64,000 nt of DNA from Mytilus californianus (Eukaryota). The notes under the pieces are model-generated. The model saw only the letters and a list, made by a program, of their open reading frames with translations. It was not told where the DNA came from and did not search any database. The position numbers were made by a program, and so were the translations under genes. This document shows positions 1-64,000 of this stretch, in pieces. The stretch lies in NCBI RefSeq assembly GCF_021869535.1, contig NW_026262712.1:38812001-38876000 (forward strand). Reading direction: 5' to 3'. Each line of letters opens with the position of its first letter. Positions within the stretch are counted from its first letter, which is position 1.

Positions 1-199
1 GATGAATACTGTCAGTAAGGAAAGACGAACAAGTAAATTTTCCCATTTCCATTCTCAATTTTAAATGAAGTGAACATCTTAATTTGCAATGTCCCATAAA
101 TTACTATGAAACAACATACGGTTATTTTTTAAGATTCTGCGTTTCTGGTGGCTTTAAATCTTTTTTTTTTCTCTAGAAACTAAAATACACAAAAGAAGA

Positions 200-290
200 A
201 CCCACGAACACGTAGCATGTGTAACGGTACCTCAAACCACGGAAATTGATACCCACGAACAAAAGTATTTTTCACGGTAGTACTGCACGT
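200..290. repeat. Remnant of the right end of the same TA-MITE family
   Basis: ccacggaaattgatacccacgaac...ttcacggta resembles ccacgaaaattggtacccacgaga...tccacagta. Confidence 0.45.
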
Positions 291-2174
291 GTGTGACACG
301 AGGGCAAGGAACTCTTGAAAAGAATAGATCAAAACAAGTAGTTTAGGTGAAATTATGTAAATGTGTACTGCTTGAAATGACATATACAGTTCTACAAATA
401 CAAATCAATACAGAGCAATACGAACTCTTGCAAAACATGTCCGGCTAAGGCAGGTGAACGGGAGGATAAGCAGTATACATGTATGTACCACTATTCCTTA
501 TAATCACCATGTTCAAAAAATTTCTATGTAGCCAATTGCAAATCACTAACGATTTAAAAAGTACTCAACGTTTAATTGTAATTACGTTTCTTTTCTTTTT
601 CTTTTTTAGAAAGTATGTTTGGATTAACAATCAGATGTATTGTAAACGCGAAAATTTTCGGGGGAGGGTTATTTTCGTTTGTTTTTCGACAATGTAAGAC
701 TCGCACCTTTTCTACACAACTCCCCCGCATACATATTGCGTAATTATCCATGTTTGCAGTAGGTTAAGCTATTGATATGTTACAAAGAAATCTGTTAAAA
801 CAAGATTATTTTAAATATTGAAGCCTTTAACAGGTCAATTTATTGACCGCTGAAAGAAAATTTGACACAAACAATCTATTTCATCTTACAAAAAAAAGGG
901 GGAATTATCAAGTAAAACAAATCTAATTGTACTTATATAAATCATTTATACAATTCAAAAACACATTTAGAAATAATAAAAGTTGTATGATTTCCTAAAG
1001 GGAAGTTCAATAAACCAACTGCCCTATAGAAACCAAAAGATAAGAATAGAGACATCTATGAGTCGCTACACGGCCTTCGACAATCGCACGAATCAATTCC
1101 GTACTGTAACGTATGATTATAATTCAGATATCACAAAAATTAAACAACTCAAAAGAGAAAACCAACGGCTTGAAGATTCATGCTCAAAACAAACAGAAAC
1201 AAATATTACAAACAGCGTCTAAGCCCCTAAATTATAGAGTTCTTACTTTAGATAGGTCACCAAGAATGTGGCAGGGTTAAACATTATTGTGATTGAGACA
1301 GAAATGTAACAGCACAACATAAGAAAACCCGTAATTATGTTGGAAATGGCTTGACTCACCAGATTGGCCGAAACTTTAAATATACTAATAGTTCACAGCT
1401 GTGTATCAAGGTATATTTAGTTATGTTTCATTTTGTTAAACAAAATCAATGTTAGAACTGATATTGATAATATTACTACAACAGTGGTATATTACATTCT
1501 ACTTTAATAATCAACCACGTGTATATATTCCGGGCGAACAATTCGAAGTAAAGACTAGTGAATCATAGTATTCTTATATGCCTTTCTTCTCCCAGCCAGC
1601 TGTAAGTTTTCACGGAACTGTATGTGATAATCCGAATATTGAACGCTATAACATGTTACTAATATTTGGTATTTTGGTAGCCAATATCATATACAGATGT
1701 ACTGTTTTGTACAAGAGCTTCACAATATCAGGTTTAAATTTATTCAAAATGTAGAAAAATATAACTTTAAATGGCAAAACGTATGATTCCAAACAAGAAA
1801 AATAAACACGTTGTATTGAGATTTTTTTTTACAAACAGGACGATTCAGCATGTACTGAAAGACAATAGTAGAATGATATGGCGCGAATACATGATTCAAA
1901 CAGCAACGTTTTTTTTATTTCAAACAATTCGCACGAGAGGCGCTATGAGTTTACAGAAGATAGTCGACCTCAAATATTTTCAAAATGTCTTTCCCGAATC
2001 ATCGATCATCAGTATTTCTACAAATGATGCCTTATCTTTGTGGTAATTTTGACGAACAAATCATTTTTGCATTTTATTAAAAAACAGTCTTCAACTGCAT
2101 AGTATTCGTTTCTTTCCCTACTAAGTGACATTATGTTGCCTGTCATATGCCAACGAAGGGATTGAATTAATATG

Positions 2175-2784
2175 AATAAAATTGAGAATGGAAATGGGGA
2201 ATATGTCAAAGAGACAACAACCCGACCTAATAGCAGATAAGAACCAAAGGCCACCAATGGGTTTTCAACGCAGCGAGAAAATCCCACACCCGGAGGTAGG
2301 CCTCAGCTGGCCCCTAAATAACAATGTGTACTAGTTCAGTGAAAATGGACGTCATACCAAACTCCAAAACATATAAATGAACTAAAATTAAAAAAACATA
2401 CAAGACAAACAAAGGCCAGAGGCTCCTGACTTGGGACAGGCGCAAAAATGTGGCGGGGTTAAACATGTTTTTTGTTATCTCAACCCTCCCCCTATACCTC
2501 TAGCCTCTATAAATAAACACACAGCAATACGCACAGTAAAACTCAGTTTAAAAGAAGTCCGAGTCCGATGTCAGAACAGGTAACAAAAGAAACTAAGCAA
2601 AATGACAATGATACATACATTAATAAGGACTACTAGCAGTCACTGACATGCCAGCTCCAGACCTCAATTAAACTGATTGTAAGATTATGTCTTCATCATA
2701 TGAATATCAGGCACAATCCCTCCTGTTAGGGGTTAAGTATCATACCATCATAAAATATATGAGAAGAACACAACCCGTATCATG
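2175..2784 (-). mobile_element. 3' tail of lineage-1 element, 5'-truncated copy
   Basis: Reverse complement aligns throughout with ~17310-17925. Confidence 0.85.
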
Positions 2785-5281
2785 GCTCATTATCCTAAAG
2801 CTAGAATGCATAGTTTAGTTTGGTATACCTTAGTTTCGTTAAGTTATAATTTTCGTGTGACTAATTTGCAAAAGAAAAGTATTTTTGAATGTTCTATCCT
2901 TTTTGGATATACTTTCGCTTCCCAGATGAAAATATATTTAGGGCAGGCAAAATGGAATACTTGTATAGCATTTAAATGTAATAAGCTTAGCCACTTAACT
3001 ATTTGAATATTAGTAATATCTAAAAGCTTTTTATCAATTAACAATAAGAATCATGTGAGTTTGATTCACATTCATGTTGATATCTCCAGTAGATATCATG
3101 CTATAATGTAATATGTTTGAGTTGTATTAATAGACAAATCTTTGTCTTATATATATGTGACATTCTGTACATATGATGTCATTTTATCAATATAACCACT
3201 TATTTAAAAATAAATCAACATCCTAGTCTTTATTTCTGCGAAATTTATTCTGTTGCTTATTACGTCCAAACGAAAAAAGAAAACAATATCTTAAAAAGTC
3301 TGTAACATTCAGGTTGGAATGTTATAAGTGATGATGTTATTTTAAGTGTCACCAGCAAGGTAAGAACATCTCGCAAAGACACCCTGATATGAGAGTTATT
3401 AGATTTTTAGAATTTTAACAAAAACACCATGTGAACACGAATTCTGTTAGACATGTTTATAACTTGTGAATGCAACACCCCGAGACCATTTGTCAGGTAG
3501 CTACATGTTATATACTTCGCAGGATTGTTTGCCTTTATATGTAGTTGACCACACCATACTGTCATATTGACTTGACAATTTTATGAGAGTAATGGAACTT
3601 GTACCATCTTTTAACCATGATGAGACTATAAAAAGGCATTGTGACATTCAATTTAATTTCAGATTTATACAGTGCGGGCGGCATTTTGTTAGTGGCGTAT
3701 AAGTCTTGTCAAACTACTGTAAATAAGGAAAGTCTGCAATATTTTCATTAATACGAAAATTGCGAAAGGGTAGATATTGAAAACATAAAAAGTAAGGAGG
3801 CTATATTTCCTGAACTTACAATAAACAGCCCTTGCGTTTTTGTCCATGGTTTAAAAATCTCAATAACCAATGAAGACACTATTTTTGAATTTACAATTAA
3901 AGCTGTACAACGTGATATACAACTATCAACAGGTTTGAAAATTGATTATTATCCATTTATATATTTTAAACTTCTTCTTTTTTTTAAATAGTAAACTAGT
4001 TGAGTTGTTCCATATGCAACGTTTTTTTCAAATGTTAAATCCATTTTCAAGTGATTCGGTAGTTATACATCATCGACAGTTTACGTGTTAGGCATGACCG
4101 TTCCCGATAAAGGTAAATTTAGAAAGGATTTCGGATACAACACATTTATTAATTGGTATTTTCGTTCTTTTGATTTTATAATTAAAATGAAAACTTACCT
4201 TATGAGATTATAAATTACTCACCGTTAATGTAAACAATTTGCTGATAAAATCCTTTAAGAACAGTCAATCTTTAGCAGATGATATTTTATCTTTTATTAT
4301 ACCAGAAGTTTAGGTGTGTGTCCTACTATGTAGACACTATATTTGCACATCAAGAAGATAAATAAATATTAGTCAAAGCAAAACAGACGTTGAAAATAAA
4401 ATAACAAAAAGCAACAAAAATCTCTATGAAACAAAATGAGGGATGAACACATGTATCAAAGAAAGGTAATGATTTCCAGCAGCTAAACAATTGGTATCAA
4501 TCGTGTTATTCATTACAAGAAAATGTGGTGATGTCACGATCGAGGAAGGATTTTGTGTACGACAAGTGGACAATATTCGTGATGATTTTTGTTAAACTTT
4601 TAATAGTACAACTTCAACATAATCATTAGAGAAAATTGAGATCTTTCTTAATTTGTTGTCTTTTTCAAACCGCATTTCTTCTTAGTTTGGCCTCTTCTAA
4701 CAGGGAAATAATAAGTCAGCTAATAAATATCATCTTTTAAGGGTTAAAAAAGGCAATTATAAGATTCCTCTTCTGATGCACTATCAATTTATTCTTAACA
4801 TTTGATACTTTTGTCCATCATTTAACATTTACAGAGATTACGTTTATCATGATAAATAACAAGGAAATTCGTTTACTACATTCCGTTGTTGTTTTACATA
4901 ACTGGTGTGGTTGTGTGATAATCCTACACAATCATGTTGAAATCATAAGACGTAAGATACTACCATCATCACTGCTCATTTGATGTACATTTAATATTCA
5001 TATGCCACCAATGTGCTGTGTTTTTGCCAATTAATATTTTTAAAACCGGTTATATTTTAAGGAGGGACCATTTGCATCAACATTCATATCGATAGATATT
5101 AAAAATTGTTATTATAATATTTTCAAATAAAATGACATTACTTGACATAAGTAGCCAATCTTAACTTACCTAGGTTTATTGAATTGAAGCATGACGGAGG
5201 GTGGAATATGACTGTCTGAACTGTTTGCTCGTTGAATATTCATGTTGTGTATTAAATATCAACCCAATCTGCTTGTAATAG

Positions 5282-5435
5282 TAAAAGTTCAATGATAAGT
5301 CAATATTGATACTAAAAGACCTTCAAACAAAAAGGGATGTTGAGATTCCCAAGCCCGAATGGCGAGTGGATTTGAACAGCCCTTTTTGTTAGGAGGTCTT
5401 TTAATGTCAATATTAACTTAATCATTGAACTTTTA
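5282..5435. repeat. Long imperfect inverted repeat (~60 bp arms, ~33 bp spacer), MITE-like
   Basis: taaaagttcaatgataagtcaatattgatactaaaagaccttcaaacaaaaagggatgtt versus reverse complement taaaagttcaatgattaagttaatattgacattaaaagacctcctaacaaaaagggctgtt. Confidence 0.75.
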
Positions 5436-6374
5436 TTGACTTACAAACCATCGAAAACATAAGAAATGTACGCCTTGCAAAAATCACTTGCAGAAGGCTA
5501 ATTCCCCTGAATTGGACTGAGTCTAAATATATTCAACTTAAATAATAGGGAAACAGTTCTCAGACTGATATATACAAATAACAGTTACCTAATTGCATTG
5601 AAAACGGACCGATTAAATGGCAATACATCATTCATGTCATTTAATTATTTAGTTATTATAAATTTTGTAGCTTTAGAATAACACCATAGGACAGTTATAT
5701 TAAATTTAGGGGTAAATTTATATTTTTGAATTCTAACTTTTGAAAATAATGATTTTTTTATTTTATTAATGAGTAAATTAAAACCCTATACAGACCAATT
5801 AATGTTCTGCACAAGAACTTCTTGTTATATATATTTGATGAGTTTAATCTGTCAGTAATCATGAAATAGATTCGTTAAGACCAGACCATATGAAAACTGT
5901 AAGTAAAATCTTCCAACAATTAGTTATTCAAACAGCTTACTTCACAACTTCTAATCGAACAGACCTAGATCCATAAGGTCCTTCATTATAATCAGGTAAA
6001 TTGGTTTTGATTCTGTAATTCCTACACGACGTAACATGTATATGTAAAAAAAATAGTGATGTCTATTCAGTCAAATTTTATTAATAAATTTTGTTTTGAA
6101 AATATTGTTTACCTTTCTTAGTTTTATAATTACCTGACATTATTATATATTATAAAGCGTAATAAAACAGTAGATTAGAAACCAAGTAAAAAAAAAATAT
6201 TTAAAAACAAAATTTATAGTGTTCCGTCATGTAGGAAATTGCAAAATAAATAACAAATAAAAAAAAAACATAAATCATTTTGCACTATTATTGAGTGCTT
6301 TAAATGGAAATTTTACAGTAGAGCATTGTACAAAATCTTGTCTTCGTGTACTATGTACATGGAATAATTTATGA

Positions 6375-6660
6375 AGTTGATTGATTGTTGTTTGTATTAC
6401 GTCCAGTGGCAAATATGTCATGAATGTTTATGACGAGAACACATACATTTTAAATACAATAGGTAGGTCCTGCAATGAGAGGTCGACAGTGAGGTTGGAC
6501 GTAAAACTTGGAAATACCACTGGAAAATGAGGGTACATTGGGTAAGGACAGAAATATAGCCTTGCTATAACTGGCCACATCCGGACCCTCAAATAATTGG
6601 TGCAAGAGTTTTAAATTTGCAGAGAGAGTTGATCCATGAAATCTACTCTGAAGTTGGCAA
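6375..6660 (-). mobile_element. Degraded SINE-like element (3' tail at the left end)
   Basis: ttgattgattgttg...acgtccagtggcaaatat is the reverse complement of the SINE tail seen at 7545-7575; the same tail occurs at ~9105-9165. Confidence 0.5.
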
Positions 6661-6807
6661 TAGATATTTACGTGCAGTTTCCAATATCATTTAACGTATC
6701 TAATTTAGGTTAGATACTTTTAGCTCGCTTTAGTAATTGTGAGAATTCTGTGAAACTGTTACAGTATTGTTTATTGTAAATGAGTTTTTGGTATGAAATT
6801 CTATACT

Positions 6808-7575
6808 ACCGACCTTCTGGATGGTGTTGTGGGATCGTTTTCGCCTCGAGAGCGGGAGGTCGTAGGTTCGAACCCCGACTGGGTCAACCAAAGTCTTAAC
6901 TATTGGACTTTGCTGTTTCAACGCACAACAAGCGGCATTTAAGAATGCGATCAAAGACTGGTCGGCTCGGAGTCATAAATGTGTCCGGGTAGGGTAACTT
7001 TTCTTCCTCCAAACTGTTATCTAGTGAGCTTATTAATCTGATGAGATAATTAAGCCCTTATCAACTGATTTGTTTTAGTTTGTTCATATTTTATACTGTT
7101 ACCCGCTGTCCGAGGTTAGGGGAGGGTCGGGCGCCCGCTAACATGTTTAACCCCGCCACATTCTGTGTGTGCCTGTCCCAAGTCAGGAGTCTGTAATTCA
7201 GTGGTTGTCGTTTGTTCATGTATATCATATTTGTATTTCGTTTATTGTTTTTTTACATAAATCAGGCCTTTAGTTTTCTCGTTTGAATTGTTTTACAAAT
7301 TTCATTTCGGAGCTATTAATAGCTGTCTATGCGGTATGGGTTTTGCTCATTGTTGGAGGCCGTACGGTGACCTATTGTTAACTTCTATGTCATTTGATCT
7401 CTAGTTGAGAAGTATCTCATTGGCAATTATACCACACCTTCTTATTTGTATATTTATACGTTAAACGTGTCTGTCTAGTACAACGCAGGGTTAATATTCA
7501 TAATATATTTACATGTTCCTGTCCTTAAATGCATTTAATTTGCCGCTGGACGTTAGGCAGCCATCCATTATCATC
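6808..7575 (+). mobile_element. tRNA-derived SINE (central region resembling bivalve Meta-domain SINEs), split by a nested element
   Basis: B-box GGTTCGAACCC at 6865-6875, then caaag...tgctgtttc...gcatttaag...caaagactggtcggctcgg; resumes after ~7455 and ends in the common tail gccgctggacgttaggcagcc. The family name is recalled, not searched. Confidence 0.65.
7097..7450 (+). mobile_element. Non-autonomous interspersed repeat (shared-module type, tail ...cattggcaattataccacaccttctt) nested in the SINE
   Basis: Homologous to 33645-33945 (+), 42515-42900 (-) and 56655-56910 (-). Confidence 0.75.
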
Positions 7576-10502
7576 ATTTATTTTACCGTTACTATATAGT
7601 GAAGTGTTTTTCTCTTACTGGTTTATATTACACCTTCTTTGATATCCACCGATTCAATTGAAAAGGACAGGTGATATTTTACAACCACACACTTGTGTAT
7701 GTTTGGATATCTTGACGGTAAATAATATAAAATTAACTCCGTATTTTTAATCATGGGGCGGTTTTGAGCTTATTATTCTGTATAGTTATCTTTATATTAC
7801 AAAAGACTCTATGTTGATTCTTAATGTTTTGATTTATATGTGTCGTTGGATTGCTGTCGCATTAATGTATATCGTTTTCACTCCTTTTATTCAAAACCAA
7901 AGGATTGACTTGGGTATAGAAATATGGACATCTCATCCAACAGTAAACACTTGCTAAAAGAGTGCGTCCGTTTTGCTCTGCGGATGTATGAATACGACGC
8001 TACGTCCGGTAAAAATAGATATGTCGTATATCAGATACCTCGTGTAGAGAGAGAGTTTCAAGCTTTCTATACATTAAAGAACCATTTGAATAACTCTTTG
8101 AGGGGGAAATGCGATCTACGCACAAGTTAAATGATTGAAATCTTTAAACAACAAGAAAGGTCAGCTAAATCTTCAAATAAGTCGCATGGCTGATTTTAAC
8201 ACATTTGTTTGCGCCTTTTGCAAAGACAAATGAAGATGAAGAAAAACTTTAAATAACAAAACCGACGAGTAAGACAATATCTAGAAAATAAATGAAACAG
8301 CCAAAATAAGTTGAATCCTTATATAAATTGTTGCCCTTTAAAACATGTTTTTATCCATTTTTGCTTTTATGACAACTATACCAGATAAAAATAACTTGAA
8401 ACAACAAATTTTGTTACCTAGGCAAGACTGCCATCGTTGTACGCTTCAATATATGAGTTATTCCCACTTAATGAAGATTTGTTTTCTGTTCTACTCCTCT
8501 CCTAGTTTGGCTTGATAGGATACAATGTAAACCCTGATGTGGACTACTTTATTTAATGTTAAAATTAAATGGAAAGATAAAAATGAGGAAAGAAATTATA
8601 AAATTTACGTTTATTGCAGATCTTCTTGCTATTGGTGGAAAAAAATCTAAAATAAAATCATGAAAATCATAAAACATCCAAAGTCCTTACACTATTTAAT
8701 TATGATTCCATTCTTGTTCTTCAAACATCATATTATAATTCAATCCCATTGTTTGTCGCCCCTTTACCGTCGACATTTGTCTTTTAGGATTGGTACAATT
8801 GAAAATTCGAACTAAAGTTAACATTTATTGAGTTGTTTGTAATATTCAGCTGAATGTTTAGTTACCACCATAAATCTTTTATTGCAGATAAAACCGAATC
8901 GATTTGCAAAAAATATTCGACGTATTCTTCATATGTAGCATCCCCTATTATAGACGTTTTCAAACCTATCCATGTAAAATTCAAATTCAAAAATGTCATT
9001 TCTATTGAAATCCACGCTTAAAAATTCAAATATATAAAAATTGGAAAACGATTTGAGATAATTATGAACGGAAGACTGATGATTATACATCACTTAATGA
9101 AGCTGATTAATTTATGTCTCCCTTAACGTCCAGTGGCAGATATGTCATGCATATTCACGACGAGATGCAAAGTTGATCGACCTGAAGCAAATGTTAACAA
9201 TGTTAGAGTGACACTTTAATAAGACAGCGCGTTGGCTAGAGGTAAAACGTATGCCGTAATAGAATAAAGTTGAACCATGATCAAAATCGCAAGTTAAGCT
9301 ATTAGCCCCCCTCCCTTTTCTTTTTTCGGACAGGTTTGTATTTCCACTCAAATACCGTCTGATTATTGACCGGAGATAATCAGCAAAAAGCACTTTAATT
9401 CTCTGAAATTGTTAATTATGGTATTTGGCTGGTTGTTTTTTCCCGATCTATTTTGGACCCCCTGATTCTAAAGGGCGTGTCTAATTAGTCATGCCCAATT
9501 AACGTTTAGTAAATAGAACCTCAACTTAAAGACCTACACCGGGTTAATAAGTTCGAGGTACAATAAGTAAACAAAAAAGATCCTTAAGTTTATGAAATGA
9601 GAACGTCCTACATGTAGGTATCTTAGAGAATTATTTTGTGTGGAATAACAATGAAAAATGCAAGAACAGGTTTGTAAAAAGCTTTATATATTTTTAAGCA
9701 TCACAGTCTTTAGTTTCCTATGTTGTGTTTTGTGTACTGTTGTTTGTCATTTTGGTCTTTTTCACTTTTTTGTTTTGACATGGCGTTGTCAGTTTATTTT
9801 CGACTGATGAGTTTGAATGTCTTTTTGATATCTTTTGCTCTCTCTTTTGTTATTAAATATTGGATATGTTTTTTACCCCAACCTTTGAAGGTAATACATA
9901 ATCCAGTTATTTGCACTAAAATGCACAAATCATTATTTGCTCATTTCAGTCAAGATGTGAGTTTCTGAGACAAATACATCAACAGTTAGTCTTAACAAAT
10001 AGACCAAGAATTCTGAAGCGAGATGATATTCTCATTTTTGTATTGTTTTTATAAGTTTTAAGTTTGAAAAAAACACGGTTCAAGAGTTCAAAAAAAAAAT
10101 CCTTAAAGATAGCAGTTAAGTTTGTATACCGTAAGCAGGAGTGGTCTACGTAAGACTCTTCAGTTACGCTCGAATCAAGCCAGTTGGAAGGCCAAATAAA
10201 ATATGATGTTGGAGAGGATTTAAAACAAAACATAGAAAACTAAAGACTGAGCAACATGAACCCCAACAAATACTGGGATTGATCTCAGGTACGTTTTCAT
10301 CGTTCCGTCGAATTTTATGAAATATATATTTACGAGAATGCGTCATGAAGATAAACAAGTACTATAACAGTTTACCAAAAAAAAAAAAAACAAAAAAACA
10401 AAAATTGAAAACAACACATTATAAATTTCATGCACCCGAAGCGTTTTTTTCTGCATTTACCTTTGCCTGAGGGAGTTGAAACCTTAGTTTCAAATAATTA
10501 TA

Positions 10503-11099
10503 AAAGGAGTAGGGGCGATAATGCCCTTGTTTGGCCAAAATATTACTGCAAATTAAAAAGTTATTATACATATTCTTAAATATTTCCTAACTAGACTACA
10601 GTACAAGGTATTCGGAAAATAAAAAAACAAATTCTACATTTCACGAGTTACCATGGCAACAAACCATGCCGAAATTTGTATATTTTGTAAAATTTCTGTA
10701 TTTTCCTTGTTTTTTTGTCAAATTTAAGTACATTTTAGATAAGCAAAGTATGTACGCACCCAATAAACAACTTAAACTTAGTTTATATTTGATGATATTA
10801 TGTCAACAATCATAAAAAAGCTTCTCTTAAATTGTTTTGTTGTTTCTTGGCTGCGCACGATGTTTCCGCAATAGAAATAACGATGGAAAACTGCACAAGT
10901 TTTGTATTTTTCATCGTTTTCATGAAAACGGTACATATAATGACGTAAATGTGACGTCATCAGATAAAAAGATCTGATGTTTTTCATTTATATTTCTTGA
11001 CTCTATGTATTACCAAACATTATGTGCCAATTTGGAATGGTTGTCAAACAATTTATTTTCTTGGGCCAAAAACCGGGCCTTAATGCCCCTACCCCTTTT
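10503..11099. mobile_element. MITE-like DNA element with ~35 bp imperfect TIRs
   Basis: aaaggagtaggggcgataatgcccttgtttggccaaaa versus the reverse complement of the right end, aaaggggtaggggcattaaggcccggtttttggcccaa. Confidence 0.6.
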
Positions 11100-11264
11100 T
11101 TAACGGACACTTTTAGAAAGGTTTGTTATAATTTGTATCAGTACCGAAGTACATTTTTGTACTGACTACTGAGCTGAGAATACCCTCGGGGACTGATAGT
11201 ACACCAGCAGAGGTATTGACCCAGTGCTGTAAAAAAAATGAAAACAACACGTTATAAATTTCAT

Positions 11265-11308
11265 GCGTCCGAAGTACTTTTCTGGATTTACCTTCATCAG
11301 GAACGCTC
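11265..11308 (-). ncRNA. Minimal type I hammerhead ribozyme motif, core intact
   Basis: Minus strand GAGCGUUC-CUGAUGA-AGG UAAAU CCA-GAAA-AGUACU-UC/GGACGC: stem I GCGUUC/GGACGC, palindromic stem III AAGUACUU, predicted cut after UUC (11271). The base of stem II is A-A, which is atypical. Confidence 0.7.
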
Positions 11309-12429
11309 AAAGCCGAATAATTGAAAGCCTAGTATGTATAAGAACCTAAAAAGTAAATAAATTATTATATCACTTCTTTGTGTGCATGCAGGGTTGTAAG
11401 AAATATGAAATAGTGTACGCTTTACTTAGACCTGTATATATAAAACTAAAATATTCGGAAAACAGAATACAGGTATGTGTCTATATCTCAAAACTATATA
11501 TAAATTTATACTAACTCATTGTTCTACGTTTTTTTCTGTAAGATTTGAAAGGGGTCCCAAAATGTTATTTTTGTGTTTAAAATTTATCAAGACATGTTTC
11601 GAGGTTTACTAACTAAAATGTGTGATTTAACTTCACTACATTGAAGTAATGGACTATAGAGAGTCATCATGAAGTTTCCCGAATGCCTTCTTACTTTTCT
11701 TTGAAAAACCTAAACCAGTAAACAAAACAGATGTTGGTTTTTTTTTGGCAGTACGCGAAAAAGACATTGTCGATGTAAAACAAAATGTGAGTGAAATTGT
11801 TGAACATTTTGTGACTTTTGTTCTAAAACTTGTATATCATTAATAATAATTTGGAAGTTTGATACAATTTAATTTTACTAAAAAAAAAAATAAATAAACA
11901 GGCCAATTCACGTTGAAAAAAACCAAGCTCATCCAGATACTGTGCATGCCTACTGTATACATCCTTTGTCATTTGCTATCTGGATAATAGTTACATAATA
12001 TATATTATTTAAGTTGTTAGATTATTTATATAGCGGCTGCAAAAAATAAAAGACCTGATAAAATATGTTTACTTTTCCTTATTCACATTTTGCTTTGTAT
12101 GATTATAGAGCATGTAGAACTCTAACCCTACGTAATTTCCTATGCAAACATTTAAACCGCTTTCAGAATTCTGACATGTGACGTATCTAAACTAATTTAC
12201 ACAACAATGGCGTCTGTCAAAACAAAATTATTGTTAACCGCTATAGACAAACATCTGGATATCTGAATTATTTCAAACATGGTATGTACTGTTTACTTTT
12301 GTAAATTCCGTCTTTTCAACTGTAGCGTTATTATGCATGAAAATGTGTAAATAGGAACATCTGTATAATACTAACTTCCATTTATCTTTATTTATGTATA
12401 TACTTTTTAGTCTTCCAGGTAGGTTTGTT

Positions 12430-12605
12430 ATATTTTTGGATATCAAAGCTATAGGCGCCGGACATGGTGCAGGCGGTGTTGCCACGATGTCACAGATGCT
12501 AGGGTTCGAATCCCGCTGAGGGAAGAACACAAATTTGCTAACGCAAATTTGCAGATCTAACACTGTTGGGCTAAATTTGAGACGAATTATATATATCAAC
12601 CTTGA
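12430..12605 (+). mobile_element. tRNA-derived SINE
   Basis: B-box GGTTCGAATCCC at 12503-12514 in a GC-rich head followed by non-tRNA sequence. Confidence 0.6.
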
Positions 12606-14768
12606 TTGTATAAGGGAGAACGTGTGCACGATTACACGTATTTTTGATAATGCCAGATTTTCTTCAAGGTACCCTTATTTAAATCTAGAATCAATAGACA
12701 ACAACATATTTGTTTCAACTTGTTTGACTTTGCATGACGTATATTTTTTAAAAATATCTATAGTACTGTAATGTATATATAAAAAAAAACCTTATATATG
12801 TTTAAAATGTTTAAATGGAAACTGAGTTGCATCATAGACACTAAACAGACACTAATTATCGAAATGCGTTTCGCTTCATTTATAGTAAAATAAGAACTGT
12901 AATTGTAAATATTAAAAACCTACTCATTGAAACATCTCCTATTCGTACATTCATGAAAGTATATAGTTATTAACTAATCACAACGTTTTCTCTGACTTTT
13001 AAAGTACTTCCACAACGATACTTTAAATTTTGAATAATTGTTTAAAATAGTGAATCAAACTTTTATTTATTCCTTTTTATCATTACAGTGTTCACAAAAG
13101 AGGGATTGTCTTCTATATTGATCAGATATCAATTTTATTTGTATTGTACATGTTTTATAAAACAAACTTCCCACTAACTTTTGTTCGAATAAGAAAATGC
13201 ATAGTGAGAGTCGTCGTAGCTTTTTGTGAAAGATGCACATATATTAAATACACGTATACAAGTTCTCTTTTGTGTCAATAACCATACATTTAAAGGTACA
13301 GTAAAGATACGCATAATTAACAACGAGTGCAAAATGACAAGATTGAAACATATCATAGGTGGAATTTACCTAAGAAGTAGAATTTTATTTAAATATTAAA
13401 ATCAAATTCCAGTTAAATTAAAAATAAATGTACTTCTATTACTCATGAAATTTCCCCTGTTTAGAAAATATTTAAATTAATATAAGTATACAAGTTTCTG
13501 GTACAAGATATAAAGTAAAAAGTTTAATTTGTAGTTGACTGATGACATACTCAACAAATACAGGATGCCTGTAGTGGTTTTGACAAGTGGTAGCAATATA
13601 AAAGTCATATATATATATATATTTGATGAAAACATGTATACAGCTAAAATTATTTACTCCGCTTAGATAACAATTTGTTAAGAACAATTCAGAGTGTTAA
13701 AAATATGCTGAGACAAAATCAGAATGTTAGTAATCAGATCCGATAATTCGGAATGTCAAGAATCTATTGCGAAAACGTCAGATATTATTCATAGTTTTCA
13801 GAAAATTAAAACTAAATTCATACAAATTCAAACAAACTTTGGTTATTTCGAATCTCATGCCTTCGGAAGTGTCCGGAGGGATAACACATATATTTTTCTA
13901 CCTGCAAAAGAAACGTTTAGAATTGAATTACTATATAATGATTGTTGTTTGGTAGTTTTTCTTGTGTATTCTATTGTAGTTGTTGTCAGGAATATTGTGC
14001 ATAAAATAATTTAGGTTACCCTAACGGTTTTCTGAAAAAAGTTTCGTTTTTCACTGATTTTTTACATTTCTTGGTGTCAGTCAAAATGAAATATCAAACA
14101 TACCTAACTGTGTCTGTGGTATTTTAAAGTGCAAGGAATATACCAGGTCATCATGATGATCACCAAACGAAGAATTGTTCAGGCAGTGATCTTAATATAG
14201 CAGAACCTTTAAAGGTTACCTTGTTAAAGTGTAATGTTTGCTTCGTTTTGCTTTCGTATGTACAATGTCTCTCAAACGAATTAATCTGGTGTTGAGAAGA
14301 GTAGCACGGTTGTTTCCAATAGACGTGGCTAATTTGTTTTGAATAAACGTCCACTACTTAGTATCACTTAAGTTGTGAATCAAGATATCAAGCATAGTGA
14401 AGTTCGATTTGTCTTCCGAAAACAAGAATAACGAATAAAATGTTTAGATTAAAAAAAACATACTCCAGTGGTAAAGTTGTAGATATAAAATGGTATATGC
14501 TATCGAACAACATGAACAAGGAAATATTATTCACATATCTCACATATAAAGTAGTTTTATTGCAATCCCGAGGCTCAATTCAATTTCTTAATGAGTAGAT
14601 AAATCAAATTGATACACTTTTTATCTTTTTACTGGTTAATTAGCATATAAAATGATAACCTGCACTAGTATTTGGATGCAAAACACTTTACTCTTTTTAG
14701 ATAAGCAGCAATAACGACTGTGATTAAAAATATAACGAAGAAAGCAACATTGAATTTAAACTTCACCA

Positions 14769-15452
14769 ATGACATCTGTACAGGAAAGAAAATATCTACG
14801 TCTTATAAAGTTATCGTATGACTTATCGCTTAATGTTACTCGAGCATTTATAAAATCGAGTATTCTTTGTAATTATGACAATTATTTGTCTAATTTCCTA
14901 ACAACAAATAAGCATACAATATATCATTTATGGATACATTCTACTAGGTGTTGTGAATGCAACGCTTTACCACAGAGATCTAATAGGGAGCTAAATCAAG
15001 AACAAATCAGTAAATGCTATAATTTGAATGGACCAACAACGTCTGGCCACTTTTTACGTGGTCAGAGTAATATAAAACAACACTGCATTTGTAAGGTAAC
15101 ACCCAAGTCACATTGTTCGCTGAAGGACCTTGATTTTACTCTTCTTCATACTATGTTTAGACATTCTGTTACACTTTCGACAAGTGTTCAAAACTGGCTT
15201 ACGGTCATAAAAAAAATACGAAATAAGCTGGCACATGTGCACAGTACGAGCAATTTCGACACTGGAAGATTAGAAAAATGGTGGACAAAATTAGAAGGGT
15301 CTGTGATAGGTTTAGCAGGAGAAATACCACTTGAGTACTATCTGGATGCAATCCAAGGACAAATAAGCCTTCTGAAGAATGCCGATTTTGATATTATGGA
15401 GAAAAATGAAATTTTAGACTTGATAAAGCATGTTAAGTCAGATATGGCAACG
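14769..15452 (+). CDS. First coding exon of a HEPN-domain protein (DZIP3/hRUL138-like HEPN with a Cys/His-rich insert), running into a coiled coil
   Basis: 228 open codons. DLDFTLL...IKKIRNKLAH gives the HEPN R-N-x3-H motif at 15219-15236. Acceptor (ctctttttag) at 14700; in-frame TAA upstream of the ATG; phase-0 donor ACG|GTAAGT at 15453. The ORF-track tail beyond 15452 is intronic. Confidence 0.8.
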
Positions 15453-16189
15453 GTAAGTAATTTTACTTGTTTTGAAACGCTTGTCCCTCACAATAATTAT
15501 AATGTAATTATTTTTCAAGGTTTAATCGGTTAAATTTAAGATGCTTTTTGATATTAAGGAGTAATTTTGTGCTCTTTTTACGTTCATTTTTTCTGTATTT
15601 TGGGTTGTTCTCCAAACACAATATTATCATTTTTAATGGGTTTAAATTTCATCAAAATGAAATTTTTTTTTGAAAAAAGAAAATTAAAGTATTCTTGTTA
15701 TTGTATTCATTTAAATAGATCATTTATTGTAGTTTTGTTTAGTCGCTGTTAGTCTTGCTTTTATATCTGATTTTTGATTGTCGTATTTTTATTCAGAATA
15801 GAATATTGCTCGAAAAAATATCCTTAACCTTAGTATGTGAATATTTTCTTTCGCATTTTATTTTCACCATGAGTGTTATGATTTGAATACAATTAATATT
15901 ATATAAGTAATGATCAAAGATCTATATATAAATAAAAACAAAAACACACGAATGATGTAAAGTTGTTTTATATCGCGTTAATAATTTAATCGCAAAAATA
16001 AGAAAAAAACCTTGCAAAGGTTTTACACTCTACAGTATCTGCTTATTTTTTTGAGTAAGAATCACTCATAACCCAATTCTGAAAATGTTTACATTTCTAA
16101 AATAACCCCCTCTGGGTATACAAGATACAATTTTGCCTGAATTAATCGCAACCTAAGACTACTAACGACAACATTATTAATGATATGAT

Positions 16190-17925
16190 ATGTACTTGAT
16201 AAATTGTATGCATATATTGGTGATTTTGAATCTGTTCAAAGTTTTGATTTTTCTACCCTATATACCACTTTGCCTCATATTCTTATTAGGAAAAAATTCA
16301 CACACCTAATTAAATGGGCATTTAAAAAGTCGGAATGCGAATACATATGTTCAAACTCTTTTAGATCATTTTTTAGTTGCAACAAACAAACGAACTATGT
16401 CAATTGGACATGCTTTGATACTATATCTGCCCTTGAATTTTTACCTGAAAACATTTTGTTCGCTTTGGAGATTTCGTATATCGTCAAGTTATCGGAATTC
16501 CAATGGGGACTAACTGTGCACCACTTATTGCGGACCTGTTTTTGTATTGTTATGAGTTACAATTTTTTTCTAAAATCAGCAAAGACCCATCGAAACAACA
16601 TCTGATACAAACATTTAACAATACTTTTAGATAGTTGGATGATATATTGGCTCTCAATAATGACGATTTCAGTATGTATACTACAGAAATTTATCCTATT
16701 GAACTTTCTTTAAATAAAGCCAATACTAACAATGACCACTGTCCTTTCCTCGATCTTGATATCTATATCATTAACGGGAAGATTAATACAAAAATTTATG
16801 ATAAAAGAGATGATTTTTTATTTCCTATCGTTAATTATCCATTTTTAGACGGTGACGTTCCCTTGTCACCATTTTATGGTGTTTATATATCTCAACTTGT
16901 ACGATTCGCTCGTGTATGTAACAACGTATTAGATTTTAGCGAGAGAAATTTATGTATTACTGATAAATTTTTACACCAGGGTTTTCGATATCATAAACTA
17001 TTCAAAACATTTACTAAATTTTATCATCGGTATAAGGACATCATTCGTAAATATAACTCAACATGCAGACATCTTATACGTTCGGGTATTTCACATCCAA
17101 TCTTTTATGGTAATATTCTTTACAAAGCACAAAAATGTCAGTATTCACCTCAAAAGCTAATAAAATCTTTAAACAGACTTATTAAGAAGGGATATAATTA
17201 CGATGCTGTTGTCAGGTCATTAAAGATTGGATATTTTGGCTTTAATATTGATTCACTTATAGTGTCTTTGCATCGGAATTAAACACATTTATTCTAAAAC
17301 CAGTTGTTGGCATGACACGGGTTATGTTCTTCTTTTATATTTTATGATGGTATAATACTAAACCCCTAACAGGAGGGATTGTGCCTGATATTCATATGAT
17401 GAAGACATACTCTTTCAATCAATTTAATTGAGGTCTGGAGCTGGCATGTCAGTAACTGCTAGTAGTTTGTTGTTATTTATGTTTTATTGTCATTTTGTTT
17501 ATTACTTTTGTTTCCCATTCTGACATCGGACTCGGACTTCTCTTAAACTGAGTTTTACTGTGCGTACTGTTGTGCGTTTGTTTTGTCTACATTGGCTAGA
17601 GGTATTGGGGAAGGGTTGAGATCTCAAAAAAACATGTTTAACCCCGCCGCATTTTAGCACCTGTCCCAAGTCAGGAGCCTCTGGCCTTTGTTAGTCTTGT
17701 ATCATTTTTAATTTTAGTTTCTTGTGTATAATTTGGAGTTTAGTATGACGTCCATTATCACTGAACTAGTATACATATTTGTTTATGGGCCAGCTGAAGG
17801 ACGTCTCCGGGTGCGGGAGTTTCTCGCTGCATTGAAGACCCATTGTTGGCCTTCGGCTGTTGTCTGTTCTATGGTCGGGTTGTTGTCTCTTTGACACATT
17901 CCCCATTTCTATTCTCAATTGTATT
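16190..17925 (+). mobile_element. 5'-truncated Penelope-like retroelement (lineage 1) with decayed RT and ~640 bp 3' tail, in intron 1 of the HEPN gene
   Basis: SFDFSTLYTTLPH; a -1 frameshift near 16455; GIPMGTNCAPLIADLFLYCYE; catalytic YLDD mutated to TAG-LDD (16632-34); FLDL...KIYDKRDDF...YGVYISQL thumb. The ORF ends after the thumb with no C-terminal GIY-YIG, compatible with N-terminal-EN (Naiad-type) PLEs (inference). Confidence 0.8.
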
Positions 17926-18231
17926 TAAATTGAAGGATTTTTGTGCACTTATGTAAACAAAATATTCTAAACCACAAATTTATAGCAAAACAAGGAGCTC
18001 GGTTAATAAGATTTGAATGGATGACATGGCATTGCTAGCAGTTCATCGATTAGTTATATAATTATTTAGAAAAATTAATAGCTCTATGTTTTCCATTTAT
18101 TTTATCATGTTTATTATATTACACAATGTATTAATAGTACTTACTGTATTCCTTAATCTAATTAAATCTTATTGAAACTTTTCTTTTGTCTTCTTTTTTT
18201 TTTTAATTTTTTTTCCATGTACTTTTTTTAG

Positions 18232-18523
18232 ATTGAGACAAAAATAGACGACATTCTACGAGGTCAAACTGAACTTGTAGATCAAATGGCAGAAATTGTT
18301 GATGAGGCAAAGCGCGACATTGTGTGTAAACAGAGGACAGAGTCAGTTTTGTTACAAGACAAAATCTTGGATGTATACGTAAGTTCTTGTGCAGACACAA
18401 AACTTCAAATTAGTTCGTTAGAAGGACTACAAAGATCACAAATTGAGAAAATTAAACAATTTCAAGAGGAAACCTCGGAAAATCTTAAGAAAGCAATGCT
18501 TGACGCAGTGGACAAAAGAATAG
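18232..18523 (+). CDS. Exon 2 of the HEPN gene (coiled-coil-like, IETKIDDILRGQ...DAVDKRI)
   Basis: Long polypyrimidine tract + AG at 18230-31; open in phase 0, matching the exon-1 donor; donor G|GTAATA at 18524 (phase 1). Confidence 0.65.
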
Positions 18524-18744
18524 GTAATATCCTTAATATATGCTTTATCATGTATATAGTGTCTAAACTACTGTCAAGTAAACAACAAATCAAATGTTTT
18601 TTTAAAATTAATATGCGTTTGTTCAGAGAAAATATAAAGATCTTTCCACCTTCCATTCCTCAAACATTTCCCGTTCTTTTTTCGTCGATCGTGACATTAT
18701 CTAATACGACGTATAACTGTTTGTGCTCTTGCAATGAGTAACAC

Positions 18745-18930
18745 GGCTGGTGCCTTGAGAAAGCCAGAAGTGAAAACCCTTCCGGAGGACCAGACCTCAG
18801 TCTCGATTTTTTGCAGGATTTATGTTATTCAGTTTTTGGTCGTTGTGTAGAGATTTTAGTATTGTTGTATGTCTTTTTGTCGTTTTGACAGGGGTGTTGT
18901 CCTTTCTATTGTTTGTTGCCCCTTTAAAGA
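18745..18930 (+). repeat. Degraded lineage-2 3' tail (other short remnants at ~400-480, 9700-9845, 10200-10310, 38240-38390, 39215-39410, 57370-57465)
   Basis: acacggctggtgcc...acccttccggag matches acacgacgggtgcc...acccttgcggagcacc of the 23690 element. Confidence 0.55.
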
Positions 18931-20196
18931 TTAAATCGCTCTCTCTTTTCAGTTATAGTTTGCAAAAAGTTCTGGTTGGACACGTGTCAATTGAGATACA
19001 CTGAAGATCTTACCAAATATATCGTTCAAATTATATAAACAATCATCAAGAACAACTTTTCAGTTTAAAAACCATCTTCATTGTCAGAAGATTCATTATT
19101 TCACATTGACTCCCCAACTGTCTGTACTACTTGTATTCGACGGGTAGCTAGTTTCTTCTGGTTCACTAAAATCCACCTCCGTGGTCGACGGGTATATAAC
19201 TGTACACTGATTCAAAAGACATTTTCCATGTTCTTTTAATCTTTTTTATCACTTCACGTACACATTGATGTAGTTATATTGATTACTTTTTTCTACATTG
19301 TTAGCTACATCCTCATGATGGTTAAACACTTTTTTACAGAAATAGATCTTGTGTTGTCATACAAGAGTTATATTCCTTTTTTTCCATTTGAAGTAAATGG
19401 TATGTCAGTAAACCTACGCATAAACCGTACATCTAGAGACCTAAAGTCTAGAGTAAGGATATCCTTGGTTTATAATGGTATAAGCAGAACATTACGATGA
19501 AGATATATATCCTGAAATTGGCATTGTATACTGTTCCTTAGGAATCGTCACAATTAAAACATACAGTTTGTTGTCAAATTGTTTGTTACGACATTATCGT
19601 ACTTCAATACATTATGGGTGAAGTGGTGAAGTGACTTTTTATTGAAGTTTTCAGAAAATCCAGACAAACAGTAGATATTTTCATTATGATAGTTAAATAT
19701 TTACTCTAATTCATTTTAATTTACAAAATAGGATATGTTATTCATCTCATAAACATAAAGAACAAGACACCAGCAACCATTTATATTTGAAGGTGATTTT
19801 TTGTTGAAAATAAGAAATATAAAAATAAAATTCTGCTTCTGCAGTATGTTACATGTAACATTTGAAATATGTGTTCATACAAAAAGGATAAGGATGTTAA
19901 AACCTCAGGTTTCAATAATGAGCAAAACTCATACAGAAAAGTCAGCTATAAGAGGCTTCAAAGAGATAAAATTTACAACAAAAGGGTGGTAAAGCACACA
20001 TAGGACAATTTTGTTGAAAAGGACTTGATTCATTACATCGGTGCTAAGCACAACTGAACAACAAATGAATTCTTTAAATACACGATGTATCAGATTGTTC
20101 AATTTAATTGGAAAAAAATACAATCTGCAATTTAAACTTAAAATGGATAGTTGTTTACCCATGGTTGTTCAGTGTTGAAGAAATACACTACGCATA

Positions 20197-20388
20197 CTGT
20201 GTATTCATTAGTATTTGCGGTATACATGGTATATCCGTTTTCTTGAATTTATTTGGTATAGGTAAACCACGAATTTAAATGTTCAACGAATTACACATTT
20301 TCTATAAGTTTGTGTGCAAACGTTTGCAAAATCACGAATTCAAGTAACCACGAAAATTGGTACCTACAAAAAAAAAATGTTTCTACAG
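20197..20388. mobile_element. Second, more degraded copy of the TA-MITE family
   Basis: TA|CTGTGTATTCATT ... CTACAG|TA; internal ggtaaaccacgaatttaaatgttcaacgaat shared with 57609-57816. Confidence 0.75.
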
Positions 20389-20562
20389 TATTTAGAAATA
20401 TTTACACGTATAGTGACAGCTTTACAGATTTTGTTGTTTTTTATGTGTTGTTACTCATCTTTTGTTTTGTTTTTTTGTTGTTTTGATTTAGGAGGTCGGA
20501 CAAATGGCTACATTGAAGAACGAATAATGCATTATTAAACAATACGTTTTTCTTTATTTTAG

Positions 20563-20688
20563 AAAAAATCATTAAACGAGTTGGAAACTTGATATTCTTG
20601 ATAGCTTGTTATAAAGTCGACAATAACGCATTTACTGAAACAGACCAGCATAGTAAATCAAAGGAAGCATTACCAATACATTCACCAG
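20563..20688 (+). CDS. Candidate phase 1-1 exon of the HEPN gene (EKIIKRVGNLIFLIACYKVDNNAFTETDQHSKSKEALPIHSP)
   Basis: tttctttattttag acceptor; 126 nt open in phase 1; donor CAG|GTTCAA is weak. Confidence 0.35.
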
Positions 20689-21661
20689 GTTCAATATGTT
20701 TGTTGTTGTTGACATTTCTGCTAAAGTAATAAAAAAATGCATTTAACTATACATGATTTCAGAACAAACGAATTATCCTGATACACATTATTGCTAGTTT
20801 AATCATTATTAATAGTATGTGTTTTGAAATTGATATTAACGAACTTAAAACAATTATTATCATTTAGAAACCTTTCACCATTAATTTGTGTATGAAATAA
20901 ATATTTTTCTTTAATAACGTATTTAATAACTCGAATTGTCTATATAAATGTCGTACAGGAACGTTCTTAAAGTAGGCAATCTTAATTATATAGTCCAAGG
21001 CATCCCACTATAAGTGTTATAAAAACACAATGTACATATACAGAGAAATTGCAACACAGGAAGAACGTTGATTTTCTCTCGTTTATTCGATTCCTTACGG
21101 TATACGAACATGTTTCTATTTGATATTATATCGGATTTGAACCGTCATGAAAATAGTCTAATTCCGATGAATTGGTCAAACCTTCTGGTAATATGAACAC
21201 CCCTCGACCTGTTGAAAATGTGTTCAATTTGGAAAGGTTTTGCATTTCTGACTGTATTGTATTATAACAAAATAAATTGAAGTTGTATTGCCTGTTATAA
21301 GAAAATATATAAGACACCGAAAAATCAAAACATGCAAAACTATAGGAAATTGATGATTTGAATCTAGTTATGTATAGTCGAAGGGGTCACATATGTTTTA
21401 TCTAGCAGTATACTCCGTCCAGGTGTGTCTTACATTGCAAGGATCGGAGAAAGTAATGATTTTGATAAGTGCGGAGGAGATATTTCTTAGATTGATTTAA
21501 TACACTATTTAGGAACAATGAGAGAAAACGCTATACGCTCTTCACATAAGCGACATATCTTCTCACAATATAACTTCCACTTTGTTCTTTTATGTTTATC
21601 ATTAAGAGTATATATTTTATGAGTAGCTGTCAAATGTTAAACCCGTTATTTGTTAAAACAG

Positions 21662-21763
21662 AAACAAAAGAAACCCAGTCTGAAGCAGCTTCAACAAACA
21701 CAGGAGCTGCGATGAATATAGAAAATACCAAATGCTGTCTCTCTGGAATAGAACACAAAAATG
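21662..21763 (+). CDS. Candidate phase 1-1 exon of the HEPN gene (ETKETQSEAAST...IEHKN)
   Basis: acag acceptor at 21660-61; 102 nt open in phase 1; donor G|GTATTG at 21764. Confidence 0.5.
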
Positions 21764-22303
21764 GTATTGTATTGTGCATTTATACTCTTTATCAATACAT
21801 CTTGACAGCCTACCATATTATGCGTCAAAATCAATTATAATACACTATGATGGTTGCAAAATGAAAGTCCGTTGAACTGTAACAAAACTTAAAAATGCCA
21901 CTAAAAAGAAACCTTGGGATTACAATTCTTTCATCTGAAACACAATAAGTTAAATGTGTAGCTAATTCTACCACGTAAACTAAGCATCAATAACATGGCT
22001 AAGTGTGTACTATATCACTAAAATGACATATCACAAAAAAATTAACCGTACAAGTCTATTAAGGAAACACATTAATATAAAAAGAAAAACCTAAATATTC
22101 CAAATGGAAATTTTATATTATGCAGCAGTGCCATATTGAAATTTGAAATCGTTTAATACGATTGTTCTTTCTTCCGAAATCGTTGTTTGATTTTCTAAAT
22201 AACGTTTCATTTATCTGAAAGCAAAAATTTATATTGAGTTATGGAATGCAATTCATATAAATATATGGTAAAAAGAAAATCTTGCATTAACTAATCGTTG
22301 TAG

Positions 22304-22583
22304 TTTGCAAGGTTGAGTGGAAAATTGTTACTCCAGGAAACTGGGATGCGGAAAGGATTGCACGTGCATTAAATAAAGTTGCCGCCTTGTTGGAAGAGGT
22401 TTTTCAGATTGAATTCGTTATGTTAGGATCGTTGATTATCAAAACTAGTGTTCCTTTAAAAAATAATACAGAGCACGGAATTATTAGCTGAAGCAGTAGA
22501 GTCTTTTCTGAAAAATATATTGGAGAAATGCAGTATTGATACGAAAGAATGTAATGCTATTCCAGTATTTTTAACTTGTAGTG
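22304..22583 (+). pseudogene. Exon of the HEPN gene with a +1 frameshift in an A6 run (VCKVEWKIVTPGNWDAERIARALNKVAALLEEVFQIEFVMLGSLIIKTSVPL / KIIQSTELLAEAVESFLKNILEKCSIDTKECN)
   Basis: Branch-like ctaat + tag acceptor; G|GTAAGA donor at 22584. Length is 280 nt; removing one A at 22458-22463 gives 279 nt, a continuous protein-like frame and phase 1-1. Confidence 0.6.
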
Positions 22584-22708
22584 GTAAGATTATTTTACCT
22601 ATTCTTCTCAAGCATGGTCCAGGTGTGGCTTTCTATTTTTGTCCCTTTTGGTTTTACCAACTCTTTAACGTTTGTTTTTGACTTAAGATTTTCCAGTATT
22701 AATTTCAA

Positions 22709-22752
22709 GCATCTCTGAAGAGACATTAATTGTCCAAATGAGCATCTGGTGC
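22709..22752 (+). ncRNA. Inactivated hammerhead motif of a second family
   Basis: GCAUCU-CUGAAGA-GAC AUUAAUU GUC-CAAA (GAAA mutated)-UGAGCA-UC/UGGUGC. Confidence 0.5.
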
Positions 22753-22962
22753 GGTCAAATAGGTACCGTTAGTGTTATAGGTCAAATAATGCATTTTGTA
22801 ATTTTTTTTAAATGTTACGAAAATTTTGATTCCATTTTTTCAATTAACTTGACTAATGTATCTATTACGAAAAAAAAAGCCAAAGAAATAAACATTTGAA
22901 ACGGTCAGTGAATATTTAATAACTTTTATTCGTTTCATAATCCTTTTCTATTCTCTTGTTAG

Positions 22963-23097
22963 TGAGCGGTGATACACCAATAAGCGTAGCAACACAGACA
23001 GATAAATGTGAAAATTGCTTAAAGCTGAAAACAGATAACAATGTGCTGACGGAACTGGTGGATGATTGGTATAAAACAATAACTGAAATTTCTGGAG
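22963..23097 (+). CDS. Phase 1-1 exon of the HEPN gene (VSGDTPISVATQTDKCENCLKLK...ITEISG)
   Basis: ttctattctcttgttag acceptor; 135 nt open in phase 1; donor G|GTACTT at 23098. Confidence 0.6.
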
Positions 23098-23689
23098 GTA
23101 CTTACTAGTAGTTATACATTAGTTTAATAGCATTTCTTTGAATCAAATGTATGTTTTACCCTGAGGATAAGCAAACGGAATTATCGTCAAATGACTTAAG
23201 TAATGTTCAGACATTTTCATCAAAATACCCTACTATCTGAAACTCTGAAATGCATTTGGCGGGAACAGTAGCGTGCTGTATAACACTTTCGTGATCATAA
23301 TTTGATGTTATTGTAATTATCCTAATAATAATGGTAAAGTTCCCATAAGGCCAGCTAGCATCGCCAAATCTTAATGCCAATATCTTTAGAATGACTAAAA
23401 AGGACCGCATCAATCATTTCAAGATTGAGAGTTGTTTTTTCTAAGAGTCAGAAGAGTTGGGTTTTAAGATGTTATCTTAATAATTGATTCAAGTAAATTG
23501 TCAAAATCCAATGATTCTAACAAATTTTGCCCAATCATATAAATAATTGTTTACTACTCAGATGAAAAAGAATCTTCTTCCCCCTACAGCAAGCACGTTC
23601 TCATTACATTCTGACAAATGTAGCCTAACGGGCTTAAACTGTGTGAAAACGGGGTAGGCGTAGTTTCATCTTTTAACGGTCTGTTTACA

Positions 23690-24512
23690 ATAGAGAGGCG
23701 AAAGTTACCAAAGGGACTTACAACGTCATGGCTAAAAAAGAAACAAACAACATACACAGACAAACAATAGTACACAACACACAACATAGAAAAATAAAGA
23801 CAGAGCAACACGAACCCAACAAAAACGGGGGGTGATCTCAGGTGCTCCGCAAGGGTAAGCAGATCCTGCTCCACAAGTGGCACCCGTCGTGTTGCTCATG
23901 TTAGTACAAACCCGGTAATAAGTCTAATTCGGTAGGTCACATTCGGAGAAAGGGAACGGGATTGTAGTTACGACATTAGGAACATATCCGCTATCATCAG
24001 TGAAACGGATATTCCAAAACGGTCAACCAACTCGTGATGGCGTCCGTAACATTTACGAAGGAATGATTTCAACTGCACCACTTGTAACTCTTGGTTTAAT
24101 AGCTTCATTAGGAGCAGCAACCCTCTATCAAGGAAATCATGATAGGAAATACAAGGGAGTATCGTATCAACTGGGAGATATATACTTCGTATGCAGGCGC
24201 TGCTGGAATGTTGCTACATAGAAATGGAAAGTTCACAATTGGGAAGCTGAAATCATCTCTTTTGTCGTAAAGTTTTGTTTTCAACCGACCCTCATTTTCA
24301 ATTTCTAGATGTAAGTCAAGATATGAGACAGACTTAACTGTATATGTTGTATCCTTTATCTCAAGTTCGATGGGACAGATGCGTCCAACATAGTCACCAA
24401 ATTGTGAATTATTTAGTGAGAGAACATCATCTATATAGCGGAAAGTAACCTTAAAGGATACTGCTAACTTCTTTTCTTTCCTACAAACTTCATGGACGAG
24501 TTTGATCAAGAA
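23690..24512 (-). mobile_element. 5'-truncated Penelope-like retroelement (lineage 2): RT C-terminal half plus 3' tail
   Basis: TFRYIDDVLSLNN...SYLDLHLEI...KLYDKRDDFSFPIVNFPFLCSNIPAAPAYEVYISQLIRYS, followed by the tail (acacgacgggtgccacttgtggagcaggatctgcttaccct...). Confidence 0.85.
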
Positions 24513-27500
24513 TGGTGTTCCAGAACTTTAAGCCTGCTTATTTTATTCGGGTGACCATCCCGTCCTGCAATTAGACAAAGTGGATCGTACTTAAAACGAG
24601 ATGGAAGTACTATGAATGGAATTGACGTACTTGGAACGTAATAGGCACACGTTCTATGACGTGGTGTAGTCGGTCAGTTAATTAGATATACGTGCGCAAA
24701 CTGGCTGAGTCCGTTTGTAGCACGTTCATCCCATTCACACACAGACCCAACTCGATCTCATTACGTCGTTATTGCGTCTTAAGCATGTTTAGGTCATTAA
24801 TATACGAGCAAAACAAATTAACAAATTCTGAACAAGTAAGCAACACGTTTCAGTTCAAAACGTTGGCAGTAGGTTCTTGGTACGCTCTACTCGTTTGAGT
24901 ACGTTTATAGCGTTTTTATGCCGTTCTTAAAACCCGCACCCTGTCTGCAGTACAATCAGACACGGTTTGGTGTAAACAGAGGCCGTTTTCTCACTGGTTC
25001 ATCATTTGGTTATATGCCCAGACACATGGATAATCTTGCAGCTCTGGGGGGAAAGGAAGTGTCTTCAGTGAACGTGATTACAGTTCTATTTTGTATAGAA
25101 GGGAAATAAAATACATATTATACATGTTATAGTAACATATTTATTTTCATGCTGTACTTCATCTTATAACAATGAAAACGAATATCAATATACTATCATA
25201 AGTATCAAACGGAACAACAAACAATCCCTAACCATGTCACCATTTTCAATATTACCATTTTAAAAACACAAGATATGTAATAACCAGCACATTTGAAAAA
25301 TATATGGAAAGCGGCAAACGATAATGAGGAATGACAGAAACGTGCTGGGTTTTTATAGCCGTCAGTCCATGACGTGATGGCAATTACGTGCTGAACGCAA
25401 TAGGGACGAGATTAGGACGTGACCAGAACAAGTTAAGCTGTGAACGAGGTGATGAAGTAAGAAAATAGTAAGAACGGATTTCGGTATGAAAGGAACGAAG
25501 TAGAATTAGTTACAAAGCGCTTTAAACTGACTACAGACGGGCTTAGGATGCTTGGAAACGATGTCCTCGTGAGGTGAATGGGCAATTTTACGCGATCTGA
25601 ACTGGATATAAACTGACTGTAGACGGGATAAAGACGTGATGGACATTTTGAGAACTGTTTAAGAACTAACCAGGATCGCATTATAGAAATTGTCCGTCCA
25701 AAGCTACTCGTTCTAACCAGACCATAACCCATGTTACGTATTTTTAAGGACTGGTTTTGATGTTAAGAGAACTATTTTGGTGTGACTGAGACTTTGCCGA
25801 GTATGAAATCTTGCGTGTTAGGATTTGTTTATATAAGATGTTATTGCAATTCAATAGTTAACAAATAGTCAATGTTCCAGAACTCCGACAAGAGTTGTTA
25901 AATCATACTGAAGCTATAGTTGGATGGAAGACATATGATGGCTTTTAATCATACATACAGTATAAAGAACACTTCTTACCAAACGGCCCTAGTAGAGTTG
26001 CATCCATACCATGTCACAAAAGTGTGTAACAAACTTACGAATGTACGGACCGATAGTATTAACATGTGTTCCTTTGCAAGGGCGACGTGAACAATAAAGA
26101 TAGTTGCGGGATGTTTATCAAAGAGACACTTGCATATTGAAATTGATTCCAGTTTAGCATTTGAAACTATTCCATTCACGTGAGTCTTCTTTTGAACATA
26201 TATGTCAGTTTTCAATGAAAAGCAAACGCAACAATATCGCCCTCTTTCCCCTATCTGCATTTTACTGGAAATATAAATATTGCTGACTTATCAAACAAAT
26301 ATTATTTCATAGCAGCATTGAGTTTGTTTATTGAAGAGGACCAACAATTTTTGGGGAAACGTTTGCCACGAATGTGATGTTCGTGTAACGATAACAAATT
26401 ACTACCAAAGATGCAAGACCGGATTGGACGAAAGGTTACGCCAATCCACACTCAGTAAAGATTTTACAATGATCAGGAATATGTTACAACCGGCTAAAAT
26501 TTACAGTTAAGCTGACCATTTTCTTTTAATTCAAGATTGAAGTGTGCGAAAACATGTCGCTTTTTAGTACAGTCACAGACACATCGTACAGATCAACAAA
26601 TTGGTGATGGTGACCGTAAAACTATGAAACATCGATCTCGGTCGTTATTTTTCATACCTCTGCTGGAAAAAAAATTGGTGAAGTCAATAAAGTGTAACAT
26701 GCACGAGCGAAACGTAATATTTGAGATATGGAAACGCCATACGATAGCAAAACTTAGATGGTACATTTAAAAAATTAGAAGTTGACGATGAGAATCATGA
26801 AGTTTGTCAAATAAATGTTAGTTTAAAGTTGTATATGTATATCTGTGTCAATGCTACCAAAGAACATCATCCTTCATGTAGGCAGTGATATCGTATTCGC
26901 ATCATTCAAGTACAACACGTTGATACTAATATATTTTACTAGCAATTAACTATAGGTTCCAGCAAGTACGTTTATGCTAAAAAATGCGGCAATTATAATT
27001 CCCTTATTTTTTTTTTATTTTTCTTCATAATGCTCCATGTATAAAGGTTCCTTACATGTGGCCAAACAAGTTCCTGGCAAATTCAAAAGATTACGGATCA
27101 AGCCCCATGATGAAGGTTCCGCACGTTTATAACTTAATGTAAAAATGAGGTTTCATCATGATGACAAAAGCAATTCGAAAATTAAACAATAAGCAGACAG
27201 TTCTATAAGTTATAGCTCCAAGAAATACATAAAGGAAATTAATACAAAATCAAATTCTATTTCATAGGAGTTACTTCTCAGCAACACTTGAAAATGTATG
27301 TATTTCGTAATATATGTAGTATTGTTAGTATTTAGTGAAGGTACAGTGGATGTCGAGAACTTTTTTTACATTTTGCAATTTTTATAGGGACTGGTGAATT
27401 TCTTTCCTAAAACTCGAGTAATAAAAACAGCACAGCTTTTGAGTATTTATAGTTTGCTTAAATATACTACAAATACAGTTAGCTGCACTTAATACTTTGA

Positions 27501-29367
27501 CACAGTAGGTTTTGAACTATGAGAAATGCGAAAAAGGATAAGAACTGCACAAATAGTGAATACCTTCAAGATTATATGATACAATGAATCTTATGGTTTT
27601 TTTTTATCAGAAATTTTTAAAAATATTTTATGCCTACAACTAATGGCCTCAACTATGTGTTAATACAGTCAACATTACAAATATAGCCTCGGCTGTTTTC
27701 AAAGACAGCATATATGCTTCGCTGATTTGTACGAATTTAACCATCTAAATTACGCTGGATTCATGTTGTCTAATCGTAAGTTTTCTGCTCAGTTTTACTG
27801 ATTATTATTTGGTCTTTCCGTATTTTTTTTTAGTGAGTAGATTGTCTTTTCGTACTTTTCTTTGACATGGTGTGTTTTTCAAATTACTTGATTTATGACT
27901 TTTGATAGTTCACTTGGTGTCATCTAATGAAACAATAGCATTTCAATTTGTTAATAAAAGTAACCTTTGAATATAGACAAATAACAAAGGAACATTTAAG
28001 ATGATTTCAGTAAATCGATCTACAATGTATATCGGACCTTTGTCAACACTGGTTTGTTTATGAGTAGTCACACATGTGATACGTTGGTGTACCTTTCTTA
28101 AACAAAATGCTATAGTTTGTGTTTACGAAGTATTGTGACAAAATCATATTTTGCAATTAATTGATAGAGCCCATTGTATAGGGTTGATTAGAGTAACAAT
28201 TTTTTTTTTGCACCAGGCTACCCTACGGAACTCTCTAATTTTTGTAAGACCGAACAGTGCAGACATCGTTATACACTCCATATACAATTCATCATATTTA
28301 ATCTTCTAATTGATAATCTTATTTGAACCATTCATCAGTAATGGTCATACAAGTTTGTCTGACTTACCCCATCCCTTGATGACTTTATGGAAGAATTAGA
28401 GTCAACAGTTTTTTTGAAACGATTTAATGGAAGGAATTTCACCATGGATTCCATTTTCACCCTAAGCACTTTTTTTGCGTATCTGGCAAAACAAAATGTG
28501 TCGGAAAATACATTTGAAATATTGAAATAAGTCAAACATTGTTCTTTTTTGTATTCTACCTTCTTTATTCGGTTTGTTAAACTTGCGCCACATACACAAA
28601 ATCGATAAACCATTCTTTATGCATGTTTTTATAAACATTCGCTTTTCGTATACGTATGATTTTTTCTTTTCTACTGTTGATATCGAAATGGCTTCAACAC
28701 TGATCACTAAGTTGACTCTTAAATGAACTGTGATGTAAAAGGTAATTGTAATATTGGCAAATAAAACATAATATCAAGATACTTTAGAAATCGTACTATA
28801 TGCCAAACTCTTAATCATCCCAAGTTAGAAACGCATTCCTTTAAGTGCATGAACTGTTCATATATTTGTTTTTCCTGAAAGAAATAAAAATATTATTACA
28901 TTTTAATTTTGTATATAAATACGAAATTCAAAATTTAATGTTTCAACATTACGTGTATACGTTGAATTAAACAATTGCGTATTAATAAAAACAAGTACTA
29001 CTTGAGGAGAGTTTTACGAAAAAAGTAATACTTGAGGAGAGTTTTAAGATCAACTACTTGATTGAATACAAACGATCGGTTTTTCCGTTCTTGTGTTAGA
29101 GGTATTTCACGTAAAAGGCTATAATTTGAATTGATATTGTTTCTAATCTTCTTCTCGTACTAAAATGTCTTTGTTAAAATATTACCTCTCCTGGTCACGT
29201 TTTTGTCGTAACAATGACTTTGCAATACTTATGTATTTATAATGCATTCCGTAAGCAATAATTTCAACATGCATTGTATTCATGAATTTTAACATTTGTG
29301 ACAACTTTTGCATAAAATGCATAAATGCTCATATTATCAGTTTTACTATATATATTTCTACCTTCAG

Positions 29368-30223
29368 TTGTAGCGTTTGTAATGTTCTTAGTAAATCGAT
29401 CATCCAGTGTTGCTTCCGATGTAACAAACCAATGTGTAGCGATTGTTCTTAACGACACAAAAATGAAGCACTCCACGTCACGAACACCTTTAAACTTGGT
29501 GATTTGAGAATAGCAGATATCAATTCATTACGCGGTGGCAGATTTGTTATTGTCGATGATTGTTTTAATTTCCTGGTCAGCTGTAATATGACAGATCAGC
29601 AGGAGATATTGCAGTTGCCTGGCCAACCATGGTGTATCGCTGTTTTGGACAATACTTCCGTTGCCGTTACTTTGCCTTGGGAGAAGCGGATCTTAATTGT
29701 CCAAGTATTGCGAGATTTAACATTAACAATTTTGCAGGAAATAAGTACAAGTGAGCGATATTTTGGAATTGATTTGATACAAGAACATCTTTTGGTCGTT
29801 AGTTGTGAAAGCGATGAACTGATAGTATTGGATACTTTAGGGGAAATGCAATTTTCTGTAAAAATCGATTCCATTCCTTATTACTTCTGTACCGACAGTA
29901 AACATGTGTTTTATACTGACAACGTAAACAATAGCGTGGTCTGTTTCGATACATCAGAAAACAAAATGTTTCAAATTGTTAATCCATTCATGGAAGGACC
30001 AGATGGAATAACAACTGACGACTATGGACACTTACTAGTTATATGTACACAGTCTCACAACATATTAAAAATCAATCCTGATGACCAAAATGTTGAAGTT
30101 TTGTGCACTTTGGGATTGCATGAGTTTGATCTATCATGTGTACCACATATATGTTATGATCCAGTGGTTAAATCTATCTTATTTGGCATGAAGAACACTG
30201 TCGATTTTTTTTGCAAGCAGTAA
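29368..30223 (+). pseudogene. Terminal exon: B-box-type zinc finger followed by an NHL-like beta-propeller, with an in-frame TAA at 29450-29452
   Basis: The frame of ORF 29504-30223 extends upstream as CSVCNVLSKSIIQCCFRCNKPMCSDCS*RHKNEALH (C-x2-C...C-x2-C-x4-C-x2-C-x3-H). The downstream part has propeller-blade motifs (PGQPWCIAV, YFGI, IPYYF, GPDGITTDDYGHLLV). Acceptor ctaccttcag at 29367. A more decayed Cys-rich stretch (CDNFCIKCINAH) lies in frame just upstream. Confidence 0.65.
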
Positions 30224-31214
30224 TGTTTGAAATCTTTCTTTTGTTGATTAGATACACCTTTTGAAATATGATTTGTATTGTTTTGATAAATATTACTGTT
30301 GATTGTCATTTCTCGTTCAAAAAATTAGTGTAATGCTTTATAAGGCATTCGAATATAGTTATCGCTTAATAGTATGTCCATTGTTGGATACTCACTGAAC
30401 TGTGAATGGAGCAAAGTGACAATGTCCACATTTCTTCTTCAAAAAACGTTACAAATACGTCATTTATGTATGCCGACGGACACAAATTTACAATGAATTT
30501 AAATTCACAGGTTTTTTTTCAAATTTTTTAATTAAAAAAATAACTTCCTGTTTTTTCGACTACACAACTGAACCTGTATTTAAGGACATCAAACCCATTG
30601 TTTATCTTCCCTTAATTAAGGCTAAATGCTAATGAAAATATGTGTGTCAACTTCAATCTAAATAAAATATAATGTAATTTATCTGAGAATTGAAAATCAA
30701 ACCAACGCCATCAAAATGAATTTATATCTAGACGCCATCACAATTTCTTCGGCAACAGACGAGTGCCAGCATATAATGTAAGCTCTAAATCGGTCAAACA
30801 ACCCTTAAAAGATCGCAGTATAATCGTAATGAATTAAAAATGTTGCATAGGTCTCATCGTGAAAAGCTTACCTTGCATTTACCGCACTCACAATAAGTAA
30901 ATGTTTGAAGATTTATTGAAAGTAGATATTAAGAACTAAATAATCAAACGATTTTACAACAACTATGCACATCTCTATGTCATAATATTGTAATACAGTG
31001 CTATACATTGTTGTTGAAGATGATAATGATACAATTTGCCAAATATAAAATGTGCTTGAAACATATCGCATCGAAAGACATCGTTATCTATGAATAATTA
31101 GTCTGTCACTTACAGACAATATTTCTGATTACAGTGTGTTGTTCTCGTCCATTTTTCCCCGGTGGGGAAATAAATAGTTATGATTTTTGACGATTAGTTG
31201 TGTCCATAAAATTC

Positions 31215-31798
31215 AAAGGAGTAGACCCGGTAAGACCCCTTTTGGGGCCCAAAATAGAGCATCTTTACAAATTTGTTAAAAATGTAAACTTTCAGCTATT
31301 ATTGAAAAGAAGAATACTTTTGTTACATAAATATGGGCTGTTTTTTACAATACGGTGCACATGCATCAGATACAAGCATCATTAATGCATACAGAATAAT
31401 TGAAATCTTCACAATTTTAGCATTTGTGCTCATTTGTAGACGGTCTGGTTTTAAAAAAGAAGTGGCCGCACGTGTGTTCAGTCTTAGTATTTATATATAT
31501 GTTGCAGTTGATGATAATACATAGCATATGTAATGATTGAAACTGAACACGAATGCGGCCACTTACATTTTGGACAAAAACCGTCTGAAAAATTAAGTTT
31601 TATGGCATATTTGATAGGCTTTGCAGATTCAAGCTTGCATTTTAGCGTCTTTAATGTCCAAATCAGTTCAAATTTTTTACAGAAACTTATTGAATCGACT
31701 GAAGTAGACACTTAAGTGTTTAACAAATTTAAAAAATCTTTCATCAGATGCACTTCAAATTTTAGGCCAAAGTTAGCCCTTACCGGACCTTCTCCTTT
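31215..31798. mobile_element. MITE-like DNA element with TIRs related to 10503-11099
   Basis: aaaggagtagacccggtaagacccc... versus the reverse complement of the right end, aaaggagaaggtccggtaagggct... Confidence 0.6.
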
Positions 31799-33644
31799 AC
31801 TTGTGCTGATTGTTGATATCATTAAATGTAACGCATGTGGTCAAACAATGCAACTCGATCCGTGTTGATTTATTGGTTGCAAGAACTACTTACGACCTCC
31901 GGAGCATCTTCAACCTGATTTTATATTACGGTCACTAAACACGCACATTGAGTAAAATGATAATCATAGTGATTTTCTTCTTAAGTGCTATAATGTAAGC
32001 AGACATGAATAAGAACATAGTATGCCATGAATTCCTTTCAGAATATATAAAGTACGTTTAACATGCTTTCAAAAAAGTGGGGCCAATGATTGAAACGGTA
32101 ATATTATATTGTTTAAAATGTTTTTGTCCGTATTTGTACCTGTATTGTTTTTGTTATTTAGTATACCCAGTTTGTTTGGTAGTAAACATATATTGTTCTG
32201 TACTTTTTGTACGAGAGTAAAGAAAATGGTAAGGTATAAAAATAGTAGCTCCCCTTTTTTTAATATTTAATTATATACGAATATTGAAAAATGAACTCTC
32301 GATGTATTTTCTTCCTTATTTTGCAGGGTCTCCTGTGAATTGATCGAAACCCCCATTTTATGTCTGCGGTTTTACTGCTGTTTCATTTTCCATCGATTAC
32401 GAAATGTGTATACGCATCGTGCGACCTTTGTGTTTTTTTTTGCTACTCTTTACCTCGATTTGCACTATTGATAGCAAATTAATTTAATTGTTCTGCAAAA
32501 CCACTTGTGAGTTTTGCTGCTGACCATCTCCATACTTAAACATTGACATGCTATCGTTTTACCCGGGTTTAATATTGGATATCATTAAGTTCAATGGCAT
32601 GAAAACAAAAAGAGAAAATAAAAACCGAAAGTTAACAAAAATACAAAAGATTCAATTGATTTCAGTGGTGACCTTTTGGAGACAATAAGATCGTTTGATT
32701 TTCGTTTGATATTCTTAGTTTATTTGTTCGACTTTCTTGATTACCTTCAACATGTGCAACACCATATCGATGTTACAACCCAGCCAAATATATTTTCAGT
32801 TTAGTTATTATTGAAAGTTAATGTAAAACATATTCTTGTTTTCTAAAGTTTAAGGAACACAAACATATTGATGTGAATTAGTCAGAGCTTGTAACCAGGA
32901 AGCCCGCAACATACAGATACTTCGTATACTCATCAGCATTTCGATTGAAAGTACTAAAATATGTGCACGATATATGTAGTTGAGAATCAAATAATAAATT
33001 CAAAAAAAAAATCTTTGTAGTTTGATAAGTTTTAGTTACAATATTGAATTACCTTCTATTCCATCTGCGACTGTTTGTGTGTTTTGATCTGATACAGCAT
33101 GATATAGAAAAAGAAAATTGGTTTTGAACGTCCTTCCATTTTAAAAAGATCTGTTTTCTACATGTTCTAGTTCTTAAAATGAATTAATATCTAAACGAAA
33201 ATAGCACTTTATTATTTTAAGTGCGTTGGCAGTTTTTTTTTTGTACCTTCATAAAGGAACTCTCAAACCCAATTATTTGTAAACCAAGAATGTATAAAGT
33301 AAAATTACAAAAATACCGAACTTCAAGTAAAATTCAAAACGGAAAGACCATTACCAAATGACAAAATCAAACGCTCAAACCCATCATACGAATGGAAAAC
33401 AACTGTAACACCTAAAAACTTGAAGTTGAATGCATAATGAAGGCAGACTGAATCACTATTTCTTATTGTTCTATAAACCTGATAAACAAGTTCCTGCACA
33501 CAAGAAAGCGCTCTTACACAAACGCAATTAAAACTTAACATTTTAATATCATATCACTGCAAAAATTGTTTTTAATACATCATGTATATCGGAAAATGAC
33601 ATCTTTATCATGTGTGTTTTCTTGTATGTATTTTGTGCTGTGCC

Positions 33645-33945
33645 ACTACTGTTCAAGTAATGGGGCGGTGTTGGCTGCCCGAAAACATGTTTTAATCAGC
33701 AATATTATGTAAATGTCTGTCCCACATATCAGGAGCCTCTTAATTCAGTGGTTGTCTGTTGTTTTGTACAAAAATCCAAGCTGTTTTCTAGTTTGAATCG
33801 GTGCTTTGTATAGCTGGCTATGCACAATTGGTGTTGTTCACTGTTGAAGGCCGTACGGTGAACTACAGTTGTTAAATTCTATGTAATTTGGTCTCTGGTG
33901 CAAAGTTGTCCGATTGGCAATCATACCACATCTTCTTATCTTTTA
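33645..33945 (+). mobile_element. Degraded copy of the 7097-7450 family
   Basis: aacatgtttt...caggagcctcttaattcagtggttgtc...gaaggccgtacggtga...attggcaatcataccacatcttctt. Confidence 0.7.
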
Positions 33946-35187
33946 TATTTTATACTGTTACAATTTGCAATTGTGAAGTAATCTATTTTGTTAAATACTC
34001 TGAATGGAAATTTTTCAGCAAATAGAATAATATATACTGCAGCTGAGTTATTTGCTCAATCAAATTGCATTGACCGTATAATCATTTGTGGTATATAGTC
34101 ACTGACCGTATATCGCCTTGTTTTCGACGTTGACAATGCGTTTCCGTAGAGTTTATTGATGACGTCATTAAAAGGTACAGCTTCGTGGAATATTTACGTC
34201 GTTCGCTCTAAATTAAAAAAATGATGGGTTTTACTCTAAATATTTCATTTGGAACAGTTGTAGTTGGAACAAATTGTATTTGCACTCGGCTCAAACAGGA
34301 TAGAAGTGCTCGGCAAAGCCTCGCTTTCTACCTGTTTATAAGCCTTGTACAAATAAAATTTATATTTCGAGACAATGTATGGTTATTCTATATCTAACTA
34401 AATGTTTTTTGTCACGACTTTACATCGTTTTTTTTTTGTTCTAGAATATGTATTATACGCAAGCTGATCAATATTAAACATGTAAGAATCAAATTTATTT
34501 CTTGTGATTACAAGAATAAATCAGCATGGTAGATGGAGACCAATAACACAGCATATTAATATAAAAAAACATCTGTGATTGGTTAACCCAAAAATGATTG
34601 ATCTTCCGAATGAGTAAATGCCTTCTGCATATCAACCTAACATATGCAAATACAATTATTGTACTTTAAACTTCAACTCCGAAGACTCAGCTAATGTTGA
34701 TTAAATAGATTGGTTTCTGGTCACTGAAAATAATCACATTTTGCGAAGGTCAAGAATAATAATTCGAGATCGGAAGATAAAATCAAAGTTCTGTTCAGTA
34801 ATAAGTAAAAGACATTTTTTTACTTGTTCGTTGAAAAGAAGATATAGAGCAAATAAAAAAAAAACAAAAAACAAAAACTGGAACCCAGCAGTATAAAGAT
34901 CCAGGGAGTAATTATTTATCTTTTTCAGAGTGTTTTGTCTGATTGCTCAGTTGCTATGATCTTATCTAGTTATATTAAAATGTTAGTGTCTAAAATTGAG
35001 GACGGCTCATCGATCTTTGGATTTAAAGATATTGCATCATCTATGCTTTATTAAACACTGACATTTTCATTGGACAAAACATAATATTGTCAGGAAAAAA
35101 GCTGGTATCTACATTAAAATGTGTTGACATTTAGATGTTGTTTGAATTTTTGTCATCAAGCTGTTTACTTTGTGTCTTGTTTCATTA

Positions 35188-36695
35188 ACGCGGAGACAGC
35201 AACAGATACCAAAGGGACATTCAAACTCATAAGTCGAAATTAAACTGACAACGCCATGGCAAAAAAAAGGACCAAAAGACAAACAAAAGTAGACAATACA
35301 CATTAGAAAACAAGAAAGACCGATCAACACGAATTCAACCAAAATCCGATGGTATATCAGGTGTTCCGAAAGAGTAAGAAGTCCCTGCTCCATATGTGGC
35401 ACCCGTCGTGTTGCTCATGTAAGTACAAACCCGGTGACGAGTATAATTTGGTAGCTTATATCCGAGGAAAATTTGAAGGGATTGTAGTTACAACAATTGG
35501 GACATATCTCTCGTCATTGTGGAACAACTCGTGAAGTCATCCGCTACATTTTCGAAGGGACGATTTCACCTCAAACGCCTGGAATTGTCACAGTAATAGC
35601 TTCCTTGTTAGCAGCAATCATCTATCATGGAACATGATAGGAAATGCAAGCTCTGGCATATTGTACCAATTGGGAGATAAATAATGCATATGGAGGTGCT
35701 GCTGAATGTTGCAACATATGAATGAAAAGTTCACAATTGGGAAGCTGAACATATCTTTTTTGTCGGAAAGTGTTGTTCTCAACCTACCCTCATTGTCAAT
35801 TTCTAGATGCATGTCACGATATGAGACAGACTTAATCGATTTATGACTTTTGAACAGCGGTATACTACTGTTGCCTTTATTTAAGTGTATCTGTTGTGGC
35901 CTTATTCAAGTTCGAAAGGTCAGATCGTTTAACATATTCATCAAACTTTGATTTGATTTATTCAAGTGTTTAACGCCACTTTCAACACTGTTGGATATTA
36001 CGTGGCGGCTAGTTTTTATTGGTAATGGACGCCGGAGTGCCCAGAGAGGACCCATGACATTCTGTAGGAAAACTGGCATTCCTAGTCGATAACGATTGAA
36101 GTCGAACGCACTTGCTACGTGCGAGACTCGAACTCACTGGCTAGTGATAGAGTAATTAAACTACTTAGATCACCAAGGCGTCATCAAACTTTGGATTATG
36201 AAGTGAGAGGACACCATTTATATAGCGGAACGTGAAGTTAAAGGATAATTTTAGCTTATTTTCATTCTTTCAAAGCTCCTGTATGAAGGCAGCCTCAAAT
36301 GAATAAAGGATCAAGTCTGCAAGAAGAGGTGCACAGTTGATTCCCATGGTTATGGTGATTCTTTGCTGGAAAACAAGACCTCCAAACGTATATTGTAAAT
36401 CAAGAAATTATTGATCTTGATAATATCAGTTCCTAAACATTTTTTGTTTGAATAAGAGTGATTTTTACAAAATACGATTACTCCAAGATACTTGTATCTA
36501 CGTTGGCCATTCCTTTGGATGAAACAAAGCAGGACTAATTCTTTCAATTTATCTATAAGTGTGGAATGAGGATTACTTGTGTGAGGGTAGAGAAGTAAAA
36601 TGTTCTTGTACTATATCAAGATGAAAGAGTCTTAGATTGTATGTACTTTAACATATCTTTGGAATGTGTTAGTATCCACATCTTATTAAATTGCT
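35188..36695 (-). mobile_element. Longer decayed lineage-2 Penelope-like element with two nested insertions
   Basis: Homologous to 23690-24512 and extends upstream through MGINCAPLLADL and an FSTLYTSIPH-like remnant near 36560-36600; interrupted at ~35836-35880 and 35951-36180. Confidence 0.8.
35951..36180 (-). mobile_element. tRNA-derived SINE inserted in the lineage-2 RT with a 13-bp TSD
   Basis: TCATCAAACTTTG at 35938-35950 and 36181-36193; B-box-like GAGTTCGAGTC on the minus strand; (aaatc)n-like tail. Confidence 0.8.
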
Positions 36696-37187
36696 GTTTA
36701 AACAGTATGAATTTATATAACATATAATTAGTTTGCTAGATAGATAATTATTTTATCTTCGTTTTAAGGCTTACCAAGACATCCGTTTCTCAATCAGTTA
36801 TCTTCCTTCAGATCATCGACGACACGCTAATCGATATCATTCATAACATCATTATTATTATCATTCATATCGACATATCGTTCATCTAAAGTTTTTGTAT
36901 TGTGTGCCTTATGATAGGGCATATTGGCTTGATAGAAAAAATGTAGAGGTTTTGACACATACAACCGGTTTAAACTTGTATATCTACCACAGTTTGTACC
37001 TGAGCAGAGTCAAGCTATCTGGACTATGCACTGTTCGTTGTTCCTTGTATTTCTTTTTTTTGGGTCGTAGGATGATGGAGGTGAGGGTGTTCTGTTGAAC
37101 TGTCCAATGTATTTGCTAACTCCTGTCATCTTTTTTGCAAATTATTAGTAAACGACGTTTCGGTTTGTGGGTATTGATGATGTAATA

Positions 37188-37643
37188 AAATAAAATTGAG
37201 AAGGGAAATGGGGAATGTGTCAAAGAGACAACAACCCGACCAAAGAGCATAAAACAGCCCAAATCCACCAATGGGTCTTCAACACAGAGAGACAATTCCG
37301 CACCCGGAGGCGGGATTCAGCTGGCCCCTAAACAAAAATGTGAACTAGTTCAGTGAAAATGAAACGTCACACTAAACTCCTAAACATATAAATGAACTAA
37401 AATTAAAAAAAAACACAACACTAACAAAGGCCAGAGGCTCCTGACTTGGGACAGGCGCAAAAATGCGGCGGGAATAAATATGTTTTGTGAGATCTCAACC
37501 CTCCCCCTATAACTCTAGCCGATGGCGAATAAACAAACACATAGCAATACGCACAGTAAAACTCAGTTTAAAAGAAGTCCGAGTCCAATGTCAGAATAGG
37601 TAACAGAAGAAACTAAGCAAAATGACAATGATACATACATTAA
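37188..37643 (-). mobile_element. 3' tail of lineage-1 element, shorter 5'-truncated copy
   Basis: Near-identical to 2175-2623; same 3' end, different 5' breakpoint. Confidence 0.85.
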
Positions 37644-39119
37644 CAGTTCATTATCATTTCAAAATATGTGTTATCTCTTATCAACAACATTTATATATGC
37701 AATTTCTTTTTCATATTTTTATAAATCGTATGAATTTGATACAGATAAAAGAATTTCTATACATGCATCCCTAAAAAGTAACCGGTATGGAACAAAGAAA
37801 CACGTCACCTCCAACTTTCATTAGAAGTATTTTTTGGCATGGTTTTCAATCGAACAAATTGAACCCTGATCTCAACTGACATACGTGATGTTGATTTTAA
37901 ACAATGTATGTACCTTGATTGTAGTCGTGTAATGTGGCGCTTTTTCGTCCTCTTTAAATTGTTGGACGTAGAAGCCAAGTTTGAATCGGTGGCTATGATC
38001 AAATCGGCGGGTATCCTTGTTTGCCAAGGTCTCAATCTAGTTCATTCTCACTTAACAATTAAGAAATATGGGAATACAATAGTCGGTAACCTACACACAT
38101 TTACGTTCATTTTTTAACTGAAAGAGTGAAGGAATTTTGTTTCAGGCTCCGATAAAAAGGTGCATGAATTTATTTCGGTTATACGTAAGTTTGTAATGTT
38201 CATACACGGTAGTTTATACTACTAGTTGGATGCAATGCCAAGACAACAAACAAACAAAAATAGACGGAAAAGATAAACAATAGTCTACAAATACACCATG
38301 GAAATATAAAGCCCGAGCAAAACACACCCCCGCAAAAACGTGGTGTTCCTAGCTGTTCCGGGTGCGTACGATCATCCTGTCATTCATCTGATATCATTAA
38401 AGTATGCTTATTAATACATACCAATAAAACATTGTTTTCCGGGAGTATCTTGACATTTTTGTTTACCAACTTGAATCCTACATTTTGCTAATTAAAGGAA
38501 ACTGATATATTCTTTGCATTAAACATATAAATCAAATAATAAGACATACCGATACAAGAAAGGTATACAAATGAACATTACATTTTTGTGGAAAGACATT
38601 GACCTGTAATAATAGAAAGAAGACAGACAACGCAAGCAACACTATCCCCAGAAAAAGGTTATAATTATAAGTATCATAAAGAATGAGAATTGCATATCGC
38701 TTGATATTAACTCGATTTATTTAAATTCAATATATTAATAAAAGAGACTTCTGCGAGTGTATTAATACTGTTTGAATTAAAGCCAGTTGCCATGGACGAA
38801 ATGTACATCGTCTTAACCTTTGAAAGTAATCAATGACCTAACAAATAGTCAAAGAAAATGTAATAATGTCGTCGCATGATGCTGTATAAGCCAATCAAAT
38901 TAATGCAGTTTTAGTATTACTTTTTCGTATCACACTCCTTGCAGTGGGATACGAGAAACACTTTGTTATGCAAGAATGGATAACAGGCAATAATTATAAG
39001 AGAATCAAATTAAGATCTTATAACTTAATTAAAAACAACGAAAAGACTACAAATTGACAAAACACCACTGAGAAAAAAAAGAAAGAGAAAAATAAACAAA
39101 ATTTGAATTAAATCCTTGG

Positions 39120-40050
39120 TTTTCAATTATCTAGGTGAGAGCGTTTTGATGAAGTTCAATCCGGAAAAGCGTTTCGTACAATTAGATATTTTCATTCTTA
39201 AATTTTATAACTACAGGTACCACACGTAGAGCAGTATCTGCTTACACTTCCTGGGCAAATGACAAATCTGTGTTCTGGGGTTCATGTTATTCAGTCTTTA
39301 GTTTAACTGGTTATGTTTTGTAGGCCTTTGTTTGACTTTTTGTCGTTTTGTGTTTTTTGACATGGCGCTGAGTTTGAATATTCCTTTGATATCTTCGCCT
39401 CTCTGTTTACGCTAGTTGACTATTACATGTACAATTATCGGGAGTCTAATTTGCTCAGTAGACGGCACTAACTAGATTTTTCAAACTCTCAACGAGTTTC
39501 GGTACCTATGCATTCTTGGATTTTATATATTTGGCGTTAAATGTGTCTAATTAAGATTATCCAGATATGTTCTTTGGACGCATTAAATTATAAAGTGTAT
39601 TTTTCTTCATTTCTATAGCTCTGGTCGATTTCTCTTTGCTGGTGGATTATTAATTGTTAACTACAGTCTAGTAATCAGTGATCAGGCAAAGTTGATCTTT
39701 GATGAATTAGTCTCTTATTTTTAAGGTCACGTTGATTGAAAAGCTCTTCACGAGTTTTTGTTCTTAAACATTATTTTCTTTCACTCTTTTAGGTTTGATC
39801 AATCCTAATGAAGGTTTTATACAGAGAAGCGCTTCTGACGCATACAATGAATAATTATGAGTAAGTGTTTTTTTTTTCATTTTGATAACATTGCTAGTGG
39901 ACTTTAACAGAATAAGTCCACCAGGTTATCATTAGCTCAGTAATCAGTCTTCGGTACTGACTTGATTATTAACATATCTTTCTTAAATTATCCGCTTATT
40001 AATGTAGAAACAAAACTAAGGATCCATTTTTCGCAGGCGGATATAACCTA
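39120..40050 (+). repeat. Decayed tandem of hammerhead-bearing (retrozyme-like) monomers
   Basis: Degenerate cores at ~39141-39178, ~39555-39585 and ~39805-39845; flanks match both the upstream and downstream flanks of the intact copies at 11110-11345 and 41420-41660. Confidence 0.55.
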
Positions 40051-40844
40051 AGACTCATTTTTTTTCAACGTTAGTATACGTTTTATGATTTTCTTATACT
40101 GCAGCCTCGAATATCATTGGAGATACATCAATTGTAAAAATGCGTATGTGATGCAGTAAAATGATAGAAGTTACAATTAATAAGTATATTATTGACTCCA
40201 ACTGAAAAATAATACAGTCACACTTGTATATAAAGGTCACGCTCGGTACTAGGGAAAACTGACCTAATAATAGAAATGATTTTGGAATTGAGGTTCAACA
40301 TACATAGAAATAACTACGGAGGGAAAAGAAGAGAGTGACCTTTAAAGGCAGGTTTCCTCTTGAAAGAGTATTGAAAGCCATCATTCGTTGACAAAGAACC
40401 AATTCGTAACAATAATCAGATACCCAAATACAGCAAAAAAGATATAATTCAATTACAATTACAATTCTGAAACAAAATAAATATCATACTCTTTCACACA
40501 GAGTAACGTTTAAACTTACCTATGTGACTGTATGTAGGTTATTCGCGATTTCACTAGCTAGTAGTAACCGTGGTAATTTAATTCATTCATTGGAAACATT
40601 ATTTCGTCTATTTATTATAAATATCAATTTCAAAGAAGCAGACACAAACACATACCGTATCAGATATGACATCTATATACATGTATGTATTTGTAATAAG
40701 ATAGTTTCTGACTAAAGTATATCCTTTATTGGAACTGTTTTTACTAGAAAATGACACATATGCACTGAAAGTAAACGTTCTGAAAAGTCATTTATAGAAA
40801 GAATTGTAACTAGAAAGTGACGTATATGCACTAATAAACCATAA

Positions 40845-41130
40845 AAAAAGGCAACAGTAGTATACTGCTGTTCAAAGGTCATAAATCGATTGAGAGAAAA
40901 CAAATCCGGGTTACAAACTAAAACCAAGGAAATACATCAACTATAAGAGGAAAACAAAGGAGCAACATAAACACTGAAGTGCAACAAAATAAACGTCAAC
41001 ATACATAGAAACGAACTATTTGATAACAACTGCCATATTCCTGACTTGGTACAGGACATTTTAAGAAAAAATGGTGGGTTGAACCTGGTTTCATGGCTAG
41101 CCAAACCTCCCGCTTATATGGCAATGTTAA
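40845..41130 (-). mobile_element. Non-autonomous repeat with the shared central module and a 3'-terminal near-palindrome
   Basis: caactgccatattcctgacttggtacagg...ggtgggttgaacctgg shared with 51200-51290; the 3' end aacagcagtatactactgttgcctt matches the 45-nt insert at 35836. Confidence 0.65.
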
Positions 41131-41461
41131 ACAATATCGCTAAAGTGACAGAAATACAGCACAAACACACGCAAGAACACTCATCCCAGAGAAACGCACA
41201 AATAAATAATATAATAGTCGATACACTATGTAAACCGCAGAATAACAACGAACATCTTCCATTAACGACAGACAACACAGGACATCACAAGCAGTGACGT
41301 ATTTTTGTAACGAATATATAATCTTGAAATTCATACAATCATTTTCACAATACAGTATAGACGTAATGAAAGGTAGCAACTGGATTGCTCTAAAATATTA
41401 AAAATTTAAAGCTTGAATAAGTTCACAAAAAAAAATGAAAACAAAACTTTATAATTTTTAT

Positions 41462-41505
41462 GTGTTCGAAGCGCTTTTCTGGATTTACCTTCATCAGGAA
41501 CGCTC
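41462..41505 (-). ncRNA. Minimal type I hammerhead ribozyme motif, core intact
   Basis: Minus strand GAGCGUUC-CUGAUGA-AGG UAAAU CCA-GAAA-AGCGCU-UC/GAACAC; palindromic stem III AAGCGCUU. Confidence 0.7.
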
Positions 41506-42514
41506 AAAGCCAAATAATTGATAGCCAAGGATGTATAAGAACCGAAAAAGTTGAAGATTTATATGACCAAAAAGACTTAAAAATATTAGCCAAATTCATC
41601 TACGGTCAACATTGCTCGAGGTAGCTGAAACCTCTGTTTCTTAATATTTATAAAAAAATTTATTGACGTTTTATCTATACAAAGGAGAACAGTTACTGCA
41701 TTTCAGAAGCATCTTTTACAGTATTAAAAACGTCTTACACTGTAAATATCTCGAAGTTTACTTTGTTTGCTTTTTATACAATAAAATTAATGTGGATTAC
41801 ATAGTAAATATAGTAACATGAGAAACAATAATTATAATCAGCTTTGCATGTATATTTTTCAAACAATGATATATGCACTTGTATTTAACATCTTACATAT
41901 TTTACACATTACACGAATATGGGAATGTTATCTTATTTGTATTGACAATAAGTAAACACTATACATAAATTGATACACAGTCGCTAGCTATATTTCATAT
42001 AACGTGTTTTTTCCGTTACAAAGGTGGCAAAGATAAAACGAGAAAATAAACTGAATAAGTTTTTTGAGTTGAACACGTTTTGGACACCCAATAACCAAGC
42101 CCTTAAGTTGTGAAGAAACATTTAACATATAATAATAACAACATAGTTAATGTATATTTGCACTGACAGTAGCCATCAGAGTGTATTACTAAATCATGTA
42201 TTTACACTTTTTATCTGTAATGTACCCAAGTTCATTACGTGATTGTAATTTGAGATATTGTAACAGGTAAAGCATTGTAAATCACAGTTTAAAAGTAAAA
42301 AAAAAATCGAACTATACACATATAAATGTAACTACAATGTATGTCAGATAAAAACATCAGAAACTTACACGAATGGTTAGTTACTGAATTAGTGGGTATT
42401 GAAATATTCAAAATTTAAAAAGGTCTGCCAAATATGGTCGTAAGCAAGCTGTCATTAATCGTTGCTGTCATACTTTTTTTTTATGGAACTGCAGACTGTT
42501 ATTAACCAATTTAT

Positions 42515-43045
42515 ATAAAGCAATAAGAAGATTAGGTATGATTGCCAATGAAACAACTATCCACCAAAATTCAAATACAGTGGATGTAAGCAATTATAGG
42601 CAATCGTACGCCTTCAGCAATGAGAAAAACCAATACCGTATAATCGACCATAAAAGGCCCCGACATGAAAAATATGAAACAATTCAATTGAGAAAACTAA
42701 CGGCCTAATTTATAACAAAAAAAATAACGAAAAACAAATATGACAGACAACCACTGAACTTCAGGCTCCTGACTTGAGACAGGCCCATTAGAATATAGCG
42801 GGGTTAAATATGATTGAAGGCGCCAACCCTCCTCTAACCTGGGACAGTGGTCTAACGGCACAACACAAGAATAAACTATGCAACGCAATACACGAAGAAC
42901 GAATATGAGAAACAGCAAAAAAAAAAAAAAAGAATAAAAAAAAAAAACGACAACCATTCAATTACAGGCTCCTGACTTGGAATAAGCACATACAGAAAGT
43001 GGCGGGGTTAAACATGTTTGAAGGCACAAACCTTTCCCCTAACCT
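42515..43045 (-). mobile_element. Copy of the 7097-7450 family with a partial tandem duplication of the central module
   Basis: caggctcctgacttg...gcggggttaaa...ccct(c/t)cc(c/t)ctaacct occurs at ~42760-42845 and again at ~42960-43045. Confidence 0.7.
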
Positions 43046-44305
43046 TGTGAATATGTGTATAACAATAATATTTAGTATGGTTTTAATTTACTGATAACAA
43101 AACCAATATGTATACTTTGGTTTACAAAATAATGATAATATAAAATTTGGTTTTAAAGCAGAACATCATCTTAATCTAAAACTTTTTGGAAAACCTAACT
43201 GGCAGATCTTATATGGATACAACATCATTGAACACTGGTAGTCATATAATTATATGCAAGATTATTCAATAAATTCAAACAGTGTTGTACTTGAAGAGCG
43301 ATTTACTCAACTGCTTTTGTTTTCGGAAGGGGGATTGCCTTCTTTTCCCTGATAATTTTAATCTATAAAAAATAAAATAAAATATGATGAACTAAAACAA
43401 AAAATATAAGCAGGTTAAAAGTTTAATTTCCATTCCACCTCTTTCTTTATATAAATCATTTTTACTATGGATACATATTAAAACATTATTATGTCGTGCG
43501 GAAAAAGAGATTCTGTAAAAACTTTAAGTGAAATCGGTAAGTGGTATGGCAGAATCTGTGGTCAGGATGCATATTTTTTAACCTATGTTTAATCTAAGGT
43601 TTTGATATTGACAGATTATTATCTATTCAAATAACCACGATATAGTAGGTTCACAGTCTAATTAGTAGCGTGGCTTCTTTGACATCATATTCTTGGTTTA
43701 TATAATACATGCAATAATTAGTTGGATTATTTGATAGAATAACCAAAAGCGAACAGGCTGACACACACGCAAGTCAACAAACTCAACGATGACTTCACTA
43801 ACGTCCATTGCCACTTTACTTGATATCTGTCTTTGAATCTTTCAGTCAGTATAAGTGTAATATTGAGATAAGGTCATTTAAAAAAGTATGAATTATTACT
43901 ACAGTTTTCCTAATATTTCTTACTAAATTTCTTTATCTCCTCTTCCTTCCCCTTAGGTTGCTTGAAAAGCAAAAGCTGACAAAGAGCTCCCACAGGGAAT
44001 TATTCCGCCTCCAAAACCATTAATATATTTCTTTTTAATAGCAAATGTACCGGGCGTAAAGGTGTTGATCGAGACATATTTTGTATGTGCTCACGATCAA
44101 CGCTTATACAACCCAATAAAATAAAAAAACAAGCGTTCAATATTCTGAATATTACTTGTTGGAATGACACTTCATTTTGACTGCGAATAAAAACAACGGA
44201 TTTTTGTAAAAACATACATGTAACGTAATTATTGTAGTATATTGACCTTGAAAAATGCTCTTCGTCCCGTTTAAACATACATTTCGAATTTTGATTTTTT
44301 CTTAA

Positions 44306-44605
44306 GGGGTACCTAACACTATACCCCCCAAAAAAACCTGTCGTTATTTTTTCTTGTTTTTCTCTCATGATAAACAAGGCCCAGCTTAACATCTCATTTA
44401 AATTTAAAAAGATTTGAACCATTGGTTTAAAATATTTGGCAACTCAAATATGGCATCTTTTATATGCTAATATCGGTCAAGCTTAGAAGTTTCAGAAATA
44501 TGGGTATAGGGGTATAAATGTTAATATTTTTAAAAATTAATTCTAAATTGACAAAAGCATAGTTTATAGTGATAACTGAGGCAAATTTTAGTTCACCGAT
44601 ACCCT
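44306..44605. mobile_element. Short DNA element flanked by TTAA (Kolobok-like, tentative)
   Basis: TTAA|GGGGTACCTAACACTA ... TAGTTCACCGATACCCT|TTAA; imperfect short TIRs. Confidence 0.45.
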
Positions 44606-44899
44606 TTAATTGAAAGTTTTCTTATTCTGGATTTTAATTTTTCTCCGAACTAAAAAGGGCGGTCTCAGATTCAGCCCCCAAAAATTACTATGATGGGTCA
44701 AGTATTTGAAGAAGAAAATTAGAAAAAAAGAAAAATTTGTCGTTTATTTTTTTTTTTAACTAACCATTTGTAGTGCTGTATCAGTCTGTTATTATTGCAA
44801 AAATTTATGAAAATTTAACCATCAGATTTTTTTCAATTAAAGTTTAAAATATACCCCACCCTCAATAAATAAGAGCAAGATCCATTCTGATAGTACATA

Positions 44900-45260
44900 T
44901 GGGCCATAACTGTTTTGTCTTTTGACCTAGGCCTTATATATTTAGCATGTGGATGCATCATCATGAGGTTAAGTTCTTGTATCATGATGACTTTCATGTG
45001 ATCTTCAAATTTGACCATAAATTCAACTTAATGTATTTTTTCGCAAGAAACACGACCAGGCCATAACCTGTTCGTCTTTTGACCTAGGCGTTACATCTTT
45101 GGCATGTGTATGTATCATCGTGAAGTGGTGTGCCCCCTTACAATTATGACTTTCATGTGGTCTTGAACTTTGACCTCGAGGACGATAAATGTATTTTTGG
45201 CAAGAAACACTTGAGCAGGCCATGCCTTGTTGTCTTTTGACCTAGGCCTTAGATATTTGG
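44900..45260 (+). repeat. ~157-bp tandem repeat, just over two units
   Basis: tttgacctagg anchor at ~44921, 45078 and 45236. Confidence 0.75.
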
Positions 45261-46789
45261 TTATTTCAATTCAATTGAATTCAAAGTTTTATTTAGAGTC
45301 GATATTCAGGATACATGTAACACAAGCTCTAATAAGCTATTCAAATCGACCATTCAACAATATAGACACACATTATGACATATCAACAAATTCCATGTAT
45401 ACAAAATACATAAATTATCTGTAATCAAGACAAAAAATACATGTACTTCCATAAAAATTTTAAAAAAGGCATAGTTTTTATTAAGGCGAAGTGTACGTTC
45501 TCAACTACTCCACAGATTTTTTTTTAATTTCACATACGGACTCTGCTTGTAAACGTACACCAGAAAATAAAATAAAAAAGGGGGTAACCGTTTTCGTTTT
45601 TTGAGAAACTGCTTTGATACGAGCTGTTGAAACTAACAGAATGAGACGCCAAAAATACAAAGAATACATAGGGAAAATCTTAAAAATCGGCAGATATTTT
45701 CACATTATCAAGATTTTCTATTTTGTTGGTCCACAGATTTAAAAAAAAAATGATATACGATTCAAATATGAACGACGAATTCATTGGTGCAAAGAACCAC
45801 GGCTCCTGAAAATTTGAACTAGGTGATAGAATAGAGCTGACCGTGCGAGATCTTCATGTATAATGAAGTTCGTTAAACAAAGAATTTGATAGTATTTCTG
45901 CAGAGGTTATGAAAATTGGATACATTTGTTTTTTTTTTTAGATTAAAACAAATCAGTCTTTAAAATGCTATCAAAATATAAGAGTCTTAACTCATTTCAC
46001 CTCTCATTCCACCAAATATCAAAATGCAGTTACAAGTGTCACATTATGTTTTTGGCCTCCTTATACTCTATGCAGTCATAATCTTGAATTGAAACTTGAG
46101 AAGAAAAACTTCACTTCAAAATTGCATTCACTACTTCGGAAAGATACACAAAAGCACAATATAACAAATTTCGCTATCCCTTCGAAATTAGAATTTGATA
46201 AAGCAGAAATTACATGTTCTATTTTTATCATACATGTGAAGTTTCAGTTTAAACCATGGTTCTAAATTTAGATTTTACTTTCCCCAAAAATTGTGTACAA
46301 AATAGAAGACACCTGTATATTTTTTACACCTGTCAGGATAAAATTGAAAACTGAGAGTTGAATAACATAGTTTGTTTTCTTATTGAGATAAATGTTAGAG
46401 TGCTCAATTCTTAGTTTCTGTGTACTGTTTTGTGGTCTGAATCTGATGTTTTTTTATTTTGTTGTTGTTGTGTTTGTTCCTCGACTTGTAAATGATGCAC
46501 TAGTGGTCGATTATCCAATTGGTATCTTCTTACTTTTTATATGAATATAAATCATGTCCTAAAATTTTCAATTGCATAAAAACAAACATACCAGCGTTTT
46601 TCAACACACAAATTCACATGTCATATATACATTATTCGTAACCTACAATTTTACGCTACTAAGTGTATTTCATTCAAAATTACGGTTTTCAATAAAGTAA
46701 CGTGGAGTCAATTCTGGTTAGATTTTAATCAATTTGGTACGAATAGAAGCAGAATTGTCCTTGGTTTACTTATTTATTTGGTTGTAATT

Positions 46790-47260
46790 TTATTGTTAGG
46801 CGTTTCTTTCTTTCTGTTGATATAAACACGAGTCGTATTGTGTTCCCTCTCTGCGTATCTAAAACAAACTTGTGGTAATAGAGTCAGACTAACAGTGATA
46901 ATTTCATAGAAGTTCCAAGACAGCACAGGCATACTTTTTGGATTTGTTATAGACCGCATGAAGTCGTTTCTCTTTCGTGAGCCCATTTTCCTTTCTAGGA
47001 GTAAGGGAGGTCATTAAAACGCCGCTAAGCCCAAATAACCTTTCCTGTACTGTATTGGATAGGTGGGGAGGGGACTTGCAAATACAACAGTACATGCCTA
47101 ATGCACGCAGATCTAGTTCATCTATTCTTCTCCCTACAACATATGACTGTGGTTTCCAATAAAGGGGATCATCAGTAGCCTCAGTATCTGCTGTTATATC
47201 AATGTAGTTTCCCTTCAGTTGCCCATTTGAAAATTCTGACCTCCTGCTTTTCTTTTTTTA
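46790..47260 (-). pseudogene. Relic of a DDE transposase N-terminal region ('Mutator-like'/Kolobok-type)
   Basis: The 46904-47095 frame extends upstream stop-free as YWKPQSYVVGRRIDELDLRALGMYCCICKSPPHLSNTVQERLFGLSGVL, resembling the GRRIV-EL...C-x2-C...GL.S.L pattern I recall for these transposases; frameshifted downstream. Confidence 0.5.
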
Positions 47261-48707
47261 ATTTATTTTGCTTTGAAATTTTTCTGTTTGGTCTCTTTGA
47301 CGATTCATTTATGGATAATTTGTTACTATAAATGGATTAAAAGATTAAACAAATAACAATAGGTGTACATCTGCTCTTAGTAGAACATTCTGATCTTGAT
47401 GTTTTTTAAGTTTTTGCATATTGCATGTGATTTTAAAACGCTGCAATGAAACAGACTATGAGTAAGAGTTATCTTTCTTAGGTGTTCTGTTCCCCCTTAA
47501 ATACCGAATAAAGTTGCATCGTGTCATGTACTTTCAAATTTAAGAAATTAATATAAAATCATTTATTAAAAAAATAGTTTTATCATGAAAAATGTGAGGT
47601 ATACATCAATTAGACAGCAAGTTAACATATAACATGTATGAAAAATACATCAAATCAAACAGCAAGTTTACATACTAAAGAATATCATCGACATTATCAA
47701 TAGTAATAATTACATTTATCGTTAAATGCATTATACAGACGTCTAAAGTTGAGACACAACTTTTATAAGATAAAAGTTACAATGTAAACACAATGTAAGA
47801 TAACTTGAATAAGCAGAGAGATAAAACGTATCTGTACTCACATTACAGTGACTGTCACAAGACATTCAGGTAATATGTTTTCTATGTGATTCTTAAATCG
47901 GTAGGAAATAACTTTTACCATCAAAAAACACAAACACATATCATGATACGGTCATTTAAAACAAACTAGATTGATTTTACATGATTAGTCCTGTGTAGAA
48001 TGCTGAATTTTATTAGGTAAAGAAAGATGTTCGTGTCAACAAGTTATAATACACGGTGTCTCATGGGTGCATATTTCTTTTACATCACATATACTTTACA
48101 AATGAAGACATTTCAGTGTAAGGTAGTTTGATAAACAGTCTGTTTTATTTTTTGATTCGATGATATTTGTCTGACCTCGATGCAATATGATTTATGCCCA
48201 ATATGAACATCCTTGATATGCAATTCAAATAATGTAAGAACACCACAACTTTGCTATACTTTTAATTTGCAAACAATCATTAATCAATTTTACAATGTGC
48301 ACTCTGGATGCATTAATTAATAATGGTTGAGATGATTTCCTCGTAGCACATGTTTCTGTTTAAACTTCCAGCAGGTCTTTTTCAGACATAATGTTGAAGC
48401 CAAACACGTCTGAGAATCTATACCTACAATGGGAGAACTTTGTCCGAGAGGGTTGCAGTTTTAGTTTTTTGCGAATACATACCTTTACGACTTGGACATT
48501 TACAGAAATTTGATATCACTTAAACCATGTCAATGCCTCTTAACAATATCATACATTTTGAACACTTAAGCAGTATGTATATATGACAAACATATGTAAA
48601 ACACACGTTAGATTAAATATGTTTATCTAAATTACTTATCACTAAAAAGCCCAAACAAATAAGAGTAGTCATCTTTTCTGTGTACAAATCATCCTTATGT
48701 AAAATTA

Positions 48708-48838
48708 GGAGATTACTCTATTGTATTTCAAGCTTGGTCTTTGTAAAACGTAGATTTTACAATTTCAAATTGATTTACTAACGACTTCTCGCGTATGTTT
48801 TACGAAGACCAAGCTTTAAATACAATACAGTTATCTCC
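48708..48838. repeat. ~130-bp MITE-like inverted repeat (42-bp arms)
   Basis: ggagattactctattgtatttcaagcttggtctttgtaaaac versus reverse complement ggagataactgtattgtatttaaagcttggtcttcgtaaaac. Confidence 0.75.
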
Positions 48839-48952
48839 ATTATAATGCCACATATCAAAATAAATTCAATTTTAGTATTTTTTTTTAGTTTAAAAATGCC
48901 ATTAATGAAAAAAGTCCGCGAAACTGTTACATCGTTTATGGTATCTAAACAA

Positions 48953-50829
48953 CATTACAAACTGCTCAAAGTCTGAAAAGACCATATTTTGTGCTCGATC
49001 AGTAAGGTCGGGCGCAGATTTTACTTGACAAGACACTAAAATCTCGACAGTACTTAACTGTACTCGACTTTGGTCTCAACTTTACTTAATAAGTCTGATT
49101 AAGTACTTGAAATTCTTCGTATAGTCTGAATATGGTTTCGACAAATGCTCGACCAGTCTCGACCATTCTCTACCATTCTCGACTCAGTCTTGACCAGTCT
49201 CGACTCAGTTTTGAGCAGTCTCGACCAGTCTCGACCTGTCTCGACTCAGTCTTGACCTTTAAATTTAGTCGTAACTGGTCAGCCCATCTAACTCAATTAT
49301 ATATTGATCTTACAGAGTGCCAGGTTGTTTGGTAGTTTGGTTTATTGCTGTCAAATATAAGGCTTTAATTAATAGGTAAAAAAAAGCTTGAATTTTCAGT
49401 TCGAACTAAATTCAGATAGTCACCTTTAAAATTGTTTATAACATTTCCAAATCAACTTTGATTTTCATAAAACTAAACAGCTATCTCAATTATATATTGA
49501 TCTTACAGAATGCCAGGTTGTTTGGTAGTTTGGTTTATTGCTGTCAAATTTAAGGATTTAATTAATAGGTAAAAAAAGCTAGAATTTTCATTTCTGATTA
49601 AATTGAGATAGTCACCTTTAATTACTTCTATAACTTTTTCAAATCAACTTGCATTTTCATAAAACTTTACAGCTATCTGCAATAATTTATTGATCTTACA
49701 GAATGCCAGGTTGTTTGGTAGTTTGGTTTATTGCTATCAAATTTTAGGATTTAATTAATAGGTCAAAAAAGCTAGAATTTTCAGTTCGGACTAGTTTGGT
49801 TTATTGCTTTAAAGATTTAATGTATAGGTATCTATCGCAATTTATTCCAAAATGAAAATTCTAGCTTTTTTTTTACCTCTCAATTTAATCCTTAAATTTG
49901 ATGGCAATTAACCAAATAACCACAATACCTGCGTTTTGTAAGATCAATATATAATTGAGATAGCTGTAGAGTTTTATGAAAATCCAAGTTAATTTGAAAA
50001 AAAGTTAATAGAAATGTTTAAAGGTGACTATCTGAATTAAGTGTGAACTGAAAATTCTAGGTTTTTTACCTATTAATTAAATCCTTAAATTAGACAGCAA
50101 TAAACCAAACTACCAAACAACCTGGCATTCTGTAAGATCAATATATAATTGAGATGACTGTAGAGTTTTATGTAAATCCAAGTTGATTTGTAAAAGTTCT
50201 ACAAAATTTTAAAAGTGACTATCTGAATTTAGTCCAAACTGAAAATTCTAGCTTTTTTTACTTATTGATTAAATCCTTAAAATTGACAGCAATAAACAAA
50301 ACTATCAAACAACTTTGTTATTCTGTAAGATCAATGTATAATTGAGATAGCTGTAGAGTGTTATGAAAATCAAAGTTGATTTGAAAAAGTTATAGAAATA
50401 ATTAAAGGTGACTATCTGAATTTAATCAGAACTGAAAATTCTAGATTTTTTTTACCTATTAATTAAATCCTTTAACTTGACAGCAATGAACCAAACTACC
50501 AAATAACATGGAATTTTGTAAGATCAATATATAATTGAGTTTAGATTGGCTGATTCAGACCAGTCGAGACTAAATTTAAAAGTCAAGACTGAGTTGAGAC
50601 AGGTCGAGACTGAGTCGAGCATGAGTCGAGACTGGTTGAGACTGGTCGAGCATTTGTCAAGACCATATTCAGACTATACAAAGATTATCAAATACTCAAT
50701 CAGACTTATTAAGTAAAGTCGAGACCAAAGTCGAGTAGGGTTAGTACTGTCGAGATTTTATGAAGTCTTGTCAAGTAAAATCTGGTCGAGCACAAAATAT
50801 GGTCTTTTCAGACTGAGCAGTTTGTAGTG
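48953..50829. mobile_element. Non-autonomous CACTA/En-Spm-type foldback transposon with 3-bp TSD, subterminal 10-bp repeats and inverted ~193-bp tandem arrays
   Basis: Left end CAA|CATTACAAACTGCTCA, right end TGAGCAGTTTGTAGTG|CAA (reverse complement CACTACAAACTGCTCA). Arms of ~330 bp contain AGTCTCGAC(C/T) repeats. Internal units start at 49292, 49485 and 49677; inverted units end at 49959, 50153, 50346 and 50539. Confidence 0.85.
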
Positions 50830-51096
50830 CAATGTGACATCATAGATATACTCCCGATGTATAATATAAAACTAGACGTATTAAAATACTTTTTGCACGC
50901 TTCTGAATGGTTTAAATATTGAGATAAAGAAGATTTTGAGGCACAAAGTCTGACTTTTTTGTTTAATTTTTTAGAAATTACATACAAAAAAAAAATTCGG
51001 AATTCAAAATGGTTGCTTTCCTTAGTAACGCACTGGTGGAACGTGGAATTTCATCCTTCAAAATATTTGTCAACGACCAATGAAAACTATCGTTCC

Positions 51097-51890
51097 AAAA
51101 AGTAAAATTACAAAAGTACCGAACTCTAAAGAGAATTCAAAACGAAAAGTCCCTTAACAAATAGCAAAATCAAAAGTTCAAACACACCATACGAATGGAA
51201 AACAACTGCCATGTTTCTGACTTGGTACAAGTATTTCCTTATGTAGAAAATAGTGGATTAAACCTGGTTTTATAGCTAGCTAAACCCCTCACTTGTATGA
51301 CAGTCGCATACAATTCCTTGAAATTGTTAACAATGTGTGAGCAAAACAAACAGAAATAATAGGTAAAAACGTCAAAAATTGGGGTACAGCAGTCAACAAT
51401 GTGTTATAATCTTAATCGATATAAAAACAAACAATTATGCCAAAATTACCTGTTGACACTCTTTAGACAAAGCACATAAGCAAAACTGAAGACAAGAATA
51501 CAAAAAAAAATGACCACAGTCCTATGGCGGGATGTATAAATACCGAGTCACGCCAAAAGATATTACAAAAAATGGACTAAACAGTAAAGGTTAATAATAT
51601 ACAAGGACAAATAAAAAGAACACAATAACACGCAATTAAGATGATAAATAACGTCAGTACCTAGAATCTATACTTCAAGACCATGATGTATTATTTGCAA
51701 AGTTGAAACGGAATATTTATCAACAATGGTATCTTCCGATGAACTGTTTAAGAAAAAGGACGAGACATTCTTTGACATAACTCTATTTATGAGATTTCTG
51801 CTCAGACATTGATGACGTTTCATAAAGTCTCAGTAGCAGCTACAAGCTCTTGAATACCGAATGAGTTGCATTAAATAACCAAATCCTTAT
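51097..51890 (-). mobile_element. Penelope-like retroelement, lineage 3: RT thumb remnant plus 3' tail
   Basis: Minus strand 51680-51880 reads QLIRYSRACSCY*DFMKRHQCLSRNL...FIGRYH; the tail (...tgtaattttactttt) recurs at ~33290-33410 (-), ~51985-52080 (-) and ~59095-59180 (+). Confidence 0.7.
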
Positions 51891-54762
51891 TTATAAAAGT
51901 TATTGCTTCGATATGAGATATTAACAACCCGGATACATACCAATAACATATCTGCATTTTGTCTGTCTTATTTTGAATTCAAAGGTAAAATAACAAAAAT
52001 ACCGAACTCCAAGGTTAATTCAAAACGGAAAGTCCTTTATAAAATGGCAAATTCAAAAGCTCAAACGAATGGAAAAACTGCAGCGCATTTCAATTGATTC
52101 TTATGTATGTGTATCCCGTGAGTGCGATTTCTTTTATATGTACATGTAAGTTCGTACTGAAAAAACACAAGATGTGTTGTGTTTATCGCTTTCATATGTC
52201 ATTTAAACAAATAGCGATATAACCCTTGGAATCAGTGTATCACCAGTACATTCCAGCAAACTTACCGTCTCAGTGGGTGTTATAAAAGTGATATAATATT
52301 TGTGTTTGCAAGTCTTGTGTTCAAGACTGAAGTTATTTATGTATGATCTTGGTGCTATTTAAACAAATAAAGTGGACTTTACTCGGTGAATAACTCATTC
52401 ATATAGTGATATTTAAAGAAATATTAGATGTTGTGACACGTCATTAAATAGATGAATTATTCAAAATGCATTGTTAAAACGTTTGTCCCTGAATTCAATT
52501 TGCTTGGGTATTTCACTTAATTAACATTAGTAATTGATTTCATATTTAAAGAAATGAATGTACGAGAAAGTCACCATTGATTTTAAGGTGGTCTACACAT
52601 TGGTAGAGTTGAAACGTAAAACATGCTTTAAGTAACACACTGATAAAAAAATGTGATAAAACTAGAACATGTATGTATTGTTGTCGATTGTTGAACTATA
52701 TATTGTTATATCGGGCAACAAAATAATATACATGTATGTGTACGCTACGATCTACACCTTTTATATTTTTTCTAGTGACATTTACCGAAGTTTTTTTTTA
52801 ATTTATAGAGTTGTTCCAGTGCATTGATGTAGGAACAAATTTTGCAAATAATTATCAAACCCTTGAATCCATTTTTTAGTGAATATTTTACTTGACTTAT
52901 TTTACGCAACCCGCTAAACAAGGCTCAAACGAAATAAACGAAAAGACATGTACTTTATCTGTTAATAGTATTGCCGAAAAAAAGAAGATTACTTATATGT
53001 ATTATCTACAGTTAAAAGTAATTGATTTATAAGTATATTCTTATCTGTATGTCATAAATAACGAAACATCTATGTATAAATCAACGCGACAACAGTTTAA
53101 TCTGACACCAGTGAAAGTAATTTGAGAAACTCACTCAACAGTGTTAACTGCCTGCATTATTCAACATACATGTAGCATGATTACGTAAAAAAATTAGACA
53201 CATTTTCTATCAGTTGTAAACAAAACTTTATATCAATAAACTTATATTTACGCTTATTTGTCATAAGCCAATTGGGTGCATCCTTTTGCTCCTGATTTAT
53301 ACAACATAATGAAAAACTTTAACAAATACAAAATATGGTCAACACACATGAGATTGATTTCGTGTGATATGAACAGCTATGGTTGATCAGACGTATTGTC
53401 ATATACACAAAGTGATTTTCAATATTTGCATTATAAGAAACTTATATTAACAAACACGTATAAACTAGCATCTTAACACTTGACTCTAACGCTTATAAAT
53501 GAAAACATCATTGCTACATAACATAGTTGTTTCTAATTATATATTCATAAACAGCGTAACTGACACAGTTATACACAAATTATGTGAAATAAAATTCAAA
53601 ATTAGCATTTTGTCTGTATTTTTTCTTTGTATACCATGTATACTCAGCGAGAAAAACATATAAAAAATTCATTATTATTCATGATGAAAATGTTACCTAG
53701 GTTTCGTGAGATTTGAATTTCAGAAAATTACTGATGTCTCTAACTTAAAAAAAAGAAACAGGACCAGATCAAGGCAGAAGTATCTTATCAATGTTCAAAT
53801 CTCACAAAGTCTTGTCAACATTTTCATCTTTGAGATATTTATTACTCTAAAAGGGTTTTGATTGTTATTTAATATCAGGGTAAAATAGTGGTCTAAGCAT
53901 TTTATCTCCTCGATTGTCATATCAGTTTCCTAAATTTGTTTTTAAGTTAAAAGGCTTTACCAAGTCCTTACTATTTCACGGCATGCTCTGTGTGCATGGT
54001 AAAACTAGAAACACAAACTTCCATATGCATTCAATTAGACGGACTGATACAGAAAATAGATATTGTTCGTACCTGGTAAACTATTAAATCAATCTGTAAT
54101 TTATATTTGCAAATATGGTTAAGACATTAATTGGCTGCTTGCTTAACAGAATCGGTGAGTTTTTGAATCATATCAAAATCCTATAACACCAACTGTAATA
54201 AAAAGGACAATATTGAACTCGCAAAATATGTCATCCCTCCATATGGTATTGGCGCTACGCTATCACCACTAATAAAATAATTCTTGAAAAAACCGAACAA
54301 TATATTTTTAAGTAATTTTCAGTCTTTCAGACAATTTTTAGACGAATCCTATGCGATAAATTTAGTACTTTTCAGAAAATTCGTTTGCGGTTAATTAAGA
54401 TATGTTTAGTTTACTATTGACTAGTTATCATTTACCTGTACACATCAGCATCATACTGCACTGTCTGGGAAAGCTTATAAACATAATTGAACTGATTGCA
54501 TCGAATTGTCTGAAATATACTGAATTTGTCACATTTTTCAGACGATACGGATGATGTTAAGATCAAAATAACCGTTCAAAACTAAAATGCATTCTATAGT
54601 GCACACTCACAAGAGCCAACTATATATGGTGCATTGATTTTATCGTTTATCTTTAACATTTTGTTTAAGGGCAATTCAAGGACTTGATTATTTTTTTTTT
54701 ATGATATATTGAATATATTATGTATTTTTTTTTCAATAGATACCGTAATACAGTAAACCACG

Positions 54763-55529
54763 ATGGCTCAGGCAGCGTCAAAAACATGTGAAATTTGTGT
54801 GTGTAGTCCAGGTCATAACTATTGTGAACAGTGTGACCAGTTGTTTTGTGATGGTTGTAAAGTATCACATTTACGATCAAAGATGGCCATGAATCACACA
54901 TTTTTAAGTGGTCCTAACGTCATCCCGGAAGTGAAACGATACTGCAAAGAACATAATGAAAGTTTCATTTACTTCTGCATGGAATGTGATATGCCAATAT
55001 GCAAAATATGTGTGATTAAAAATCATAAATCACATGATTTTGCTGAAATCAAGGAATCGACTGAAGGGATCAAAGCAGAAGTAAAAGAAGTCATCGAAAT
55101 GAAGATTAAAAACCTCCAATCAAATATAGCAGAGATTGAGCAAAGTTTAAATAAGTATCAGGCTGACGTTTGTGAAGTCATTCAGGCTATAAGAAAAGAA
55201 GGAATGCAATTAATCAAACTGATTAGTAAGAAAATCAAAAGTCTTGTCAGGTCAGTGAAAGAGCAAGAAACAAAGACACTTCATACTTTACAGTCTTTAG
55301 ATACTGCGTTTAAAACTGGTTTGGATAAGGCAAAAGAACAGTACAAAATATTTGAAGACACGCAAAGGATAACAGATACCACTAAAATGCTTCAAAAATT
55401 AAAACAAATTAAATCACAAATCGATTTTGTAAAAAAGCCCCGGGTTCCTGTGATGCCATTTGTCAAATATGCTAGCAAGAAAGAAACAAGTAGTGAAATA
55501 GAGAAACTGTTTGGGGACTTAACATTTGG
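54763..55529 (+). CDS. RING-less TRIM-like protein, first coding exon (B-box1, B-box2, coiled coil)
   Basis: CEIC...CEQCDQLFCDGC...H...H and CKEH...FCMECDMPICKIC...H..H, then a heptad-rich region. Acceptor ttttcaatag at 54738-39. The ORF-track stop TAA lies inside the donor GG|GTAAGT (55530), so the gene continues in phase 2. Confidence 0.9.
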
Positions 55530-55827
55530 GTAAGTTTGTTTTAATAATTGAATCTATGTAGTTTCTTGAAGACACTGTTTTTGGTCTTTTTGTTTTTTGT
55601 TTTTGTTTCCTATGTCAAATCGTGTTAGTCCTAGCAGGGAAACTTGATAGTTAGTTTTGATCACCTTTACCTCACAAACTAACATTAGATTTACGTAGAA
55701 ATGGATGGTCTCAGATACGCCATCTTGGAGTGAATCTTTTTTTTTTAATATTACATGCAGTACACAAATGACACGTCAGAATATAGTCTGATAAAACTGC
55801 AGCTTCCTCTATGTCTGACAATTGGCT

Positions 55828-56044
55828 AACTGATTGATTGTTTATTTAGTGTTTAACGACATATTAAGTACTATTGGCTACTGGTAGTTGAAATAGGAGT
55901 GCTGGGAGAGAACCACCGACATTCGGCAGGAAAACTTGCAATCATAGCAAATTACACCTGCAACATGCGGGGTTTCAACTCACAACCTTAGTGTTGACAG
56001 ACTGGTGATACAGTAGATGGACTACTTAGACCACCCGGCTACCA
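55828..56044 (-). mobile_element. Second copy of the same SINE family, in the TRIM-like intron
   Basis: Shares gtgtttaacg, gg(a)aaact and ctacttaga(t/c)cacc with 35951-36180; tgattgattg tail. Confidence 0.65.
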
Positions 56045-56654
56045 AAACTCCTCTGACATTCCATGTCAGGCTTTTATTTGATGTCATAAAACATGGACTG
56101 CCAGGGAAGTTAATAATTGCTACCTGCTGGCCATTCGCCAAATTACAGGTGGTCATCCAGGTGTATAATTTACTGTCACATGTTGACAATTATTCTCTGG
56201 CTTGCGACGAAATTAGCAGAGCGCGAACAGAGAGATGCTTATCTGTCGACGGCAGCGACGATGTCTTAAATATGTTTTGTAATGTTCAAAAAGAAGATAT
56301 GGAAGCTTCAAACTTTCTATATAAATGTCTTCTGTCAGGAACTCTCATATTGCCATTGCCCTAATCTCATTTTCATGATTCAGTGACTGTTTAAAAAACT
56401 GCATGTTTTTGATAAATATGATGTTCACACTTATACATGTTATAAGTAATAGAATAAATATACTAAGTAATTTGTAAAAGTGATCCTTGATAGGACTACA
56501 CGACAGACATGTTTTATCTGATTGCGACCTCATTTCATGAATCAGTGATGAAGGTTAAAGTTTCGTGATTATGTTTATTTCTGAGAAAAAAACTAGACAG
56601 TATGTCAACTAGAGATAAGACCTTGAATAATTATATTGTATACATAAACAAATA

Positions 56655-57230
56655 AGGAGATGTGGTATGATTGCAAATGAGTCAACTATCCACCAATGTT
56701 CAAATGAAGTGGGTATAACAAATTATGTGCGACTCCAACAATGAGAAAAACCCATACCGACACGTAAAATGTGAAAGAATTCAACGATAGACATGAACAA
56801 TAGACAACCACTGCTGAACTACAAGTTCCTGAATTTGGAAAGGCACTTACATAATGTAGCGGGGTTAAACACGTTTGTGAGCGCCAAACCTTCCCCCTAA
56901 CCTGGGACAGTTGTGAAGCAGTAAACAGAAGAACAAAATATAAAAATCAGCTGGCAAGGGCTCCACCCATCTGATCAAAACAAAGCAGGAAATCAACTAA
57001 CAAAATCACAGACCAGACGTGGCAGGCTATTTATACATCCTCTACAACAAACAAGACACAAAGTATAGATCTGAGAATACTCACAGTTGCTGACAGCTTG
57101 TTCAACATGTGTTCAAAGCCAATTACAACTAATAAATAATCATGTTCTACCAGAGTAAAATATCAATCATTATAGGGTCAACGGATTTAGTGTGAAGACG
57201 TTATAAACAGTCTGAGAATTATATGACCTA
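56655..57230 (-). mobile_element. Longer copy of the same family
   Basis: Tail ggagatgtggtatgattgcaaatgag, module gcggggttaaacacgtttg...cccctaacctgggacag, extra 5' sequence to ~57230. Confidence 0.65.
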
Positions 57231-57465
57231 TAGCAATGCCAAAATATAAGAAAACAATATTGACAGGATGTAGGATAATGACTTCGCATAACTGTGCATA
57301 TATAGCGATATAGATTTAGTTATTGTAGAATTTTTGAAAAACACAATCAATGTTAATATACCAAGACATTTAACCATGGCGTTGTCTTTTTTTTCGACTT
57401 AAGATTTTGAATGTTAAAAAAAGAACATTTTGAATGTGCCTTTGGTATCTTTTGCCTCTCTTTTG

Positions 57466-58301
57466 TTGCTGTCTGCATTGTACTTATTAAAAGTTAGTTC
57501 GTTTGGGTAAAATTCAGCAGTAAAATTAGAAAATTGTTGGTTATGTTAAGCCAAAATATCATCAAGGTAACGGTAAGTGTTTATGAATGATCATTTACAC
57601 GTAATATACTGTGGATTCATTATTATTCGTTGGGTACCAATTTTCGTGGATTTCGTAGGTACAGGTAAACCACGAATTTAAATGTTCAACGAATCACAAA
57701 TTTTCTATAAGATTGTATGCAGACTTTGGCAAAACCACGAAATCAAGTATCCACGAAAATGCAAGTTTTCCTCAATCCACGAAAATTGGTACCCACGAGA
57801 ATAAATGAATCCACAGTAGACGGATCTTTACTGAGTTTGGTCAAAACTGTGATACATAACAATACAGGAACATGTCTGCTGTTAAAGGGGCACAATTGGT
57901 GCCCATAGGAATACCTACAACCTGTCAATAAAGGTTATTGTCGAAAGGTACATAGATGTTGTTAAGAAACAAATTAAAAATTTAATCATCTCATCAAAGT
58001 TCCAGTAAGTATATCTAGTATATTTTCTTTTTCCATTGCAAAAGAAGGCTTTAAACGAGTTGTTGCAATTAAATCTGCAACCAGACTTTTCAAAGGACTA
58101 TGTTATTAAGTAAGAACACTTCTGTTGGATTAGATTGTGTGGTAGTGTAGTGTAAAGAGTCGAAAAATCATAACTGTAAACTGAATTGAACGGACCATCA
58201 AACGCATGTAAGTTATCCAAAACATCCAAAGAATGTTTTACACTCCAAAAATAGTTAATTATTTTCACATGCCCTATTACAAAAGTTAATAACAAGTTCA
58301 T
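57466..58301 (-). mobile_element. Decayed Penelope-like RT fragment (lineage-1-related), split by a MITE
   Basis: Minus strand YSYDFSTLYTTLPH ... QVVGIPMGTNCAPLTADMFLYCY, resuming after the MITE as NTYRYLDDILA; several stops and frameshifts. Confidence 0.8.
57609..57816. mobile_element. MITE with ~40 bp TIRs and TA target duplication (Tc1/mariner-type)
   Basis: TA|CTGTGGATTCATT...GGGTACCAATTTTCGTGGATT at left, matching reverse complement ...AATGAATCCACAG|TA at right; removing it rejoins the RT frame. Confidence 0.85.
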
Positions 58302-58803
58302 ATATAGAAGTTACTAGTTTATGTAGTTAACAGTACATAAAGATTAGTAGTAGAACACTTACTAGAAGCTGATATGAAACGAAATTTGAAGGGTTTTTGT
58401 GTAGTTTAGGAAGCCAATACATGTCTGTTTGACAGGGTATATCTATCCATGACATAATTGTTACGGTACCTTTGTCAAAACTAAGTTTTTAAGGGTAGAT
58501 CCCTTTCTTAGCTACTATCAGAGTAGTTCAAGTATATTTGATGAATACATTTATTGTAAGGTGTACGTTTACGTCTGGCAGATTTCATAAAATCTGGACC
58601 ATTTTTTTATGGTTCACTGCTGAATGTTAACTTCTCCTGATAAGGTCTGTTTTTCAGCTACCGTCAGTAGTGGGTAAAATATTTATTGTATTTAATGATT
58701 TTAAGGCAAACATATATGTGCGAAAGGCTTCATCTAGCATTCACCTCATCTAATGGTTCATTGTGCAATGTTACGTTTTATGGTTAATCCGATTTTTTTT
58801 CAG

Positions 58804-58815
58804 ATATAATAAGCA
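58804..58815 (+). CDS. Candidate 12-nt phase 2-2 micro-exon of the TRIM-like gene
   Basis: ttttttttcag|ATATAATAAGCA|GTAAGT: strong acceptor and consensus donor 12 nt apart; open in phase 2, stop in phase 0. Confidence 0.3.
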
Positions 58816-59534
58816 GTAAGTCAAGTGTATATGGTGTATGGAATGGTTTAATTGCATACATGTTTATCTGACAATTGAAAATAACATTGACCTTAATTTC
58901 ATATTTCACTGTGGAGTTTTGTGTCTAAGTCAGGTTTTTTTTTCTCAGATTCTCTAAGCAGAAGGACAACTGCTTTGATGTCTGCTATTATTGTAAGGCA
59001 TGTATGTTTGTCTATAAGAGTTTATCGGATCATGACCATAACGGTTCATCTACCAATGTTAAATTATCATAATCAGGTGCGTTTTACATACGTTTTATGT
59101 GTATGAGCTTTTGATTTTGCAATTTGATATAGAACTTTCTGTTTTGAATTGTCCTTGGTATTTTTGTTATTTTACCTTTTACGGATGCAGTAAGTAATAT
59201 AAGGTAATATATGTTTATTGCATGGGATGATTGTTTTGTTTATATGTCTGTTTGACAGATTTTTTCTGAATTTTTTCATGGTTCATTGATCGAAATCAAG
59301 TTTCGTGGTAATGCCTGTTACTTGGATACTTTAGGAAGTGGGTAGAATGTTTTTAGTTAGAAAGGATTAAGCCTAGTTCATAATGCTTTTTATTTAGGGC
59401 TATCAGAGCAAATGTGGTTTGTTTGTTTTAAGTAATACAGAGTTTTTTTTTCCATTTTACAATACATTATAATTTTGACGCATATGTTTGTAAGATTATT
59501 GAATGAACATTGTTAATAAGGAACTTTTTTTCAG

Positions 59535-59582
59535 AGAAATTATCAAAAGTGAAGAAAACACGAAACATCGGAAGGACGTCAG
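59535..59582 (+). CDS. 48-nt micro-exon copy 1 (EIIKSEENTKHRKDV)
   Basis: tttttttcag | 48 nt | gtttgt; open in phase 2. Confidence 0.6.
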
Positions 59583-60466
59583 GTTTGTATTTATAATGGC
59601 CATCAAAGATGTTAAATGCAGCTGATAAAAAAAGGTTTAATTTCGATGTTAACACCAAATTCATAAACCTTCTACCAAGTATATTAAATACCACTAAAAC
59701 CTGATCAAATGCTAATTTTAAAATTGATTTGGAAAACGTCTTTCTAACTAAGGATAGACAAAACTATTACCAGTATAAACTACACAGCCATTGAAAATCA
59801 AAAACGCACAAAGAACAACACTTAAAACGTAAGCAAAGGCAGCACAAAGCCCTTTTAAACAAATTTAAAGGTGATCTAGCTTGATCTATAACAAGAAGAA
59901 GATCCTGTTCCATTTGTAGCATCCGTCGTGTTTTTCATGTTTGTACAATCAAGTCATTAGTTTAATTCGATAGGTTATATTCATGGAAAAGAGTACCTGT
60001 TTGTGGTTACGACAATAAGAACATATCCGTCGTCATATGTGAAACAGGTATTTCATAACAGTAAACCAACTCTTGATAACGTCCGTAAAATTTTCGAAGG
60101 TTTGATTTCAACTGATAAAGTGCCAATACGGACTGGATTTCATAATAACTACCAAACATCTATCATTAAATTCTTAAGAAGGAAAAGAAACCGCTATGCT
60201 ATATCTAATAGCAACTACTGACGAGGTTTTAGTTATTCAAAGTTACTGTTTTTAATATACAGTTCAATCTTTTAACCTTGATTAGTGACAAAGACAAAAT
60301 AACAATAGCGTTCTTTTAATACAAATTAAAAAAAAAAGAATATTGAGGGTTATCACAGCTAATGTGGTAAGTAATGACACGTTATTTTCATTTTACAATA
60401 CATTTTGATTTTGACGTATACGTTTGTAAGAATGACAACTGTTATTAAAGAACATGTTTTTTTCAG

Positions 60467-60514
60467 AGAAATTGTCGAAAGTGATGGAAACACGAATCAT
60501 CAGAAGGACGTCAG
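60467..60514 (+). CDS. 48-nt micro-exon copy 2 (EIVESDGNTNHQKDV)
   Basis: tttttttcag | 48 nt | gtttgt; open in phase 2. Confidence 0.6.
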
Positions 60515-60903
60515 GTTTGTATTTATAGGAACCATTAAATGCAGATGTTTTCGATTTTTTTATTTTTATGTTAAACTCTTATATGAAGTTACTTTTTCTA
60601 CAATGTTTATGCAATCGAAACCCTCTTTATCTAATTTTTCAGGTTTGGCACAATTTTATGGACTATTTTGTTTTCATTGGTTTTTATCTCTAGAAAAGAT
60701 AAGAACAATACAGTACTTTTAATACATACATTTTGGGAAAAAAAGTTTTTTTTTTTATTTAAGGTTATCAGAGTAAAAACGTGGTATGTTTTTTCTAAGT
60801 AATGCAGAATGTTTTTTTCTTTTTCATTTTACAATACATTAAGATTTCAATGTATACGTTTGTAAGAATGAACATTGCTATTAAGTAATATATTTTTTTT
60901 CAG

Positions 60904-60951
60904 AGAAATTGTCAAAAGTGAAGAAAACACGAAACATCAGAAGGACGTCAG
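60904..60951 (+). CDS. 48-nt micro-exon copy 3 (EIVKSEENTKHQKDV)
   Basis: tttttttcag | 48 nt | gtttgt; open in phase 2. Confidence 0.6.
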
Positions 60952-62064
60952 GTTTGTATCTATAGTAGCCATTAAATGCAGATGTTTACGATATATTTAT
61001 TTCTATGTCAAACTTTTCTGTGAACTTACTTTTCATATGCTAATGCCAATCGAAACACACTGTTATCATTCTATTATTTTCTAAGATTTAACACAACTTT
61101 GTGGGATGTTTAGGTTTCACTGGTTCTTTTTTCTCCGTACTCAGTTGTTTAATCAGTGAATACATTTCAACCTAACTTTTGTAATTTTGTTACGATTATA
61201 TCAAGTGATGAGGAATGACACATTAGCGCATTGGTACCTGACTCTTATCTAACCCAAAGACACCACCAAATTCTACCAAGTATATTCAATACCACTAAAC
61301 CTGATCAAATGTCAATTTTAAAATTGATTTGGAAAACGTCTTTCATAACTAAGGATAGACAAAACTATTACCGGTATCAACTGCACAGCCATTGAAAATA
61401 TAAAACGCTCAAAGAACACCATTTCACACGTAAGCAAAAGCAGCACGAAGCCCTTTTGAACAAAACTACGGGTGGTCTATAACGTTAAGCAGATCCTGTT
61501 CCATTTGTGGCATCCGTCGTGTTTTTCATGTTTGTTCAATCTAGTCATCAGTTTAATTCGATAGGTTATATTCATGGAAAAGAGTACCTGTTTGTGGTCA
61601 CGACAATAAGAACATATCCGTCGTCATATGTGAAACAGGTACTTCATAACAGTAAACCAACTCTTGATAACGTCTGTAAAATTTTCGAAGGTTTGATTTC
61701 AACTGATAAAGTGTCAATACGGACTGGATTTCATAATAACTACCAAACATCTATCATTAAATTCTTAAGAAGGAAAAGAAACCGCTATGCTATATCTAAT
61801 AGCAACTACTGACGAGGTTTTAGTTATTCCAAGTTACTGTTTTTAATATACAGTTCAATCTTTTAACCTTGATTAGTGACAAAGATAAAAGATCAATAGC
61901 GTACTTGTAATACAAATTAAAAAAAATATTGAGGGTTATCACAGCAAATGTGGTATGTTTATTTGAAGTAATGAAGTGTATTCATTTTACAATACATTGA
62001 TTTTTGCGCATACGTTTGCAAGATTACCGATTGATTATGTATTGACAAGGGGCATATTTTTCAG

Positions 62065-62112
62065 AGAAACTGTCAAAAGTGAAGAAAACCCAGAACATCA
62101 GAAGAACGTTAG
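62065..62112 (+). CDS. 48-nt micro-exon copy 4 (ETVKSEENPEHQKNV)
   Basis: tttttcag | 48 nt | gtttgt; open in phase 2. Confidence 0.6.
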
Positions 62113-62495
62113 GTTTGTATTTATATTAGCCATTAAATGCAGATGTTTACGATATGTTTATTTCTATGTCAAACTCTTCTGTGAACTAACGTTCTGTACA
62201 ATGTTAGTGGCAATCGAAATCCACTTTATTTTATTTTTCAGGTTTGACACAACTTTGCGAAATGTTTTCATTGGTCTTTTTCTTTGTAAAGATACAGAAC
62301 AATATAGTACTTTTAATTCATAAATTTGAAAACAAATGCGTTTTTTTTTAAATCTATTTAGGGTTATTAGAGCAAAAGTGGTATGTTTAGCTTAAGTAAT
62401 GCAGAATGTTTTTTTTTCAGTGTACAATACATTATGATTTTGATGTATACGTTTTTAAGAATGACAATTGTTATTAAGGAACATTTTTTTTTCAG

Positions 62496-62543
62496 AGAAG
62501 TTTTCAAAAGTGAAGGAATTACGAATCAGCAGAAGGACGTCAG
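62496..62543 (+). CDS. 48-nt micro-exon copy 5 (EVFKSEGITNQQKDV)
   Basis: tttttttttcag | 48 nt | gtttgt; open in phase 2. Confidence 0.6.
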
Positions 62544-62889
62544 GTTTGTAGTTATAGGAACCATTAAATGCAGGTGTTTTCGATTTTTTTGTTTTCATGT
62601 TAAACTCTTATGTGAAGTTCCTTTTCCTACAATATTTGTGGCCATCGAAACCCTCTTTATCTAATTTTGCAGGTTTGGCACAATTGTATGGACTATTTTG
62701 TTTTCATTGGTCTTTATCTCTAGAAAAGATAAGAACAATACAGTTTAAGGTTTTCAGAGTAAACGTGGTATGTTTATATAAGGTAATGCAGATTTTTTAT
62801 TTTTTTTTTTCATTTTACAATACATTAGGATTTCGATGTATACGTTTGTAAGAATGAACATTGCTATTAAGTAACATATTTGTTTTCAG

Positions 62890-62937
62890 AGAAATTGTCA
62901 AAAGTGAAGAAAACACGAAACATCAGAAGGACGTCAG
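62890..62937 (+). CDS. 48-nt micro-exon copy 6 (EIVKSEENTKHQKDV)
   Basis: tgttttcag | 48 nt | gtttgt; exon sequence identical to copy 3. Confidence 0.6.
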
Positions 62938-64000
62938 GTTTGTATTCATAGTAGCCATTAAATGCAGATGTTTACGATATATTTATTTCTATGTCAAACT
63001 CTTCTGTGAACTTACTTTTTCTATATTAATGCCAATTGAAACACACTGTTATCCTTCTCTTTTCTTTTCTTCAAGATTCAACGCAAATTTGTGGGATGTT
63101 TAGTGTCCATTGGTCCGTTTTCTCCGTATTCATTTGTTTGACCAGTGAATATATTTCAATCAAATTTTTGTAATTGTGTTACGCTTATAAGATACGTTGA
63201 TGACCTATATCCAGTGATTAGGAATCACACAATAGCGCATTGGCAACTGACTAATATCTAACCAAAGACACCACCAAATTCATTAACTTTTTACCAAGTA
63301 TATTCAATTACCCCGAAACCTGTCAAAATGTCAAATTTTGAAAATGAATTTGAACACGCTTTTCATGATTAAAGATAGACAAGAATATTACATGTATAAA
63401 CAAAACAGTCATTGAAAAACTAAAAGGCACAAAGAACAACACTTAAAACGAAAGCAAGAGCAACACGAATCCCTTTTAAACAAAACTAGAGGTAATCTCA
63501 CATGCTCCAGAACGGTAAGCAGATCCTGCTTCACATGTGTCATCCATCGTGTTCTTCGTGTGAGTACAATACAGTGAATAATATAATTCGGAAGTTAATA
63601 TTCATGGAAAGGAGTACTTGATTGTGGATACGACAATTGGAACATATCCGTCGTCATCTGTGAAACAGGTATTCAATAACAATCAACAAACTCTAGATAG
63701 CTTCCGTAACATTTTCGAAGGTTTGATTTTAACTGATAAAGTGTAAATACGGACTGAATTTCAAAATAACTACCGAATATCTATCATCAATTCCTTAAGA
63801 AGGAAAATAAACCACTATGATATATCTAATAATAACTACTGACGCGGTTCTCGTTATTTCAAGTTGCTGTTTTTAACATACAGTCCATTTTTTTTAACCT
63901 TGATAACCTTAATATAAATTAAGAAAACAAATGTGGGTTATCGCAGCAAATGTGGTTTGTTTATATAAAGGGATGAAGGATCATTTTCATTTTACAATAC

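What the first reader, a model, noticed from the sequence alone, without database searches (positions are those of the whole stretch)
59535..62937. Tandem array of 48-nt frame-preserving micro-exons downstream of a TRIM-like B-box/coiled-coil exon
Seen: six copies, each exactly 48 nt, each bounded by polypyrimidine-cag and gtttgt. All are stop-free in phase 2, the phase of the upstream TRIM-like donor (GG|GTAAGT at 55530), while the surrounding monomer DNA has many indels. Phase 0 is closed by TGA in every copy. The peptides vary (EIIKSEENTKHRKDV, EIVESDGNTNHQKDV, EIVKSEENTKHQKDV, ETVKSEENPEHQKNV, EVFKSEGITNQQKDV), and a seventh monomer starts at the window edge. Inference: an exon-duplication cassette that could tune the length or sequence of the linker between coiled coil and C-terminal domain by cumulative, skipped or mutually exclusive splicing, and that may vary in copy number between individuals. 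Caveats: substitutions are mostly non-synonymous, so constraint is shown only by length and splice sites; phase 1 is also open; young duplicates may simply not have decayed yet.
Basis: partly seen in the sequence, partly recalled or inferred. Interest (0 to 1): 0.8.

Follow-up and report, generated by a model that had tools for sequence, protein, structure and literature searches.

The report
Eightfold repeat of one tiny exon
In a mussel gene for a small zinc-finger/coiled-coil protein, the DNA segment carrying one 48-letter coding exon has been copied eight times in a row with every copy still fit for splicing, but the one RNA data set I could read showed the gene silent, so whether the copies are used is still open.

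Summary
There are eight 48-nt units, six in the window and two just beyond its end. All are bounded by a polypyrimidine tract plus cag and by gtttgt, and all are open in phase 2.

The unit is coding exon 2 of a Mytilus-specific family of short, RING-less B-box/coiled-coil proteins. The genome matches the Mytilus californianus assembly. Its five closest paralogues each carry one such exon with the same splice signals, and RefSeq proteins include it as 16 residues.

There is no large C-terminal domain. The gene ends with a second 48-nt exon (YRYRCxxC) 6.4 kb past the array and an 18-nt exon (TEIFSE).

Exon plus donor is the only indel-free block of the roughly 400-nt monomer. Neutral simulations make intact AG, GT and frame in all eight copies unlikely (P about 0.02 down to 0.002). 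Synonymous versus non-synonymous changes look neutral.

RNA gave no test. In about 6% of one RNA-seq run, exon 1 and copies 1-3 had essentially no reads. No annotated protein carries this exon 1.

I found no feature that would enforce mutually exclusive choice. Additive or cassette inclusion is the default prediction, with one precedent: a related mRNA with two units. This is a new instance of tandem exon duplication, of moderate interest.

The parts
54763..55529 (+). Coding exon 1 (256 codons): two B-boxes plus a coiled coil. ATG at 54763, acceptor ag at 54740-54741 just upstream, donor GG|GTAAGT in phase 2.
   Evidence: ORF. Pfam zf-B_box 3.2e-13; TRIM_CC 25.1 bits, below the 30-bit cut-off. 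60-82% identical to Mytilus family proteins. All Cys/His ligands kept, and 73 of 80 conserved columns. Donor read.
59535..59582 (+). Exon-2 copy 1 (48 nt, phase 2-2): EIIKSEENTKHRKDV
60467..60514 (+). Exon-2 copy 2: EIVESDGNTNHQKDV
60904..60951 (+). Exon-2 copy 3: EIVKSEENTKHQKDV (identical to copy 6)
62065..62112 (+). Exon-2 copy 4: ETVKSEENPEHQKNV
62496..62543 (+). Exon-2 copy 5: EVFKSEGITNQQKDV (most diverged; donor gtttgtag)
62890..62937 (+). Exon-2 copy 6: EIVKSEENTKHQKDV
59390..64000 (+). Tandem array of about 400-nt monomers. It runs on to about 64650 in window-equivalent coordinates, with copies 7 (64073-64120) and 8 (64474-64521) beyond the window. Copies 2-3-4 and 5-6-7 form a duplicated block of about 2 kb.
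59653..60282 (+). Dispersed repeat of about 630 nt (thousands of copies in the genome) inside monomer 1. Homologous insertions lie at about 61129-61873 and 63118-63904.
   Evidence: No tRNA, Rfam match or terminal inverted repeat.
62362..62380 (+). One of eight conserved blocks of 19-21 nt, most bounded by ag and gt, about 120 nt upstream of each 48-nt unit. The others are at 59398, 60348, about 60768, 61934, 62749, 63936 and ext 64350. If spliced in, a block would shift the frame to phase 0, where every unit has a TGA.
   Evidence: (family D7). Homologous to intron-1 sequence of paralogues par1 and par3.

Best explanation
The array is an eightfold tandem amplification, by unequal crossing-over, of a segment of about 400 nt. 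That segment carries coding exon 2 of a RING-less B-box/coiled-coil gene belonging to a Mytilus-specific family. The normal family gene has exon 1 (256 aa), one 48-nt exon 2 (16 charged residues), one 48-nt exon 3 (YRYRCxxC) and an 18-nt exon 4. Here exon 2 is present eight times. Every copy keeps the family's acceptor, its cag|..AG|gtttgt donor, its 48-nt length and the phase-2 frame.

Shown: the anatomy, the homology, the completeness of the gene, and an excess of conservation on exon length and splice sites.

Inferred: when the gene is transcribed, the copies behave as independent cassette exons and are included additively, some perhaps skipped. That would lengthen the charged spacer between the coiled coil and the C-terminal CxxC knuckle from 16 to as many as 128 residues in 16-residue steps.

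Not shown: any transcript of this locus.
For: Eight in-register copies with intact signals. The five closest paralogues of the same genome each hold one homologous 48-nt exon with the same splice signals, followed by exon 3 and exon 4. RefSeq proteins P0003, P0012 and P0013 map at 100% to these paralogues. P0003 and P0012 contain the 16-residue unit once, and P0013 is an isoform that skips it. The gene itself is complete: exon 3 at ext 70907-70954 and exon 4 at ext 72592-72609, and exon 1 keeps all its zinc ligands. Exon plus donor is the only indel-free block. Identity is 88% in the exon and 94% in the donor, against 71-77% in the flanks. Under neutral evolution on the flank tree, the chance that all eight copies keep AG, GT and an open frame is 0.023 with substitutions alone and 0.002 with indels at a third of the flank rate. 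Precedent for additive use: the mRNA contig L012/P0052 of a related mussel gene has two units in tandem, 48 + 45 nt. Nothing would enforce exclusivity. The introns are 346-1135 nt, the units are multiples of three, all use the same GT-AG type, and no docking/selector pairing rises above shuffled controls.
Against: No RNA support. In run X3 (about 6% of the run read), depth was 0 on exon 1 at 55250-55448 and 0 on the bins of copies 1-3. The 16 reads near 55518 all carry a different base, so they probably come from a paralogue or another allele. No joints at 55529 were listed. No protein with this exon 1 exists in the large protein collection, although proteins of the same assembly's paralogues do, so the gene is probably not annotated as coding. 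Synonymous to non-synonymous events are 4:16, which is the neutral expectation. Copies 2, 4, 5 and 7 diverge as fast in the exon as in their flanks. The donor gtttgt is weak, and several paralogue models read through it. The simulation assumes that flank rates apply to the exon, and indels are naturally commoner in T-rich intron sequence.
Confidence: 0.55

Rival explanations
1. Silent by-product. The locus is a solitary, unexpressed or dying family member on another chromosome. The array is just an intronic tandem repeat made by unequal crossing-over, and the copies look intact because they are young or lucky.
For: No RNA reads on exon 1 or on copies 1-3. No annotated or assembled protein carries this exon 1. 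The synonymous to non-synonymous ratio is neutral. Half of the copies diverge at the flank rate. The nearest M. coruscus relative (P0002) has a premature stop in exon 1.
Against: Exon 1, exon 3 and exon 4 are all intact with their splice sites. Flanks differ by 5-24% with many indels, yet no copy has an indel, a lost AG/GT or a stop. One sample read at 6% depth cannot show silence.
Confidence: 0.3
2. One copy only. A single copy (the first, or copy 8, which is closest to the family consensus) is the working exon 2. The others are skipped pseudo-exons within the intron.
For: Copy 8 (EIVKSEENPKHQKNV) matches the family consensus ETVKKEENPKPQKNV best. All paralogues work with one copy.
Against: All eight copies have splice signals equal to those of the validated paralogue exons. 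No feature marks one copy as different, and unused copies would be expected to decay.
Confidence: 0.1
3. Mutually exclusive choice of one of eight variants, as in Dscam-type exon clusters.
For: The copies differ in sequence (five to six peptide variants), which could in principle provide alternative linkers.
Against: No candidate docking site in intron 1 or in the post-array intron pairs with the monomers above shuffled controls. The conserved intronic blocks are also present in single-copy paralogues. The introns are far too long for steric exclusion. Units of 48 nt keep the frame, so nonsense-mediated decay cannot police double inclusion. All sites are of the same GT-AG type.
Confidence: 0.05

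Closest known systems
Mytilus short B-box/coiled-coil proteins annotated as 'TRIM9/TRIM71/TIF1-like' (e.g. P0003, P0008, P0012 and P0026; 288-311 aa)
   Same: Same exon 1 (60-82% identity), same phase-2 donor, same 48-nt exon 2 and flanking intron blocks, same 48-nt exon 3 with YRYRCxxC, and same 18-nt exon 4.
   Different: They carry exon 2 once; this locus carries it eight times. It also lies alone on contig C132, not in the C165 cluster.
Tandem exon duplication as a source of repeated or alternative exons (reviewed in PMC9013439 and PMC9741552). Classic additive examples recalled from general knowledge, not tested here: the 54-bp exons of fibrillar collagens and the repeat exons of nebulin and titin.
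   Same: Short, symmetric, frame-preserving exon copied in tandem together with its splice sites.
   Different: Those cases are documented in mRNA; here use is unproven. Most described animal cases are pairs used mutually exclusively, whereas this is an eight-copy array with no exclusivity mechanism.
Schistosoma micro-exon genes (MEGs; bioRxiv 10.1101/2023.06.21.545858, PMC4350168)
   Same: Runs of short symmetric exons separated by much longer introns, thought to yield protein variants by exon skipping.
   Different: MEG exons are mostly not copies of one another, and they encode secreted proteins. There is no homology, and here only one exon is repeated inside an intracellular-type B-box protein.
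Dscam-type mutually exclusive exon clusters with docking and selector sites (PMC1431710, PMC6071210)
   Same: An array of tandem duplicates of one exon lying between constitutive exons.
   Different: No docking/selector complementarity was found, and nothing prevents multiple inclusion.

Membership tests
TRIM (tripartite motif, RBCC) proteins | N-terminal RING finger | tested here: not met
   Pfam scan of exon 1 finds only B-box models. The protein starts directly with B-box 1 at residue 9.
TRIM (tripartite motif, RBCC) proteins | One or two B-box zinc fingers | tested here: met
   zf-B_box 3.2e-13 with two stretches, and ANCHR-like_BBOX 4.8e-8. All Cys/His are kept.
TRIM (tripartite motif, RBCC) proteins | Coiled coil after the B-boxes | tested here: inconclusive
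   TRIM_CC covers residues 115-249 at 25.1 bits, below the curated 30-bit cut-off.
   Downstream coding sequence is only the 48-nt exon 3 and the 18-nt exon 4. Family proteins end 20-55 residues after exon 1.
Mytilus short B-box/coiled-coil family (exon 1 + 48-nt exon 2 + 48-nt exon 3 + 18-nt exon 4) | Exon 1 of about 256 codons ending ..LFG-L-F with a phase-2 donor | tested here: met
Mytilus short B-box/coiled-coil family (exon 1 + 48-nt exon 2 + 48-nt exon 3 + 18-nt exon 4) | 48-nt phase 2-2 exon encoding E-x-V-K-x-E-E-N-..-K-N-V with donor AG|gtttgt | tested here: met
   Eight copies here, and single copies in five paralogues, aligned and mapped.
Mytilus short B-box/coiled-coil family (exon 1 + 48-nt exon 2 + 48-nt exon 3 + 18-nt exon 4) | 48-nt exon 3 encoding ..TTTA-Q-YRYRCxxC, and an 18-nt exon 4 encoding TEIxSE | tested here: met
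   Exon 3 at ext 70907-70954 and exon 4 at ext 72592-72609.
Tandemly duplicated cassette exons used in mRNA | Tandem copies, length a multiple of three, same phase, intact AG and GT | tested here: met
Tandemly duplicated cassette exons used in mRNA | Junction reads joining the copies to flanking exons or to each other | tested here: inconclusive
   No reads on exon 1 or on copies 1-3 in about 6% of RNA run X3. The gene is not detectably expressed there, so there was no test.
Mutually exclusive exon clusters | A mechanism enforcing one-of-N choice: competing RNA pairings, steric exclusion, frame or NMD policing, or U2/U12 incompatibility | tested here: not met
   No pairing excess over shuffles. 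Introns are 346-1135 nt, units are 48 nt, and donors and acceptors are uniform.

The most novel reading that the evidence does not exclude
The array is a working, copy-number-variable 'ruler'. Individuals and tissues would produce B-box/coiled-coil proteins whose charged spacer varies in 16-residue steps, and in sequence, through combinatorial inclusion of eight cassette exons. That would give an expanded, possibly immune-related mussel gene family a splicing-based layer of diversity on top of its known gene-level diversity.
Probability: 0.15. Interest if true: 0.6.

Novelty: new member of a known kind. Interest (0 to 1): 0.3.

Why it matters
If the copies are spliced, this would be a clean natural case of a protein spacer lengthened stepwise by very recent exon amplification. 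The single-copy paralogues in the same genome would serve as built-in controls. It would also add to the ways in which the large bivalve B-box/TRIM-like families diversify. If the copies are not spliced, it is an ordinary intronic tandem repeat in a silent gene copy. In either case the report corrects the gene model: there is no large C-terminal domain. It also defines a Mytilus-specific family built from one large exon plus micro-exons of 48, 48 and 18 nt, which automatic annotation handles unevenly, with many read-through models.

Tried and rejected
1. RNA test. The RNA run showed only repeat-derived reads in intron 1, so nothing can be said about splicing. X1 and X2 turned out to be DNA contigs.

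2. Dscam-like docking/selector search in intron 1 and in the post-array intron, with 12-, 16- and 18-nt windows and G-U pairs allowed. Counts equalled those of shuffled sequence (one search timed out).

3. The idea that the conserved 19-nt ag..gt block in each monomer is a deleted relic of exon 3. Local alignment scores against own and paralogue exon 3 were at shuffle level, z between -1 and 1.4. The block also aligns with intron-1 sequence of paralogues par1 and par3. Rejected.

4. Search for more proteins with repeated units, using the tail of P0052. It found only itself.

5. Exact look-up of the exon-1 product found nothing on record. P0001's contig is too short to reach exon 2.

A shorter pattern worked.

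7. tRNA, Rfam and inverted-repeat scans of the array and its inserted repeat found nothing.

8. The literature search for this mussel family found nothing relevant.

9. Exons were handled one by one, by reference.

Full report
**Observation**

Each has a T-rich tract plus cag upstream and gtttgt downstream. The peptides are as listed. Phase 2 is open in every unit, and phase 0 is closed by TGA in every unit. The exon-1 donor is GG|GTAAGT, with the exon ending at 55529, so the next exon must supply one base. The units do so.

The window is G000:C132:38812001-38876000. I fetched the next 19 kb and found two further units at window-equivalent 64073 and 64474, making eight copies in total. The monomer is about 400 nt. 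Three monomers carry a dispersed repeat of about 630 nt that has thousands of copies in the genome. This stretches their spacing to 930-1180 nt and probably explains why Tandem Repeats Finder reported nothing here. Copies 2-3-4 and 5-6-7 form a duplicated three-monomer block of about 2 kb. The two edge copies have the most diverged flanks, as expected for an array shaped by unequal crossing-over.

**What the unit is**

Exon 1 (54763-55529) encodes two B-boxes and a coiled coil, with no RING. A word-based protein search returned 88 relatives, all named ones from Mytilus and nearly all 256-350 aa long. Their sequences show the family plan:

- exon 1 ending ..LFGELTF;
- one 16-residue unit, (G)ETVKKEENPKPQKNV(R);
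- a second 16-residue unit, VTTTAKQYRYRCxxC;
- often a short end, TEIISE.

The genome is the Mytilus californianus assembly or an identical one. Contig C165 has exactly the contig length recorded for that species' RefSeq proteins, and P0003, P0012 and P0013 map to it at 100% identity. The five closest paralogues lie on C165 at 92.67-93.52 Mb. Each has one 48-nt exon 2 with the same cag|..AG|gtttgt signals, one 48-nt exon 3 and an 18-nt exon 4. The array is unique to the C132 locus at the sensitivity used.

P0013 is an annotated isoform that skips exon 2, so exon 2 can behave as a cassette. Several models read through its weak donor.

**The rest of this gene**

Exon 3 lies 6.4 kb beyond the array at ext 70907-70954. 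It is also 48 nt in phase 2-2 and encodes ETTTATQYRYRCANC. Exon 4 lies at ext 72592-72609 and encodes TEIFSE, with either a GA|GTAAGT donor or a read-through TAA. Exon 1 keeps every Cys/His ligand and 73 of 80 strongly conserved columns. The gene is thus complete on paper.

With one unit the product would be 294 aa, like P0003 and P0008. There is no large C-terminal domain. In longer relatives the tail is a small CxxC..CxxC knuckle or, in P0046 and P0048, a region hit by Pfam PF18112.

**Is there constraint?**

In an alignment of the eight monomers, the block running from the acceptor through the exon to about 20 nt past the donor is the only stretch free of indels. Mean pairwise identity is 88% in the exon and 94% in donor positions +1 to +12, against 71-77% in the flanks.

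The picture is mixed in detail:

- Copies 1, 3, 6 and 8 have exons far more alike than their flanks (Fisher P of 0.001-0.006 for several pairs).
- Copies 2, 4, 5 and 7 diverge at the flank rate.
- Of 20 inferred substitution events, 4 are synonymous, which is just the neutral share.

I simulated neutral evolution on a conservatively estimated flank tree. All eight copies kept AG, GT and an open phase-2 frame in 2.3% of runs with substitutions alone, in 0.2% with indels at a third of the flank rate, and in none of 20,000 runs at the full flank indel rate. An earlier run on a cruder tree gave 0.1%. Two caveats apply: T-rich intron sequence gains indels more easily than the exon does, and gene conversion is ignored.

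**RNA**

The run search found no RNA holder of exon 1. It did offer one RNA-seq run (X3) from the same study as two DNA holders. I laid X3, X1, X2 and X4 on window:55250-61200.

About 6% of X3 was read. Depth was 0 on exon 1 at 55250-55448 and 0 on the bins holding copies 1, 2 and 3. Sixteen reads lay near the 3' end of exon 1, and all of them carried A instead of C at 55518. They therefore probably come from a paralogue or another allele. No joint at 55529 was listed. The only RNA depth lay on repeat fragments in intron 1.

The gene is therefore not detectably expressed in that sample. This is no test of splicing and only weak evidence for silence. Consistent with that, no protein in the large collection carries this exon 1, although the same assembly's paralogues are there.

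**How it most likely works**

None of the known devices for one-of-N exon choice is present:

- The introns between copies are 346-1135 nt, too long for steric exclusion.
- The units keep the frame, so double inclusion cannot be policed by nonsense-mediated decay.
- All sites are of one GT-AG type.
- A search for a docking site that could pair with a conserved selector in at least six copies gave the same counts as shuffled sequence.
- The conserved intronic blocks are shared with the single-copy paralogues, so they are family features and not array-specific selectors.

Each copy's signals equal those of the paralogue exons that annotation shows in use. The default expectation is therefore independent cassette behaviour, that is additive inclusion with some skipping.

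One precedent exists. The spliced mRNA contig L012 (protein P0052) comes from a more distant family member in another mussel data set, and it carries two units in tandem, 48 + 45 nt.

I put about 55% on the copies being spliced exons of a working gene, 30% on a silent or decaying locus, 10% on only one copy being used, and 5% on exclusive choice.

**Comparison and novelty**

Tandem exon duplication is a well-described route to repeated or alternative exons (PMC9013439, PMC9741552). Micro-exon runs are known from schistosome MEGs (bioRxiv 10.1101/2023.06.21.545858). Exclusive clusters are known from Dscam (PMC1431710, PMC6071210). I found no paper on this mussel family.

This is a new instance of a known kind. 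It is notable for the number of copies, the small size of the exon, and the single-copy paralogues available as controls in the same genome.

**Dead ends**

The idea that the conserved 19-nt ag..gt block in each monomer is a relic of exon 3 failed. Scans for tRNA, Rfam families and inverted repeats found nothing. The tail search with P0052 found only itself.

Noticed in passing
window 59398-59416, 60348-60366, ~60768-60788, 61934-61952, 62362-62380, 62749-62767, 63936-63954; L009 1350-1368: Each monomer holds a second conserved block (GGTTATCAGAGCAAATGTG), mostly bounded by ag and gtatgt/gtaagt, about 120 nt upstream of the 48-nt unit. At 19 nt it would shift the frame into phase 0, where every unit has a TGA, so it could act as a poison micro-exon. 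It is homologous to intron-1 sequence of two paralogues and is not a relic of exon 3.
   Followed up: partly
window 59653-60282, 61129-61873, 63118-63904: A dispersed repeat of about 560-630 nt, with thousands of copies on both strands across the genome at 71-77% identity, sits inside three monomers and was duplicated along with them. No tRNA head, Rfam match or terminal inverted repeats; class unknown. Identity between the copies is mosaic (96% in one part, 80% in another), which suggests gene conversion.
   Followed up: partly
L009 9592-9613 (window-equivalent 72592-72613); paralogues on G000:C165: The family's exon 4 is an 18-nt micro-exon. Its donor GA|GTAAGT overlaps a read-through stop (GAG TAA). 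Using or ignoring the donor therefore gives either ..TEIISE-stop or a longer tail, as in P0012.
   Followed up: partly
window 56600-57850 and 59030-59230 (intron 1): Strong RNA and very high DNA word depth on repeat fragments in intron 1, with reads that run on into unlike sequence. These are expressed dispersed repeats, not this gene.
   Followed up: no
L011 10001-10741 (M. coruscus contig CACVKT020006407.1): The closest named relative of exon 1 (P0002, 77% identity) has a premature TAG ten codons before the usual exon end. Only one exon-2-like unit (at 18528) lies within the 10 kb fetched downstream.
   Followed up: partly
They might belong to an extended tail like that of P0012 (..EEAPSIEAPSM). 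Not examined.
   Followed up: no
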